From the NCBI RefSeq assembly GCF_026571515.1, contig NW_026854319.1:62001-126000 (forward strand): a DNA stretch of 64,000 nucleotides. The letters are read 5' to 3'. The notes under the pieces were generated by a model. That model was given only the letters and a program-made list of their open reading frames with translations, was not told the DNA's origin and searched no databases. The DNA comes from Ruditapes philippinarum. Its lineage: Eukaryota. This document shows, piece by piece, positions 1-64,000 of the stretch. Made by a program: the position numbers and the translations under genes. The number at the start of each line of letters is the position of its first letter. Position 1 is the first letter of the stretch.

Positions 1-115
1 GGACCTGGTGTTGGCGGTGGTGTTGGCGGATGTGTCGTTGGCGGATGTGTCGTTGGCGGATCTGTCGTTGGCAGATCTGTCGTTGGCGGTGATGTTGGCG
101 GTGGAGTTGGAGAAC
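1..115 (-). CDS. Gene A exon, Pro/Thr-rich mucin-like stalk (GSPTPPPTSPPTTDLPTTDPPTTHPPTTHPPTPPPTPG), truncated by window edge
   Basis: tttag acceptor at 116-120, phase matches the FN3 exon, 15-bp coding repeat. Confidence 0.75.
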
Positions 116-205
116 CTAAAATAAACACACAAATCATAACACTTAACACAGAAAGAAAACTTTGAATATGTTAAAGTAATAAAAGTAGCGTCTCCATCTC
201 CATTT

Positions 206-431
206 GCGCCGCGTCATAACAAAACCAACATAGTGTGTTTGCGACCAGCATGGATTCAGACCAGCCTGCGCATCTGATCAGGATCCATGCTGTTCGCTTA
301 CCAACTCTATTACAAGTAGAGAATCTGATAGCGAACAGCATGGATCCTGATCAGACTGCGCGGATGCTCAGGCTGGTCTGGATCTATGCTGGTCGCAAAC
401 CCACTATGTTAGTTTTGTCGTGACGCGGCTC
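206..431. mobile_element. Palindromic MITE, Sola-like
   Basis: Long TIRs, 4-bp TSD ATTT, same family as 52684-52918. Confidence 0.85.
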
Positions 432-2830
432 ATTTGTCATTACTGTTTACATCATTACAATTAATACACCATTTATTCTTTTTTTATTATATTTTTTTTT
501 TGTCATACAGATTAGTTGTTTGAATATTAATAGAAGCTTTTGATAATTTAAGGAATAGCAACATAACCAGAATAAATAGAAATGACCTAAAGATTTGTGA
601 GTTAAAGAAATCATTTTCGCAACGCACTTTCGGCCAGCCGCCTTTCAAGGAGTAATTTGCATCCCAAAATAACATAATTATCTAGAGCTACATCATCGCA
701 ATTGATATTTTACACACTGCTTTTAATAGATGCCAGTTTACTTCGAATCTGCTCACTCTGCGTGGAAAGAATGACTTCTAGCTTATACACTACACTACAC
801 TTAACAAATCTTATAAGTGTGCACCTTTTATGTCCTTATACTGTGCCGCTATGATAATGTGAGAGTGACGTTGCATTTTTTGTGTACACAAAAGTTTACA
901 ATCTTTGTCTTAATAGGTAAAACAGGGTATTTAGAAGTGAATATGATTCAAAATCAGAAATAGAATTTGAAAAGTCTCGATGGCAAAGTTGGTTAAGTCA
1001 CTAGGATGCCATACAAATTAAATTGTATCACGAGTACGAGCACAAGCTGTCAAACCTTTTTTTTTCTTTTTCTTTCCCTATTTTTATTTTTACATGAGAT
1101 GCAAATTAATTGGAATATAAAGGCAGTTTTGTTATAATTTCGAATAATTTATATATACCGAAAATAATAATTTTTATTCTGTGTAGTGTGTAATATATAT
1201 TAGTAGTACTTTTGCAGAGCATAAGTTTTTCGTGCTTGTGGTATTTTTAGTTTCAACTTTTCGGCATTTTCTAGTTGGGTGGTTCCAATATTCCTACTTG
1301 ATTAATGTTGAATCACACTTAGGATATGTTGCCTGCTTTTTAAATTTGACTTTTGACGTCTTATCTGTGATACGCAGGCTTCATAACCTCTGATCCCGTT
1401 TCAAAATTCCATTTTATTTAGTTCCACCCATTGTTTTCTCGTTTAGGGCACACGCTTTTTATGACTTGGGGACCATACGCCGCTTTTCATGGAATGGCAC
1501 GGCAGTGTCACATTGAAGGTTCCATGATAACCGCCGTATGAACACATCTGCGGATGTTACTAAATTCAAATTTTTACTATTTCATGTTTAAATGTTGACT
1601 TCTGCTTAAGCCGGTGCTAGGGAGCGTGGATGGTAACTTGCACTTTCCAGTACCGTCCATGAACAGGCTCAATCAAACTGAGCCTGCAACATTTTCAATT
1701 TTGCCGTGTTGGGCTTTCTTTAGGGATTCTGTATTTATCTATTTTAACTATAGTTGAAACAATTTATGTACATGTGAGCATTCCGTATCAGGTTGCACCA
1801 ACTTGCTAGATATAGCAACATTTAAAAACAAAAGTGAAATGAGAAATTAATAGAAAATAACACACCGCTAATAATCTTTACAAGAAAAAAAGAAATTCTT
1901 AATCGATTGATAATTATACACAAAAAAAATTGGGACCGAACCTGGCTGTCTTGCATTGATCTGTAACTAAAACTTTACCACACAACTTTACCTACTGCGT
2001 TACGCCGACAGTTGGTAAATTTGTCGATATTCTAATTTATATGGCAAGCCTGCTTCACTTAAGATATTAAACACAATATGATAACTGTTATACACCGTTA
2101 AAGTGGACATGACCACCGCGTCACTAAATAATTATCCTAAAAGCACAGTAACTTTTTTGTTCATCAATATTTCTTTACAAAATTTTGTGTTCTGACTATT
2201 GGCTGCATTTCCACACTTTTCCCGTGCTCAAACTTGTCAAATTTAATTATTCGGCGCGTTCAACCATGAACGTACAAAATTCACACAATGCGCGAAAAAA
2301 TTGTGTGAATGCGTGAAAGAAAATTGCACATGATATTTTCGAATACAACAGAGATTCACATATCAGAAAAAACATAACATACGGGTACATTATCTATTCA
2401 ACAGCGTGGCATAGCCCTAGGATTGGTCTACGCTGGAGTACACCAAGCAGAGATTGGTAAAAATAATTTGTTTATATAATTATTTAAACTCCATTGCATT
2501 GTAAAAGCTCACATTTTTTAGAAATACATCTTAAAATTTATATTGAATGAAAAAAGAAAACGTATAAAAACAATAGCCTGTCTCTTTTCTGTATTTATTG
2601 AAAATTTCAGCATGATCGGGCAAATATTGGTCACCATATGAGACCATTTATCCATGCACACTTATAAGATTTGTTAAGTGTACATTGGTATGCAACTAAA
2701 ATCTATACCTCTTTAAAAACTTAACGAAAGGGCTGCGATTTTATTTCTTATTTACTAAATATTTTAGTAAAACGTTCATAAACCTTTAATAGATAAATTT
2801 AATAACAAATATTTAATTTATTTAACTTAC

Positions 2831-2986
2831 CAGTGGTGAATGTAACCGTATTAGAGGGAGCCGCGGCGTTGCCTTTACTGTTACTTGATTTAACGTCCAT
2901 GCTATAAGTTGAGCTTTGTTGCAGATTATTTAATGTATAATTTACACGATTTAAACTGTGATCCTTCAGTGTAACCGTGTCAATTT
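2831..2986 (-). CDS. Gene A exon, FN3 C-terminal half
   Basis: acag acceptor, G|gtaagt donor, 156 bp. LNNLQQSSTYSMDVKSSNSKG fits the FN3 L...T.Y.V...N..G motif. Confidence 0.88.
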
Positions 2987-3770
2987 CTGTTGAATGTAAA
3001 AAAGAAAGAAAAACAGGCAATCGTTTACTTGAATTCCAGGAAATATTATTAGTCTCGAAGACATTGCGGGACGAATCGAAATAAAGTGACATTGGAACGG
3101 TTTCTTTTGGTTTCATGTTCAGAAGTATTCGAGACTATTCCGGATAATTATCAGGGTATAAAGCTATATCTTATGAAATTATTTTATCAAATTTATCAAC
3201 AATAAATGTTTATTGTTTGGATAATCATACGGTTGATCCTCCAAAGAATTGTAACATAAACTGTCTCTATCATTTAACATACATGTACATAGATACTAGT
3301 ACTATAGTAAATAGAATAAAATGTTCACCGTACATACAGGTATTTTGGTAGCATTTTTTTTTCAAAATTTAATAATTTTTGAAGTAGATACAGTTAATTT
3401 TGAAATACCAGTGTCGGTATAATGATGATATACAATATAATTGTACTTTTCTTGAAATACCACGCATTTACATTTACAAAAAACTTCAAATTTCTCAGAT
3501 GTGCCAGCAATAAGTGACATTGACGCTGTTATTAAGGATTGCGAACTTTCAAGTAGCGCCTTGAAAATTGGCATGTAAGAAGTTGACCATATTTCAGATT
3601 AGATTCCTTGGATTCTATTCCAATATTTCAGCCATTTTTGCACGCATGTCGTCATGATATTACTTTACTAGATAACTGTAGACATAGCTGTTGAAATTTC
3701 CTTTTTCCAAGAGTTACATGATACTAGTTAAACGGTTTTTTTATAATTATATTTTAGATGGAGATCTTAC

Positions 3771-3896
3771 CTTGTCCTGAACTTTGCACTGTAAAAGTTT
3801 GTATGTTGTCATAGTCAAAACCTGGTTGCCATGACAAGGTAGCACTATTGAGAGTAATGTCCCCTACTTGCAGATCTGTAGCACTGTCAGGTGGTC
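3771..3896 (-). CDS. Gene A exon, FN3 N-terminal half (GPPDSATDLQV...SATLSWQPGFDYDNIQTF)
   Basis: gcag acceptor, G|gtaaga donor, 126 bp. FN3 motif PP...L.W.PGFD...QTF. Confidence 0.9.
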
Positions 3897-4095
3897 CTGC
3901 AGGTGAAAATTGTTTAAAGTTACATTATACATGTACACTTGTAAGCTGCATATATGCAAAGTTATCTATTTATGATTGATTTGCATATTTTGAGTCGACC
4001 CCTAATTAATCTTAGTAACTATGAGTCGCCAAAACACAATTAGAATTAAGTAACTTTGAGATTACCCGTACTGTTCCTATAATATTAATACATAC

Positions 4096-4365
4096 CGTCA
4101 GCTTCTATGAAATACACGACAGTATTTTCTCCAGCAGAATTACTCATTGTAAGTGAATAATTTCCAAAGTCTTCAACCTTGACCCCTTGGACGTCAACAG
4201 TTGACGTATACCCATCATCCACGTGCTGTACTGGAGCCCCACTATGCGTCCACACAAATGTCGGGGCCGGATAACCAGTCGCAAACATTTCCATCTTCAA
4301 AAACTCCCCGACTCTCGGCGTTTGTGTGTAAATGATAGTTTGTCCAGGGTCAGGTCTTGGAATAC
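4096..4365 (-). CDS. Gene A exon, Ig (I-set-like) domain 3
   Basis: 270 bp phase 1-1, motif GYPAPTFVW...EDFGNYSLTMSNSAG. Same length as and clearly similar to 30801-31070. Confidence 0.9.
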
Positions 4366-4933
4366 CTTAGATACATGAATTCAATAAGTTTTTTTAATTC
4401 TATTTATAGACAAATGTTCCGATTTTATAAATTCCATACCATTTAAAGTAAATTTAAAGTAAATAAATTCAAAATATACTAAATTACGTGCATAAGCATT
4501 AAAAATAACAAAGTTGTTGAGTTATGATGAATTATTTGATCTTCTTATTAATTTATCAGTCACACAGATCTGCCATGAAAAAAATATGTTAAAATGGGCG
4601 TGGTCTTAAATGAGATGAGGTATTCCAGATAGATAACAATAATCGGTGGTTTCTTTACAGGTTCGTGCTTCCAAAAGAAGCATTGTTCTAACCTTTGTAA
4701 AGTGCTGGTACAATAAAACCCCAATTCTGAAGACCGCTACCTAATCCAACCCTTAGGCAAAGGGATAAAGTGAATAGAAATGAAATAAACGAATTAAAAG
4801 AAAAAATAATAGATAATTATCTATTATGGAACAAAGGTCAAGGTTCATTTTTATATAACACTGCAATCTTCGGCAATATTTTGAGAATATACGATTTTAA
4901 ATATAAGATTGGTTGACCTACATTTGAACTTAC

Positions 4934-5197
4934 ATAAAACTGTTAAATTTAGGTAAATTTCGTCATAGTTCAACAAATTTGAACACGTAAGTAGATACGT
5001 ATCCATGCTACTGCATTTGACTTTAAACGTCGCGTTAAATGTGCCCAGTTCATTTGAATGGAACGCAACGGCGCCGTTACTTTTCTGTGTGAGACGTATT
5101 TCCGGTTTAGGGTTCCCTTCAACTGTTAATTTGGCAGAAAATGTCTCATTTTCTTTTAATGTGTCCTGATAGCTGTGGCTTAGAATCTTAGCCGGAT
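4934..5197 (-). CDS. Gene A exon, Ig-like domain 2 (YPAKILSH...VEGNPKP...KCSSMDTYLLTCSN...LTVLC); not in ORF track
   Basis: ttcag acceptor, T|gtaagt donor, 264 bp open frame, homologous to 13143-13415. Confidence 0.85.
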
Positions 5198-5675
5198 CTG
5201 AAATTCACAACAACATTATTTTATGAAAGACACTTTAGATATGCCAAACTTTTTCCAAACTTATTTAGAGACTGTTTTCATAAAAAGGGGTTTTCATAAG
5301 AATAAATAAAGGCTGAAACCGGTAAACTATATTTAAATTCCGATCCACGATTTAGATTTTAGTATTAATATGTCATTTTTAAAACTGTAATCGCTTTGCT
5401 GAGTTTTAGCACAGATTCTGAAAAATGAAATTCGGTTAAAAAATACTATATATATTTTAGGCGGCTAGTAAGCTTTTTATCAAAGACCTTTTTTATCTTT
5501 TGCAATAATTGTTGTTGTTGTTGTTGTTGTTAAAAGGTATTAGTTGTTGTTTTTAAAATGTATTATTTTCTTGGAGAAATCTTGACTGCCAAAATTCTCG
5601 TTTACATTACGTGTGTTGGAGCATACAGAAGGAAAATATTTAGTGGCGTTTAACCTATAACGTTAATATACTTAC

Positions 5676-5915
5676 AAATTACGTCAACATACGCTGCAAA
5701 TATCTGTTTCGTGCTATTTTTAGAATGGTCAATATCAAAGCACTCGTAGTACTGGGACTTATCCCGGGTTATCTTAGTGATATTTAAAATTGGCCCATCG
5801 TAATGATATTGCAAGTTTGAGTTCTCCCAGTATACTGACCCGCCAGGTGACCTCTCGCCATCACAAAATACAAACAAATCATTGCCTTCCAAAACCGATT
5901 GCTTGATGCTTTGGG
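5676..5915 (-). CDS. Gene A exon, Ig domain 1
   Basis: tttag acceptor, T|gtaagt donor, 240 bp phase 1-1. Ig pattern C..W..L.I..I.R..S..Y.C. Confidence 0.85.
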
Positions 5916-5981
5916 CTAAAAATTTAATAAAAATTAATAAATGGTTTAATTATAAAGGTAGATAGACAGCTTCTAAATTAA

Positions 5982-6279
5982 AGGCACATTATGCCTTAGA
6001 AATCCATATTTTTATTCTTTTCTTAATTTTCAAATATGTGTTTAATCATGTTTTAATAAAGGATTTAGATATTATAAGATGTGTTGCAAATGTGGCAAAA
6101 AGTAAACAAAGTAGTATTTGAACTTCCATACAAAATTTAGTATGATTATGGCCATTGCAAACAGAGCAAAAGAAGTAAAAGATGGTCCATGACAAAAAGG
6201 GTATTTTTTGTAAACTGTAACAAGATACCAAAAATTGGACTTTTTGATAGCATTTCTGACTCAGAGGCATTATAAACCT
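5982..6279. mobile_element. TTAA-flanked MITE (Kolobok-like family 1)
   Basis: ttaa|AGGCACATTATGCC...GGCATTATAAACCT|ttaa. Confidence 0.65.
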
Positions 6280-6614
6280 TTAACGAATGTGTATAGAGGA
6301 ATAAAACGGGTGGCAAAACTTAATAATCAATTCACTGTCAAAGCATTCAACAATCTCAAATACATGTACATGTACTATTTTGTAACTGTTTAGAGTTGTA
6401 AAAGAAATCAATTACTGATATGTCGAATTCCAAATCAATTACCAGACGACTTTGATATAGCAATGTTCGAGATATCAGATTTCATTGTTTTCCTTAAGAC
6501 TCGATATCTATGATTGAAATTCAAAATCTCTCATTGTGGAATTCATCTCGATCAATTGCATTTCAAGCCAGCCACCACCGCATTTTTAATAGGTAACGCG
6601 ACAAGACATGGTAC

Positions 6615-6990
6615 ACAATATAACATTATATTTACATATCATAACGTAATATTAACATTACAAAAATGACATAACATAAATTAATACATTATTGGCATTA
6701 AATAACATATAGTAACGTTTTACATTGTATTAAAAAGGAAGATATAATTTACATAATATTAACAAAAAATAATGTTAACATAACAATATTTACATAACAT
6801 AATATTAGCAAAAAATAATATTAACATAACAATATTAACATAACATAATATCAACATGACTTACATGTATTATTAACAAAACGTAAAACTTACGTTACAT
6901 AATATTTACATAACATAATATTGACATAGAATAATATTAACATGACGTAATATTGACATAAAATGATATACGATAACGTATCGTTACGCG
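6615..6990. repeat. Degenerate AT-rich ~20-bp tandem repeat (acataatattaacata)
   Basis: Visible periodicity. Confidence 0.75.
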
Positions 6991-7004
6991 TCAAACCATT
7001 TTTT

Positions 7005-7368
7005 TACAAGATTTAAATTACATTGACAACGTTCAGAGGAGAATTTTACTACCTGCAAAACCCATGACCCCCGGGACGGGCTATTTTTAACCGCAGGGTA
7101 AAATTGTTGCCCAACTAATGTTTTATGCCAAATTACTAAGCTTTAGCCTCTGTGGCCTTTGAGGAGAGGTTTTTCTACATAATTGTCAGAAAAGCCCATG
7201 ACCCCCAGAGCGGGGTCAATTTTGATTTGGCTAATACCTTGGTTGCAGTCCACTAGAAAATGCTTCATGACAAATATCTAAGGTGTTTTACTATGTATAT
7301 ATATAGTAAAATATCTGAGATCTAGTCGCTGTGGGTTTACCGCCCGTTGTGTTCCGGTGAGCTAAAAC
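7005..7368. mobile_element. Helentron/HINE-like non-autonomous repeat
   Basis: Two gacccc..cgggg subunits and a terminal ggtgagctaaaa. Confidence 0.45.
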
Positions 7369-7596
7369 TATTTGTAGAATTTGCTACCCTTTATTACTTT
7401 AAACAGGTTGTGTGGTATTTAAAGGTAACATTACCTGCACGGTAAATATTACATGCACCGTAGTTAACCGACATTGTAACAATGGACGAACACATTTTCA
7501 ATGGAAAAGTCTCCCAGCTATGACACGAAGACGAATCATCGCATAAATTATTATTTGTGCATGTACAACACATAATTGTTTTAGTAAATTACTTAC

Positions 7597-7645
7597 CGCT
7601 TGCTGAAATAAATACGGTTGTTAAAAAAGCAATTTCCACTTGCAT
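7597..7645 (-). CDS. Gene A (Ig3-FN3 cell-surface protein), exon 1, signal peptide MQVEIAFLTTVFISAS
   Basis: ATG at 7645, hydrophobic 16 aa, phase-1 donor G|gtaagt. Joins in frame to the next exon (ASA-QSIKQ). Confidence 0.65.
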
Positions 7646-9429
7646 TATTAAATAAGATAATCACAATAGTTATAATATTGGTAATATAAACATGTTTCCG
7701 AATAAACTCCGAAATCTAATCACAAATCTACGCATATCTATATCTATTTTGCTTTTCATATACTGGTCATATAAGAAAACGGGACAAGCAATTAATATAG
7801 ATATATAACAATGAACTGTCTAACACGATAACGACACTCGTAATCGAGTCCAAATATATCCCGTATTGTACAGAACAATGTTAAACAACATATTCATTCT
7901 CATCTCTCATCTCCAAATCATAATGAGAAAACGCAAAATGTTACTAGATTAAACATTGTAATAAAAAACCTATATTTGCCATATTTGTTAGTGTATTTTC
8001 ATGTTTTTTAAACCTTCATATATTCTGGTACCCTGCCTATTATGCTGCAATTGCCTAGTAACAGGGACTAAACTCTATCACAACTATCATTCCATACGGA
8101 GCACCTCGTCGATTATTCAAAATCATCTCGGAACTAAAACGGATTTGGAAGTAGTTATACCATGTGATGTTTGATTTGATATAGAATGTATAATCTTTAA
8201 ATAATGAGTAACGATATCTATAATTTTTATTCGACATACAATGGAAAATAAAGTCTATTTCGGTAATTTATCATTAAAACAATATATGTCAGAATCAATT
8301 TAGGAATAACCATTGGCATACATTTATAACCAAATACGATATGTCATAAACAGATACATATTTTGTATTATACATAAGAATTAGTATGAAAATACTTTTT
8401 ACTATAAAACTATGAATTAAAAACTATGAATTAACTTACTTTTACTTAATTTTTACACATTATAATCACGGAAACCCCAGCATTTTACATACAATTTGTT
8501 TAAATGTTTACATTTGGTACTGTAGAATTCGTACGACTGTGCTCGAGATAGTTATCCAAAGAGTGACGGAAAGGGCCGAAAAGATACAACTGGCAGATAT
8601 GTTAACAACGTAATGTTGTGTCTTTCATTGGAGTATCGGCGTGACGTCAACTGTTAACACAAACGTGGCGTAATGACGTGACGTCTTTTAATGTTAACGG
8701 TAGTCAATTCTCTACAAATGCGTAACTTTAGTATTTCAAATTTTCAACATACACAGTTTCGTAATCAAATTCGTGAAGAATATTTTGTCATGGTATCAGG
8801 TGACGTATATAATCTACATAAACATTGATAGTTATACAAACAACTAGTAGTTCACTTTCATTTTCGGAAAATAGAAGATAATTAAGTTTATTCAAAATCA
8901 GTGAATGTGTTAATAAGACAATTATGGTTAAAAAGACAAATATGGTCACAGTTTTGTAGCGTCTTGTAAAACATGTTTCAAGGAGGAGTTTTAAGATTCA
9001 TTATCTATATTTGCATCGTGTACAATACAAACTGCTTAAAAGATAAAGGTATGTTCCCTTTATTTAAACATTTAATAGTTTAACTTCATTTATATAATTC
9101 AGTATTGTATAATAAGATGTATGCGTGACATATGTAAACATGTACATGTATTTTCTAGCTATGTTTACGGTGGACAGCGTATTTATTGTGGTACAAATCG
9201 CACCGTATTACCGGCGCCAGTTATGTCAGATTGCTGAAAAAAGTATTCAATTTTCAAATAGTTTTTTGCCAAATTACTTTTACCTTACATTTTCGTCAAA
9301 TTAGAACATCTAAATTATATTTTGTTCTGAACTCTATTTCGCACACCATGAATTCTACATGGATAAAAAGACATTAATGAAAATGGAAAGTAAAAAACAT
9401 GATTTAGCAACTTTTATTTTAAATAGTCC

Positions 9430-10230
9430 TACGGTTTATGAAGTCCTAATTAGAAGTTAGTTCTACTAACTAGGTCTTTCTAAACAAAGTTCTAATCAAA
9501 AGTATTAAATGTCATAATAGAATAAAGAGTGTATGAATTTCTTAATCAAATTTTATTATGTTTTGCACTGATGAAGGCATATAGCCGAAACGTATGCAAT
9601 AAATAATTACTGTCTGTCTATTTATTTTAATCATATTAAGGAATTTATAAACTCCTACTTATACATTAGTTTCCTAATTAATAGATATAAATTTGTTCTA
9701 TGAAAAACATAATTTCTAATTAGAAGTTATAAAAGCCTTTGTAACTTCTAATAAATAGCGATAAATAAATTAGTTAAAAAGACGTATTAAGAGAAATTGG
9801 GATTTTTAACTTCTTATTACTAAGGAGAAAAAAGCCTAACGAGAAAACAGACTTGTTATTTCTTATTAGGAGAAATAAAATTCTAATGAGCAAAAGCTAA
9901 TAAGTAGTTACATAGATCAAATTAGGATTTTTTATCTTTTAGTTTCTAATTAGGAATTACAAAAGCGTACTCCCTAATCATGACTTAAAGTACTTAATTT
10001 GATAAAGTGTAAATTAAAATTATATTTCTCAAATTCTAATTAGGAGGTACAAAGTCCTAATTTTAATTCTATTTAATTTATCCTAATTACGCTTTTAAAT
10101 CTTATTATGAGTTGCAAAGTCAACGTTGAAATAATGTGTTTTCCCTTATAGTTGTTACTAGGAGTAACAAAGTTCTATTTAATAACAAAGTCCTAATTAG
10201 ACTTTTAAAACTCCTAATTAAAAGTAACAA
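9430..10230. repeat. Degenerate repeat rich in the palindromic motif (C)CTAATTAG(G)
   Basis: More than 10 variants of tcctaattag/ctaattagga. Confidence 0.6.
9563..9599 (+). ncRNA. Minimal type I hammerhead ribozyme (Penelope-like-element type)
   Basis: ttgca-CTGATGA-a-ggc atata gcc-GAAA-cgta-tgcaa, with AATAAA at 9598-9603. Confidence 0.72.
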
Positions 10231-11269
10231 ACAGACTGACGGAATTCAGATTTTTCCATAGAAATACTAAAACATTTATGAAAACGCTGTCATTTTTTAG
10301 AGATTTTCGACCGTGCGACCACATACACGCATCGAGGACATGTTGGTATGAAAATGACCGTGCGACCTCACACACGCATCACAGGATTCCCTTTCTCGTA
10401 CGAGAAAGGGACAAAGAATTGTCCGACCCTTTATCAAAGAGCAGACTTAAAAAAAAACATGCCGTTTCCTTATTGTTATTCATAAGGAGGCTAATATCCA
10501 CATATATGTCTTGAATTAATATATATACAACTATAGTTATGCAAACCAAATGGGTATCAGTTTTCGTCATTTTAAGCTCGTTATAAAGAAATTTAAGCCA
10601 GCGTATATAATTTCTTGGAAAATCTTGAGTTGTTCTTTTTCTCTTCTTTTTATTTTATGTATATTAAAGAATTATTTTATTTCTGCAAAACATGAACGTT
10701 TCCGAAACGTTTTATATGCGTTAATGGGGGAGATAATTTTCACGCTTTGTCCGCAATATTATTGGTGGGGGACAAATTACGTTGAATTTGTATACTCGAC
10801 TTGTAATACTTGTAATAAAAAAAGATTAAGTGATGGGCTGCAAGAAAAAATAGATTAAACTTGAGCAGATGACAGTGCTGGCACTGGTAAAAATATATAC
10901 TAAAATCCTACCCTGCAGAATTTGTGAAATTGACTTTTCAAGCTTACAATTTTTGGATCTGTCCATTATCAGCTAACAGTACATAACCTGACTGCACGGA
11001 TGTTCACCAAGGCTCGGCTCTATACTGGTTAAATTATTTCGGTTCCAACAGGGTAAAGCTGCAGTGTTGTTTACAGTTGTCATATTTACACACTTACATT
11101 TGATCAAACGCGTCGGACAAGTAATCTAAGTATTGCTGGCTGGCTTGGTTCAGGTCCCGTCAGGGGCAATTCGTGGTTACCTTGAGCAAGAAACTTCATA
11201 CACATGTTACGAAATACCCCACCGTATATTTCAGTTTTCGCTTAAAATATTTCTGTAATCGTATATTAA

Positions 11270-11627
11270 AGGGACTCCATTGAGTTTTTTTTTTTGACAT
11301 GATGGGAATGAAAATATTTTTACAGATAAATGTTCCATTTGATGTAGGTTTAGACCACTAATCTTTGTGCAAAATTTTAATTCATTCGCGCACTTCGTTT
11401 TTCCAGAATAATTATTCAAATTGTAAAAAAATGACCAAAATTATAAATCGTTTAAACGCTTTTCACTCAAATCTGGCAAAGAAACGCATAAAAATACGAT
11501 TTTGCAATTTATTTCAAAGTATATGTCTTAACTATCTTTGTATATATTTCTGTTTAAAGAGTCCCAACTCATTTATGTAAGAATTCAAATGTTATGTTCT
11601 AGGCTTTTAAACCTCAGTGGAGCCCTT
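11270..11627. mobile_element. TTAA-flanked MITE (Kolobok-like family 2)
   Basis: agggactccattgag...ctcagtggagccct, with an inverted relative at 60381-60626. Confidence 0.65.
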
Positions 11628-12381
11628 TTAACCTCATTCAAAGTTTAAACAAATTCGAGTATACTATTTCAATATGCTGACACATGTATGTCAAACTGTA
11701 GCTTTCATTTGTAATATTTTTAATAAGTGCGTCGAAGAAACACTTTCAATACATGAGAATATTCACTATATACCTATGCCTACGAACACAACAGTAAGAA
11801 ACATAATTACAGACCAGGCTTATTAACAAACATTGGAAAATTCATGAGAATTGCTATATATTTATAGCCGTAGTAAATCTTGTTTTGTCCAGTAACTGTG
11901 TTTTCAATTAAACGCTTTCTCGATGCACCTAACGCATTAATTAATATATTTTCTGTCATGAGAAAACTATACATGTAACAATTAATAGTTTAAAGTCTAG
12001 ATAGTGAATAAAGATACAATAATGAAATTAATTATAGATTGATCTTGATTTTCTGTCAGAATGTTAGCCACCTTCAGTGCGCTTCTGTCATCATCGGCAG
12101 CCTCGTTCGTTAAAAGCTTAAATTCCAATGTCCTTCAGAATGTCCTGTCTGCTGTCCTGCCAGCAGAACATCAAGTAAATTTTGAATGTCTTAATAAATT
12201 TCCTGGCAAGTGTCGTGCCAGCAGAACATTGTGTAAAATTTCCTGTCTATTGTCGTGTCAGGCAGACGTTGACAATTCAAAAACACTAAGATGAAAAGAA
12301 AGAAAGAAAGAAATGCGAGAATGATATGTCTAAACAGCGATGGCCCTAATAAAATTCTACCTATTGACATCTTTTTTTCAG

Positions 12382-12612
12382 ATCAGGAAACTGTGCAAAT
12401 TATTGAAGGGGGCTATATTGATATACTCTGTGACAGTACCGGGTACCAGGGAGATCAGATTTACTGGGAAAGTGATAATAGATTATTTCATGTTGACGGG
12501 AACCAGCTGTCTTTAAAAGCAATCACACGGAACCAGTCCGGATCATACGGATGTTATTCACAGACTGGGGAACGTTCTGATGTTATAGAAAAGATTTTTC
12601 TTGATGTTCTTT
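12382..12612 (+). CDS. Gene B (Ig3-FN3-TM receptor-like paralog) exon, Ig domain 1
   Basis: ttttcag acceptor, T|gtaagt donor, 231 bp. Motif LC...IYWE...LSLKAITRNQSGSYGC. Confidence 0.87.
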
Positions 12613-12661
12613 GTAAGTAAGGTGAAAAGTTCGTGCCGTATTCCATTTTTCATCTTCGTTC

Positions 12662-12694
<33 letters not shown>

Positions 12695-13142
12695 ATTTTC
12701 GCCTATATTTTAGACCAATCGAGAACATGTGATCAATGAATCACTACAAGACACCAATGATAACGATCGAATTTCTCTTAACCATATACTTATAGACTTC
12801 ATGTATTTTCAAACCCATTGAGGGGTTGCCTTTAAGGATTGAGGCATCAGAACTGTAGTCACCGTTTATCTCTGAGTGATCGCAGGAGGCGACTAAATGG
12901 GTTCGATTTACTGGAGTCTATACATCTCTTAGCTCCAGCTGGTATGGGGTGGTTCTGACCCCTGGTGTTGCTTAAATTTAAGTTTGTTACACCCGAGGCA
13001 AAATATCTTTCCTATTTCGGCGCCATATGACCTAAATTGTATCGGTGCGCTGTAAAAACAAACAAAACAAGTCACGTATGTTCATTCAGGCAAATATAAA
13101 TGCAATATGGTTCTTTTCACTTTTTTCCACATTTTTTTTCAG

Positions 13143-13415
13143 ATCCTTCAAAGATATTAACCTGGGATTCCCCATACAGCAGACTGGTTCAGAATGACAG
13201 TTATGACATGGTGGTTTACATACAAGGGAATCCCCCGCCTGACCAAATACTTCTCATATCAAATCAAACAGGAAAAGTCTTGTTCCGAGATAAAGGCGAT
13301 GGAAGAAGAAATATAACACTGAAGTCAGTGCAATGTGGAGATAGTGGAACGTATCATCTATACGCTGTAAATGACCTCGACACGGACGTGTTCACTAAGG
13401 ACATAACAGTGTACT
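13143..13415 (+). CDS. Gene B exon, Ig-like domain 2
   Basis: 273 bp phase 1-1, IQGNPPP...VQCGDSGTYHLYAVN. Donor T|gtaata was altered by a transposon insertion. Confidence 0.85.
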
Positions 13416-13419
13416 GTAA

Positions 13420-16400
13420 TATGGAAGCATAAACCTGCCCTTTTAACTTGTGTCTTATGACTTGCGACTTATGACTTGTGACTTTTGACTTCTGATTTGT
13501 GACTTACCTGTTTGACATAAATCGGCGCGTTTTCGAATGAAATATGGCAGACGAAAACGCTTTATATTCTAGAACAATTTTCCCATTTAATTGAGTCGTT
13601 TTATAACACAGTCTCTTTATCATCTGGATTAGCTGCAATTTAAAGGCTGCTGAGCATCTCGTATTGTCGACAGTTGTCCTGACTTATTCAAAATGTAAGT
13701 GTTATACAAACCTCTCTCACGTGTAGATTCTCTTAAAATTTATTGTTTTAATGACGGTTGTGGAAGCTGTTCATATCCTGTAAATTATAGTATCTGATAA
13801 ATTCGAGGGTTGATGGATTTTTTAATTTTAAAATATATATTCACATTAATCTATTTGCTAGCTAGCGCATAGTGTCGCTCAGGGTAGCAGGCTGACTGAG
13901 TGGTTCACACAATTGACTTATGATAGGAGGATTTGCTGGCAGTCTAGGTTTTAATCCTGCTAGGTTTGTGCTAGCTGGTGCTTCACTGGGCAAAAAAACT
14001 AAACAACCATTGCTGAAGTTCCTATAAGAGATTCTAGAGAGTGTCTGTAAGCTCCAACCTTTCTGCACTATCATACTAAAATAAATTATGTTATGTATTA
14101 TCCAAAGCAAACCCTTGACATGCGAGTTAAAGATTGAAAAAAAAAACAAAAAAAACACGAACAATTCATGCTAGATTTTTCTTTATACTATGCTAGAACA
14201 TATAATACCAGATATATTGTTGTTATTTGCACTTATCATCCTAACTGTTAACACTATTTTTCATATACTTTACAGATACTGACAGATACTGATATAGATG
14301 AACAGAAATAAAATGAAGATTGGGCTCATAATATCAATGATTTTGGCACTTTTTTATGTGGTGATGTGTGTTGTACCAACCTATTTGCCAAAGCAAACTT
14401 TGAAACAGATGTCCGAACTTATTATTGAATATTACAAACTTGGTTTTTCGAATACACCGAGATTCTAGGATTTTTATTAAATAGACATAAAATTTTGTTG
14501 TCAATGCGGCAATTATATAGATTCCTAAAGAAGTTTAACATAAAACGTCGGGGATTACAACCCCACAGTTATTAATACCATTCACAAAGAGCTGAATACT
14601 TGTGGACAAACTATGGGTTATAGGTTTTTGTGGCAACGGCTTCAAATTAATCATAATGTAAAGACAACTCATCAGGAAGTTATGGAGGTAATGAAGATTT
14701 TAGATCCTGAGGGCACTCATCTGATCTGAGAAGAACCTATCGTCTCAAAAGGCGTGTTTATTGTGCGAAAGGTCCCAACTATATTTGGCATTTAGATGGT
14801 TATTGCAAGTTAAAACCCTTTGGATTTTGTATCCATGGTATTATTGATAGATTAAGTAGAAGACTGATCTGGCTAGAGGTATCGGATACAAACAATAATC
14901 CATACCTCATTCCAAAGTATTTTTTTAAATTCCCTGAAGTCAATTGAAAAGACACTCGTATCATACGTTGTGATGCTAGAACAGAAAACTCTGATGTATA
15001 CCTTTTACAACAGGTCTTTCGGTACAATGCAATTGACGCTTTTGCAAAACACAGAAGTGTTATAATTGGTAAAAGTACTTCCAATCAGCGAGTTGAACGT
15101 TGGTTAGGCTCTTTACGACAAAAAGATTTACAGTGGTGGCTCATCTTTTTTAAAGACTTGCGTGATTCTTGACAATATGATAAACTCGACCCAGTCCACT
15201 CTGTTAATCTGAAGTTTTGCTTCATGGATCTAATTCAAACACACCTTGATCGAATTGCTCAAAACTGGAATACTCACGCTATTAGACCCCAAAAGAATAA
15301 CGAGCTCAATATGGAAAACCTGACGTAATGTTCTATTTACCCGAACTATTTGATAGTCTAGATTTCAGTACAAAAGTTGATATACAAGACGTAATTTGTT
15401 GTCAACGGATGTATTCAATTTCGAAGAACAGAAATAAAGACTTTAAAGAATTGGCTAAACTCTTGAAACCGGATTTACAAATGGCACATGACGCTGAAAC
15501 GGCATTGCAATTGTTTTTCGAGCTCAATAAATTGGTATGGTTAACATACAACCTGCTACTAAAACGTCAATGCAACACGACTAAACAGCTGTAAATATAT
15601 AAATAGCTACTACAAATGTATGTAATTATGTCTCCACAACACTGTCAAACTGGGTTGAAATAGTTCGTCACCGCTTTGTTCTTTGGATGAAGGATTTTGA
15701 AATAATTTAGCACAAATGTTCACCATCATAAGATGTGTCCCAGTATAAGACACATTTCCGCACTGAAGGTCAAAGTCACACTTAGAGGTTAAACGTCTAC
15801 TTCTATATGAATGAGTGGGTTTTGAAATAACTTGGCACAAATGTCCACCATCACGAGACGAGGTGTCGCTATATACAGCCGCAACCCTGAGTTGAAGGTC
15901 AAGGTCACTTGGACAGATTATAACTAATCTGTTATATATTCTTTCTTATTTAAGCCAAAGCCTTGATGTTTTGACAAAATTTCATTTGGACAAAAGCAGC
16001 CTTCGTCTGAAATGTCAACATTTGGTGTTGACCCATACTTGACATTGACCTTTATTATTAAAGGTTAGAGATGTGTCTGCATACCGGGTACATCTTCTTA
16101 CGATGGTGAACGTTTGTGCCAAATTATTTCAAAATCCATCCATCTAATGTACATAGATGATACTACTGAACCTATTCCGGTAACTACCGCTATATCGCAC
16201 TCAGTGGTGCCGCAGATAACTGCACCGAGCGGTCTGCCATCCAGTGGAGAAACCGGTACTCCTACAAGGCTAGGAAGATAAACAGAGACAGCCTTTTTCT
16301 GTGGAACATTAATAGACTATCCTCATTGATAATCGACAGTGGTTTCTTTTCTTTTTTGATCAATTATGATATCATTCTTATGTTGATATATACAACTTTT

Positions 16401-18794
16401 GTTAATGTCCGCACCTCAAATTCAATAAAATGGCTAAACGTCATAGTAGTAGCGTACTTATATATACACTTGTACATGTATTCGCAATAAATATTTCAAT
16501 CATGACAATAATGAGCTTGGTGTTTTGGATTAATCACAAGAAACTCAAAACTGGAACAGTCAATGACATTTGTGTTTTGCATATAAAAATACGAGAATTG
16601 CAGATATGGCTTATTCCGAGGGATCACTTTGTTTCGAGATTTTTATTACCATGGCGCGCCCACGTATGCTGTTGTAAGATTGTTGATGTAATCTATTTAA
16701 AAATATATACATGTAATTGGAAATTCATCAATCAATGTGTCCGACCAAATTTGACAGACAAGTCCCAATCCAAACAACATATATCATTTCTAGTTTACCT
16801 TACAACATGACGATGACTTTAGGTCAACTGACAAGTTTAATTATAAGTGTATGTCAAGAACAAAGTTCGCCCGTGCCTGCTACTGTTTCATTAGCAAAAG
16901 TACAAAGTATCCGAGTCTCTTTAAATTGTTTTCAAACAGATAACATCAACAATATTCAAACTGCAGAGGATGATGCAACATGGTAAGTAATGCCTGCCAC
17001 ACATATTTTAAAGTAACAAAGTCAATGGTGAGTGTCACAGTACCGAACCAAAGTGTGTATATATATATATATTAGAAAGTTTGAATGCTTAAGATCAAAG
17101 CACTTAGATTATATGACCATTTAAAGTCTTTGCACTCATGTGGTCATGGTTACCACAATGTGACCTTTTGACCATTAACAGAATAATGGATGTGGTATGT
17201 AGAACTCATGAAGGTGCATTTACATATAAAGTTTGAAGGTCCAATGTCAATGGGTCAATGTCACACTTAGAGGTCAAAGGTCACATTGTGATGTAACGTT
17301 TCGTGTCTCGAATATAAGTCATTCGCTGATGATTGGATTTTCATATAACCTTGCAAAAATGTTCACTTCTATCACACAGATTCCTCGCTTCAAGGTCAAT
17401 GTCACACTTAGGGGTCAAAGGTCACATTTTTGTAAAACATTTTGTTTAATGAGTAAATGATGATGGGATGTTCAAATAGCCTAGCCAAATTTCCAATATA
17501 AATAGAAATTGTGCTGCACGCCCAGGTCCCTCTTTCTATGGCAAAGGTCTCAGAGGCTAATTCATGAATTGTCAAATTGTGGTGCATTTTTGTGTCATGT
17601 TGGCTCGGCATCATTGGCAGTAGTATGTCTCACATTGGCATGCAACTTCCTCAATGAGGTACATGCAAAGGTGTTTTTGGTTGTGACCGTGACCTTTTAC
17701 TACTCAAAGATTTCACTTTTATTTCTGAAACTGATTGTTTCATTTTCTTAAACTATAGAAGGAACACATAAACAAAGCAACATTGCCACATGACCTTTTT
17801 CTGGAAAACCAATAAAGATATTATAAAGATTTGTTTTGCACATTAAAGAATGATCTTTCTGTTGAAGACTACGTATTTTTTTCTTTCTTAAATCTTGCAG
17901 ATAACCATTCGATTTTTTGCCCAGTATATAAACCATACCCACTACTGATATGTATTGCTGATATGCATCGTGCATTGATTTTCGCAACATTATATGGTTG
18001 TAAAGCAGGAAGATAAATGACTAGCAAATACAATAAAACTTTTTATAACATCTCATCCTCTAATAGTTTTCCAGAAAAAAGTCGAGTAACAACACTTTTC
18101 GAACTACCCTCGTTTTATTGGACCTTACAACGACCCATACAACTACACCTCCCTTCTTTCCAAAATAAGGACATATACCATTGTCTCTCCTCTTTACTAA
18201 GATTTTGCTGATATTTACTCTATTTCACTATCAACATAAAATCCAAAAAGTTATTCAATTATTATTAAACTACATACGATAATCAAACAATGACAAACAA
18301 CAACGATAACAAATTGAATTACATAAGCTTATGTTACTACATGTAAAATAAATGTTGTTTTAAATAAGTTGTATGCAGTGTGTACGTTTGAAGAAAAAAC
18401 TACACACCCAAAGCTTAGTTACATGAATATCTATAACTTGGAATGCACATTGTGAAGAAATCTAGTAGTTTACATAAATCTGAATCTGTTTAGCAATAGT
18501 TAACTAAAGGTTACACTCTCATAGGTACTTTATAGGAAAGATGATCAGACGCACTGTCACAACATTTAAATTAAACAAACGCAATCTATAACAAATCGAG
18601 AAAAGTACTTAAAACGTAGATTATATTAAAATTAACTGATACAATTCAATGAACAAAAATATTCTATGTAAAAACTCGTGTCTGCCATATTTCATTCAAA
18701 AACGCGCCGAATTATCATGTTCAACAGACAAGTCAAAAGTCACAAGTCAAAAGTCATAAGACACAAGTAAAAAGGGCAGGTTTATGCTTCCATA
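13420..18794 (+). mobile_element. IS3EU-type DNA transposon, decayed
   Basis: ~130-bp imperfect TIRs TATGGAAGCATAAACCTGCCC...GGGCAGGTTTATGCTTCCATA, 6-bp TSD CTGTAA (13414-13419 and 18795-18800), internal DDE remnant. Confidence 0.88.
14409..15530 (+). pseudogene. IS3-like DDE transposase (integrase core), frameshifted with stops
   Basis: Manual translation gives RLKRRVYCAKGPNYIWHLDGYCKLKPFGFCIHG, RCDARTEN and STSNQRVERW. Confidence 0.85.
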
Positions 18795-19021
18795 CTGTAA
18801 GCAGTATATTATATTTTTTAAACGTAGATTATTAAGGGGTTGAAAATTACTTTCGCTAAATGTTCCAATAATTACACTATGTATTCAAAAGTCAATACAA
18901 AAGGTGAGATTGACGGCGACAGTTTTCACTATATATCCATGAAAATGTAACATTGGAGTCGCGTGGTGGGTAATTATTAGTGTTCGTTTTTATATCTACA
19001 GTAGATATTTTAGGTATATTC

Positions 19022-19119
19022 TACGGAATGCCGTTAGGGCCATCGCCTATGAATGTGTTGATCTGAAACGCGTTTCAGATCAACACATTAATAGACAATG
19101 GCCCTAACGGCATTCCGTA
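19022..19119. mobile_element. 98-bp palindromic MITE with IS3EU-type ends
   Basis: TACGG...CCGTA termini, loop-less palindrome with 3 mismatches, 6-bp TSD ATATTC. Confidence 0.85.
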
Positions 19120-20159
19120 ATATTCAAGTTCTAAGTGTACATCTAAACGATCCTGCCAACAAGCTGCTGGTCTTGTTAAAGCTTTACTTTACAAAATTTG
19201 GATTAAAATAAATGTAAACATAAATTTCGATGAGATGAGGCATTTGACAGAATCAGTGATATAAAATCCGTTTTCTGGTTTTTGCTATATTTCTTTATCT
19301 TTATAATTATGCCATCTATTAAGTCAATCTTTGAAAGCATAAACTTGATTTTACGGGAAAAAAATGTATGAAGAAATAAATACCGACTTGCAGTCAATTT
19401 GCACTGACGCCAACGCTACTTTGTACAGCTGTTGTCGTCATTTTCAACTGCTGTCATTTTCAACTGTTGTGTCGTATTCCGACTGTATTAAGAGTATTAT
19501 GGGTAGTATAAATTTTCATACCTATTAGACAGGACTGATTTTGAGAATTTGGCCCTCTATAAGATGCTAGAGGCATTTTGTAGTACAAGTGGTATCTTGG
19601 TGTATTCTACCTATTTAAGGTATGCTGAATCCCATAAAGGTGGATACCAAATTGAAAAACTTGTGATCTTGACCATTGCAATGGCCGTTTAAAATGACCA
19701 CTAAAATGGCCGCCAAATTTCTTTATCATAAATGGATGATAGATCAAATAAAACTTTTACGGAAAGGAACAGCCTGAAATTTGTCACAAAGCAAGTTTAG
19801 GTAAAAACAAATTAGACACCAAAACAGAATTAAAAAAAAAACAAAACAATCCAATATGGCCGAAAAATGCAAGATGGCATACATTTTTCTATAGGATAAG
19901 ATAAAAGTAATAGAAGTAAAATTAAAGATAGTATTGGAATTTTTAAGGCATTTAAACATATTTAGGGGTTTACGAAGCGAACACTACACTCTTTCCTGTC
20001 CTATCTGCTAGATTTTATCTGGCACTCTATGCAAGCATATAGAGTGGCTACTCAGATGCCTACTTATATTTGCACAGCGTAAATATGTGTGAGGGGGTTA
20101 AAACGTGTGCATGCAAAATATACATTAATTAAAGGCACCTTTTTCTGAGTACTCTTGGG

Positions 20160-21172
20160 TTTTGGTGTTCGTTTTTCTGTAATCGGTCATCGTCTTCCGG
20201 TCGTCGTCTTCGTTCTTTTGTTATCGGTTCTCGTCGCATTTCTCTGCTGTCAGATCTTCTGTTATTTGTCGTCACTTTCGTTCTTCTGTAATCGGTCCTC
20301 GTCTCAGTTCTTTTGTTGTTAGATGTTCTGTTATCGGTCGTCGTCTTCGTTCTTCTGTTATCGGTCCTCGTCTCAGTTCTTTTGTTGTTAGATGTTCTGT
20401 TATCGGTCGTCGTCTTCGTTCTTCTGTTATCGGTCCTCGTCTCAGTTTTTTTGTTGTTAGATGTTCTGTTATCGGTGCTCGTCTTCGTTCTTCTCCGTTC
20501 TTCTGTCATCCGATGTCGTCTCTATTCTTCTGTAATCAGGCCTGGTCTCCGTTTTCTTGTTGTCATCGGTTTCCGTCTCTGTTATTGATCCCCGTCTTCA
20601 TTCTTCTGTCATCTGTCTATGTTATTGTGTTATCAATCTGCGTCTCGTTGTCTTGTTGTCAGTTCTTCTGTTATCGGTTCTCGTCTTTGTTCTTCTCAGT
20701 TCTTCTGTCATCGGTTCTCGTCCCTTTTCTTCTTTAGTCAGTCCTGGTCTCCGTTTTTTCATGTTGTCATCAAGTTCTATGTTATTTTGTTATCGGTCCT
20801 CGTCCTATTTTTCTGTTATCAATCTTCGTCTCCGTTGTCTTGTTGTGAGTTTTTCTGTTATCGGTCTCTGTTCTGTTTTGTTATCGGTTCTCGTCTTCGT
20901 TCTTCTGTCATCCGTTCTCGTCTCTTTTCTTCTGTAATCAGTCCTGGTCTCCGTTTTCATGTTGTGAATTCTTCTGTCACCGGTTCCCGTCTCTGTTCTC
21001 GACCCCTGTCTCCATTTTTCTGTCATCTGTTCTCGTCTACGTTATTCTTTTTCGGTCCTCGTCTCTATTTTTCTGTTATCAACCCTCGTTGTCTTGTTGT
21101 CAGTTTTCTGTTATCCGTCCTTGTCTCTGTTTTTCTGTTATCGGTCGACGTCTCTGTTCGCTTGTTGTCAGT
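20160..21172. repeat. Pyrimidine-rich minisatellite (ctgttatcggtcctcgtctc core) in TIR element copy 1
   Basis: Repeated 27/36-bp modules and 63-bp higher-order units. Confidence 0.9.
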
Positions 21173-21887
21173 ACCATTTTTTACAAGTAATATTTGTATA
21201 GATAACTTTGCTGTTACTTTAAGATATCCTAGAAATTTATTGGAGGGTACCCGGAATGATGTGATAATCTTCTTGTAGAATTTTCTCCAAACCGTGACTG
21301 AATTCCAAAATTTTCGAGAGCTGCCACACGTAACAATCTCCCGGTTTCAGACATTTTATGACTCGATGAATATATGGTGTTGTTATTGTTGTTGTTGTTT
21401 TAACTTTAAATTTCAAATTAAATAGTCACTTATTTTTAAACTTAAATATGCCCAAATGTCACCAACAGCAGTTTTGCATGTGGAAGGAATGTATTTTTCA
21501 GACTGTAAAAATGAAACAAACAAAAAATTAAGAGACGATATTTTGTGATTGGTAATTTAGATGAATAGAAGTAAGTTTTCTTCTTTTTATTACTTTTGAC
21601 ATTTAAGTTATTTATCAATTTCAACTTTGCTTTTCTCGAAACAGCCTGACATTGTCAGAATTGTCAGCAAAAATAAAATTGAGGTACCACATGGGGAAAA
21701 TCTTAAGAAAGTAGTTTCGTCATTGAAAAGTGTGAAATTATATTTTGATAATTTTCACTGTGAAATTATCAAATATAATTTTCACGGATAAATCAGTAAT
21801 CCACTGAAAAGCATAAAATAAAAAAAACTATGAAACTAATGTTAGTTAAAGTCATATCTGCTAAAAATGTAAACGTCATCGTTACTT

Positions 21888-21965
21888 CCGCAGTAGCACA
21901 GCCGGTTAAGTGATTGACTGATGTGTGAGAGGTCTATGGTTCGATTCCTACTGTTGCCATTTTTT
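21888..21965 (+). pseudogene. tRNA-like unit with oligo-T terminator (second copy at 38673-38750)
   Basis: A box TAGCACAGCCGG, B box GGTTCGATTCC, then CCA-TTTTTT. Confidence 0.55.
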
Positions 21966-22616
21966 AAGACCTGTTGTTTTTTTGTTGTTTTTTTTTTGTG
22001 GGGGCGCAGTATATATTTTAAAACACTTTTTGTCTCGGTTTGTGTTGTGTTTATGGCATTGAAATGACACTTTTTGACATTTCAAAATAATTTTTAAATA
22101 CTCATTTTAAACCATAAATACCATAATAAGTGCAAAATATATGAAAACAAAATGAACAACTTAAAAAAAATCATAGCTACAAATAATGTTGAAAATTACG
22201 GAACACCTGAAGTGACATTTTCCACACTTTCTCCCGGAATTGAATTCGTTTTTACGAGATAATAATTCCCAATTAGAAATATTATTTCGTTTTAACGAAA
22301 TATAAAATCTTAATTACGAAATATTGATTCGTTATTTCGAAATATTATTTCGTTATTACAAAATATTAATTTGTTATTGCGAAATATTTAAAACAGTAAA
22401 TATAGTAAAACAGTACTGTACATGTATATACTGTTAATTGAGCCATTAGGCTTACATTCGCTATATTTGGTAGCCAATCTCATTAAAATCTGATCATATT
22501 GAATAATCATTTGATTTTGACAATAATAATTAATTGCATCATATTGTATCATAGTTTCAATGACCTATTTTAGTATTTTTAAGCGACCATTTTGAATTGA
22601 CCTTTTGGAGGTCAAG

Positions 22617-23313
22617 TGTTATAAATTCTTCTCTCTCGTAATTTATAATTTCTACTACTTCCATAATTCCACGTAAAATATACACAATAACTGTTCTTAA
22701 TTTCATTTCACTGTTTATTTGTTTGAAAGTGTCCTAAATTTCTACTCTACAATTAATAATTAAAGTTACAGAGTTTTTCTTCCTCACACATGGTTGATAA
22801 GTCACTGAGAATTAACTCTCAAAAATCCCTATCCCGACTCTAGCTCTTACAATCTCACTCTTGCATTTTGAATATTGTTCTTCAATCTTCAATCTAGAAA
22901 CTTGAATGTTAACTGCCCCCAGAAAATCTTGTCCCAGTATTTATATGAAATACCTAGTCTCTCCATATTTGGAGGTTACCTTAGTGTTAATTGACAAATT
23001 TAAGCCTTCTATATTTATGACGACAAGTGTTGATCAAGTAACTGTACCAGAAACAAACAGACTGATCCCTGGAATATTTATGATGGTAACCAATGATTGA
23101 GTTCCCTAAACACAACAATTGCAGACCTCTTGTCCATTATTTATGCAGGTACCCGTTGACAGAGATACCAAACTAAAATCTCCCAGACTGATACACAGTC
23201 TAGCCCCAACAGATTTATAGCAATAAATAATGACAACAAATGAGGTCTCAATTCTCATACAAACTCAATCATTAAATCAAACCTAAACCAGGTGCCTTGC
23301 TAAAACTACAACA
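22617..23313 (-). repeat. 3' LTR (697 bp)
   Basis: TGTT...AACA ends, adjacent PPT, AATAAA at 22719-22714. The last 102 bp match 30356-30457. Confidence 0.92.
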
Positions 23314-23326
23314 CTCCCCCAACCTT
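23314..23326 (-). other. Polypurine tract
   Basis: AAGGTTGGGGGAG immediately before the 3' LTR TGTTG on the minus strand. Confidence 0.8.
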
Positions 23327-23982
23327 AAAAAGCTTAATTGTCCCAATTAAGTTAACAACACCAAACAAAAATATAGAAATGAAACAAAAATCAGTGACTA
23401 TTCAACCAATCTTACTCCCAAAATGAATAGAAGTTTAACAAGAAAACATTCTCAATTAACATATAAACACTGCATTAACTAAAATAAGCATTATTCAAAT
23501 ACGAAATTCTAAGAAAATACTAAATCTACAGAAATGTTACTTCTGTTAACGACAAAAATTTTTCTGACTACAATTATACATTGAATACTCAAAACAAACT
23601 AATTAAAGTTCTCAAACAGTTATTCAACTTTTAACACCGTGTTTTAATATCAAAATGAAACTTATTTTGTCACTCAATTATATAATATAATTGTTCTGTT
23701 GTCCTTTTTTTTTACTATTTCACAATAATATATCCTAATTCAATCTTTCACACATTGTCTATTTCTTGCACACAAAGTCCTGGTGCCTATTTATTTCTTA
23801 ATAAATTTTAACAAATGTGTAAGAATTCTTTAAAGGCACAAACTGAATATAAGATTTGTTTGGTAGTCGTCTCTACCATAAAGTCCTAAGTGCCAAAATA
23901 TTAAACTTAATATTTATATATATCATAATTAAAATTAAAAAAATGGCACTGATTGTTAAACTGAAAATAAAACACTTTAAAA

Positions 23983-24180
23983 TCCAATTTGAATCAGAAT
24001 CACACAATAATATTCCAATCGAAAATAACACCAATTAATATTCCAAATTGAAAAGAATCACAAGTTAATATTCCAATTCAGAATGAACAACAATTAATAT
24101 TCCAATTTGAAATGAATCACAAGGTAATATTCCATTTTGAACAAATCACTTATTAATTCCAATTACGATTTATATCCAAT
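23983..24180. repeat. ~29-bp degenerate tandem array (core TAATATTCCAA), about 6-7 units
   Basis: Cores at 24008, 24036, 24066, 24095, 24125 and 24154. Confidence 0.85.
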
Positions 24181-24249
24181 ATATATATTTTTGCAAGAAG
24201 TAATCATGAAAAATTCATCTTTTCCCCCCTCTTTTCACTTTCATTTTCT

Positions 24250-24729
24250 TCATTTTTGAAATTCTAGAATTTTGTTTCTTAAACTGTCTAATTCTTCAAG
24301 GAGTTCAGTTGGAATTTGTTTCTTCTGGTTATTAATTTTTGCCGAAAGAGAGTCCAGTTTTTCTTCAATGTTAGATAATCTTTGGTTTATTTTATCGAAT
24401 GCTGTAGATAATTCATTGTTAGAATCTGATCTTAGAATTGTATAAGGTGTTGTACTTGGCAGTCTAGATGCTGGCTCAAGTGGTCTCATTGTTATAGACG
24501 ATGCACTTCCATAGTAAGGCACATGTGATGTATATATGCCAGGAAATGTAGCTGCTGATGGTGGTGGAGATATTGTTTCATGTCGTCGTTTTGTAGTTTG
24601 TTTTTCCATGTCTACTCCTGCGATTCTTTCAAAATAATTGTCGTTCATAGTGAAAATACAATACTTTTCGTGTTTCAAAAGTCCTGACTTATTCGAATAT
24701 AACTTTTTACAGCTTTTACACTCTTGCAT
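24250..24729 (-). CDS. Accessory ORF3 of the gypsy element: C2HC zinc finger + basic patch + P/S/T-rich region + coiled coil, 159 aa
   Basis: CKSC-x12-H-x3-C at the N-terminus, heptad pattern INQRLSNIEEKLDSL, intact ATG ORF between pol and the PPT. Confidence 0.8.
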   Translation of the reverse strand: MQECKSCKKLYSNKSGLLKHEKYCIFTMNDNYFERIAGVDMEKQTTKRRHETISPPPSAATFPGIYTSHVPYYGSASSITMRPLEPASRLPSTTPYTILRSDSNNELSTAFDKINQRLSNIEEKLDSLSAKINNQKKQIPTELLEELDSLRNKILEFQK

Positions 24730-24883
24730 TTATTTTTCTCATAAACCTCCAATAATATAAATTAATTTTAACAAGAGTTAAAAAATCCAATAAAATATGA
24801 TAATCAATTGTTTTCAGATATTCCAAATTATTATAATTATTTTATCAATTCTGTACACAGTTCTGAACGCTTGAAAACTTGGA

Positions 24884-24916
24884 AATGACTGCAAAATCTC
24901 AGAGTACCCTTATATA
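24884..24916 (-). promoter_or_regulatory. Candidate internal core promoter for ORF3
   Basis: TATATAAG at 24916-24909 and Inr-like CAGTCATT with its A at 24886, 30 nt downstream. Confidence 0.55.
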
Positions 24917-24984
24917 TCCAACATGTTCTCCTTTGAAATTAAAACTTAATGAAAGATATTTTACATGATGATTCTTTATGATCT

Positions 24985-27900
24985 TTATGTTCTGTGCTGG
25001 TATGGTATGTGTTGAGTCCTATTCCTTTTACCTCTTCTTACTTGTTGAAAATCTGATTCAGATGTCATCTTCTGCATTGTCTTAGTTTCTTTGATTTGTG
25101 ATTTATTGTTATTCTTGTTGATTCTCGCCATGTTTGATTGCCAATTTGTCATTCGATTTCCATAGTAGTGTTTCAGACGATCATGATGTATGACTTTTGT
25201 TTTTGTTGCAGACCCCATTTTGATTTCAAACAGAACATCATTAATTTTCTTTGTTATGATAACTGGTCCTTTCCAGATAAAAGGTTCAATCTTCTTACTC
25301 CTACCTTTCACTTTTGATTTGTCCCAGTATAACACTAAATCTCCCTTATTGAATGAAGTTTTATGTGCTCTACTGTCATAATCCTTCTTTTGGCGATTTG
25401 CACTTTTCTTGAGAGTTTTCCTAGCAATGGAATATGCCTTTGTCATTCTATCTTCAAGTTCTATTACATAATCCACATGTCTTTGTGCTTGTTTCTCTAA
25501 TATACACCCCATTGATATTTCAACCGGCAACAATACTTCTCTTCCTAACATAAGCATATTTGGACTAAATCCTGTGCCTGGATGAACAGTACTTCTATAA
25601 GCTGCAGTAATCAAATTAAGATTTTTGTCCCAGTTTGTTTGATTTTCATTAACATAGGTTGTAATCATGTTTTGCAAGACTTGGTTAAATTTTTCAGGTC
25701 CTCCATTGGCCATTGGTCTGTAACCGGATGTGCGTGTCTGATTTATTTCCAGCAATCTGCAAACTTCATTAAACAATTTTGATTGATAATTAGAGCCCAA
25801 GTCTGAATGAATATCTAAACACATGCCGTATCGAGACAAAAACTCGTACACTATTTTCTCGGCCACAGTACTAGCAAGTTGATCTTTAATTGCATAACAC
25901 TCCACCCATTTTGTAAAATTGCACATTACAACTAGGATATAAACATTGCCATTATCGGTCTTTGTCATAGGTCCCATGATATCAGTACTGACCCTGTCCA
26001 TTACATGTCCAACAGTGTATTCGGATAGAGGTGATCTTGGAGTTTTGTGAGGTCTTTTCCGAAATGAACATTTCTCACATTGTTTAATATACATTTCCAC
26101 ACTGTGTCTTAATTTATACCAATAGAACTTGCATTTTATTTTCGACAAAGTTTTTGTAATTCCCAAATGAGCGCCTGTAACTGAGTCATGTGTAGATACC
26201 AAAATTTCTTTTTGTAAAACCTTTGGAACAACAAGAAGCAAAGTCTCCTCTCTTGTGTTGAGGATATATTTTGTAAACAGCACTCCATCTTTCATCACTA
26301 GTAAGTCATAATTTAACCAGTAATTACGTATGCCTGGAGAATATCCAGCTATCTTGTCCCTGGAGGGTCGTTTGTTTTCAATAACCCATGTTATCACAAC
26401 TCCTAAATCTGGGTCTGCTCTCTGTAATTTTGCCATTCTGACTGGTGAATAATTAATAGTGTTGAACTGCTTAAGACAACCCAAGTTAGATGCCTGAGCT
26501 TCATTTTCCGATGAAACAACTTCGCCACCTAGTATGGAATTTACGTCCTTGTCAACCACTTGTGTATTATTTTCACCCATGTTGAGATTGTTTCCACTTC
26601 TTTCACCACGCGAATGTAGGCTTTCACGGAAACGAAGTCGACCAATGCGATATCGAAAATACTTCCTTGCCCTTTTTATTCCATGGAAAAGTGATTTTAA
26701 ACAACTCATCAATTTTATAATTTGCAGCTGCATTAACACGAAAATATAACTCCAAAATGTACATTCATTTTGTGGTTTCACTCGTAACACAACAGGTTTG
26801 ATACTTTTCCCTTCACCTATGTTCCTATCGAACAAGGGAACAACATTATCAAATTTGGCAAAATCCGACCAAGACTCGTGTTTCTTCATACAGGTTACAC
26901 ATCCTTTGCAAGGTAAATTTTCCAAGATTGTTTTTCCATCATAACAACTACACTCTTCTGGTTCACATGACATTCTAGAGAGACTGTCAACATTTGTATG
27001 TTTTTTTCCACTTCTATGTTCAATCCTAAAATTAAACTGTGACAAAACTTCTAACCAGCGAGCCATTTGATCTGTCGGCGACTTGAATGACATTAACCAT
27101 CGTAGACTCGAACAATCTGTCCTCAAAAGAAATTCTCTCCCTAAAAGGTAGTGTCTGAACTGAGTAATAAAAGTTACAACACCCAAAAGTTCTCTTCTAG
27201 TTGCACAATAACGTCTTTGTGTTTTGTCGAAAGACTTACTTGCAAATATTATAGGCTTCTCAACGTAATCTTGTGCTTCCTCTGACCACTGCATTTGTGA
27301 TAAACATCCACCACATGCAAAATTACTACTATCAGTGTCAACAATAAATAATCCATTGTCTTGCGGGTAAGCTAACACATCTTCACTTGTAAGTGCTGAC
27401 TTTAAATCCATAAATGAAGCATCTTGTTCTGATCCCCAAATAAACGCTCGACCGGCCTCCATTAAGCGATTAAGAGGAGCTGCCCTCCCACTATATCCTT
27501 TAATAAAACGTCTGTAATAACCGCAAAATCCTAAAAAGCTTCTTAAATTTGTCAAATTTTGTGGTACAGGCCATTCCTTTACAGCCTTAAGTTTCTCCTC
27601 TGTAGGGCGTATTCCAGAACTATCAATTGTATGACCCAGTATATTTATACTTTTCTGTAATAAAGTGCATTTACTAGCTTTTAATTTCAAACCATTTTTC
27701 TCAAGTCTAGATAATATTTCATCTAATCTATTTAATGCTCCATCAAAAGTCTCTGCAAATGTACAAATGTCATCCATATATATTATCATTGTCTTCCACT
27801 GTAAATTTTTAAACACTAATTCCATACATCTTTGAAATGTGTGTGGTGACCCTGTCAAACCTTGCGGCATGGTCACATACTGATAAAGTCCACCTCTACT

Positions 27901-29277
27901 TGTACAAAACGCAGTCTTCTCACGATCCCTTTTATCCAATTCAATCTGGTAAAACCCCGAAAGTAAATCTAATGAACTATAATAATTATTTCCTCCCAAA
28001 GATTCAAGACAAGATTCTATTCTTGGTAACGGATAAGCGCATTTTTTGCTTAAATTGTTCAAACCCCTGTAATCCACACAAACTCGTACACCACCCTGAG
28101 GTCCCTTTTTCCGTACAAAACATAAAGGTGCAGACCAAGGACTCGTGCTCTCTTCTATAATTCCCATGTCCAATTGCTGCTGAATGATCTTTTCTTCCTG
28201 TCCTTCAAAAGCCTTTGGCACACGTCTTGGTGGAATTTTGATTGGCCTGACATTTTCTGGAACTTCAATAGTATGTTTCACAACAGAGGTACGACCTAAA
28301 TCTGTAGGAGAACTTGAAAATGCATTTTTATGTTTTTCTAATAGATGTTTCAATTTTTCCTTTTGTAAATTATCAAGATTTTCTGAAGATCTCTGATATA
28401 ACTCTTTTAATTCACTGTTCCATTTTGTGATATCGCACTTAATATTATCCTCATTTATTTCGAAAGTTGCCGACAATTTGCAGTCATCTAAGTTCACATT
28501 TTCTTTCAATAAATCTTCTTGATTTAATTCATGCAAATATCCCAATAATGACCCCTTGGTTAATTTCACATTTCTATCAGAGGTATTAACCAGTCTTATA
28601 GGAATTGAATTGCCTTGAAGTTCCCTTGGGGATACTAGCACACTTCCCATAAAAACTTTATTCACTGGCCATTTATTTTCCAAAGGGCAGATGATGCCTA
28701 ATGATGAGTTAATTGTTCCAAGATTTATTGCCTTGCCAGGTATAACAATTTCTGAGTTTGCTGGAATTGATACCTTTGACCGCGTAGTAATTTTCACCGC
28801 TCTTAATGGCACTTTCTCCACAAATGTCTTTCATTTTTTCCCATTTAATTTTAATCCTTTTTGAGCACTAAGTTCAAAATTATTTTCATTTAAGAAGTCT
28901 AATCCTATTAATCCATCTTCATGATTATGTGCAACAAAAACCGTTTACTCAAAAGTTTGACCTGCATTTGTAAAAGAAAATTCACATTGACCAACTATAG
29001 TTAATAATCCATCATTTGCGACTTCAAAGCGCACTGAACGTTCAACATCAGACAAAATAGGTCGAATATCTTCTGGAATTCTATAATAAAATGCAGACGA
29101 TAATATTGTACAACAAGCTCCAGTGTCTATAACAAAATTTGCATTCACAGTATCAAAAATTTTTACAGGCATAATAAGCGAAACACCATTTGCATTAGCA
29201 CTCCTACACTTAATTGTCTTATATACAATGTCATTGTTACTGACCAAGTCTGGGCCGTAAGGCTTGGTCTGAGTTAG
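24985..29277 (-). pseudogene. pol: pol polyprotein (protease, RT, RNase H, integrase) with two in-frame stops
   Basis: DTGA and GLIGLDFL (PR), YMDD (RT), DSS/RELL (RH), HHCC plus DDE and GP motif (IN). TAA at 28947-28945 and TGA at 28833-28831. Confidence 0.95.
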
Positions 29278-29283
29278 TTTCCC
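29242..29283 (-). promoter_or_regulatory. -1 ribosomal frameshift signal (gag to pol)
   Basis: Slippery G GGA AAC (29283-29277), 7-nt spacer, stem GACCAAG/CTTGGTC. pol is in the -1 frame. Confidence 0.85.
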
Positions 29284-30355
29284 TGAGAAAGTTGATTTGA
29301 TGGACAATCCCGAGCATAATGTCCGAGAGTATGGCATTTGTAGCAAGTGACATTCTTGTAGTCCGGTTTATTTGACTGACGCTGAGTAAATTTCTGGTTG
29401 TTGTTTGCCTTTAAATTCAATTGATTTGCTAGCTGGTCAATTTTCTTCCCTAATGATGATTTCAGATCCTTACCAAAATCTTGAAGACGGGCTTCTGTGA
29501 CGTATTCTTCCTTTTTATCAATACTCCTGATCCGAGGGCCTCTTACATCATCCCTTATACTTGTATAGTTGTCTAACAATTCTCTAGCATGGTCTATTGT
29601 CTTAGGGTCTTGCATCCCGATGAACAAAGCTGCTTGTGAATCTTGAAGTCCCTTCAAAAAATGACGTAAATTTATGGTTTCTCGAGTGGCATTGTCAGCA
29701 GTAGGGTATCCCTTAATCACCAACCTTTTTACGCTTGCAACATACTCAGCCAGAGTTTCCTTCTCGCGAAAATATTTGCGATTTTCCAATTCAGCCAAAT
29801 ACGAAGCAGTAGATCGTTTTTCTTGAAATCTTGTAATAAGTGCAGTTTGAAGAAGATTGTAACTGTTCAATGTGTCTTGTCCCACTTGCTTAAATATGTA
29901 TTCTGCAGCCTCGCCTCGCAAACTGTTTTTCAGACGGAACAGTCGCTCATTGTTGTCCCAATTGCAAGCTATAGCCATGGCCTCAAATGGATTGATGAAG
30001 CTTTCCCATGAATTTTTCCCATCAAAAAGAGTTTGTCTGGGGAGTGGAACGTCATACTTCCTATGTGAAATTCCATTTGAATTTCCAATATTTGACTGTG
30101 AACCATTTCTTTGTGAAAGAGCTATATCTGCTTCAAGTTGCCTTATCTGATTATTTTTCTCAATGCTAATGTCATTAATTCTCTGTTGATACTGATTCAC
30201 AATTTCATCTCTCTGTAACACGGATTCTTGCTCTTTTTTTCTAATAATTTCTTCTAATTTTCTATTTTCTTCTTCTGCAATTCTCAGTTTTTCATGTAAC
30301 AACTCAGTTTCTGATAAAACGTTGTCACCAAATTGTTCTTCATTTATTGTTCTTT
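29274..30355 (-). CDS. gag: gag, N-terminally deleted
   Basis: Coiled coil, capsid-like FDGKNSWESF...LRGEA, CCHC knuckle CYKCHTLGHYARDC. Confidence 0.9.
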
Positions 30356-30457
30356 GATTTATAGTAATAAATAATGACAACAAATGAGGTCTCAATTCTC
30401 ATACAAACTCAATCATTAAATCAAACCTTAACCAGGTGCCTTGCTAAAACTACAACA
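30356..30457 (-). repeat. Truncated 5' LTR (first 102 bp only)
   Basis: 100/102 identical to 23212-23313 and fused directly to gag coding sequence. Confidence 0.92.
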
Positions 30458-30800
30458 CAAGGTCAATTTTATTTTCTTGGTATCCACCCTCATCGTCTTC
30501 AGCATACCCATATTAGGTTAAAACACTCAAGATATTACTTGTACTATAAAATGCCTCTAGCATTCATATTTTCTTAAAATCAGTCCTGTTTACATCTGTC
30601 ATTTGCTTTCAAAGTTGGTCTGTAAATTCGTCTTTTTCATGTTCAAGCTCGGGTTCCGTTGTCTTACTAATTCCAGTTAAAATATTATTAAAACACGAAA
30701 CTTAAAATCCATTCACAAATAAAAATGTGAGTTATAATTATCTTTTTGTTTAATTTCTAAAGTAATTGTATTGATTTAAATTCAAATCTGTTTCAAAAAG

Positions 30801-31070
30801 GCGTACCATACCTTGATCCGGACAAGACGACACAGTTTGAGATGAGACCCCGCCTAGGGGAGACAATCTACCTGGAAATGCACTCCGCTGGCTTTCCACA
30901 GCCTAGTTTCACGTGGTCTTTTGGGGGCGCTCCATTAAAGCATACTGACGAGGGTTACACAAGTACGGTGCAGCTGGACAATGTTCACATGCATGACTTC
31001 GGGGAATATCGGTTGGATATGGAAAATTCAGTTGGAAAAACAACTTACTTCTTTCACGTGATTCCGTCAG
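30801..31070 (+). CDS. Gene B exon, Ig domain 3
   Basis: 270 bp, GFPQPSFTW...DFGEYRLDMENSVG, paralogous to 4096-4365. Confidence 0.88.
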
Positions 31071-31773
31071 GTATACTAATTTATACCTAAGACGCCTGCA
31101 AGAGAAATCACTCCCTATTTCAAAACATATTTGACGCAGATTTTTTGTTGTTGTTTTGTATCATCGCATAACGAGAGTTGTAAATGGGATACAGAACTGG
31201 TTTTAGTTTGTCCGTCAGTCCAGCCGTTCAGATGTCTGGCCGTCTATATGTTCATCTTCTTTAAGACCGATGAAACAAATTTTATTTGTCATGTTTACTT
31301 GCGCATGTCGTAAAGATTTGACCTTGACTCATAAAATGCCATGACATTCATGGTAAATTCTTATAGTTTTAACATGACTTTAAAATGACCTTGTCATTCA
31401 TTGTCAAATCTTTTAATTCTGCTAAAAATTGCCATAGCTTTGTTATTAATGCTTGTATTGTTTTCATACTTAGACATAAAAACCCTTTTGCCAACACAAT
31501 TAAGAAGGTTAAACTTAACTTAAATATAACTTTTACCTTTATAGTAAAATTATTGATTTGTTTTTCTGAAATTGGAAATACCCTTATTATTAATGCTCAA
31601 CTTTGATTTCTATATGGACAAACTAAAAGTAAGCATAAACCGGGGGGGGTGGCAGTTAAGATATACATTACATGCAGTAAAACATAACCCCATAACGTCA
31701 CCTCGGGGAGAACGTTCTTCCGTTCGTAGGCAATTGGTTTCCGCAGCATACATTTTTCGTTAATGTGTAATAT

Positions 31774-31824
31774 GATCCATGCTGGTCGCAAACCCATTAT
31801 GTTGGTTTTGTCATGACGCGGCTC
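31774..31824. mobile_element. One arm of the same Sola-like MITE
   Basis: gatccatgctggtcgcaaaccc...gacgcggctc. Confidence 0.75.
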
Positions 31825-31896
31825 ATTTTTTGCCTTTTCAACGGCAAAATTAACTATTGATTCTATCTTATTAAAAACATCTTTTCATCTGAACAG

Positions 31897-32025
31897 GTCC
31901 TCCAGAACCTCCAAGTGACTTGACGTTCATTGATTCAACCACATATAGTGCAACATTGAGCTGGATACCAGGATACGATTACAATAGCACGCAGACGTTC
32001 GTAATAGTGGATTCCAAATTTAATG
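31897..32025 (+). CDS. Gene B exon, FN3 N-terminal half (GPPEPPSDL...SATLSWIPGYDYNSTQTF)
   Basis: acag acceptor, G|gtacat donor, 129 bp, paralogous to 3771-3896. Confidence 0.88.
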
Positions 32026-32129
32026 GTACATAGCTTCAATCTATTTATCTATTTACAAGTACAATTAAAATTGCCATCTGTAAATTCGTGCAATGTCACC
32101 AGCTGGTGTGCTGTAAAAGTTGTTTACTA

Positions 32130-32280
32130 AAACTAATATTATAATCTCCGAATATCTAACCAATAAAATCAACCAATATTATAATATCCGTATATCTAAA
32201 CAATAAGATCTACTAATGTTATAATCTCCGAATATCTTACCAATATGATCAACGAATATCTTACCAATACCATCAACGTA
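32130..32280. repeat. ~39-bp tandem repeat, 3-4 copies
   Basis: taatattataatctccgaatatctaaccaataa units. Confidence 0.8.
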
Positions 32281-33047
32281 TATTTTATTAATATAATAAT
32301 ATTTTATTTTACAATATAATATATAAGTATAATTTTATTGCTTAATATAATTCACTTTATTTTCATTTGTATGTAAAATATATACGTTCGTTACACATTA
32401 TCAAAGATTATACCCTCTGTTTTTGTTTACATCTAAAACCACGTGGAAAAATTACTTTCAATCCGTATTAAGTCCGAGGTTATTATGAGTAATAGCCGAG
32501 ATGTTCCGATTGATACAATGTAAACCAAAAAAAAAACGACCAAGTGATGACAATTGAAATGGAAATACTGATGTGTTCAATCTTGAAAATAAATAGCGCG
32601 CCTCTGAAATTATTTCCAACATAATATCGTACCAGAGGGAGATAAATGAGTGACATCATATTAAAAAAGACCACGGTTCTTTTCGATTTTTTTTCTGGAT
32701 ATTACATGCAATAACACCCATTTATGGTCGCTGATTTGGTACGCTTTTGTGCGTCGTGTTGGCGATAGCGACAACACGACAAAGAGCCAAACGGCGCGTT
32801 GTCGCGCTGTCGTCTTGTCGTCCTGTCTAGCAAAGCACGCCAAACGGCGCGTTGTCGTGCGGCATGTTGTCGCGAGGAAGTAAAAGTAAGGAAAGACCAC
32901 GAAGTAGAGTTTTGAGGGAAAAAATTTTGATATGTGGGGGTCTTTTTTAAAAAAAATGATTTTATCTACGCTATGATATTAACATTTTTTTCTCCATCAG
33001 CAGTGCTTGACAAAATAATATATGTACACATGCTTGTCTCATTTCAG

Positions 33048-33206
33048 TTTTATACGAATTCACAGAAGATACAAATAATGTTGGAAACATAACAACAAAA
33101 ACAGTTGACCGTCTTACACCTAATCATCTTTATAACGTCACAATATTTGCCAGAAACAAAAACGGTACATCTCGAGATCTAAATGCCGTCAGTTTCTACA
33201 CTCAAG
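33048..33206 (+). CDS. Gene B exon, FN3 C-terminal half (...VDRLTPNHLYNVTIFARNKNGTS...FYTQ)
   Basis: tttcag acceptor, G|gtaagt donor, 159 bp. Confidence 0.87.
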
Positions 33207-33247
33207 GTAAGTTCAAACCAGACCTTGTCGTTTTGGATTTTTCGAAG

Positions 33248-33590
33248 GCGTATTGCCAATTTCATTTGTTACAGAAACTAAGTCTTCACAAGATTTACTA
33301 AATGCGTATTGCCAATTTCATTATCTGACGGAAATTTCCTCTTTTACTACATGCGTATTGCCAATTTCATTATGTGGTGGACATTTTTTCTTTTACTACA
33401 TGCGTATTGCCAATTTCATTATGTGACGGAAAATTCCTCTTTAACTACATGCGTATTGCCAATTTCATAATGTCAGCGAAACCAAGTTGTTGTTTTTTTT
33501 GTTGTTTTTTTTTTTTGGCGAATTGTCAAATTTATTCTACTCAGAAACTAAATCTTCATCTTGGAATGAAATTGCCAATTTCATTGTTTT
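33248..33590. repeat. 49-bp tandem repeat (atgcgtattgccaatttcatt...), about 5 copies plus degenerate flanks
   Basis: Units at about 33302, 33351, 33400 and 33449. Confidence 0.85.
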
Positions 33591-33861
33591 ACAGGTACCA
33601 GGTTATCTAATGTTTGTACTATCCCTATTGCCATTTTTCAAAACTGCAAGCTCATTTTGCATGGTTATAGGCAAATTAGCAATGGGTTTCAGTATCAGTT
33701 CTCCGTTTAATGCAGTTAGAACTTCACTTTTAAAGGCCGTAATTTCTTATGTTAATTTAAAACATCACGTCTTTCTTTGTGTAATGCCAATTTGAATGCA
33801 TTACTTAAACTATGCATTCGTACATTTAGGCAAATTTCAATATATTTTTTTTCTTTTCCAG

Positions 33862-33963
33862 AGAGCTCGGTCCCATTAGGCGTTATTTTAGGTGTAGTTT
33901 CGTCGCCTTTTGTAATCGTTGTGCTGTTCAGTTTAGCTATTAAATACTGCCCCAAGAAAAGAG
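33862..33963 (+). CDS. Gene B exon, transmembrane helix (VPLGVILGVVSSPFVIVVLFSLAI-KYCPKKR)
   Basis: ttccag acceptor, G|gtaggt donor, hydrophobic run followed by a basic stop-transfer sequence. Confidence 0.85.
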
Positions 33964-34411
33964 GTAGGTATAAAGAAATTATTTCAAAAATATTCTCTAG
34001 CATTTCATAAAATTGTAAAAAAAAAAAAAGAATATTTATAGCTGACATTTCATAAAATTGTAAAAAAAATAATTTTATAGCAACACTTTTTAAGCTAAAA
34101 GTAGGGCAAAACACATAACTTAACATCAAGCAGTTGATAAGATAATGGCTTGTATATTTTTATTTTTAATTTTGCTGACCGTATGTCATATTAACATTGA
34201 CATCCTAAATACCCCTTGGTAACTTAGAAATAAATTTTGATTTGCAGTTAGACAAAACGTGTAACGTCATAAATGACGTCATAGTTATCGGATAACGTAA
34301 GGAGTGTGACACGATCATAATTTTTATTTGAACATTTTATATACTAGTATCGTTCGAATATAGTTTTACATGGATACAAACCTTTAATATACATATAATG
34401 TATGTTTTCAG

Positions 34412-34465
34412 TTGTTCAACCCGAAAAGCAACCCCTGCTTGATCCACATAACCATGGTGATCAAG
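34412..34465 (+). CDS. Gene B exon, cytoplasmic (VVQPEKQPLLDPHNHGDQ)
   Basis: tttcag acceptor, G|gtatct donor, 54 bp phase 1-1. Confidence 0.7.
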
Positions 34466-34507
34466 GTATCTTAGTATTAGTCATTTATACTAGAGTCGTA
34501 TCATTAA

Positions 34508-34871
34508 ACGCACATTATGCCTCAGAAACAATTATGCTTTTCCATTTTTTAGAAAGAGAAAAAATGAGTGTTAGATTATTTGAATAATGCGGTTAGAACA
34601 TGTTAGATTACTTGTTACCTAAAGAAAGCATCGTTGCATGTGAAATTATTTGCCATAAAAGTAGCAAAATGTAAACAAAGTAGTATTTTGACTTCTCCAC
34701 AAAATACTAAGTCACTATAACTGTAGTAATTGCCAAAAAGCAACAGAAGCGAAAAAACATGGTTCAGGTAATAGGCTAATTAGGAACTTTTTGGAAACTT
34801 TAACAGGACATCAAAAATTAGAAAGATTTTGAGAAATGAAAATAGAAACAATCCTGAGGCATAATGGGCCT
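34508..34871. mobile_element. TTAA-flanked MITE (Kolobok-like family 1)
   Basis: cacattatgcctcag...ctgaggcataatgggcct|ttaa. Confidence 0.65.
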
Positions 34872-35254
34872 TTAAAACATACACCATTTATATGAATTTA
34901 TTTATTGTTGTCTTTTTAAAGAAAACATTTTTGAATATTTCTTATAAGACATTTATTCGTCTCAAAAGGATACATAGCGTTTTTTTATTTTCAATCTTCT
35001 ACTATGTATATGTTAGTGTTCATCCGTGCTGTTCTACAGAAATTAGGAACTTCGACGGGAGCGATGGCGACAGGAGAATGTTTCTAATTTCTGATGAATA
35101 CTTAGTAATATTATTGAAAGTTTGAACAGAGCGCTTGTCACTTTGAACAGAGCGCTGTCTGAATTTAGGTATATTAACGTAGAATTGAAAAGCTTACCAC
35201 GGTTAAACTAATGAACTCAAAGGTATAAATATATATACTTGTATGTTTCTATAG

Positions 35255-35355
35255 ATAATGCTGGTGAAAGAAAACGTTGGTCCGATTATAACAAGTCTTA
35301 CACTCGATATTTGGAAAGTGGGGAAAGTGACCAAGGCATTGATACGATTTATTAA
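35255..35355 (+). CDS. Gene B probable last coding exon (DNAGERKRWSDYNKSYTRYLESGESDQGIDTIY*)
   Basis: ttctatag acceptor, phase consistent, open frame to TAA. Confidence 0.55.
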
Positions 35356-36029
35356 AAGATACACATGTTTATCTTAATAATCTAAAATCATTTATAGCTT
35401 AATAGACAGGACTGACTTTGAGAATTTGGCTCCCTATAAGATGCTAGAGGCACTTTGTAGTACAAGTGGTATCTTGGTGTATTTTAACTATTTAAGGTAT
35501 GCTGAATCCGATAAAAGTGAATACCAAATTGAAAAACTTGATCTTGACCATTGAAATGGCCATTTGAAATGACCACTAAAATGGGCGCCAAATTTCTTTA
35601 ACATGAAATGGATGATATATCAAATAAAACTTTTAAGGAAAGGAAAAGCCTGAAATTTGTCACAAAGCATGTTTAGGTAAAAACAAATTAGACACCAAAA
35701 CAGAATTAAAAAAACAAAACAATCAAATATGGCCGAATAGTCCAAGATGGTGGACATTTTTCTATAGGCCAATATAATACTAATATAGAAGTAATATTAA
35801 AGATAGTACTGAAAATTTTAAGGCATTTAAACATAAGAGACCTGTATTTAGGGTTTACGCAGCGTACACTTCACTCTTCCCTGCCCTATCTGCTTGATAT
35901 AGGGCTTTTATGTATTTTATCTGGCACTCTATGCAAGCATATAACGTGACTATTCAGATTCCTACTGCGAGGAGGTTAAACATGTGCATGCAAAATATAC
36001 ATTAATTAAACCTTTCTCTGAGTACTCTT

Positions 36030-37000
36030 GGGTTTTGATGCTCGTTTGTTAGCGGTAGTCGTCTGCGCACTTCTGTTATCGGTCCTGGTCTCAGTTCTTC
36101 TGTTGTCAGATGTTCTGTTATCGGTTCACGTCTCTGTTTTCGGTCGTCGTCTTTGTTCTTCTGTTATCGGCCCTGGTCTCAGTTCATTTGTTGTCAGATG
36201 TTCTGTTATCGGTCGTCGTCTTTGTTCTTCTGTTATCGGTTATCGGTTCTCGTCTTCGTTCTTCTCCGTTCATCTATCATCGGTTCCCAACTCTATTTTT
36301 CTGTAATCAGTCCTGGTTTCCGTTTTCTTGTTAATTCTTCTGTTATCGGTCCTCGTCTCTGTTCGCTTGTTGTCAGTTTTTCTGTTATCGGTTCCTGTCT
36401 CTGATCTTCTGTTATCGGTCCTCGTCTCTGTTCGCTTGTTGTCAGTTTTTCTGTTATCGGTTCCTGTCTCTGTTCTTCTGTTATTGGTCGACGTCTCTGT
36501 TCGCTTGTTGTCAGATCTTGTGTTCTTGTGTCCATGTCTCTCTTCTTCTGTTTTCAGTCCTCGTCACTGTCCTTCTGTTATCGGTCCTCGTCTCCGTTCG
36601 CTTGTTGTCAGTTTTTCTTTTTTTTATCGGTTCCTGTCTCTGTTCATCTGTTATTGGTCGACGTCTCTGTTCGCTTGTTGTCAGTTCTTGTGTTCACGGT
36701 CCCTGTCTCTCTTCTTCTGTTTTCAGTCCTCGTCACTGTCCTTCTGTTATCGGTCCTCGTCTCCGTTCGCTTGTTGTCAGTTTTTCTGTTATCGGTTCCT
36801 GTCTCTGTTCTTCTGTTATCGGTCCTCGTCTCCGTTCACTTGTTGTCGGTTTTTCTGTTGTCAGTTTTTCTGTTGTCAGTTTTTCTGTTGTCGGTCCCTG
36901 TCTCTGTTCTTCTGTTATCGGTCCTCGTCTCTGTTCGCTTGTTGTCAGTTCTTGTCTCCGTTCTTCCTTCTGTCATCGGTCGTCGTCTTCGGTCTTGTAC
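36030..37000. repeat. Same minisatellite in TIR element copy 2
   Basis: Repeated ttctgttatcggtcctcgtctctgttcgcttgttgtcag. Confidence 0.9.
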
Positions 37001-37111
37001 TTTCGGTACTTATTTCCTGTTCCGTTAAGGTCTTCTCTTGTATACTATGGTTGCCGTCATTCTGTGTCGATGTCCTGGTTTTGTCAGTCTTGTTGTCATT
37101 TATTCGTTCAG

Positions 37112-37185
37112 TGGAGTAGCGGGGGATCGAACTCACGACCCCTTGATTTGTAGGCAGACAGTGTTACCACTGCACCATAGCGCCC
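37112..37185 (-). pseudogene. tRNA-derived Pol III head
   Basis: A box TGGTGCAGTGG, B box GAGTTCGATCCC. Acceptor stem does not pair. Confidence 0.7.
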
Positions 37186-39831
37186 GCTCTGAATAATAAC
37201 CATTTTTGAAAGTCCTTTATACTTTAAATACTATTTCAATGGCTAACAAAGGGTGTATTACAATTATATTTTAACACCTCTACTATGTAATCAACCCACG
37301 TGACTTTTATATATGGTCAAAGTAAATATTACTCGATTTATTACAAGTAATATTTTTATAGATAACTTTGCTGTTACTTTAAGATATCCTGGATTTATTG
37401 GAGGGTACCCGGAATTCTAATGTATATCAAATGATGTGATAATCTTCTTGTAGAATTTTCTCAAAACCGTGACTGAATTCCAAAATTTTCGAGAGCTGCC
37501 ATGGTAAAGCAAGCACACATAGCAATCTCCCAGTTTCAGACAATTTATGACTCTATGAAAATATGGTGTTGTTATTGTTGTTGTTGTTTTTAACTTTAAC
37601 TTTAAATTTCAAATTAAATAGTCACTTATTTTTAAACAAGATGGTAAACATTTGGTGTTTTCTGTAATTTTTGTTAAGAATGTGATGAAGTATACACTTC
37701 TAAGTTTAAGATGACTTTTTATCCATCGTATACCTTAATGCAGTTATAATTGAATCTAAAAAATGAATTATGCAGACATTATTTTCAGCAGAAAACAACA
37801 AATACAAAAAAAACCACACACAAAAAACTTACATGCAGCATACATGTGTAATGTTCACAATGTGCTGAAAAACGGCTCTTTATTAATTTCAATATTTCAG
37901 CAAGTTACACATTTTATAAATGAATGGGACAGAAATGTTGTTGTAACCTTTAAAAAGTAGGATTTGTAAAAATTTGTAAGTTGGCTATTTTTTACCTAGT
38001 TTGCTCAACACTCAAATAACACATTTTTATATATAAAACAACTTTCATAGATTGAGATAGATCCATAATGTCGTAGATATTTGGGTTACAACAGGAGTTT
38101 TTGATCCTGATAATGTTTTAAGTAGGAGAAACATATTCTTAAAATTTTGTACTGCCTTAATTCATTTTTTTAAATACATGCAATTATGTTATTATTATGT
38201 CTTTAGTTAATAGTTTCTAGAGAAAAGCCTTAACAAAGGTGGTATCTTTTATTTTATATATAAATTTTATAATGTGTCACATGTCGCCTTTAAAAAGATT
38301 TTGTGGTGATTTTGCGCATACTTAATCCCGCTTTTGCATGTTGGAACAACAATATTTTATTTGTTTGTATACACAGGCTAATTGCTTATTTTGTATAATC
38401 TTATTTTATTGACCTGTAAATTATGAATACATTACAGCACTCATTGAAATATTAGATTCCACTTCGATTTCGTTAGTAAAGTTTACGCGAATTAATAGAG
38501 GATATTTGTTTGTTTGTGTGTAAGATGAAATTTTATTTCATCGGGTGGGCTTTAAACAAGTGGCGTAGCCACGAGTGAGAATACTGTTCTTAAAGTTCAC
38601 GAGTATAGTAAACTATAAAACTAATGTTAGTGAAAGTCATATCTGCTAAAAATGTAAACGTTATCGTTACTACCGCAGTAGCATTGCCGGTTAAGTGATT
38701 GACTGATATGTGAGAGGTCTATGGTTCGATTCCTACTGTTTCCCTTTTTTAAGACCTACTGTTTTTTTTTTTGTTGTTTTTTTTTTTTTTTTTTTTTTTG
38801 GGGGGGGGGGGGCGTCGGGGTTGGTGGTAGGGGTGGGGTGGGGTAGTATATATTTTAAAACACTTTTGTCTCGGTCTGTGTTGTGTTTATGGCATTGAAA
38901 TGACATTTTTTGACATTTCAAAATAATTAAATTAAATATTAATTTTAAACCATAAATACTTTAATAAGTGCAAAATAAATGAAAACAAAATGAACAACTT
39001 AAAAAAAATCATAGCTACAAATAATGTTGAAAATAACGGAACACCTGAAGTGACATTTTCCACACTTTCTCCCGGAATTGAAATCGTTTTTACGAGATAA
39101 TAATTCCCAATTAGAAATATTATTTCGTTTTAACGAAATATAAAATCTTAATTACGAAATATTGATTCCTTATTACGAAATATTATTTCGTAATTACGAA
39201 ATATTAATTCGTTATTACGAAATATTAAGTTACGATATATTAATTTGTTATTATGAAATATTCATTCTTTGGTAAAATTTATAAAGAAGGATTTGAAACT
39301 AAGTTTATTGTTTAAAAAATATAAGTCAAGTAAACAAAACATAAAAAGTGATTTTTTTTTCAATCTTAGTCTTATACCGTAACGCGCTAGTAAAACAGTA
39401 CTGTATATTACTGTTTATTGAGCCATTGGGCTTATTATCGTTATATTTGGTGGCTAATCTCATTAAAATCTGATCATATTGAATAATCATTTGATTTTGA
39501 CAAGAATAATTAATTGCATCATATTGTATCATAGTTTTAATGACCTATTTAAGTATTTTTAAGCGGCCATTTTGAATTGACCTTTTGAAGGTCAAGGTCA
39601 ATTTTATTATCTTGGTATCCACCCTCATCGTCTTCAGCATACCCATATTAGGTTAAAACTCTCAAGATATTACTTGTACTATAAAATGCCTCTAGCATTC
39701 ATATTTTCTTAAAATCAGTCCTGTCTATAACATAATGTTTAAAGTTTTGTTAACAAAATTGACTCTTACTGCGTCAATAGTACAATTTTACCAAATGAGC
39801 GCTAGCGGTAAAAAAAAAACTTTGGCCTGGA

Positions 39832-40080
39832 CATAGGCACTCGATGGCAAATTTTTATTTTGATCTACTACCCGTTGTGACCGACTATCCGTCGTGAATT
39901 TTATAAACTTTTATTAATAATCAAACACTTATCAAATCAATAAAAATCTACTATAAATGTAATTTATATACATAGTAGATATATCTTTTCTTTTTTTAAA
40001 GACGTTTTGGCGATATATTTTTATTGATTTGATAAAAAGATTAATAGATCAAAATAAAATTTTGCCATCGAGTGCCTATG
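39832..40080. mobile_element. MITE with P-element-like ends
   Basis: ~35-bp TIR CATAGGCACTCGATGGCAAA, 8-bp TSD GGCCTGGA/GGCCTGAA. Confidence 0.8.
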
Positions 40081-41204
40081 GGCCTGAAATCAGTATCGGG
40101 TCAGGTCAGTAATTTGATTGGTAGTCTGGTTCCCTTCCTGCGTATAAACGTGGTGTAAGGGGAAAGAACTCCAGACTACACTGTTGGTAATTGGGTTTGA
40201 TTGTTTGTTGCTTTTTTTTTGTTTTAAATGATATAAATATATATGTATATATATAGATATTGGAGATGAAACTGAAAGAAAACGCAGGTCCGACGACGAC
40301 ACATCGAGTGAGGAAAATGATCAAGGTAAATTGATAAGATTTATTAAAGTGACATTAAGCTCATCTTTTTTATTGATAATGAAAAATGTTCAGGACAAAA
40401 TTATACTGTTGGTAGTCTGCCTACATTTACTGAAGTGTAAGGGGAGGGAACTCCATACTATACTGTTAGTAACTGGGTTGGTTGGTTGGTTTGTTTGTTT
40501 GTTTGTTTGTTTGGTGTTGTTTTTTGTGTCTTTTGGTGGAATAGTTTTTGGTATTTTGATATTGAAATCCCTAACACTTCTCAATTCAATGCATGGCTGA
40601 TCCATAACACAAATTTGGTACGTTCAGGGTTAACACAACTTTGTCACTTATGTAAAATCAGGCCAGCATTGTTAATGTGTAAAGGGCGTTTTGATTACAC
40701 GAAAAAAATTTTTTTTATATGAAATTCATATTTATGTACTGTCAAATTGTTAACATCTGCATGTACACTGCGTTTATCACTCACTGTTTTTATTTACTTA
40801 TAGTGGATGATGGGAATAGAGAGACAAATACTCGCGGTGTTCATAAAAATCAACAAAAGAAACGGAGAATTATTTGGTCATGAAGCACAAAAAAACTATC
40901 TCAGATTAATTAAATCTGGTTATATTATGGTAATATCACATTTAGTGAATTCGTTCATGATGTTGTAAAAATGTTAATCAAAGTGTCTACAAAAAGAACG
41001 AAAATCAAAGAAAGACTATGTATATGAATCGCGACAATTTGTAATTTATTGAAAATATTATACTGTGTACAGATTTTGTTAGGGAACAATGTTTTTAATA
41101 TTAACAAAATGTTTATTTCTAACACATTTTGTAAATAATTTTTATACATAACCACTTTTGTATATAAGTATTCTGTATCAATGTATAGTGTCAGACTCGA
41201 ATCT

Positions 41205-41380
41205 TTCATGGGTGGAGGCGACCAGCCAAGCTTACGGAACCAGGTGGTGTTACTTAGGTGCTCGCCCCTGCCTAATATAACACAAAAATGATATCAGTGG
41301 TCTTCTTCGCCCATTGAAGCCGAAAAGGTCATAGTTCACTGAACAAGTTCCATTTCAGTGGAAGTGTAGCGTAAAACACA
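41205..41380 (+). mobile_element. Degenerate SINE central-domain fragment
   Basis: gcttacggaac..gtggtgttactt aggtgctcgcc motif, recalled from mollusc SINEs and not verified. Confidence 0.4.
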
Positions 41381-43004
41381 CCCCTGAAATAGAACATTTT
41401 GTCTGAAATAGAAGTGGGTGCTTTTCAATTATCTGTATTCTATTTGTTCTACAAACATATAACTTACCATGTTATCTAATATTACAATAGCTGGAAAACA
41501 TTTGTGTAAGTTTAACGCAAAACGAAAACGCCTGATAGTCATTTAAATCTAAAAAAAAAAGGCATTGCCGACAAATTCAAGGCCGTAATCTGATATTTTA
41601 TGTAATATTAATGTAAAACTTGGTATAACATCGTCATAATACATAACTCGTAAGAAATGTGTTGCTATTGTAATACTAAAAGTTGTTTGTTTAAATTTGC
41701 ATGATTTTCTCGTGCTCATAGATCTTTTCAGATAATTATTTGGCTTTTCACTACATGTTTTAAGTAGACCAATACACACGCGTAGTCAAGATGGTATAGG
41801 GAGTTAAATATAGAAATTCAAACCTATTATTAAAGTTGGATTTACCTCCCTTCGGTATCCGGAAAAAAAGTCATATTAGTAATGTATTTTACAGATTTTT
41901 TCAAATCAGAACATGAAAAGATGATTTTTTTTTTTGCTAAAGTATACAATACTATCCAAGCATACGAGATATATTTCAACATCTTCATAAGTAATGAATA
42001 TTTTACCCCCAAGATTTTTTATATTATTATATAATACAAGCTTATAGTATATTATTTGCATAAATTAGTTTTTATTAATTATCTGTTTAGATATTTTATA
42101 TCTTAATATCGGACCGCGATATGATGACATTTTTTCTTCTTCTTTAATCAAGCCATGCTATTAAAAAAATTGTCTTGACAATGCCCGACATCATTTTGAT
42201 ACCCGAACAAATGTATATAAACAAATCTTGTATTAAAATGCTGTCGAATTTGGCGACGACGATTATATATATTTATATATAATAAAACGTACTAGAAGTA
42301 GATCAGATTCAACTTTAATATATCTTGGTATGCAAATTGTAAAATGCGCGTTTTCGTTGCAATATTTTTATCTAAAAAAACGTAAACATAGAAGAAAATA
42401 TTTGAATAAATAACAAACGTTAAAGATTTGATTTAATAAAATCCTAAAATTCTATTCTGTTTTATTCTAATAAAAGGAATAAAAGTAAAAGTAGATTTCT
42501 TATGGTGATCCATAAAGCAGGTACATGTATTCCGCACTCTGATAATGCTTGAATTCCTCTTCTATATCACAAAAACATCTTTGCGTGTTTAAAAACGATA
42601 TCAATATTGTTTAACAAAGATTTATTGCCGTTTGACCATAGGTTATACCTATCAGCACATGGAAACTATCTAAACAAAGGAACAATTCATTTTGTATTTG
42701 ATATAAGTAGGTAAAATGAAATCTGCTTCAATTTTGCTCTTTTTTCTGTTTTAATTTTACAGAAAACATGATTATTTTCTATCACCACCCTATTACATTA
42801 ATCAAAGCACAGAAGGCGCTGAATTTGTTTGGGTCTTAGAATGTCAGAAAGGTGAAGGTTGTGAGATTATAAACCAATTTGATTTTGTATAGTGCCATCA
42901 ATGCTGTTTCCAGCGTTTTAATTGCAGTAAATTGGCTATAAGACTAATTGCAACAACGTTATTCAATTCAATGTTTATTTGACTTAAACAATTAAAAAAA
43001 ATGA

Positions 43005-43079
43005 GTGGCTTTGACTGGGATTTGAACTCCAGACCTCTCGCTTCCTAAGTGAGCGTGCAAACCCCTCGCCCATGGTGAA
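43005..43079 (-). pseudogene. tRNA-Pro(AGG)-like pseudogene or SINE head
   Basis: ctcacttaggaagcgagaggtctggagttcaaatccc resembles the tRNA-Pro anticodon and T arms. T8 follows; acceptor stem is broken. Confidence 0.6.
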
Positions 43080-45914
43080 GTCTTATGAACACGGCCTGAA
43101 GAAAACGACATTATTCTAAATTAGGGTTTGTAACCCTTATTATTTTGAAACAGATGTAAATAATCATGGAGCTTACTATAAGCATGTATATCTATAAAGA
43201 ATAAAACAATATCAAAATTCTTCGACCATTCGGAAACTATTTTGCTTGAAAATTAATGCGCCTGTCATTTGACAATCTTTACGCATTGATCTCCCCTGAA
43301 TTTTTTTGGCGTTAGTGTACATATAAAGGGAAGTAACCGCTTCAGAAAAGTGGACTACTTTCGGCATTTGCAATTAACAGCATCAGGGTCTGAAAATTCG
43401 CTACCATTATTTGTTTGGTCTGACGACCCAAACAAATAAAAATTGCACATTTCATGTTTCGTGCCGTGTGGGAGGAGAGCAGAAATACGAAGGTTTGAAA
43501 ACACTGTTTGCCGTGTTGACAGCTTCCTTCACTGCTTAGGTTTGGTTTGAAACGCGAAAACGCGGCCAAAAAGCTTTTTGCTTTTCCGCCTTGAAAACAC
43601 GCACATACAAAATGGAGCGAATCAGACACCATAGTTTCATGTTTAAATCTATAAACCACGTTATTATTTTTAGAAAACAATTTAATTCCTTTATTTTTGA
43701 AGTGACAATGGCATTAAATCATGAAATATAAACTTAATTAAATCATTCTCGAACTTAACCACACTGGTGTCGCGTGAGCAAAATATATTCATGGTTTGGG
43801 TAGAGCTACCATATCCCTTGTTTTGGCTGATATCACAAGGTCATCTCTTCTATAAAAGCTCAAAAGTGTCCAATATTATCTATCAAATCCGAAGAAACAT
43901 TTACAAAACTGTATGGTTACTATTAAGTACAAAGTATATTTTCATCATAATCTATGTTGCATCATCAATAAATCTTTGACTTAATTGACAGGCAATGTTC
44001 ATGTCACACGTTTATTGTGTAAATAAAACTGGATTATCACGTAAAGAAATTCAATATTTGCAACATTTGTTCTATGAAAAGTTTAATAATTAATTTACTT
44101 TTAAAATGTTCGGAAAATCTGAATTGATTGAACATCAGTATATGCTACAATGCCTTTTTACAAACATTAATTAATCATTTATTACAAAGGGAACAATAGC
44201 TTGTTGATGATACAGTATTTGTCGTTTTTGTGTTTATCAATTTTATTTAATGATAAACTGTTAAGAATGAAAACATTTTAAATGATATGTTAAGTTCAGA
44301 ATTCAAGACATTTAAAATGAAATGGTTTTGTATAAGTATTCGGTATATTTCATTTTAAAGTACTTTTCTAATTATTCAGCTAGAAGTTGTTGTTTTTGTT
44401 GTTGTTTGTTTTGTTGTTGTTGTTGTTGTTGTTCTTTTTTATATAAAATTGTTCTTGTATGGCCTGATGTACGCTACATTTATAGTTTAACATTTATTTG
44501 CAACATTATTCATTGTTTGGGCTGTTATACACGTATATACATGTATATACCAAAAAATACAAAATCAGATTATTGAACGCGGACAATCTTGTGCGGCCGG
44601 ACATTTTGTCTGACAAATATGTATTTTATATGCTAATACATGATATTTGAGACACCTCGGGAGATATGAGAGGATGGTATATGTATTATATCAGCTGAAA
44701 TAATTTATATACTAGATTTAAATTAAAACATTTTAAAGTCATTCCGAAAGGTATAATTAAACATGAAGTGACAAAATCGGATATCTTAACTAATATGAGA
44801 AAAATGGATAGAAAAAAGGACAATATAAATGTAATACGACTCCGCCTTACTTAATATACTTGTAGTCATTTTAATGTGTTTGAATATATTTGATATTCGA
44901 GTTTTTATGTTTTGAAAACAAGGCTTTTTTCCGATCCATTATTTGCATCAACATCTTTTAACGGTAATAGTTGATGCAACAAATAAATTAAAAAAATATG
45001 TTTGTTTGGTTTTTTTATTGTTTTTTTTTCTTTTTTATTGTTTTTTCTCTTGAAATGGTTATGTACAACTCCCAGCACTACATAAAAAACTATAGTAAAT
45101 ACTAAACATTCTAAAGTCTAACGTTTGCCCTCTGCACATAGAATGTCTTAACACTGTATCAAAACCATGACTTATTTGTAATGTAAATTTTTATTCAAGC
45201 AGAATGCAGGTTTTGCAAACTGTTTCAAGCCATTTTGAATAAATTCATCTAAAAAAAACTACTTATTTTGTTTCACCGCCATTTTACTACCCGGTGATAG
45301 CGTACAATGAACCAAGTTGTCATTTTTACAAGACCCAGCAGGGTGAGTCTATCGGTTTCAAACTGTCAAAAGAACAGAGTTAAAATCGTGTGTTATTATT
45401 TTGTCACCTAACTTGATGGCTTTATTCAAAACTAAGCGTTACCATGGCGGAAGGAAATACTTTAAGTCTTCTCCAGACATCCGATTTAAATGACTTGTAT
45501 TGGGTATGATATTTTCGTGAATAATTTGAACATGTGCTTCAAATTCCTACAATAAGCCAAAGTTTGTCATATTATATAATAAACCAACAGTTTTGCCACC
45601 TTTGTCTTGCTGGCAAGGTGTATGGAAAGTCAATGTTCCATTCTCTAAAGTCTGTATGTGTGTACAACATGGTTATGTTAGACTGCCAATTGATTATGCA
45701 AGACATTGCATAGTACGTTTTTGGTTACTGTAAGTCCACTAAATTCATTGTAAGTGGCTTTTCCATTAAAAGTTACTACATAAATAACATAGTAACTCAA
45801 ACAAGTTAGAACAAAATGGGGAAAAGTTTGCATGATTTGATGACTGGGATTTGTGAAACTCAACAGCAAATCTTCATAACAATATTATTTGATATGAATC
45901 GCATTTTCAAAAAG

Positions 45915-45954
45915 AAAAGTCAAAACACAAAGTTCGGGTTTTAGCACTTTTATT
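45915..45954 (-). terminator. Candidate engrailed polyadenylation site
   Basis: AATAAA (45954-45949) followed by GU/U-rich ctttgtgttttgacttttc, about 1.15 kb after the stop codon. Confidence 0.4.
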
Positions 45955-47092
45955 GTCGGGGACTGTTACTCGCCTGATTCCAGAAATAAACAAAGGATGC
46001 AATACAAAAGACGATGACAAAAATAGATATGTTATCAATGTTGTTCTGTTCTAATTAACACAAATATTTGCCATATTTTGAATAAAGAAATGCTAAAGTA
46101 TATGTTACATAATAATTTAACAAGATGTTGTGTTTGTTTAATCTCATTTATACTGGGGGTAAAGATATATCTATTTTAAATAAACTCCCTATGTTTGATG
46201 CAATGTTATTTTTCACTTCTTAAATACAAAAAAGTATATAATAAGAAAGGAAAACGGATATTTTTCACAGCAGTCAAGACTTAAAGCAAAATTGTAGTGA
46301 TCAAATGCCTTTAAAATTAAAATAAATGCTACTTTTTTTATAAAAATGAAAATGATGCTTTTCAAAAAAGTTCATTAGAAAATGTAATTTTTTTTGTTGA
46401 AAAATAACTGAGAAATCTGAAAAGTCCTGTACATTAAATAATTAGATTTCTGTTGGCCGAGGCAATTACTGTCTTTCAATCATTTCACAACAATTATAAA
46501 AAAAATGGATGCCATCTTTTTTTGTAGATAATAAAAAGTACCGTCTGCTGAATCAGAGAGTCTGGAAACGATGTCGTTCAGAAATCAAACGTGTGTACTT
46601 TTAGTGTCTTTTACTATGAACTAGAAGACTTAAAAGAGTAACATATAAATATATTCTAGAACGTAGGAACTACATAAATAAATTACAGAGAAATGTTGCA
46701 AGTTACTGGGTCAATATTATTTGGAATTCGTAGTCCGTGAATATTTACATTTTACACGTGTTATTTGGATACTTCAAGCGTAAAGATGTGAAATTTATAC
46801 AAACGGAAAATATTTTACAAATCGAAATTCTTTGGACAAGTGTTGTCATAGGATAGTAATGCGTAGCATTTTCGTTATGAGACATGTGACGTCATTGGTT
46901 ACCATGACTACGCATCTATATCCGGGTAAGTGCCGGCATGAATTGTCATGAAATCAGACCTTTGCACTTTTTCATGTTCAACTAACATTCAATTAAAACA
47001 TTTCGTAGTTAATTAATTGATTATTCCATCCGCTGTACATGATACGATGATCAATGTCACAAGTGTCACGTGATGTGACGTCATCTGAAACG

Positions 47093-47400
47093 TCATGCTT
47101 CAAGTTTGACCGGAACTGTTTTGTGATTGTATAGTCCTTGTGCAATAAGCTCCATTGCAAGTCCGTTCTTGTCTCCGGTACATTTCTTTATCTTTGCTCT
47201 CTTATTTTGGAACCAGATCTTTATCTGTGATTCATTTAAGTTTAATTCACGTGCAAGCTGTTGTCGTCTGCTCTCAGACAAATATTTATTAGCCTCAAAT
47301 TCATCTTTAAGTTTTCGGAGCTGTTCGGTTGTGAACGCTGTTCTTGGTCTTTTTTCGTCGACTGTCTTCTCTTTTCGCTTAAGCTTTCTTGAACGTGGAC
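47093..47400 (-). CDS. en: engrailed homeobox gene, exon 2 (EH3, homeodomain, EH5)
   Basis: tttcag acceptor. PRSRKLK...[13 protein letters not shown]...[15 protein letters not shown]...[13 protein letters not shown]. Confidence 0.98.
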
Positions 47401-50299
47401 CTGAAATGATAAAAAAAATTGTTTGAATCTAACTGCTTTTTCTTGTTCATCTATTTTAACTATATCAAATGGACTTTTCGTAATGTAGATGTAAATACAT
47501 GACATAATTTTTAACATCTGTTCATTAGTGCAACCACACATGTTTGCACTTATTTAAAATAAACTTTTGATTAATTAAATTTGTCGATTTGCAAATTTTG
47601 GTCTACCGAAAATCGTTGAACTTTTCATTGGATAAAAAATGCAGAAGTTTTATTTGATCTTAAAATGACCAAACCGCATCAAAAGAGATACATAGACTTA
47701 AAAATGATAATCGATAAGGTGATTAATTAATTGAAACGCTTTTAATTTCACGATTAAAGCAATTAAATGACGGAAGTCAACTTGGCAATAAAATCCTGAC
47801 GTATACATGTAAATATAGACCTCAAAATTGACTGTCGATCGTACCGAAGAATTACCCTGACAAATATATGTGTGTGTTACTTGTTAACAAGCTAGGGCAG
47901 TCAACAAAGTAATAAAAAAGAGAACTTTTTCGTCGGCTAACAGGCGAACTAATTTGCGAACTATCCATCAAATCGCGATACAAATATTTTTCCGGAAAGG
48001 TCTTAATTCTCTAAATCGTTAAATGACAGAAAACATTATTCAAGAGCATATTTTATGTCTAACTAGCCTTACTTGTAATATATCTGTAAGATTTTCACAC
48101 AAGATTCCCCCTGTAAATTGACTCGATCCCTGACCTTATGACACGGGTCTGCACGGGGTTTAGAGAGGGCGCTTTTTATTTTCCCCTATTCACATCGATT
48201 GCAATCTTATATTTTTTTGTCTTCTTTATGAAGTAAATTCTTTATAAACTATAAAACTGTAAATTACAAACGCACGTTAAAATGAGATAAATCTGTTGAT
48301 AGGTGCAAGATGCTTGCCCTGAAATATGACACCCCCACATCAGTCCCTTTTGCTTCGCGATAATAAATTTTTATGAGGTACCAAAACGAAAAAAGAAGAT
48401 TTAAGTTTTCTTGAAACCAAAGAAAACAAAGCCCATCATGATATTTACATGATGCAAATAATAATGTAAGCAATTAATATTATTAATATTATCTATATAC
48501 AACTGCGCGCATTTTAAAGAAGTTAATATCAAAAATATGAAATATGACTCTTTCTAAAATATTTTCTAAAAAAATGGCTAACTATTTCTCTTTTATTTAA
48601 CGGCAATGTTTTGAGTTTGAATCATCGGTCTGCACATAATCATTTACTTTTTAACCAAAAAAATCAAAGCCGAAATAGTTCACATAATTATACGCTTTTA
48701 TTTCGCTTCATTTTTTATATTATAAGTAAGTTCCGACTAGCCACCATAACATTATTTTTCGTATGTAAATTGAATTTGCTCTTAAGCTTTCTTATGCTCA
48801 TATCCAAAACAAAGATAATTTATTTGACACATATATATGTTGCCTAGATTTTCATTAAAATAATAATAGTTATAATTATAAATTTTAACATTTTTTTGTC
48901 CTTTTTATTAATTTTTAGCTTCATTATTTGAAAGAAAACCCTGAAAATCGAAGACAATATCATAGTTCCTTATATATTCTTTTTTTTTTTTTTGCATTTT
49001 ACGTTACAATTAAACGTAGGTTGCAATGATAATATACAACTAACATATTATAAATAATATAGATTTATTAGCAAAAATGTATATATTTCCTTATTTTTTT
49101 ATATACATAATATATAAATTTCGAACGGTTGTACAAACTTCAACGCTTAATTTAAACAGTAGAGTTAACTTAACAGTTCTTGAAAACTCAACCGATTATT
49201 TTATAGATTTCTTTCGATAATTTTGAAACAAAGTCGATCTAATATCGATACAATATCGATACAAATATCTAATATATTACAACGATATGTTTCCTAATCA
49301 TAGTACTTGATCTTTATTAAAATCTCAAAGTTATATTTCAAGATTTGCGCTAAGATAGTGTGGGTTTTTTATGAAAGAAAATGATAAAAATTGTAATGTC
49401 TTCCAAATTTCCTGGAAAAGTCTACTTTTTGAAAGTTTGGTGCTAGAAGATCCGCTTAGAACTTAAGATTTCATGGAAAACGGTTTCACAATAAAGATAA
49501 GTTCAGATCAAGAATAATCAAGTTCAATATTGCATTTTCTCGATGAAGCCACTGAATTTTATTTAAATATATTAAGATTCGTGGCTTCATATATATTCCA
49601 ATAAACCTTTGCAAATGTTATCCATTGGATATTACAATTTTAAAATAACCACTACAATGTACAACTTAATTGTTCTCGTGTAAATCATACAGAAATACCC
49701 CTTTAATTGTTCACCACAGAATGCTGTCTTTAACCATAGTGACATAGGAATGCTACTAATTAAAGAGAAACTCTCTGTTTAACAATTTGTTCAACCTTTT
49801 GTCAGAAACATACAATTATACCCATAAAGCATTTCTAACATATCTTTATATGACACAAACTAGATATGTTCTGTTAATCTTTATCTCTGTTGCAAATACA
49901 AATAATTTCCATGTAACGCTATTTGCCAAACATTTATATATATAGAATTCATTCGGATTTTTTTTTGAGAAGTGATTGTGTGATGGGGTTTTGTTTTTGA
50001 TTTCAAACAAGATTTCATAACAATGAAAAGAAGATAACAAAATAGCGTTACACCCGATGCTTGTAATAATGCAATACGTGCTCAATAATCTTCTTTATCA
50101 AAAAAATAATGATGATGCTTTTGATCTAATATTGATAAAGAACAATCGAACTATATGTAGACAGTTCCTTTACTAATAGGTAGGCAAAGTATTTTTGAAA
50201 ACAATTTTAACGTACAAAAGTTTGATTTAAGATATTAGAAAAGATGCAAGCAGAACATGTGTAAGATTTTATCTGTTAAAAATCTTTAAATTTAATTAC

Positions 50300-50876
50300 C
50301 TGCAGAAGGTCTGTCGGAATATCTTGTACAGTATACCCAAGCCGGCCATAACTTTTCATCTTGTTGTTTTTGCCCAGACTCTGAGTTTGGACTCGAGCCC
50401 GGACTGCCGGCTGGGCTGGTCGCCGGACTGCTTTTAATACTTTCTCCGTCGGAACCACATGATTCCCGCCGGGAATCAGAACTTGTATTATGAATGTCTT
50501 TATTTTTCACTTCTAAATTGAGTCCATAACTTGTAGTTTGTTTCAATAAACTGTTTGGACTGTGAAGTCCTTTATCTTGGAGACTAGTGCAATGTTTGTT
50601 TAACACAAAATTATGACAAGTTTTTGGTGAAAAAGCACTGAACTGTAATCCTAGATGATGTAATGACTGCGCAGTCCACGTGTGTAAATCTGCTAAATGT
50701 AAACTGTTCGTTTGTCCGTATGTATTTTTGTCTTTCGATAGATTTAAAACACCTGTGGTCAATTGTTTATTTCCAAACCCCGGTTTCAGAATTTCTGAAA
50801 TACTGAAGTTAGTAAAATTTTCATCCTGCTCGTGCGATTCCATATTTCTCGAAGAATTTATCTCTTCCTCTTTCAT
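50300..50876 (-). CDS. en: engrailed homeobox gene, exon 1
   Basis: EH1 motif TNFSISEILKPGFG, EH2 motif WPAWVYCTRYSDRPSAG, donor G|gtaatt. First ATG at 50876. Confidence 0.97.
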
Positions 50877-51019
50877 CAATTATTTTATGAACACTATATT
50901 TTATAACTTTCGTAACATTCAAGCTGAAGAGGCGTAAGTTAAGTGATCTAAAATTGAAAAGTCAACCGATGATATTTAATCCATAGAGACTATCGTTTAG
51001 TTTGATTAACCGCATCTAC

Positions 51020-51085
51020 GCTTAAGGCGGAGTTACACATGCGAGGGGCGTGTCATTCTGTTATAATGTAGCCAATGGGAATTTC
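51020..51085 (-). promoter_or_regulatory. Candidate engrailed proximal promoter
   Basis: GC-box-like gaggggcg (51043-51050) and CCAAT (51072-51076), 170-200 bp upstream of the ATG. Confidence 0.35.
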
Positions 51086-52683
51086 GATATACTCAATTAA
51101 CTTCTCCGCCTCTTCATCAACTGATAGATCTAAAACATGATAACATGCTCGACCTAAATTGATATCATTACCTTATTTTTAATGTTCATGAAATGTGTGT
51201 AATTAACTGATTGAATTTTAGAATTTAATTTATAGGCAATTTCTAATTAAATACGTATTTTACGTAATTATTAAAGTTGCTACACTGAGCTGTATGTATT
51301 TATGTCGGAGTGTCCATTCGATTCCACGAGTAATCTTAGAACATTCGTTCTTGCATGTACCAACAATTAGCAAATTTTATACAGTATGTTTGTTTGTTGT
51401 TGTTTTTCTTCAACAACAACAAAATATTGTTCTGAGTCACGTTTCTTCATTAAAAATATGTTTTCTTGATTTATAAACTTTGATAGTTTTTTTTTATTAT
51501 TTCACATGTAAAATACATGTGCAGCAAAATTATTTAGGCTTGTAAGCATTTTCTATATAAGATCGTTGTTTGATTGTATTATATCCAACATCTTTTCCAA
51601 GAAATTTGTCATCATCGACATCATAAACATGCATATGATTATATTCATTGATATTAACGCTCATTTAATTATTATTATTTTACTTCACAGTAAATGAAAT
51701 ATTAAAAACAATGTGTTTTACATGGTAAATTCTCTCTAGAAACATAAATTATATATTGTTGCGTTTTTGTTTCTTTGTTGTTGTTTTTGTTTTGTTTTTG
51801 AAAACTTTTCCGGTTATGTTGTTGTTGTTGTTTCTTTGTTTTTGTTTTTTACAAGTCCTTTTCCAGGGGAACAGTCTAAATTATTTACGACCCCCTCCTT
51901 GTGTTTTGAACTGTCATCTATATCTATATTCGGATGACCTTGGTTTTTTCCGTGTGTGTACCGAACAATCGTCACAATCTTTTACAGAAATTAGCATAAA
52001 ACCTGATTAAGATCTTTATGTATAAAATATACTTCTTGATAAACTTTGATAAAAACTTTCATATTAATGATAATGTTGGAAACCGTGTCATTACTGTACG
52101 ACTTTAGGCTAAAGTCTCACCAAACTGACAGATCAATTTGACATTTCCTTATATACAAATTGACTTTCCCACAATTAAAGTAAAAAGGTCTATATTTGGA
52201 GTGAAGTGGCCATAAACAATTTCAGACTTTTATTTGAAAGTTTAATTTGCCAAGTATGAAAATATGACCGCGAAATTTGCAATAACAATTTGTTCGAAAT
52301 AAAGTAAGTCAATAAAGAAGTGACCCTTGCAAATTGTAAATGTTGCTTTTTTATATATGTGTGTATATTAATTGATACATTAACGGCAATTTTGTACAGT
52401 AAAACTTTATTATACATTTTATACGATTTATTGATATATATGTACACACTGTACATGTAATTATCTTGACGTATAGTTGTTACAATATCTTCAACAACCT
52501 GTACGTTCAACTGTTTAGGAATGTTTGCAAATGTATTAGGAAAATAATTTTACTATGAACAAAAGTAAATGTTTAAGATGATAAAATTGCATAATATAAG
52601 AATAATTAGTTTAAATCACTTAAATCCGACGACGGTAACGATTACTGGTAGAAAATAATGAATAATAATTGAATAACTGATAT

Positions 52684-52918
52684 GAGCCGCGTCATGACAA
52701 AACCAACATAATGGGTTTGCGACCAGCATGGATCCAGACCAGCCTGCGCATACGGACAGTCTGATCAGGATACATGCTGTTCGCTATTAGTTTCTCTACT
52801 TGTAATAGGGTTGGTAAGCGAACATCATGGATCCTGATCAGACTGCGCGGAAGCGCAGGCTGGTCTGGATCCATGCTGGTCGCAAACGCACTATGTTGGT
52901 TTTGTCGTGACAGGGCTC
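52684..52918. mobile_element. Palindromic MITE, Sola-like (GAG..CTC ends)
   Basis: ~100-bp TIRs, 4-bp TSD ATAT. Confidence 0.88.
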
Positions 52919-55012
52919 ATATAATTATTCTTAGCATTGCAATAAATTCAGAATATTAAAATAAATAAAAACTGTCTGTATTAATTTTAGTTAGTGGTCA
53001 ATTATATTCATAAGAAAATTATTTGCGAAAAAATAATAAACTGTGTTGTCTTTAGGCAGACAGTAAGAACTTAAAGAAGCAAAACATGTGCTGTAACTTA
53101 ATATTTACATTTTCTTGGCTCGTATATTTTCTTTGTCATGGGTTTTTACATATAATATCATCATGTTTGCTATTGTTTTTCTGTACTATTGCGCATATGT
53201 TAAAGTGTATCAAGCTACATACCTGCTGCAATTTTTTATTTAAATTTTGAAAAAAGTATATTGTCCCAAAATATGTGAAAGAAATATGTATTTATATTTC
53301 CTTACGAGCGAATGGTGCATGCACATAACAGTTTCTAAACGGTTAAACCCTACTCAAAAATAACTGCATTTTATTCTATTTATAAACATTTTTCATGAGT
53401 GTTAAATAACAAAAACATTCTTTGTTACAACTCGAGAATTGACCATAAGTTTATGAAAACAACATAATTTCGCTGTATAAAAATCTTTAAGAAAATCATA
53501 AGATATAGCTTTATACCATTCTACAAAAAGCCCTGTTTTAATTTCGACATTAAAAAAAATCATCGTTTTCATTATTTCATTAAAAAACAAGATAAAACAA
53601 AATTAGATTAAACCATGAAATATAAAATTAAGAAAAATGAAAAAATATTGCTAGCTGGACAAGATAGATCGATATTTTCCAATTACAAATTATTAAAATA
53701 AACAAAATAAACTGTCATATCAAACAAATTGTAAAAAAGAAGAAAGATTTGATTTCTGATCAATTTTTTTATTGGACACTTGTCATAATAAAGATAACAT
53801 CAGTTACTACAAATCGCTTTATTTCTTCCCTAAAATCAAAAATTAAGATTTTTATCAGACCGAATGATGACCGTATGACCCCTGCAGCGTTCTGTTTATA
53901 CCTGACTTTATCAAGTATATTTCACGGTTAAATATAATCATATATTTATTTATTGTCATCTTTATCAATGTGTTTATCTTTTTTATGTTTTTAAATGACC
54001 CCCTTTCTTTTTATAATGTAGTTAAGAATAGGCCGAGAGGAGTTTCAGAAAATCAAATTGTTTGGTCATGATTAAATTAAATCATAAATCGGTTAATTTT
54101 CATGCAAACGTTTTCATCTAAGAAGTTTATTTAAAATGCAGTGAAATCGTACTATATAGAAGAATATTCAAGTTTTTTTTTTTGTATAAATACAGGAATT
54201 ATTTTCACAGAGTAGTATGAAAATAAATATATCACGAGTGACGATAGCCACAAATGAAATATGATAATTTTCATACCATATAAGATTAATCCCGTTTATG
54301 TAAAGAAAAAAAACTTGAATATTTTGTTTATTATATACTTTTACTCTTTTATAATCTAATGCTTCGAAAGATTTTCCCTTTAACTTTTTGTATTTCCTGA
54401 ATTAAGAAAGAAAGTAGTCCGGCAAGACACCAGTGAAAATATGGAATATGTGTCAATGCAGTGAAAAATAAATTTTTACAGTGAAAATACCGAGTGTGAA
54501 TATATGCATGTTATTTCATCAATATTTGTATAATATTTCATTTATAAGTATGTAATAAAGAGTTTCATTTCAAATGATATTCCATCATTCTTTAACAGCT
54601 TACAAGCAATATTTTATCGAATAAATGTAAGAAGGTCGACGAAGAACTAGTGAACAAATTGTATGCACACGCATATTTTCTTTGGAGCATTTATTAAGAG
54701 GGAAATAAGAAACCGAATCAGATGTAATGCGTCATACATTAAATAAATAAATGGTTTTATATTGAATATGAACAAGGACAAAAAATATTGGAATTATTTA
54801 ATTTGCATAAAAACGTAATTTTCAGATTAGTAAAATTTTATTCATCTATCATTTGTAAAGAAAAGAAAAAGATATTCGTAACTATCAAGTTTTAGTCAGA
54901 ACTTATCTTTTGTAAAATTAAATTTTCATACTCATTCTGTGTTATATCGTGTGCAAACAGATTCTGTACTGTCAGGAGCTCAATTTTTGTGTTAAAATCG
55001 CTTAAACTTTAA

Positions 55013-55377
55013 AGACCCATTATGCCTTAGAAATGCTTTTATTTATAAAAAGCATTTTAATTTTGGAGTACTTTTATAAAATACAAAAAGTTACTCATTG
55101 GCCCATTACCTAAACAATCTTTTTGATCTGTTGCTTTTTTGCAATAAAAACAGTTAAAATAATAAGTTTTAAATAAGTTTTATTCTGCATGGAAGGCAAA
55201 ATACTACTTTCTTTACATGTTGCAACTTTATGACAAATTATTTTACATTCATCGCTTCTTCCTTCAAGTAACAAGCATCAAACATTTCTCAAAAACTATT
55301 ATTTAAACATTATAAAATTCATGTTTGTCCTTTCTAAAGAAGTAAGAATGTATTTGTTTCTAAGACAGAATGTGCCT
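55013..55377. mobile_element. TTAA-flanked MITE (Kolobok-like family 1); a truncated copy starts at 56228
   Basis: ttaa|agacccattatgccttagaaa...tttctaagacagaatgtgcct|ttaa. Confidence 0.65.
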
Positions 55378-55753
55378 TTAAACATTATTCCAAATTCTAA
55401 GCAGGGCAAATCCATCACACAAATTCAATAGAATATGGGACATAATTTGCTTATACTCATAATGTACTGTGAATCCGTATTTATGCAAAAATAAAACATC
55501 TCTAAGGCAGGTCTTTAAAAGTAACATAAATGAAATAAAAGTTCTGTCATTCGCTCCGGTTGGCGACGTCTCCAAACGCCGGTGAAAGCCAACAGGACAT
55601 GTTGTCTATGAACAATTTTAATGCGTTCACATTTGCTTTTCATCTATTATTCAAAACGTTTTACATCATGATAAAGATTTTGTCAGAATTGAAAATACAA
55701 ACGATGTTTAATTTGGTACAAAAAACCTTGCCATTTTATTACGCATCTGTTGA

Positions 55754-56160
55754 GTCATCTTGTCTAACGTGTAAAATTAACAATTTACTCTGGACATTTT
55801 CATGGTTTTCTAATTGCTTACGGTATTTTATTTTCTTTACAGTAAAACTCTGCTACATCGAACTTGTAAAGACCATGGTACCAAATAGTCATCTTGTCTA
55901 ACGTTTAAAATTAATAACAATTCACCCTGGACATTTTCAGGGTTTTCTAATTGCTTTCGGTATTACATTTTCTATACAGTAAAACTCACTACATCGAACT
56001 TGTCGGGACCATGGTACCAAATAGTCATTTTGTCTAACGTTTGAAATTAATAACAATTCACCCTGGACATTTTCATGGTTTTCTAATTGCTTACGGTATT
56101 ACATTTTCTGTACAGGAAAACTCTGCTACATCGAACATGTCGGGACCATGGTACCAAATA
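55754..56160. repeat. ~135-bp tandem triplication
   Basis: Three copies of gtcatcttgtctaacgt...gaccatggtaccaaata. Confidence 0.9.
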
Positions 56161-59100
56161 ATGATGACCACGGTATATACTGTTTTCTGCTTAATTTTTA
56201 GACAACTCTATACTCTTAATTCCTTAAAGGCCCATTATGCACAAGAAATGCTTTTTATTTCTATTTCTTAAAAAGCTTTTTATTTTTGGTGTACTTTTAT
56301 TGTTTCAGAAAAACAACTTTCTCTTTTGTTGCTTTTTTAGCAATTTGTACAATTACAGTGATTTAGTAATTTTATATGGAAGTCAAAATACTACCATGTT
56401 TACATCTTGCTACTTTTATGTGAAATTATTTCACATTTAGCGCTACTTTCTTTAGGTAACAACGACATTTTTTGTTGTATACAAAGGCCAAAAAAAAAGC
56501 GGTAAAGCATTTAAATATACCTGCTAATTTTTTTTTGTTATCGATTTGCCCAGCTTCGAATTAGGGGAATACAAAAATTTAAAACCAACAATACAGAGGC
56601 TGGACATATCGGAAGGATATGCAGGTTGGTTTGGCAATATAATGGCGGCAAAGGATACATCAGGTTGATTGCATTTTGCCGTCATTATTATAATTAAAAA
56701 CTAAAAACCTAAGGGCTTTTATTTGTTCATCATCAAAATGCAGGAAATGCAATGTTTGAAAGTACAAATACATTTGCCAACGCCATAACAGTGTGGGTTT
56801 TCCAAACAGTTTATTGCCAATAATGAGCAGCTTTAGATACGACCGAGTTCGATTGAATCTATATCAGCAAAACAAATAACGCTCCCACCACAACTCTCAT
56901 CTTGCATTGACTTTTTTATCCTTAATGTATCGATGGACCATCTTATTTCAAAATCTAATCTTACAAACAGTTAATGTGGAGTGATATGTGGCGGCCGTAA
57001 ACAGTCACGCCCGTAGTTCATCAAGAGTAGTGTTGCTACATTTCCGACGTCTTTCAGTGACATTGATTCTAGTTCAAAAAGATAGAACCACACTTTCAAT
57101 ACTGCTGAGGTTTGTTTCCTTGTTTCTGCAATTTTGCAAGTGGTTGCACGGATGTTGCATTTACCTTAAGAGGTCCTTATTTTCTTGATTCTTAAAAAAA
57201 CGTCTTCACACCAAGATATTCTCTGTGTATTTTTCATATAGGTTTCAAGTGATGATATAGCGTTTTCATAATTGCATTATCATGTTAATACCACTTAAAT
57301 TGTGCTGGCGATAAAATTAATTTAATTTACATTTACATGTGAATCGGGCATTGCTGCGCTTAACTTCGAAGCTCGGGTTTCCTTCGTTTTTCAACCGGTG
57401 TCGAGTTACAAAATATCCACGATAAAATCTTCAAGTCTCGGCGGGTAAAGCCATATAAGTCACGGGATTTTATTATACCATCATGATGTGTGCTGGTTTT
57501 CAAAGCTTTCAATCCGGATAACTCAATTAAAAACAGGATTTGTATCTTATTCTAATTACAATATTATGTAAATCAAGTTTATATTATTTATAGACTGTCA
57601 GATATATCTTAATTAAATAATTCGGTCCGCAAGACTGGTATTCATTTTTTCCTCCAGACTTCATATATTGTAGGACAAAAACATCGGGTATCAGACTATG
57701 AATCATCTCGTGGTTGTAACAAAAGCAAGTTTGTTGTAGGAATTTATTTGTATATCCTCTCTGGCCAAACTTAAAGATGCTTGTCTGTTATTTACATAGA
57801 TTTCCAATGAATATAATCAATAGATTGAAATATCTCAACCTTTATAGTAGATGACTGAAAACTACTTTATATATTCATTGTCACTCACGATGAATAATTG
57901 ATAAAAAAGAGATACTAGTAACATTCCGTCTGTTGTTCATGTCCCCAGATAAAACAATAGGGGTAAATAACATCGAGCTTGGTCGACCAGATAAAGTCCG
58001 GCAGCTGAAGTATTGACATTTGTCATCAACAAGTGCGCGAGACGTCATGAAAATCTGGAAAAAGGGGATCCCTCGGAAGCATTAATCACAACAAAATTAC
58101 ATGAACTTTTCTTTTCTTTTGTTCTCTTGTTCCGTACAGTGCATGGGTAAACTTTAAACACTAATTTACGAAATAAACTTGTATTTTAGAAACAAACATA
58201 CAGGTCTATATTACATACACATGTTTCTAGTCTAGCAATGACGTCGCCTTTTACGACAAACGATACCATTCTCTTGAGAACATGCCCCACATTGTTCTTC
58301 TTGAGTGTGTAATATTTATATAAATTGCATGGCAATTTTACCACCTGATACAGGATAATAACTCTTTAAAATATGTTTGGGGTGTGGTGGTACAAATTTG
58401 TTTACACCAAAATTATCAAAGAAAAGAAGTCGCCGTAATGACAACAAGAAATATCTGTATATGCTAAATAGATGAAACTTGACCCACTTCTTCTGTTTTG
58501 TCGTGCCTTTGGTTGAATCGTAGAATATATTTTTCTATTTTTTTTTCAAAAATATTCTTTCGCTTAGCCATGCAGCATACGGTATATTTTGATGTTATAA
58601 ACAGTGATAAAGAAATATCAAATTAAGTGGCGTTGTATATAAATGACGGATGAAAGATGTAATATTAGACAACCTGTATAGGATCCGTACGTACCCGTTG
58701 TGCCGAGATGGGGTGATTTATTGACTTCATTAAAACGATTCTGTCTACAATTGAAGCGTCTTCTATAAGCAAATTATCTCACTGACGCTAATTACATCTC
58801 GAGTTTTGATATCTTCTCCTTGCCACCCTGTGAGAGACACCAACAGTGATGTCTACACAGTAACCGTCTCGTGTTCCGTCCTTTCACCAAATTTCTTTTT
58901 ACTTATATACCCTGAATTATTCATTAATACCGCTATATTATTTCGTGAATCCAGGGTCTTGGAGAAATAATACACTTTGTGTGAAATGTCATTCTTGCTT
59001 ATTATATGTCCATCGACTTTCTAAATATTCAATTATCGTTTCACAATGGTCACCAGTTTCAAAATTCAAGTTAATTCTGAAAGTGTCATAGCATTTCAAC

Positions 59101-60380
59101 CTGATCCATATTCAAAGTGTTTGGCCAATATAAAAAGAAGACTAATTTCGTTTTTTCAACACTTGTCCGTTTGTGTTTGTTTGATTAAATTTTCTCAAAT
59201 AAAATATACTTTCGGAGAAAAAAACAATCAACGGAGTTTGCGCCAAATGTCTTTAGTTTACTTAATGCAAGGGTCATGCACCTTTCTTGAACTCTATTTG
59301 CCGTACCAATCATATCGTCTGTATTATCGTCTGCGATGTATTCGTGTCCTAGTCGATGGTAATGTAATGCCAGTGCAGCACAACAATGCCGGGAATCATA
59401 ATTGGTCCTGCATCTTTCTTTTCAAATCTTGTCATCATATCTTCATACTTCTGTAACTGCTCAGCACATGTGCGAGGAACGTATATTTCATTGTATTTGG
59501 GAATAACAACCTACAATCGCCCCCCCCCCCCGTGCATTCTTGAATAAAGTTGTATTAAAACTGATTTGCGGTTTGACACATTTTCAGCAACCAAGTAAAC
59601 TTTTGTTTGCTGACTGTGACATTGTGTACCATCAAGCAAAATGCAAGGGAAACATGTTTTAAAATAATTAAGCACTCATTATCATAGGCTTTATAAATCA
59701 AAGTGACATTTGAAGATTTCTTCCAGAGGAAGCCATAAACAACGATGTTGTTAACATACCCGAGCAAAGTAAAACTATCTTTGCAAAGCCAGTGAACTTC
59801 ACGTTTGACTTTTGAGTCTGCGAAAACTTCGACAATTTCATTAAAAACGAATCAAATATATTAAATAAAAACAACTTAATAAAAGAAAACATGTAAATAA
59901 ACTCATGTAATTCGATAACAGGGAGCCTGTTATTTCAATATATTTTTTATTTTTTATTAATCTATATTTAATAGATAAGGCAAGCTTACTGATAGAACGA
60001 GGATATAAGGTTATTTGTTTGTCGTTTTAACTATCACTCCATAAAATATGACAACGTATTATGATGAACGGATGGCACGGGAGAAAATCTTAACGACTTT
60101 CTAGTATTTCACTGTCATCTATTTAATGTTGACATTTTACTTATTATCCGAATAATCGTCTGATCTTAACAGTTTATGTTGACAACTCAATACGTAGAAT
60201 AGTTCCTCATTTTCTTTCCACTTTTTAACTTCGGTATGGTGTTGAATTGCATTTAGAGCCGTGACCCATTATTTAAAAACTTTGACGTGTAAAATATGAG
60301 CCTTTCGCTTAGATTTGATAATAATATAATAATTTCGAACCTCATCGTAGCATAGTATATCTAAATAGTAATTTGAATTA

Positions 60381-60626
60381 AAGGCACTCCTCCACTGAGG
60401 TCCAAAGGCTTCACAACATAAAATTGAATTTGTTACATATGTCATCAGCTGGGGCTGTTAGAACAAAAGACATATGCAAAAGATGATAGAAATAAATTGG
60501 AAGTTATGTTTTTGTGCTATTTGGGTCATTTTTCACAATTAGAATAACTATTCTGAAAAAGAAAACACGATGTGAGCGAAAAAATAATTCCAGTCCCGTA
60601 ATGTCAAAACCCTCAATGGAGTCCCT
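60381..60626. mobile_element. TTAA-flanked MITE (Kolobok-like family 2), opposite orientation
   Basis: ctccactgagg...ctcaatggagtccct. Confidence 0.6.
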
Positions 60627-61231
60627 TAAAGGTTGCACTTTTGCATCAATGATGAATACGACTTTTTTCTTGTGAAGGTAAAGCAAACCTGTATTTTAAT
60701 TTTTTGATAATGAATTAGGTGTTTAGTTTTATAGCATGCATAGCATGTGTCCATGCATATAAACACTACAAGTACAAACGTGAAAAGGAACATGCACAAA
60801 TAGATTTGGTCACGTGTTATATCAACATCAGCAAACGGCCTGTTAAATAAGAAATCACATTAACAGAAAAGTAAACACATTGATAGAAAGGTAGATAGGA
60901 TTTAGAGTATGTTAGCTGCTTATCAAGTGAAGAAGCCAACATTGAATGTGAAATAATTTTTCAAGATACATGTAGTAACAAAACATTAAAAGCAACATGG
61001 TATCTTGTCTTCCGGTCAAAAAGCAAAACATTATACTGCTCTTTGACAAATAAGTACCGTTTCGGAGACCTTTACAGAAGACCAATAATAAAAAAAGCAC
61101 TTAAAATAAAGAAAATCAATACATTTTGGGTCTTAAAGATAACAGTTATATTGGCTGTCAAAAGCATTAATGTTTTAGGTATATTTTAAAGTTATATACC
61201 AAGCACAACAGCGGCACAACATAATTATTAT

Positions 61232-62335
61232 GTTCTGAAACCTATTGACCTACTAAAACATGTTGGCCTGTTTATACCTGTTGGCATGTTGAAACATGTT
61301 GAATTATTGAAACATGTTGGCCTGTTGAAACATGTTGGCCTGTTGAAACATGTTGGCCTGTTGAAACATGTTGGCCTGTTGAAACATGTTGAACTATTGA
61401 AACATGTTGGCCTGTTGAAACATATTGGCCTATTGAAACATGTTGGCCTGTTGAAACATGTTGAACTATTGAAACATGTTGGCCTGTTGAAACATGTTGA
61501 ACTATTGAAACATGTTGGCCTGTTGAAACATGTTGACCTATTGAAACATGTTGACCTATTGAAACATGTTGGCCTGTTGAAACATGTTGAACTATTGAAA
61601 CATGTTGGCCTGTTGAAACATGTTGAACTGTTGAAACATGTTGGCCTGTTGAAACATGTTGGCCTGTTGAAACATGTTGGCCTGTTTGAAACATGTTGGC
61701 CTGTTGAAACAAGTTGAACTGTTGAAACATGTTGAATTATTGAAACATGTTGGCCTGTTGAAACATGTTGAACTGTTGAAACATGTTGAATTATTGAAAC
61801 ATGTTGGCCTGTTGAAACATGTTGGCCTGTTGAAACATGTTGGCCTGTTGAAACATGTTGAACTGTTGAAACATGTTGGCCTGTTTAAACATGTTGGCAT
61901 GTTGAAACATGTTGAACTATTGAAACATGTTGGCCTGTTGAAACATGTTGACCTATTGAAACATGTTGGCCTGTTGAAACATGTTGGCCTATTGAAACAT
62001 GTTGGCCTGTTGAAACATGTTGATCTATTGAAACATGTTAGCCTGTTGAAACATGTTGAACTATTGAAACATGTTGGCCTGTTGAAACCTATTGACCTAC
62101 TAAAACATGTTGACCCATTGAAGCATGTTGGCCCTGTTGAAACTATTGGCATATTGATACATATTGACCTATTGAAACATGTTGACCTGTTGAAACCTAT
62201 TGGCCTATTGAAACATATTTGCCTGTTGGAACGTGTTGGCCTATTGAAACATGTTAACCTATAGAAATATGTTGGCATGTTGAATCATGTAAGCATGTTG
62301 GAACATGTTGGCCTGCTGAAACATGTTGGCATGGC
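61232..62335. repeat. 18-bp minisatellite (TGTTGAAACATGTTGGCC / TATTGAAACATGTTGAAC), about 60 units
   Basis: Direct periodicity, palindromic AACATGTT core, degenerate edges. Confidence 0.97.
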
Positions 62336-62489
62336 AACTCGATTATTCAGAAGCAGTTGTTGCATGAATACGTCATAAAATACTATTATGATTGTAACAA
62401 ATTGGGCAGTGTAAAGTTTTAATTCAAACATTTACAGGAAGCAACAGTGAACAGTGTGCCAGATAGTTTAAATATTTTATACATATTTG

Positions 62490-62668
62490 TTTTTAGTTCA
62501 ATTGTGTTGGAAGCTATAAGTTTATTGAAACACTCTAGAATCCGTTCCTGGAACCAACCAGTACTTAGCAATAAGTGTTAAGTTTCTTGCTCAATGAAAC
62601 AGCAGCTTGTCCCTGACGAGGTATGAATACTTAGATACTAGTCCGGTGCGTTGCCACTCCGTCATGCC
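62490..62668 (-). mobile_element. Degenerate CORE-type SINE (related fragment at about 11125-11210, +)
   Basis: ttgagcaagaaacttaac...tgctaagtactggttggttccaggaa motif after a decayed tRNA-like head. Confidence 0.55.
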
Positions 62669-64000
62669 AACACACAAATCATTTGAAGAGGATGGCAACC
62701 TTTTAGATAAAACATATGCATTTTGATGCATGAATTCATCTTAAAATACGCGAGGCCTTAAAAGTTTAGAAATGTTTTATACTTAATTTAGACATGGAAC
62801 GCTTACATTGTTATATGTTATATATCAAAGCAGACAGTTATGTCTCGTGTCACAGTCAGCGTAAATTAAAGTCAAATTAAAATGTTACAAAGGTCGTTCA
62901 ACAATTAACATTAACAAAACATAAAATTCTCGTCCCAGCGAGATCTCGTTTTGAAGGTGATTATGTTTGTAAAAGATTAGTCTTTGGACCCTTTTTTATG
63001 TTGTCTTTATTATAAAACTCTTTGGTAATTCAGCGATACAGTAAATTTAGACATGCTGTGATAAACGATGGTATTTCAGGCCTTCAAACCATGTTTGACA
63101 CACACGTAAACAATGTCCTTATTTATGAGAAAACGTTTGATTTAAGATTTGGAAAAAAAATACAAATACAATAAAATTTAGATTAACTTAAAATGGCATT
63201 TTCTTAACTTATTCAAACTTTATAGTGGGGTACATTTTTGGCTTTCCTTTTCGTTTGTGAGTACTACTGGAAAGCGCAGACGTCAACCTGAAAGGAACAG
63301 ACGACATTTGAACTGTTGCAGACGATATCTAAAATGTTACAATTAACAGAAGTACAGGAGCAGGGTGATTTTTGAAGTGGACTTTTTACGCAAAATCAAA
63401 TTAATACTATATATTTATACATCACCCGAACAATAATAAAATGGTTGCGTTGGTCTAACACTTATCAGGTGATCGGGCGCTTCAAATAGTTTCCAAATAC
63501 TTTTACTAGTTTGACGAATGTCCAATTATTATACTGTTTAGCAGTATAATGAACTCCTTACAGGCATGGTTATATTCTTATTATTACATTTAACTAGTTT
63601 TTCGTTAGTTTACATATCAACCAGATGATATCTTCTCTCTGGAAAAACGTTACACTAGATTTGTGTCACTCTATACTTTCCCATCTGTCAAAGTGGGCGC
63701 GTACGGTGTAATTAACTTGTAAACCCAATTTTCAATTTTCATGTCAACTAGGGCGTTTGCCTGTAATCATTTCTGATTCCTTTCCCACTTTTGTTTACAT
63801 TAGATTTCAAATTGAATAACTTTCTGGCAACTTCCGTAAAACCCGTTCTCTAGACAATAATGATATCATAAACATCTATCCCGGGCAAAACCGTATCATC
63901 TTTCGGAACGGCGCGTCTGGCTATTAGCAAATCCATTGGTTCATTAACTATGATGGTTGGAAATTCTATCATGACTTAACCATGTCTTAAATTAAAATCC

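Follow-up and report, generated by a model that had tools for sequence, protein, structure and literature searches.

A zinc-finger accessory gene in the env position of a gypsy retrotransposon from Ruditapes philippinarum and across its clade

[quoted passage not shown] We find that ORF3 is the short form of a zinc-finger accessory gene that is spread widely across a gypsy clade, that has been lost from most copies of the window family and that has been exchanged between its sublineages. A preliminary description of the window had regarded ORF3 as a genuine accessory gene, and this is supported by zinc-finger ORFs at the same position throughout the clade and in metagenomes, and by purifying selection in other families. 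The finding is broader across the clade than first thought and weaker at the window locus itself.

The element is enclosed by a target-site duplication (Table 1), and a paralogous empty site with one copy of the target site lies near 39593. The order of pol domains, PR-RT-RNase H-IN, is of the gypsy type, with RT, RNase H and also integrase above the Pfam cut-off and protease below it. In its present state the window copy is non-autonomous. It had been described as having a deleted 5′ LTR and a broken pol, and both defects are real: about 102 nt of the 5′ LTR remain, and pol contains two in-frame stops (28947-28945 and 28833-28831), being open from RT to IN over 1281 aa. Compared with the family copy C12876, which has a PBS-like motif, the deletion following the 5′ LTR remnant takes the rest of the LTR, the PBS, the leader and the start of gag. 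The 3′ LTR has at least 40 scored matches among 236 genome candidates. Neither strand of the 3′ untranslated stretch (23327-24249) holds another ATG ORF of at least 40 aa, and the LTR-adjacent PPT is situated about 930 nt beyond the ORF3 stop.

Table 1. Features of the ORF3-bearing element, in window coordinates
Feature	Position	Strand	Remarks
Ty3/gypsy LTR retrotransposon copy, 7841 nt	22617..30457	-	Pfam domain order; ends TGTT...AACA
4-bp target-site duplication, gag-side copy	30458..30461	+	
5′ LTR remnant, about 102 nt	30356..30457	-	98% identity to 3′ LTR start
gag without start	29274..30341	-	one CCHC knuckle
pol (PR-RT-RH-IN)	24985..29367	-	two in-frame stops, within the protease region and immediately behind it
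Recombinant cassette (TATA/Inr, ORF3, start of 3′ UTR)	24058..24984	-	matches another sublineage than the backbone
TATA box candidate, TATATAAG	24909..24916	-	68 nt past the pol stop
Inr-like TCATT	24884..24888	-	predicted start 24886
Upstream ORF, out of frame, 8 codons	24716..24742	-	ATG at 24742; overlaps ORF3 start
ORF3, 159 aa, ATG to TGA	24250..24729	-	zinc finger, disordered linker, coiled coil (open reading frame and model)
CCHC zinc finger, single, classical type	24658..24720	-	ORF3 residues 4-24
KRRH basic patch	24580..24591	-	ORF3 residues 47-50
Two predicted helices	24256..24423	-	ORF3 residues 103-137 and 141-158; block pLDDT 77-93 over 111-159
3′ untranslated stretch, long, AT-rich	23327..24249	-	short repeats at 23969-24137
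Polypurine tract (PPT)	23314..23326	-	adjoins the 3′ LTR
3′ LTR, 697 nt	22617..23313	-	LTR comparison
4-bp target-site duplication, 3′ LTR-side copy	22613..22616	+	

ORF3 is present on the pol strand as the claimed sense frame after pol, and its finger (ligands C4-x2-C7-x12-H20-x3-C24), KRRH patch, P/S/T-rich middle and C-terminal heptads (F111-I114-L118-I121-L125-L128-I132) are all located as the preliminary description had them. An ATG frame of at least 159 aa appeared in none of 2000 shuffles of the region between the pol stop and the LTR, the longest shuffled ORF reaching 126 aa. The view that the gene is not env also holds, since the peak 19-residue hydropathy of 0.2 indicates no TM helix or signal-like stretch, and no env family scores above the Pfam cut-off. 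The KRRH patch is a possible nuclear signal. The out-of-frame ATG upstream could lower the translation of ORF3.

None of 22 Pfam families matches ORF3 above the cut-off, the zinc-finger and coiled-coil matches being sub-threshold only (zf-C2H2 on ORF3 alone, E 0.081). The spacing of the finger follows the classical C-x2-C-x3-aromatic-x5-L-x2-H. Modelled on a 19-row alignment, 18 rows of which are fingers of related elements, the N-terminal 33 residues come out as beta-beta-alpha (pLDDT 90-94 over residues 1-20); the finger profile matches classical C2H2 proteins in the PDB, and a leave-one-out profile built without the window row recovers the window finger at E 4.5e-5. The single-sequence model of ORF3 (mean pLDDT 58.7) has confident helices at 103-137 and 141-158, a disordered middle and an unfolded finger, and its Foldseek search returned nothing at E<=0.001. 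Structure prediction thus yields a classical beta-beta-alpha fold for the finger and two helices at the C-terminus. The RhxxhE motif, which the available text of PMC5940361 gives as a trimerisation motif, is found at ORF3 residues 117-122 and also in the coiled coils of L051 and L055; each of the subclade's three families has it. The protein libraries searched hold few animal transposon proteins, and their blanks carry little weight: a word-based search with ORF3 gave one near-identical fragment only, among 48 candidates, HMMER against 1.84 billion representatives gave nine hits (the near-identical fragment, two short ones at 73-79% and six long ones at 17-34% identity), and a search with the L051 ORF gave two close hits.

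How widespread is the gene? An integrase search of the genome yielded 150 scored matches, and we examined 70 of them, the top 30 and 40 with a long open pol, a selection that favours young elements; an incomplete match or a short flank led to the exclusion of two. A zinc-finger ORF sits after pol or is fused to it at 47 of the remaining 68 loci, some of which are near-identical copies, against none in antisense and none in shuffled sequence; 39 of these are sense ORFs of at least 120 aa with a zinc-finger pattern and 8 are fused to pol. Of the 21 loci without such an ORF, 9 come from the window family or the sister family; several of the rest have frameshifted ORFs or TatD ORFs. Of 80 metagenome loci, 36 were set aside because the flank was short or the match partial, and 28 of the 44 contigs left (some of them duplicates) carry a zinc-finger ORF, compared with 2 in antisense and 0.25 in shuffled sequence. 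A zinc-finger gene at the position of ORF3 is present in related elements of both collections. The closest outside relative is L149, which shares 63% identity over the pol segment used for the search; it carries a zinc-finger ORF of 155 aa. An integrase tree restricted to the 68 own-genome loci places the window element together with L051/L059 and the sister family (support 96/92). Recent capture of ORF3 by the window family was considered and is rejected by the zinc-finger ORFs at the same position in sister families and other collections.

The C-termini of these third ORFs vary between coiled coil, BTB and TatD. A KCTD-type BTB scores above the Pfam cut-off in 3 of 33 own-genome ORFs scanned (L061:2179-3438, L111:2679-4373 and L117:1590-3224), where it follows N-terminal fingers and occupies two separate branches. 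TatD is above the cut-off in 7 of the same 33 (L114, L119, L129, L134, L139, L143, L144) and in 8 of 30 metagenome ORFs scanned (L160, L161, L163, L166, L167, L168, L170, L177); most TatD ORFs have an internal zinc finger, and they fall on one branch of the integrase tree. Purifying selection is evident in all seven pairs from other families (synonymous excess, P<=0.002). The sister family resembles that of the window in having an intact 245-aa ORF in L082 and several separate deletions in other copies; a synonymous excess is seen in 4 of its 6 pairs (P<=0.017), and is significant in the coiled coil (P=0.003) and not in the finger region (P=0.52, 13 changes). ORF3 and the sister protein are only weakly similar in direct comparison (25% identity, E 7e-6 in a single comparison), so that the case for homology beyond the finger and coil is one of position and architecture. 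An 81-codon ORF downstream in the sister family was rejected as a conserved gene, 0 of 10 comparisons being significant.

Within its own family, ORF3 presents a different picture. In the 1.41 Gb genome it matches eight stretches at six loci on five contigs, and the other five loci are all broken by stops or frameshifts or lack a start. Thirty family loci were fetched out of 68 DNA matches, and 25 retain the TATA region; ORF3 is present in 2 of these, and in the other 23 the sequence skips from about 24843 to the ORF3 stop or past it. One copy without it, C12876, has open gag and pol, LTRs that are 97.4% alike and 98% identity to the window. ORF3 is missing from open gag/pol elements in two families (C12876; C3740 and C7416), and the losses are several separate deletions. 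The window backbone is 97-100% identical to the ORF3-less copies C12876 and C15433 through gag and pol, and ORF3-less copies match it again at 96-99% from 24057 to 23058. Between these segments, across 24984-24058, it is 96-100% identical to C7054, as against 75-96% in the backbone. All four combinations of backbone (long or internally deleted) and cassette (with and without ORF3) occur, which indicates exchange by recombination, and judging from these alignments the window copy is a recombinant carrying the ORF3 cassette of another sublineage.

Selection on ORF3 in the window family is undetectable, and its substitution pattern is near-neutral. Pairwise dN/dS values are 0.52-0.72, and 0 of 5 pairs are significant against a composition-matched null (P=0.08-0.20), compared with 4 of 4 pol controls under the same null (P 0.0003-0.017). 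Polarised changes pooled over the family include 17 synonymous out of 57 against 15.4 expected (P=0.36), and the stem of the window ORF3 lineage has 13 nonsynonymous and 5 synonymous changes against 4.3 expected synonymous. The coiled-coil half compared with C13765 gives P=0.02, post hoc. The supposition that ORF3 would be neither absent from its relatives nor neutrally evolving in them thus stands for the clade, where the gene is present and under purifying selection elsewhere, and fails for the close copies, most of which lack it, and for the window family's own ORF3, which is indistinguishable from neutral.

These observations bear on the possibility that ORF3 was once functional in the clade and in the window family may simply be decaying, the frame being intact here as the insertion is young and the cassette has had little time to break. 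Such a relic is the leading alternative to the reading favoured below; we consider it unlikely, yet it has several facts on its side. Apart from the loss from 23 of 25 copies, one of them with open gag and pol, and the neutral look of the substitutions, ORF3 has 159 aa and one finger against 245-279 aa in the other forms of the subclade and two fingers in L051 and L059, and the 5′ LTR remnant is nearly identical to the 3′ LTR. Against decay speaks the persistence of an open frame, of all four ligands and of the trimer motif despite 12-20% divergence of the cassette from sublineages bearing stops and frameshifts, in a comparison of low power with 18 lineage changes only, together with the post hoc signal in the coiled-coil half.

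The route of ORF3 expression was proposed to be an internal promoter. The A of TCATT at 24886 is placed 30 nt from the TATA box candidate, and the combined pattern, defined after viewing the site, arises in 0.2% of 20000 intergenic shuffles. Both motifs are unchanged in 22 of the 25 family copies, and the sister family has a TATA at comparable distance from pol. Among 29 own-genome family representatives of the clade, TATA is not enriched (11 of 29 vs 7.3 expected), whereas a splice-acceptor-like site ahead of the finger is (13 of 29 vs 3.9 expected). What stands of the proposal is the presence of the TATA and Inr-like motifs, in excess of chance at this site, the promoter itself being putative and its TATA no rule for the clade. 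In the window's subclade, each of the three families carries a TATA and lacks an acceptor, and no acceptor-like site lies within 120 nt of the ORF3 finger. By analogy with the start mapped for Tor env (PMC4402516), this fits a local switch to an internal promoter in the window's subclade. The idea that the LTR promoter had been copied to form the internal one was rejected (P=0.31).

Four sets of contigs from runs guessed to be RNA (X1-X4) cover ORF3, and contigs of this kind cannot place a transcript start. In X1, the contig over ORF3 breaks off at 24896, which is 10 nt upstream of the predicted start, and the sole X1 contig further upstream represents the ORF3-less allele; the ends in X2, X3 and X4 are elsewhere, further downstream, and an X15 contig of uncertain type spans the TATA. 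No splice joint was seen in the contigs covering ORF3 from the runs guessed to be RNA. A raw-read entry recorded as RNA consists of unstranded reads, 62% of which run into unrelated sequence, with loose ends at GATC; we infer that it is proximity-ligation DNA, and so uninformative on expression. In a distant relative, L151:1500-1570, a TATA with CAGT about 30 nt on precedes the ATG of a zinc-finger ORF, as judged by eye. Internally deleted copies (window 25196-24843; L021-L043) have lost most of pol and kept the integrase tail and the TATA region, which may represent a cis signal. The C13765/C5103 sublineage is without the integrase-tail/TATA region.

What could be the function of ORF3? Our tentative preference, held at somewhat less than an even chance, is for an oligomeric nuclear protein that regulates expression of the elements themselves in trans. 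This ORF3 protein, associating with itself, would have the DNA or RNA of the elements as its target and would promote their expression. The coiled coil would bundle several single fingers, probably three as the motif alone suggests, providing an avidity that one finger lacks, and in other families BTB may take over the bundling part. The TATA/Inr site would yield a short mRNA independent of the 5′ LTR, with splicing in its place in other families. If the product acts in trans, few copies could suffice, so that copies could shed ORF3 and regain it; a few ORF3 copies would serve all, and the others would delete it and recover it by template switching. The protein is likely a shared helper acting from outside rather than a part that every copy needs. 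As for its target, we lean towards binding of LTR DNA that raises transcription over a role in RNA export. This reading of ORF3 as a regulator is supported by the clade-wide zinc-finger ORFs, the selection in other families, the RhxxhE motif, the fold models, the absence of ORF3 from open elements, the cassette combinations and the CERV precedent. It is weakened by the lack of a selection signal in its own family, the non-significant finger of the sister family, the broken state of the other loci, the unenriched TATA, the single CCHC finger and the upstream ATG.

Protein-binding fingers, too, typically occur singly and use CCHC ligands. ORF3 could be a partner of integrase, tethering the integration complex to chromatin or DNA in the manner of the chromodomain and PHD tails of other gypsy elements. 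This is suggested by a branch of eight loci (L131, L133, L135, L137, L141, L145, L147, L148; support 100/100) with fingers in frame at the pol end, in tails of about 300-355 aa that in several cases include a coiled-coil-like part, and by PHD (PF00628) or chromodomain (PF00385) matches in some related pol proteins. The fused tails, however, keep a Met just past the pol end motif, which fits separate expression, and the window-family gene is separate and missing from young copies with proper target-site duplications; we regard a role in integration as improbable. Still less probable is that ORF3 counters host silencing as an adaptor that binds proteins, or as a decoy; its finger would bind a host factor, and other families would add an effector (BTB or the TatD nuclease) of which the short form is devoid. 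The recurrence of these two domains among the third ORFs favours it, and rapid change and domain swapping would fit a conflict with the host, but the window protein has no catalytic domain, its amino-acid change is not above neutral, and the target is only hypothetical.

Element-encoded trans-acting regulators are represented by Tas of foamy viruses, which are retroviruses with an internal promoter, and by VANC of an Arabidopsis DNA transposon; no Pfam match of ORF3 to either was found. Closer to our case is CERV of the Caenorhabditis elegans gypsy element Cer1, described in the available text of PMC10309623 as a nuclear protein encoded in the env position, with a leucine zipper, KRKK and a Cys loop, and needed for RNA export. 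[quoted passage not shown] The same text gives it 517 aa, splicing to gag-frame exons, a C4 loop with a G-like domain and an occurrence in nematodes only, whereas ORF3, which most copies lack, has 159 aa, a CCHC finger of classical type and an ATG of its own; no C4 loop or G-like domain of the CERV type was found in the ORF3 model, which comprises a finger, a disordered linker and two helices. According to the portion of a review at hand (PMC7264820), gene23 of maize Grande is also a gypsy accessory gene that follows pol and precedes the 3′ LTR, with its own promoter and a nuclear product, as proposed for ORF3; it differs in being antisense, in a plant and present in most copies, and the word "zinc" does not occur in that portion. 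The env genes of Oikopleura Tor3b/4b, in the accessible part of PMC4402516, use an internal promoter in some groups and the LTR in others, the start having been mapped by RACE. Tor elements are animal gypsy elements with a third gene, like the window element, but their product is a membrane glycoprotein, and the ORF3 start is only predicted. Interchangeable non-env ORF3s, including a nuclease, have been gained and lost across the lineage of Vesta, Juno and TelKA of bdelloid rotifers, as stated in the available text of PMC5408684; these are GDSL esterases, DEDDy exonucleases and TM proteins, unlike the window ORF3, and neither "zinc" nor "finger" appears in that text.

The concept of a gypsy accessory regulator or an internal promoter is thus already known from CERV, Grande gene23 and Tor, as far as the available texts go, and to this extent ORF3 matches described systems; its zinc-finger family was not found in the literature searched. 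Third ORFs with zinc finger, BTB or TatD in animal gypsy elements were not found in the full-text literature searched, and Repbase entries, supplements or subscription journals, which lie beyond that search, may annotate them. A search for TatD with gypsy retrotransposons gave a wheat genome paper only, and "zinc" is absent from the available texts of PMC6238403, PMC8556966, PMC8220671, PMC13524379, PMC7998251 and PMC6338049.

Few gypsy elements are known to encode their own regulator, and tested cases such as CERV are rarer. A clade-wide finger gene with swappable partners and apparently three routes of expression lends itself to comparative study of the control of retrotransposon expression and of resistance to silencing. 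More speculatively, and with less assurance than we attach to the regulator itself, a large and old animal gypsy lineage might be "complex" as a whole, with a modular zinc-finger regulator in place of env, its partner domain being exchanged between a trimeric coiled coil, a KCTD-type BTB and a TatD nuclease, and its expression route switching between splicing, internal promoter and integrase fusion; in the window family the gene would be a shared good, supplied in trans by few copies, shed by most, restored by recombination and still expressed by the broken window copy. The coexistence of copies with and without ORF3 in one genome makes the idea of helpers and cheaters testable with sequence and RNA data. 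A further caution is that, in genomes of this kind, gene models with zinc fingers, BTB or TatD may in some cases be cargo of transposons.

Several further features were recorded. Among metagenome third ORFs, L194:2227-3006 has a 3CxxC zinc ribbon and a zinc knuckle, and L156:6265-7089 a weak GDSL lipase match below the cut-off. Precomputed matches to PHD (PF00628) or macrodomain (PF01661) are present in the pol proteins P0064, P0066, P0068, P0075, P0084 and P0081. In the window, a block with a simple-repeat core is duplicated (19523-22616 and 35400-39727), its second copy holding the empty insertion site of the element. An 18-nt tandem array at 61110-62284 gives long open frames on both strands, and a 195-codon open frame at 50292-50879 (minus strand) has no Pfam match at E<=0.01. 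Two immunoglobulin I-set-like exons, at 30761-31087 (plus strand) and 4082-4366 (minus strand), are 42% identical, and the element lies about 300 nt from the former.
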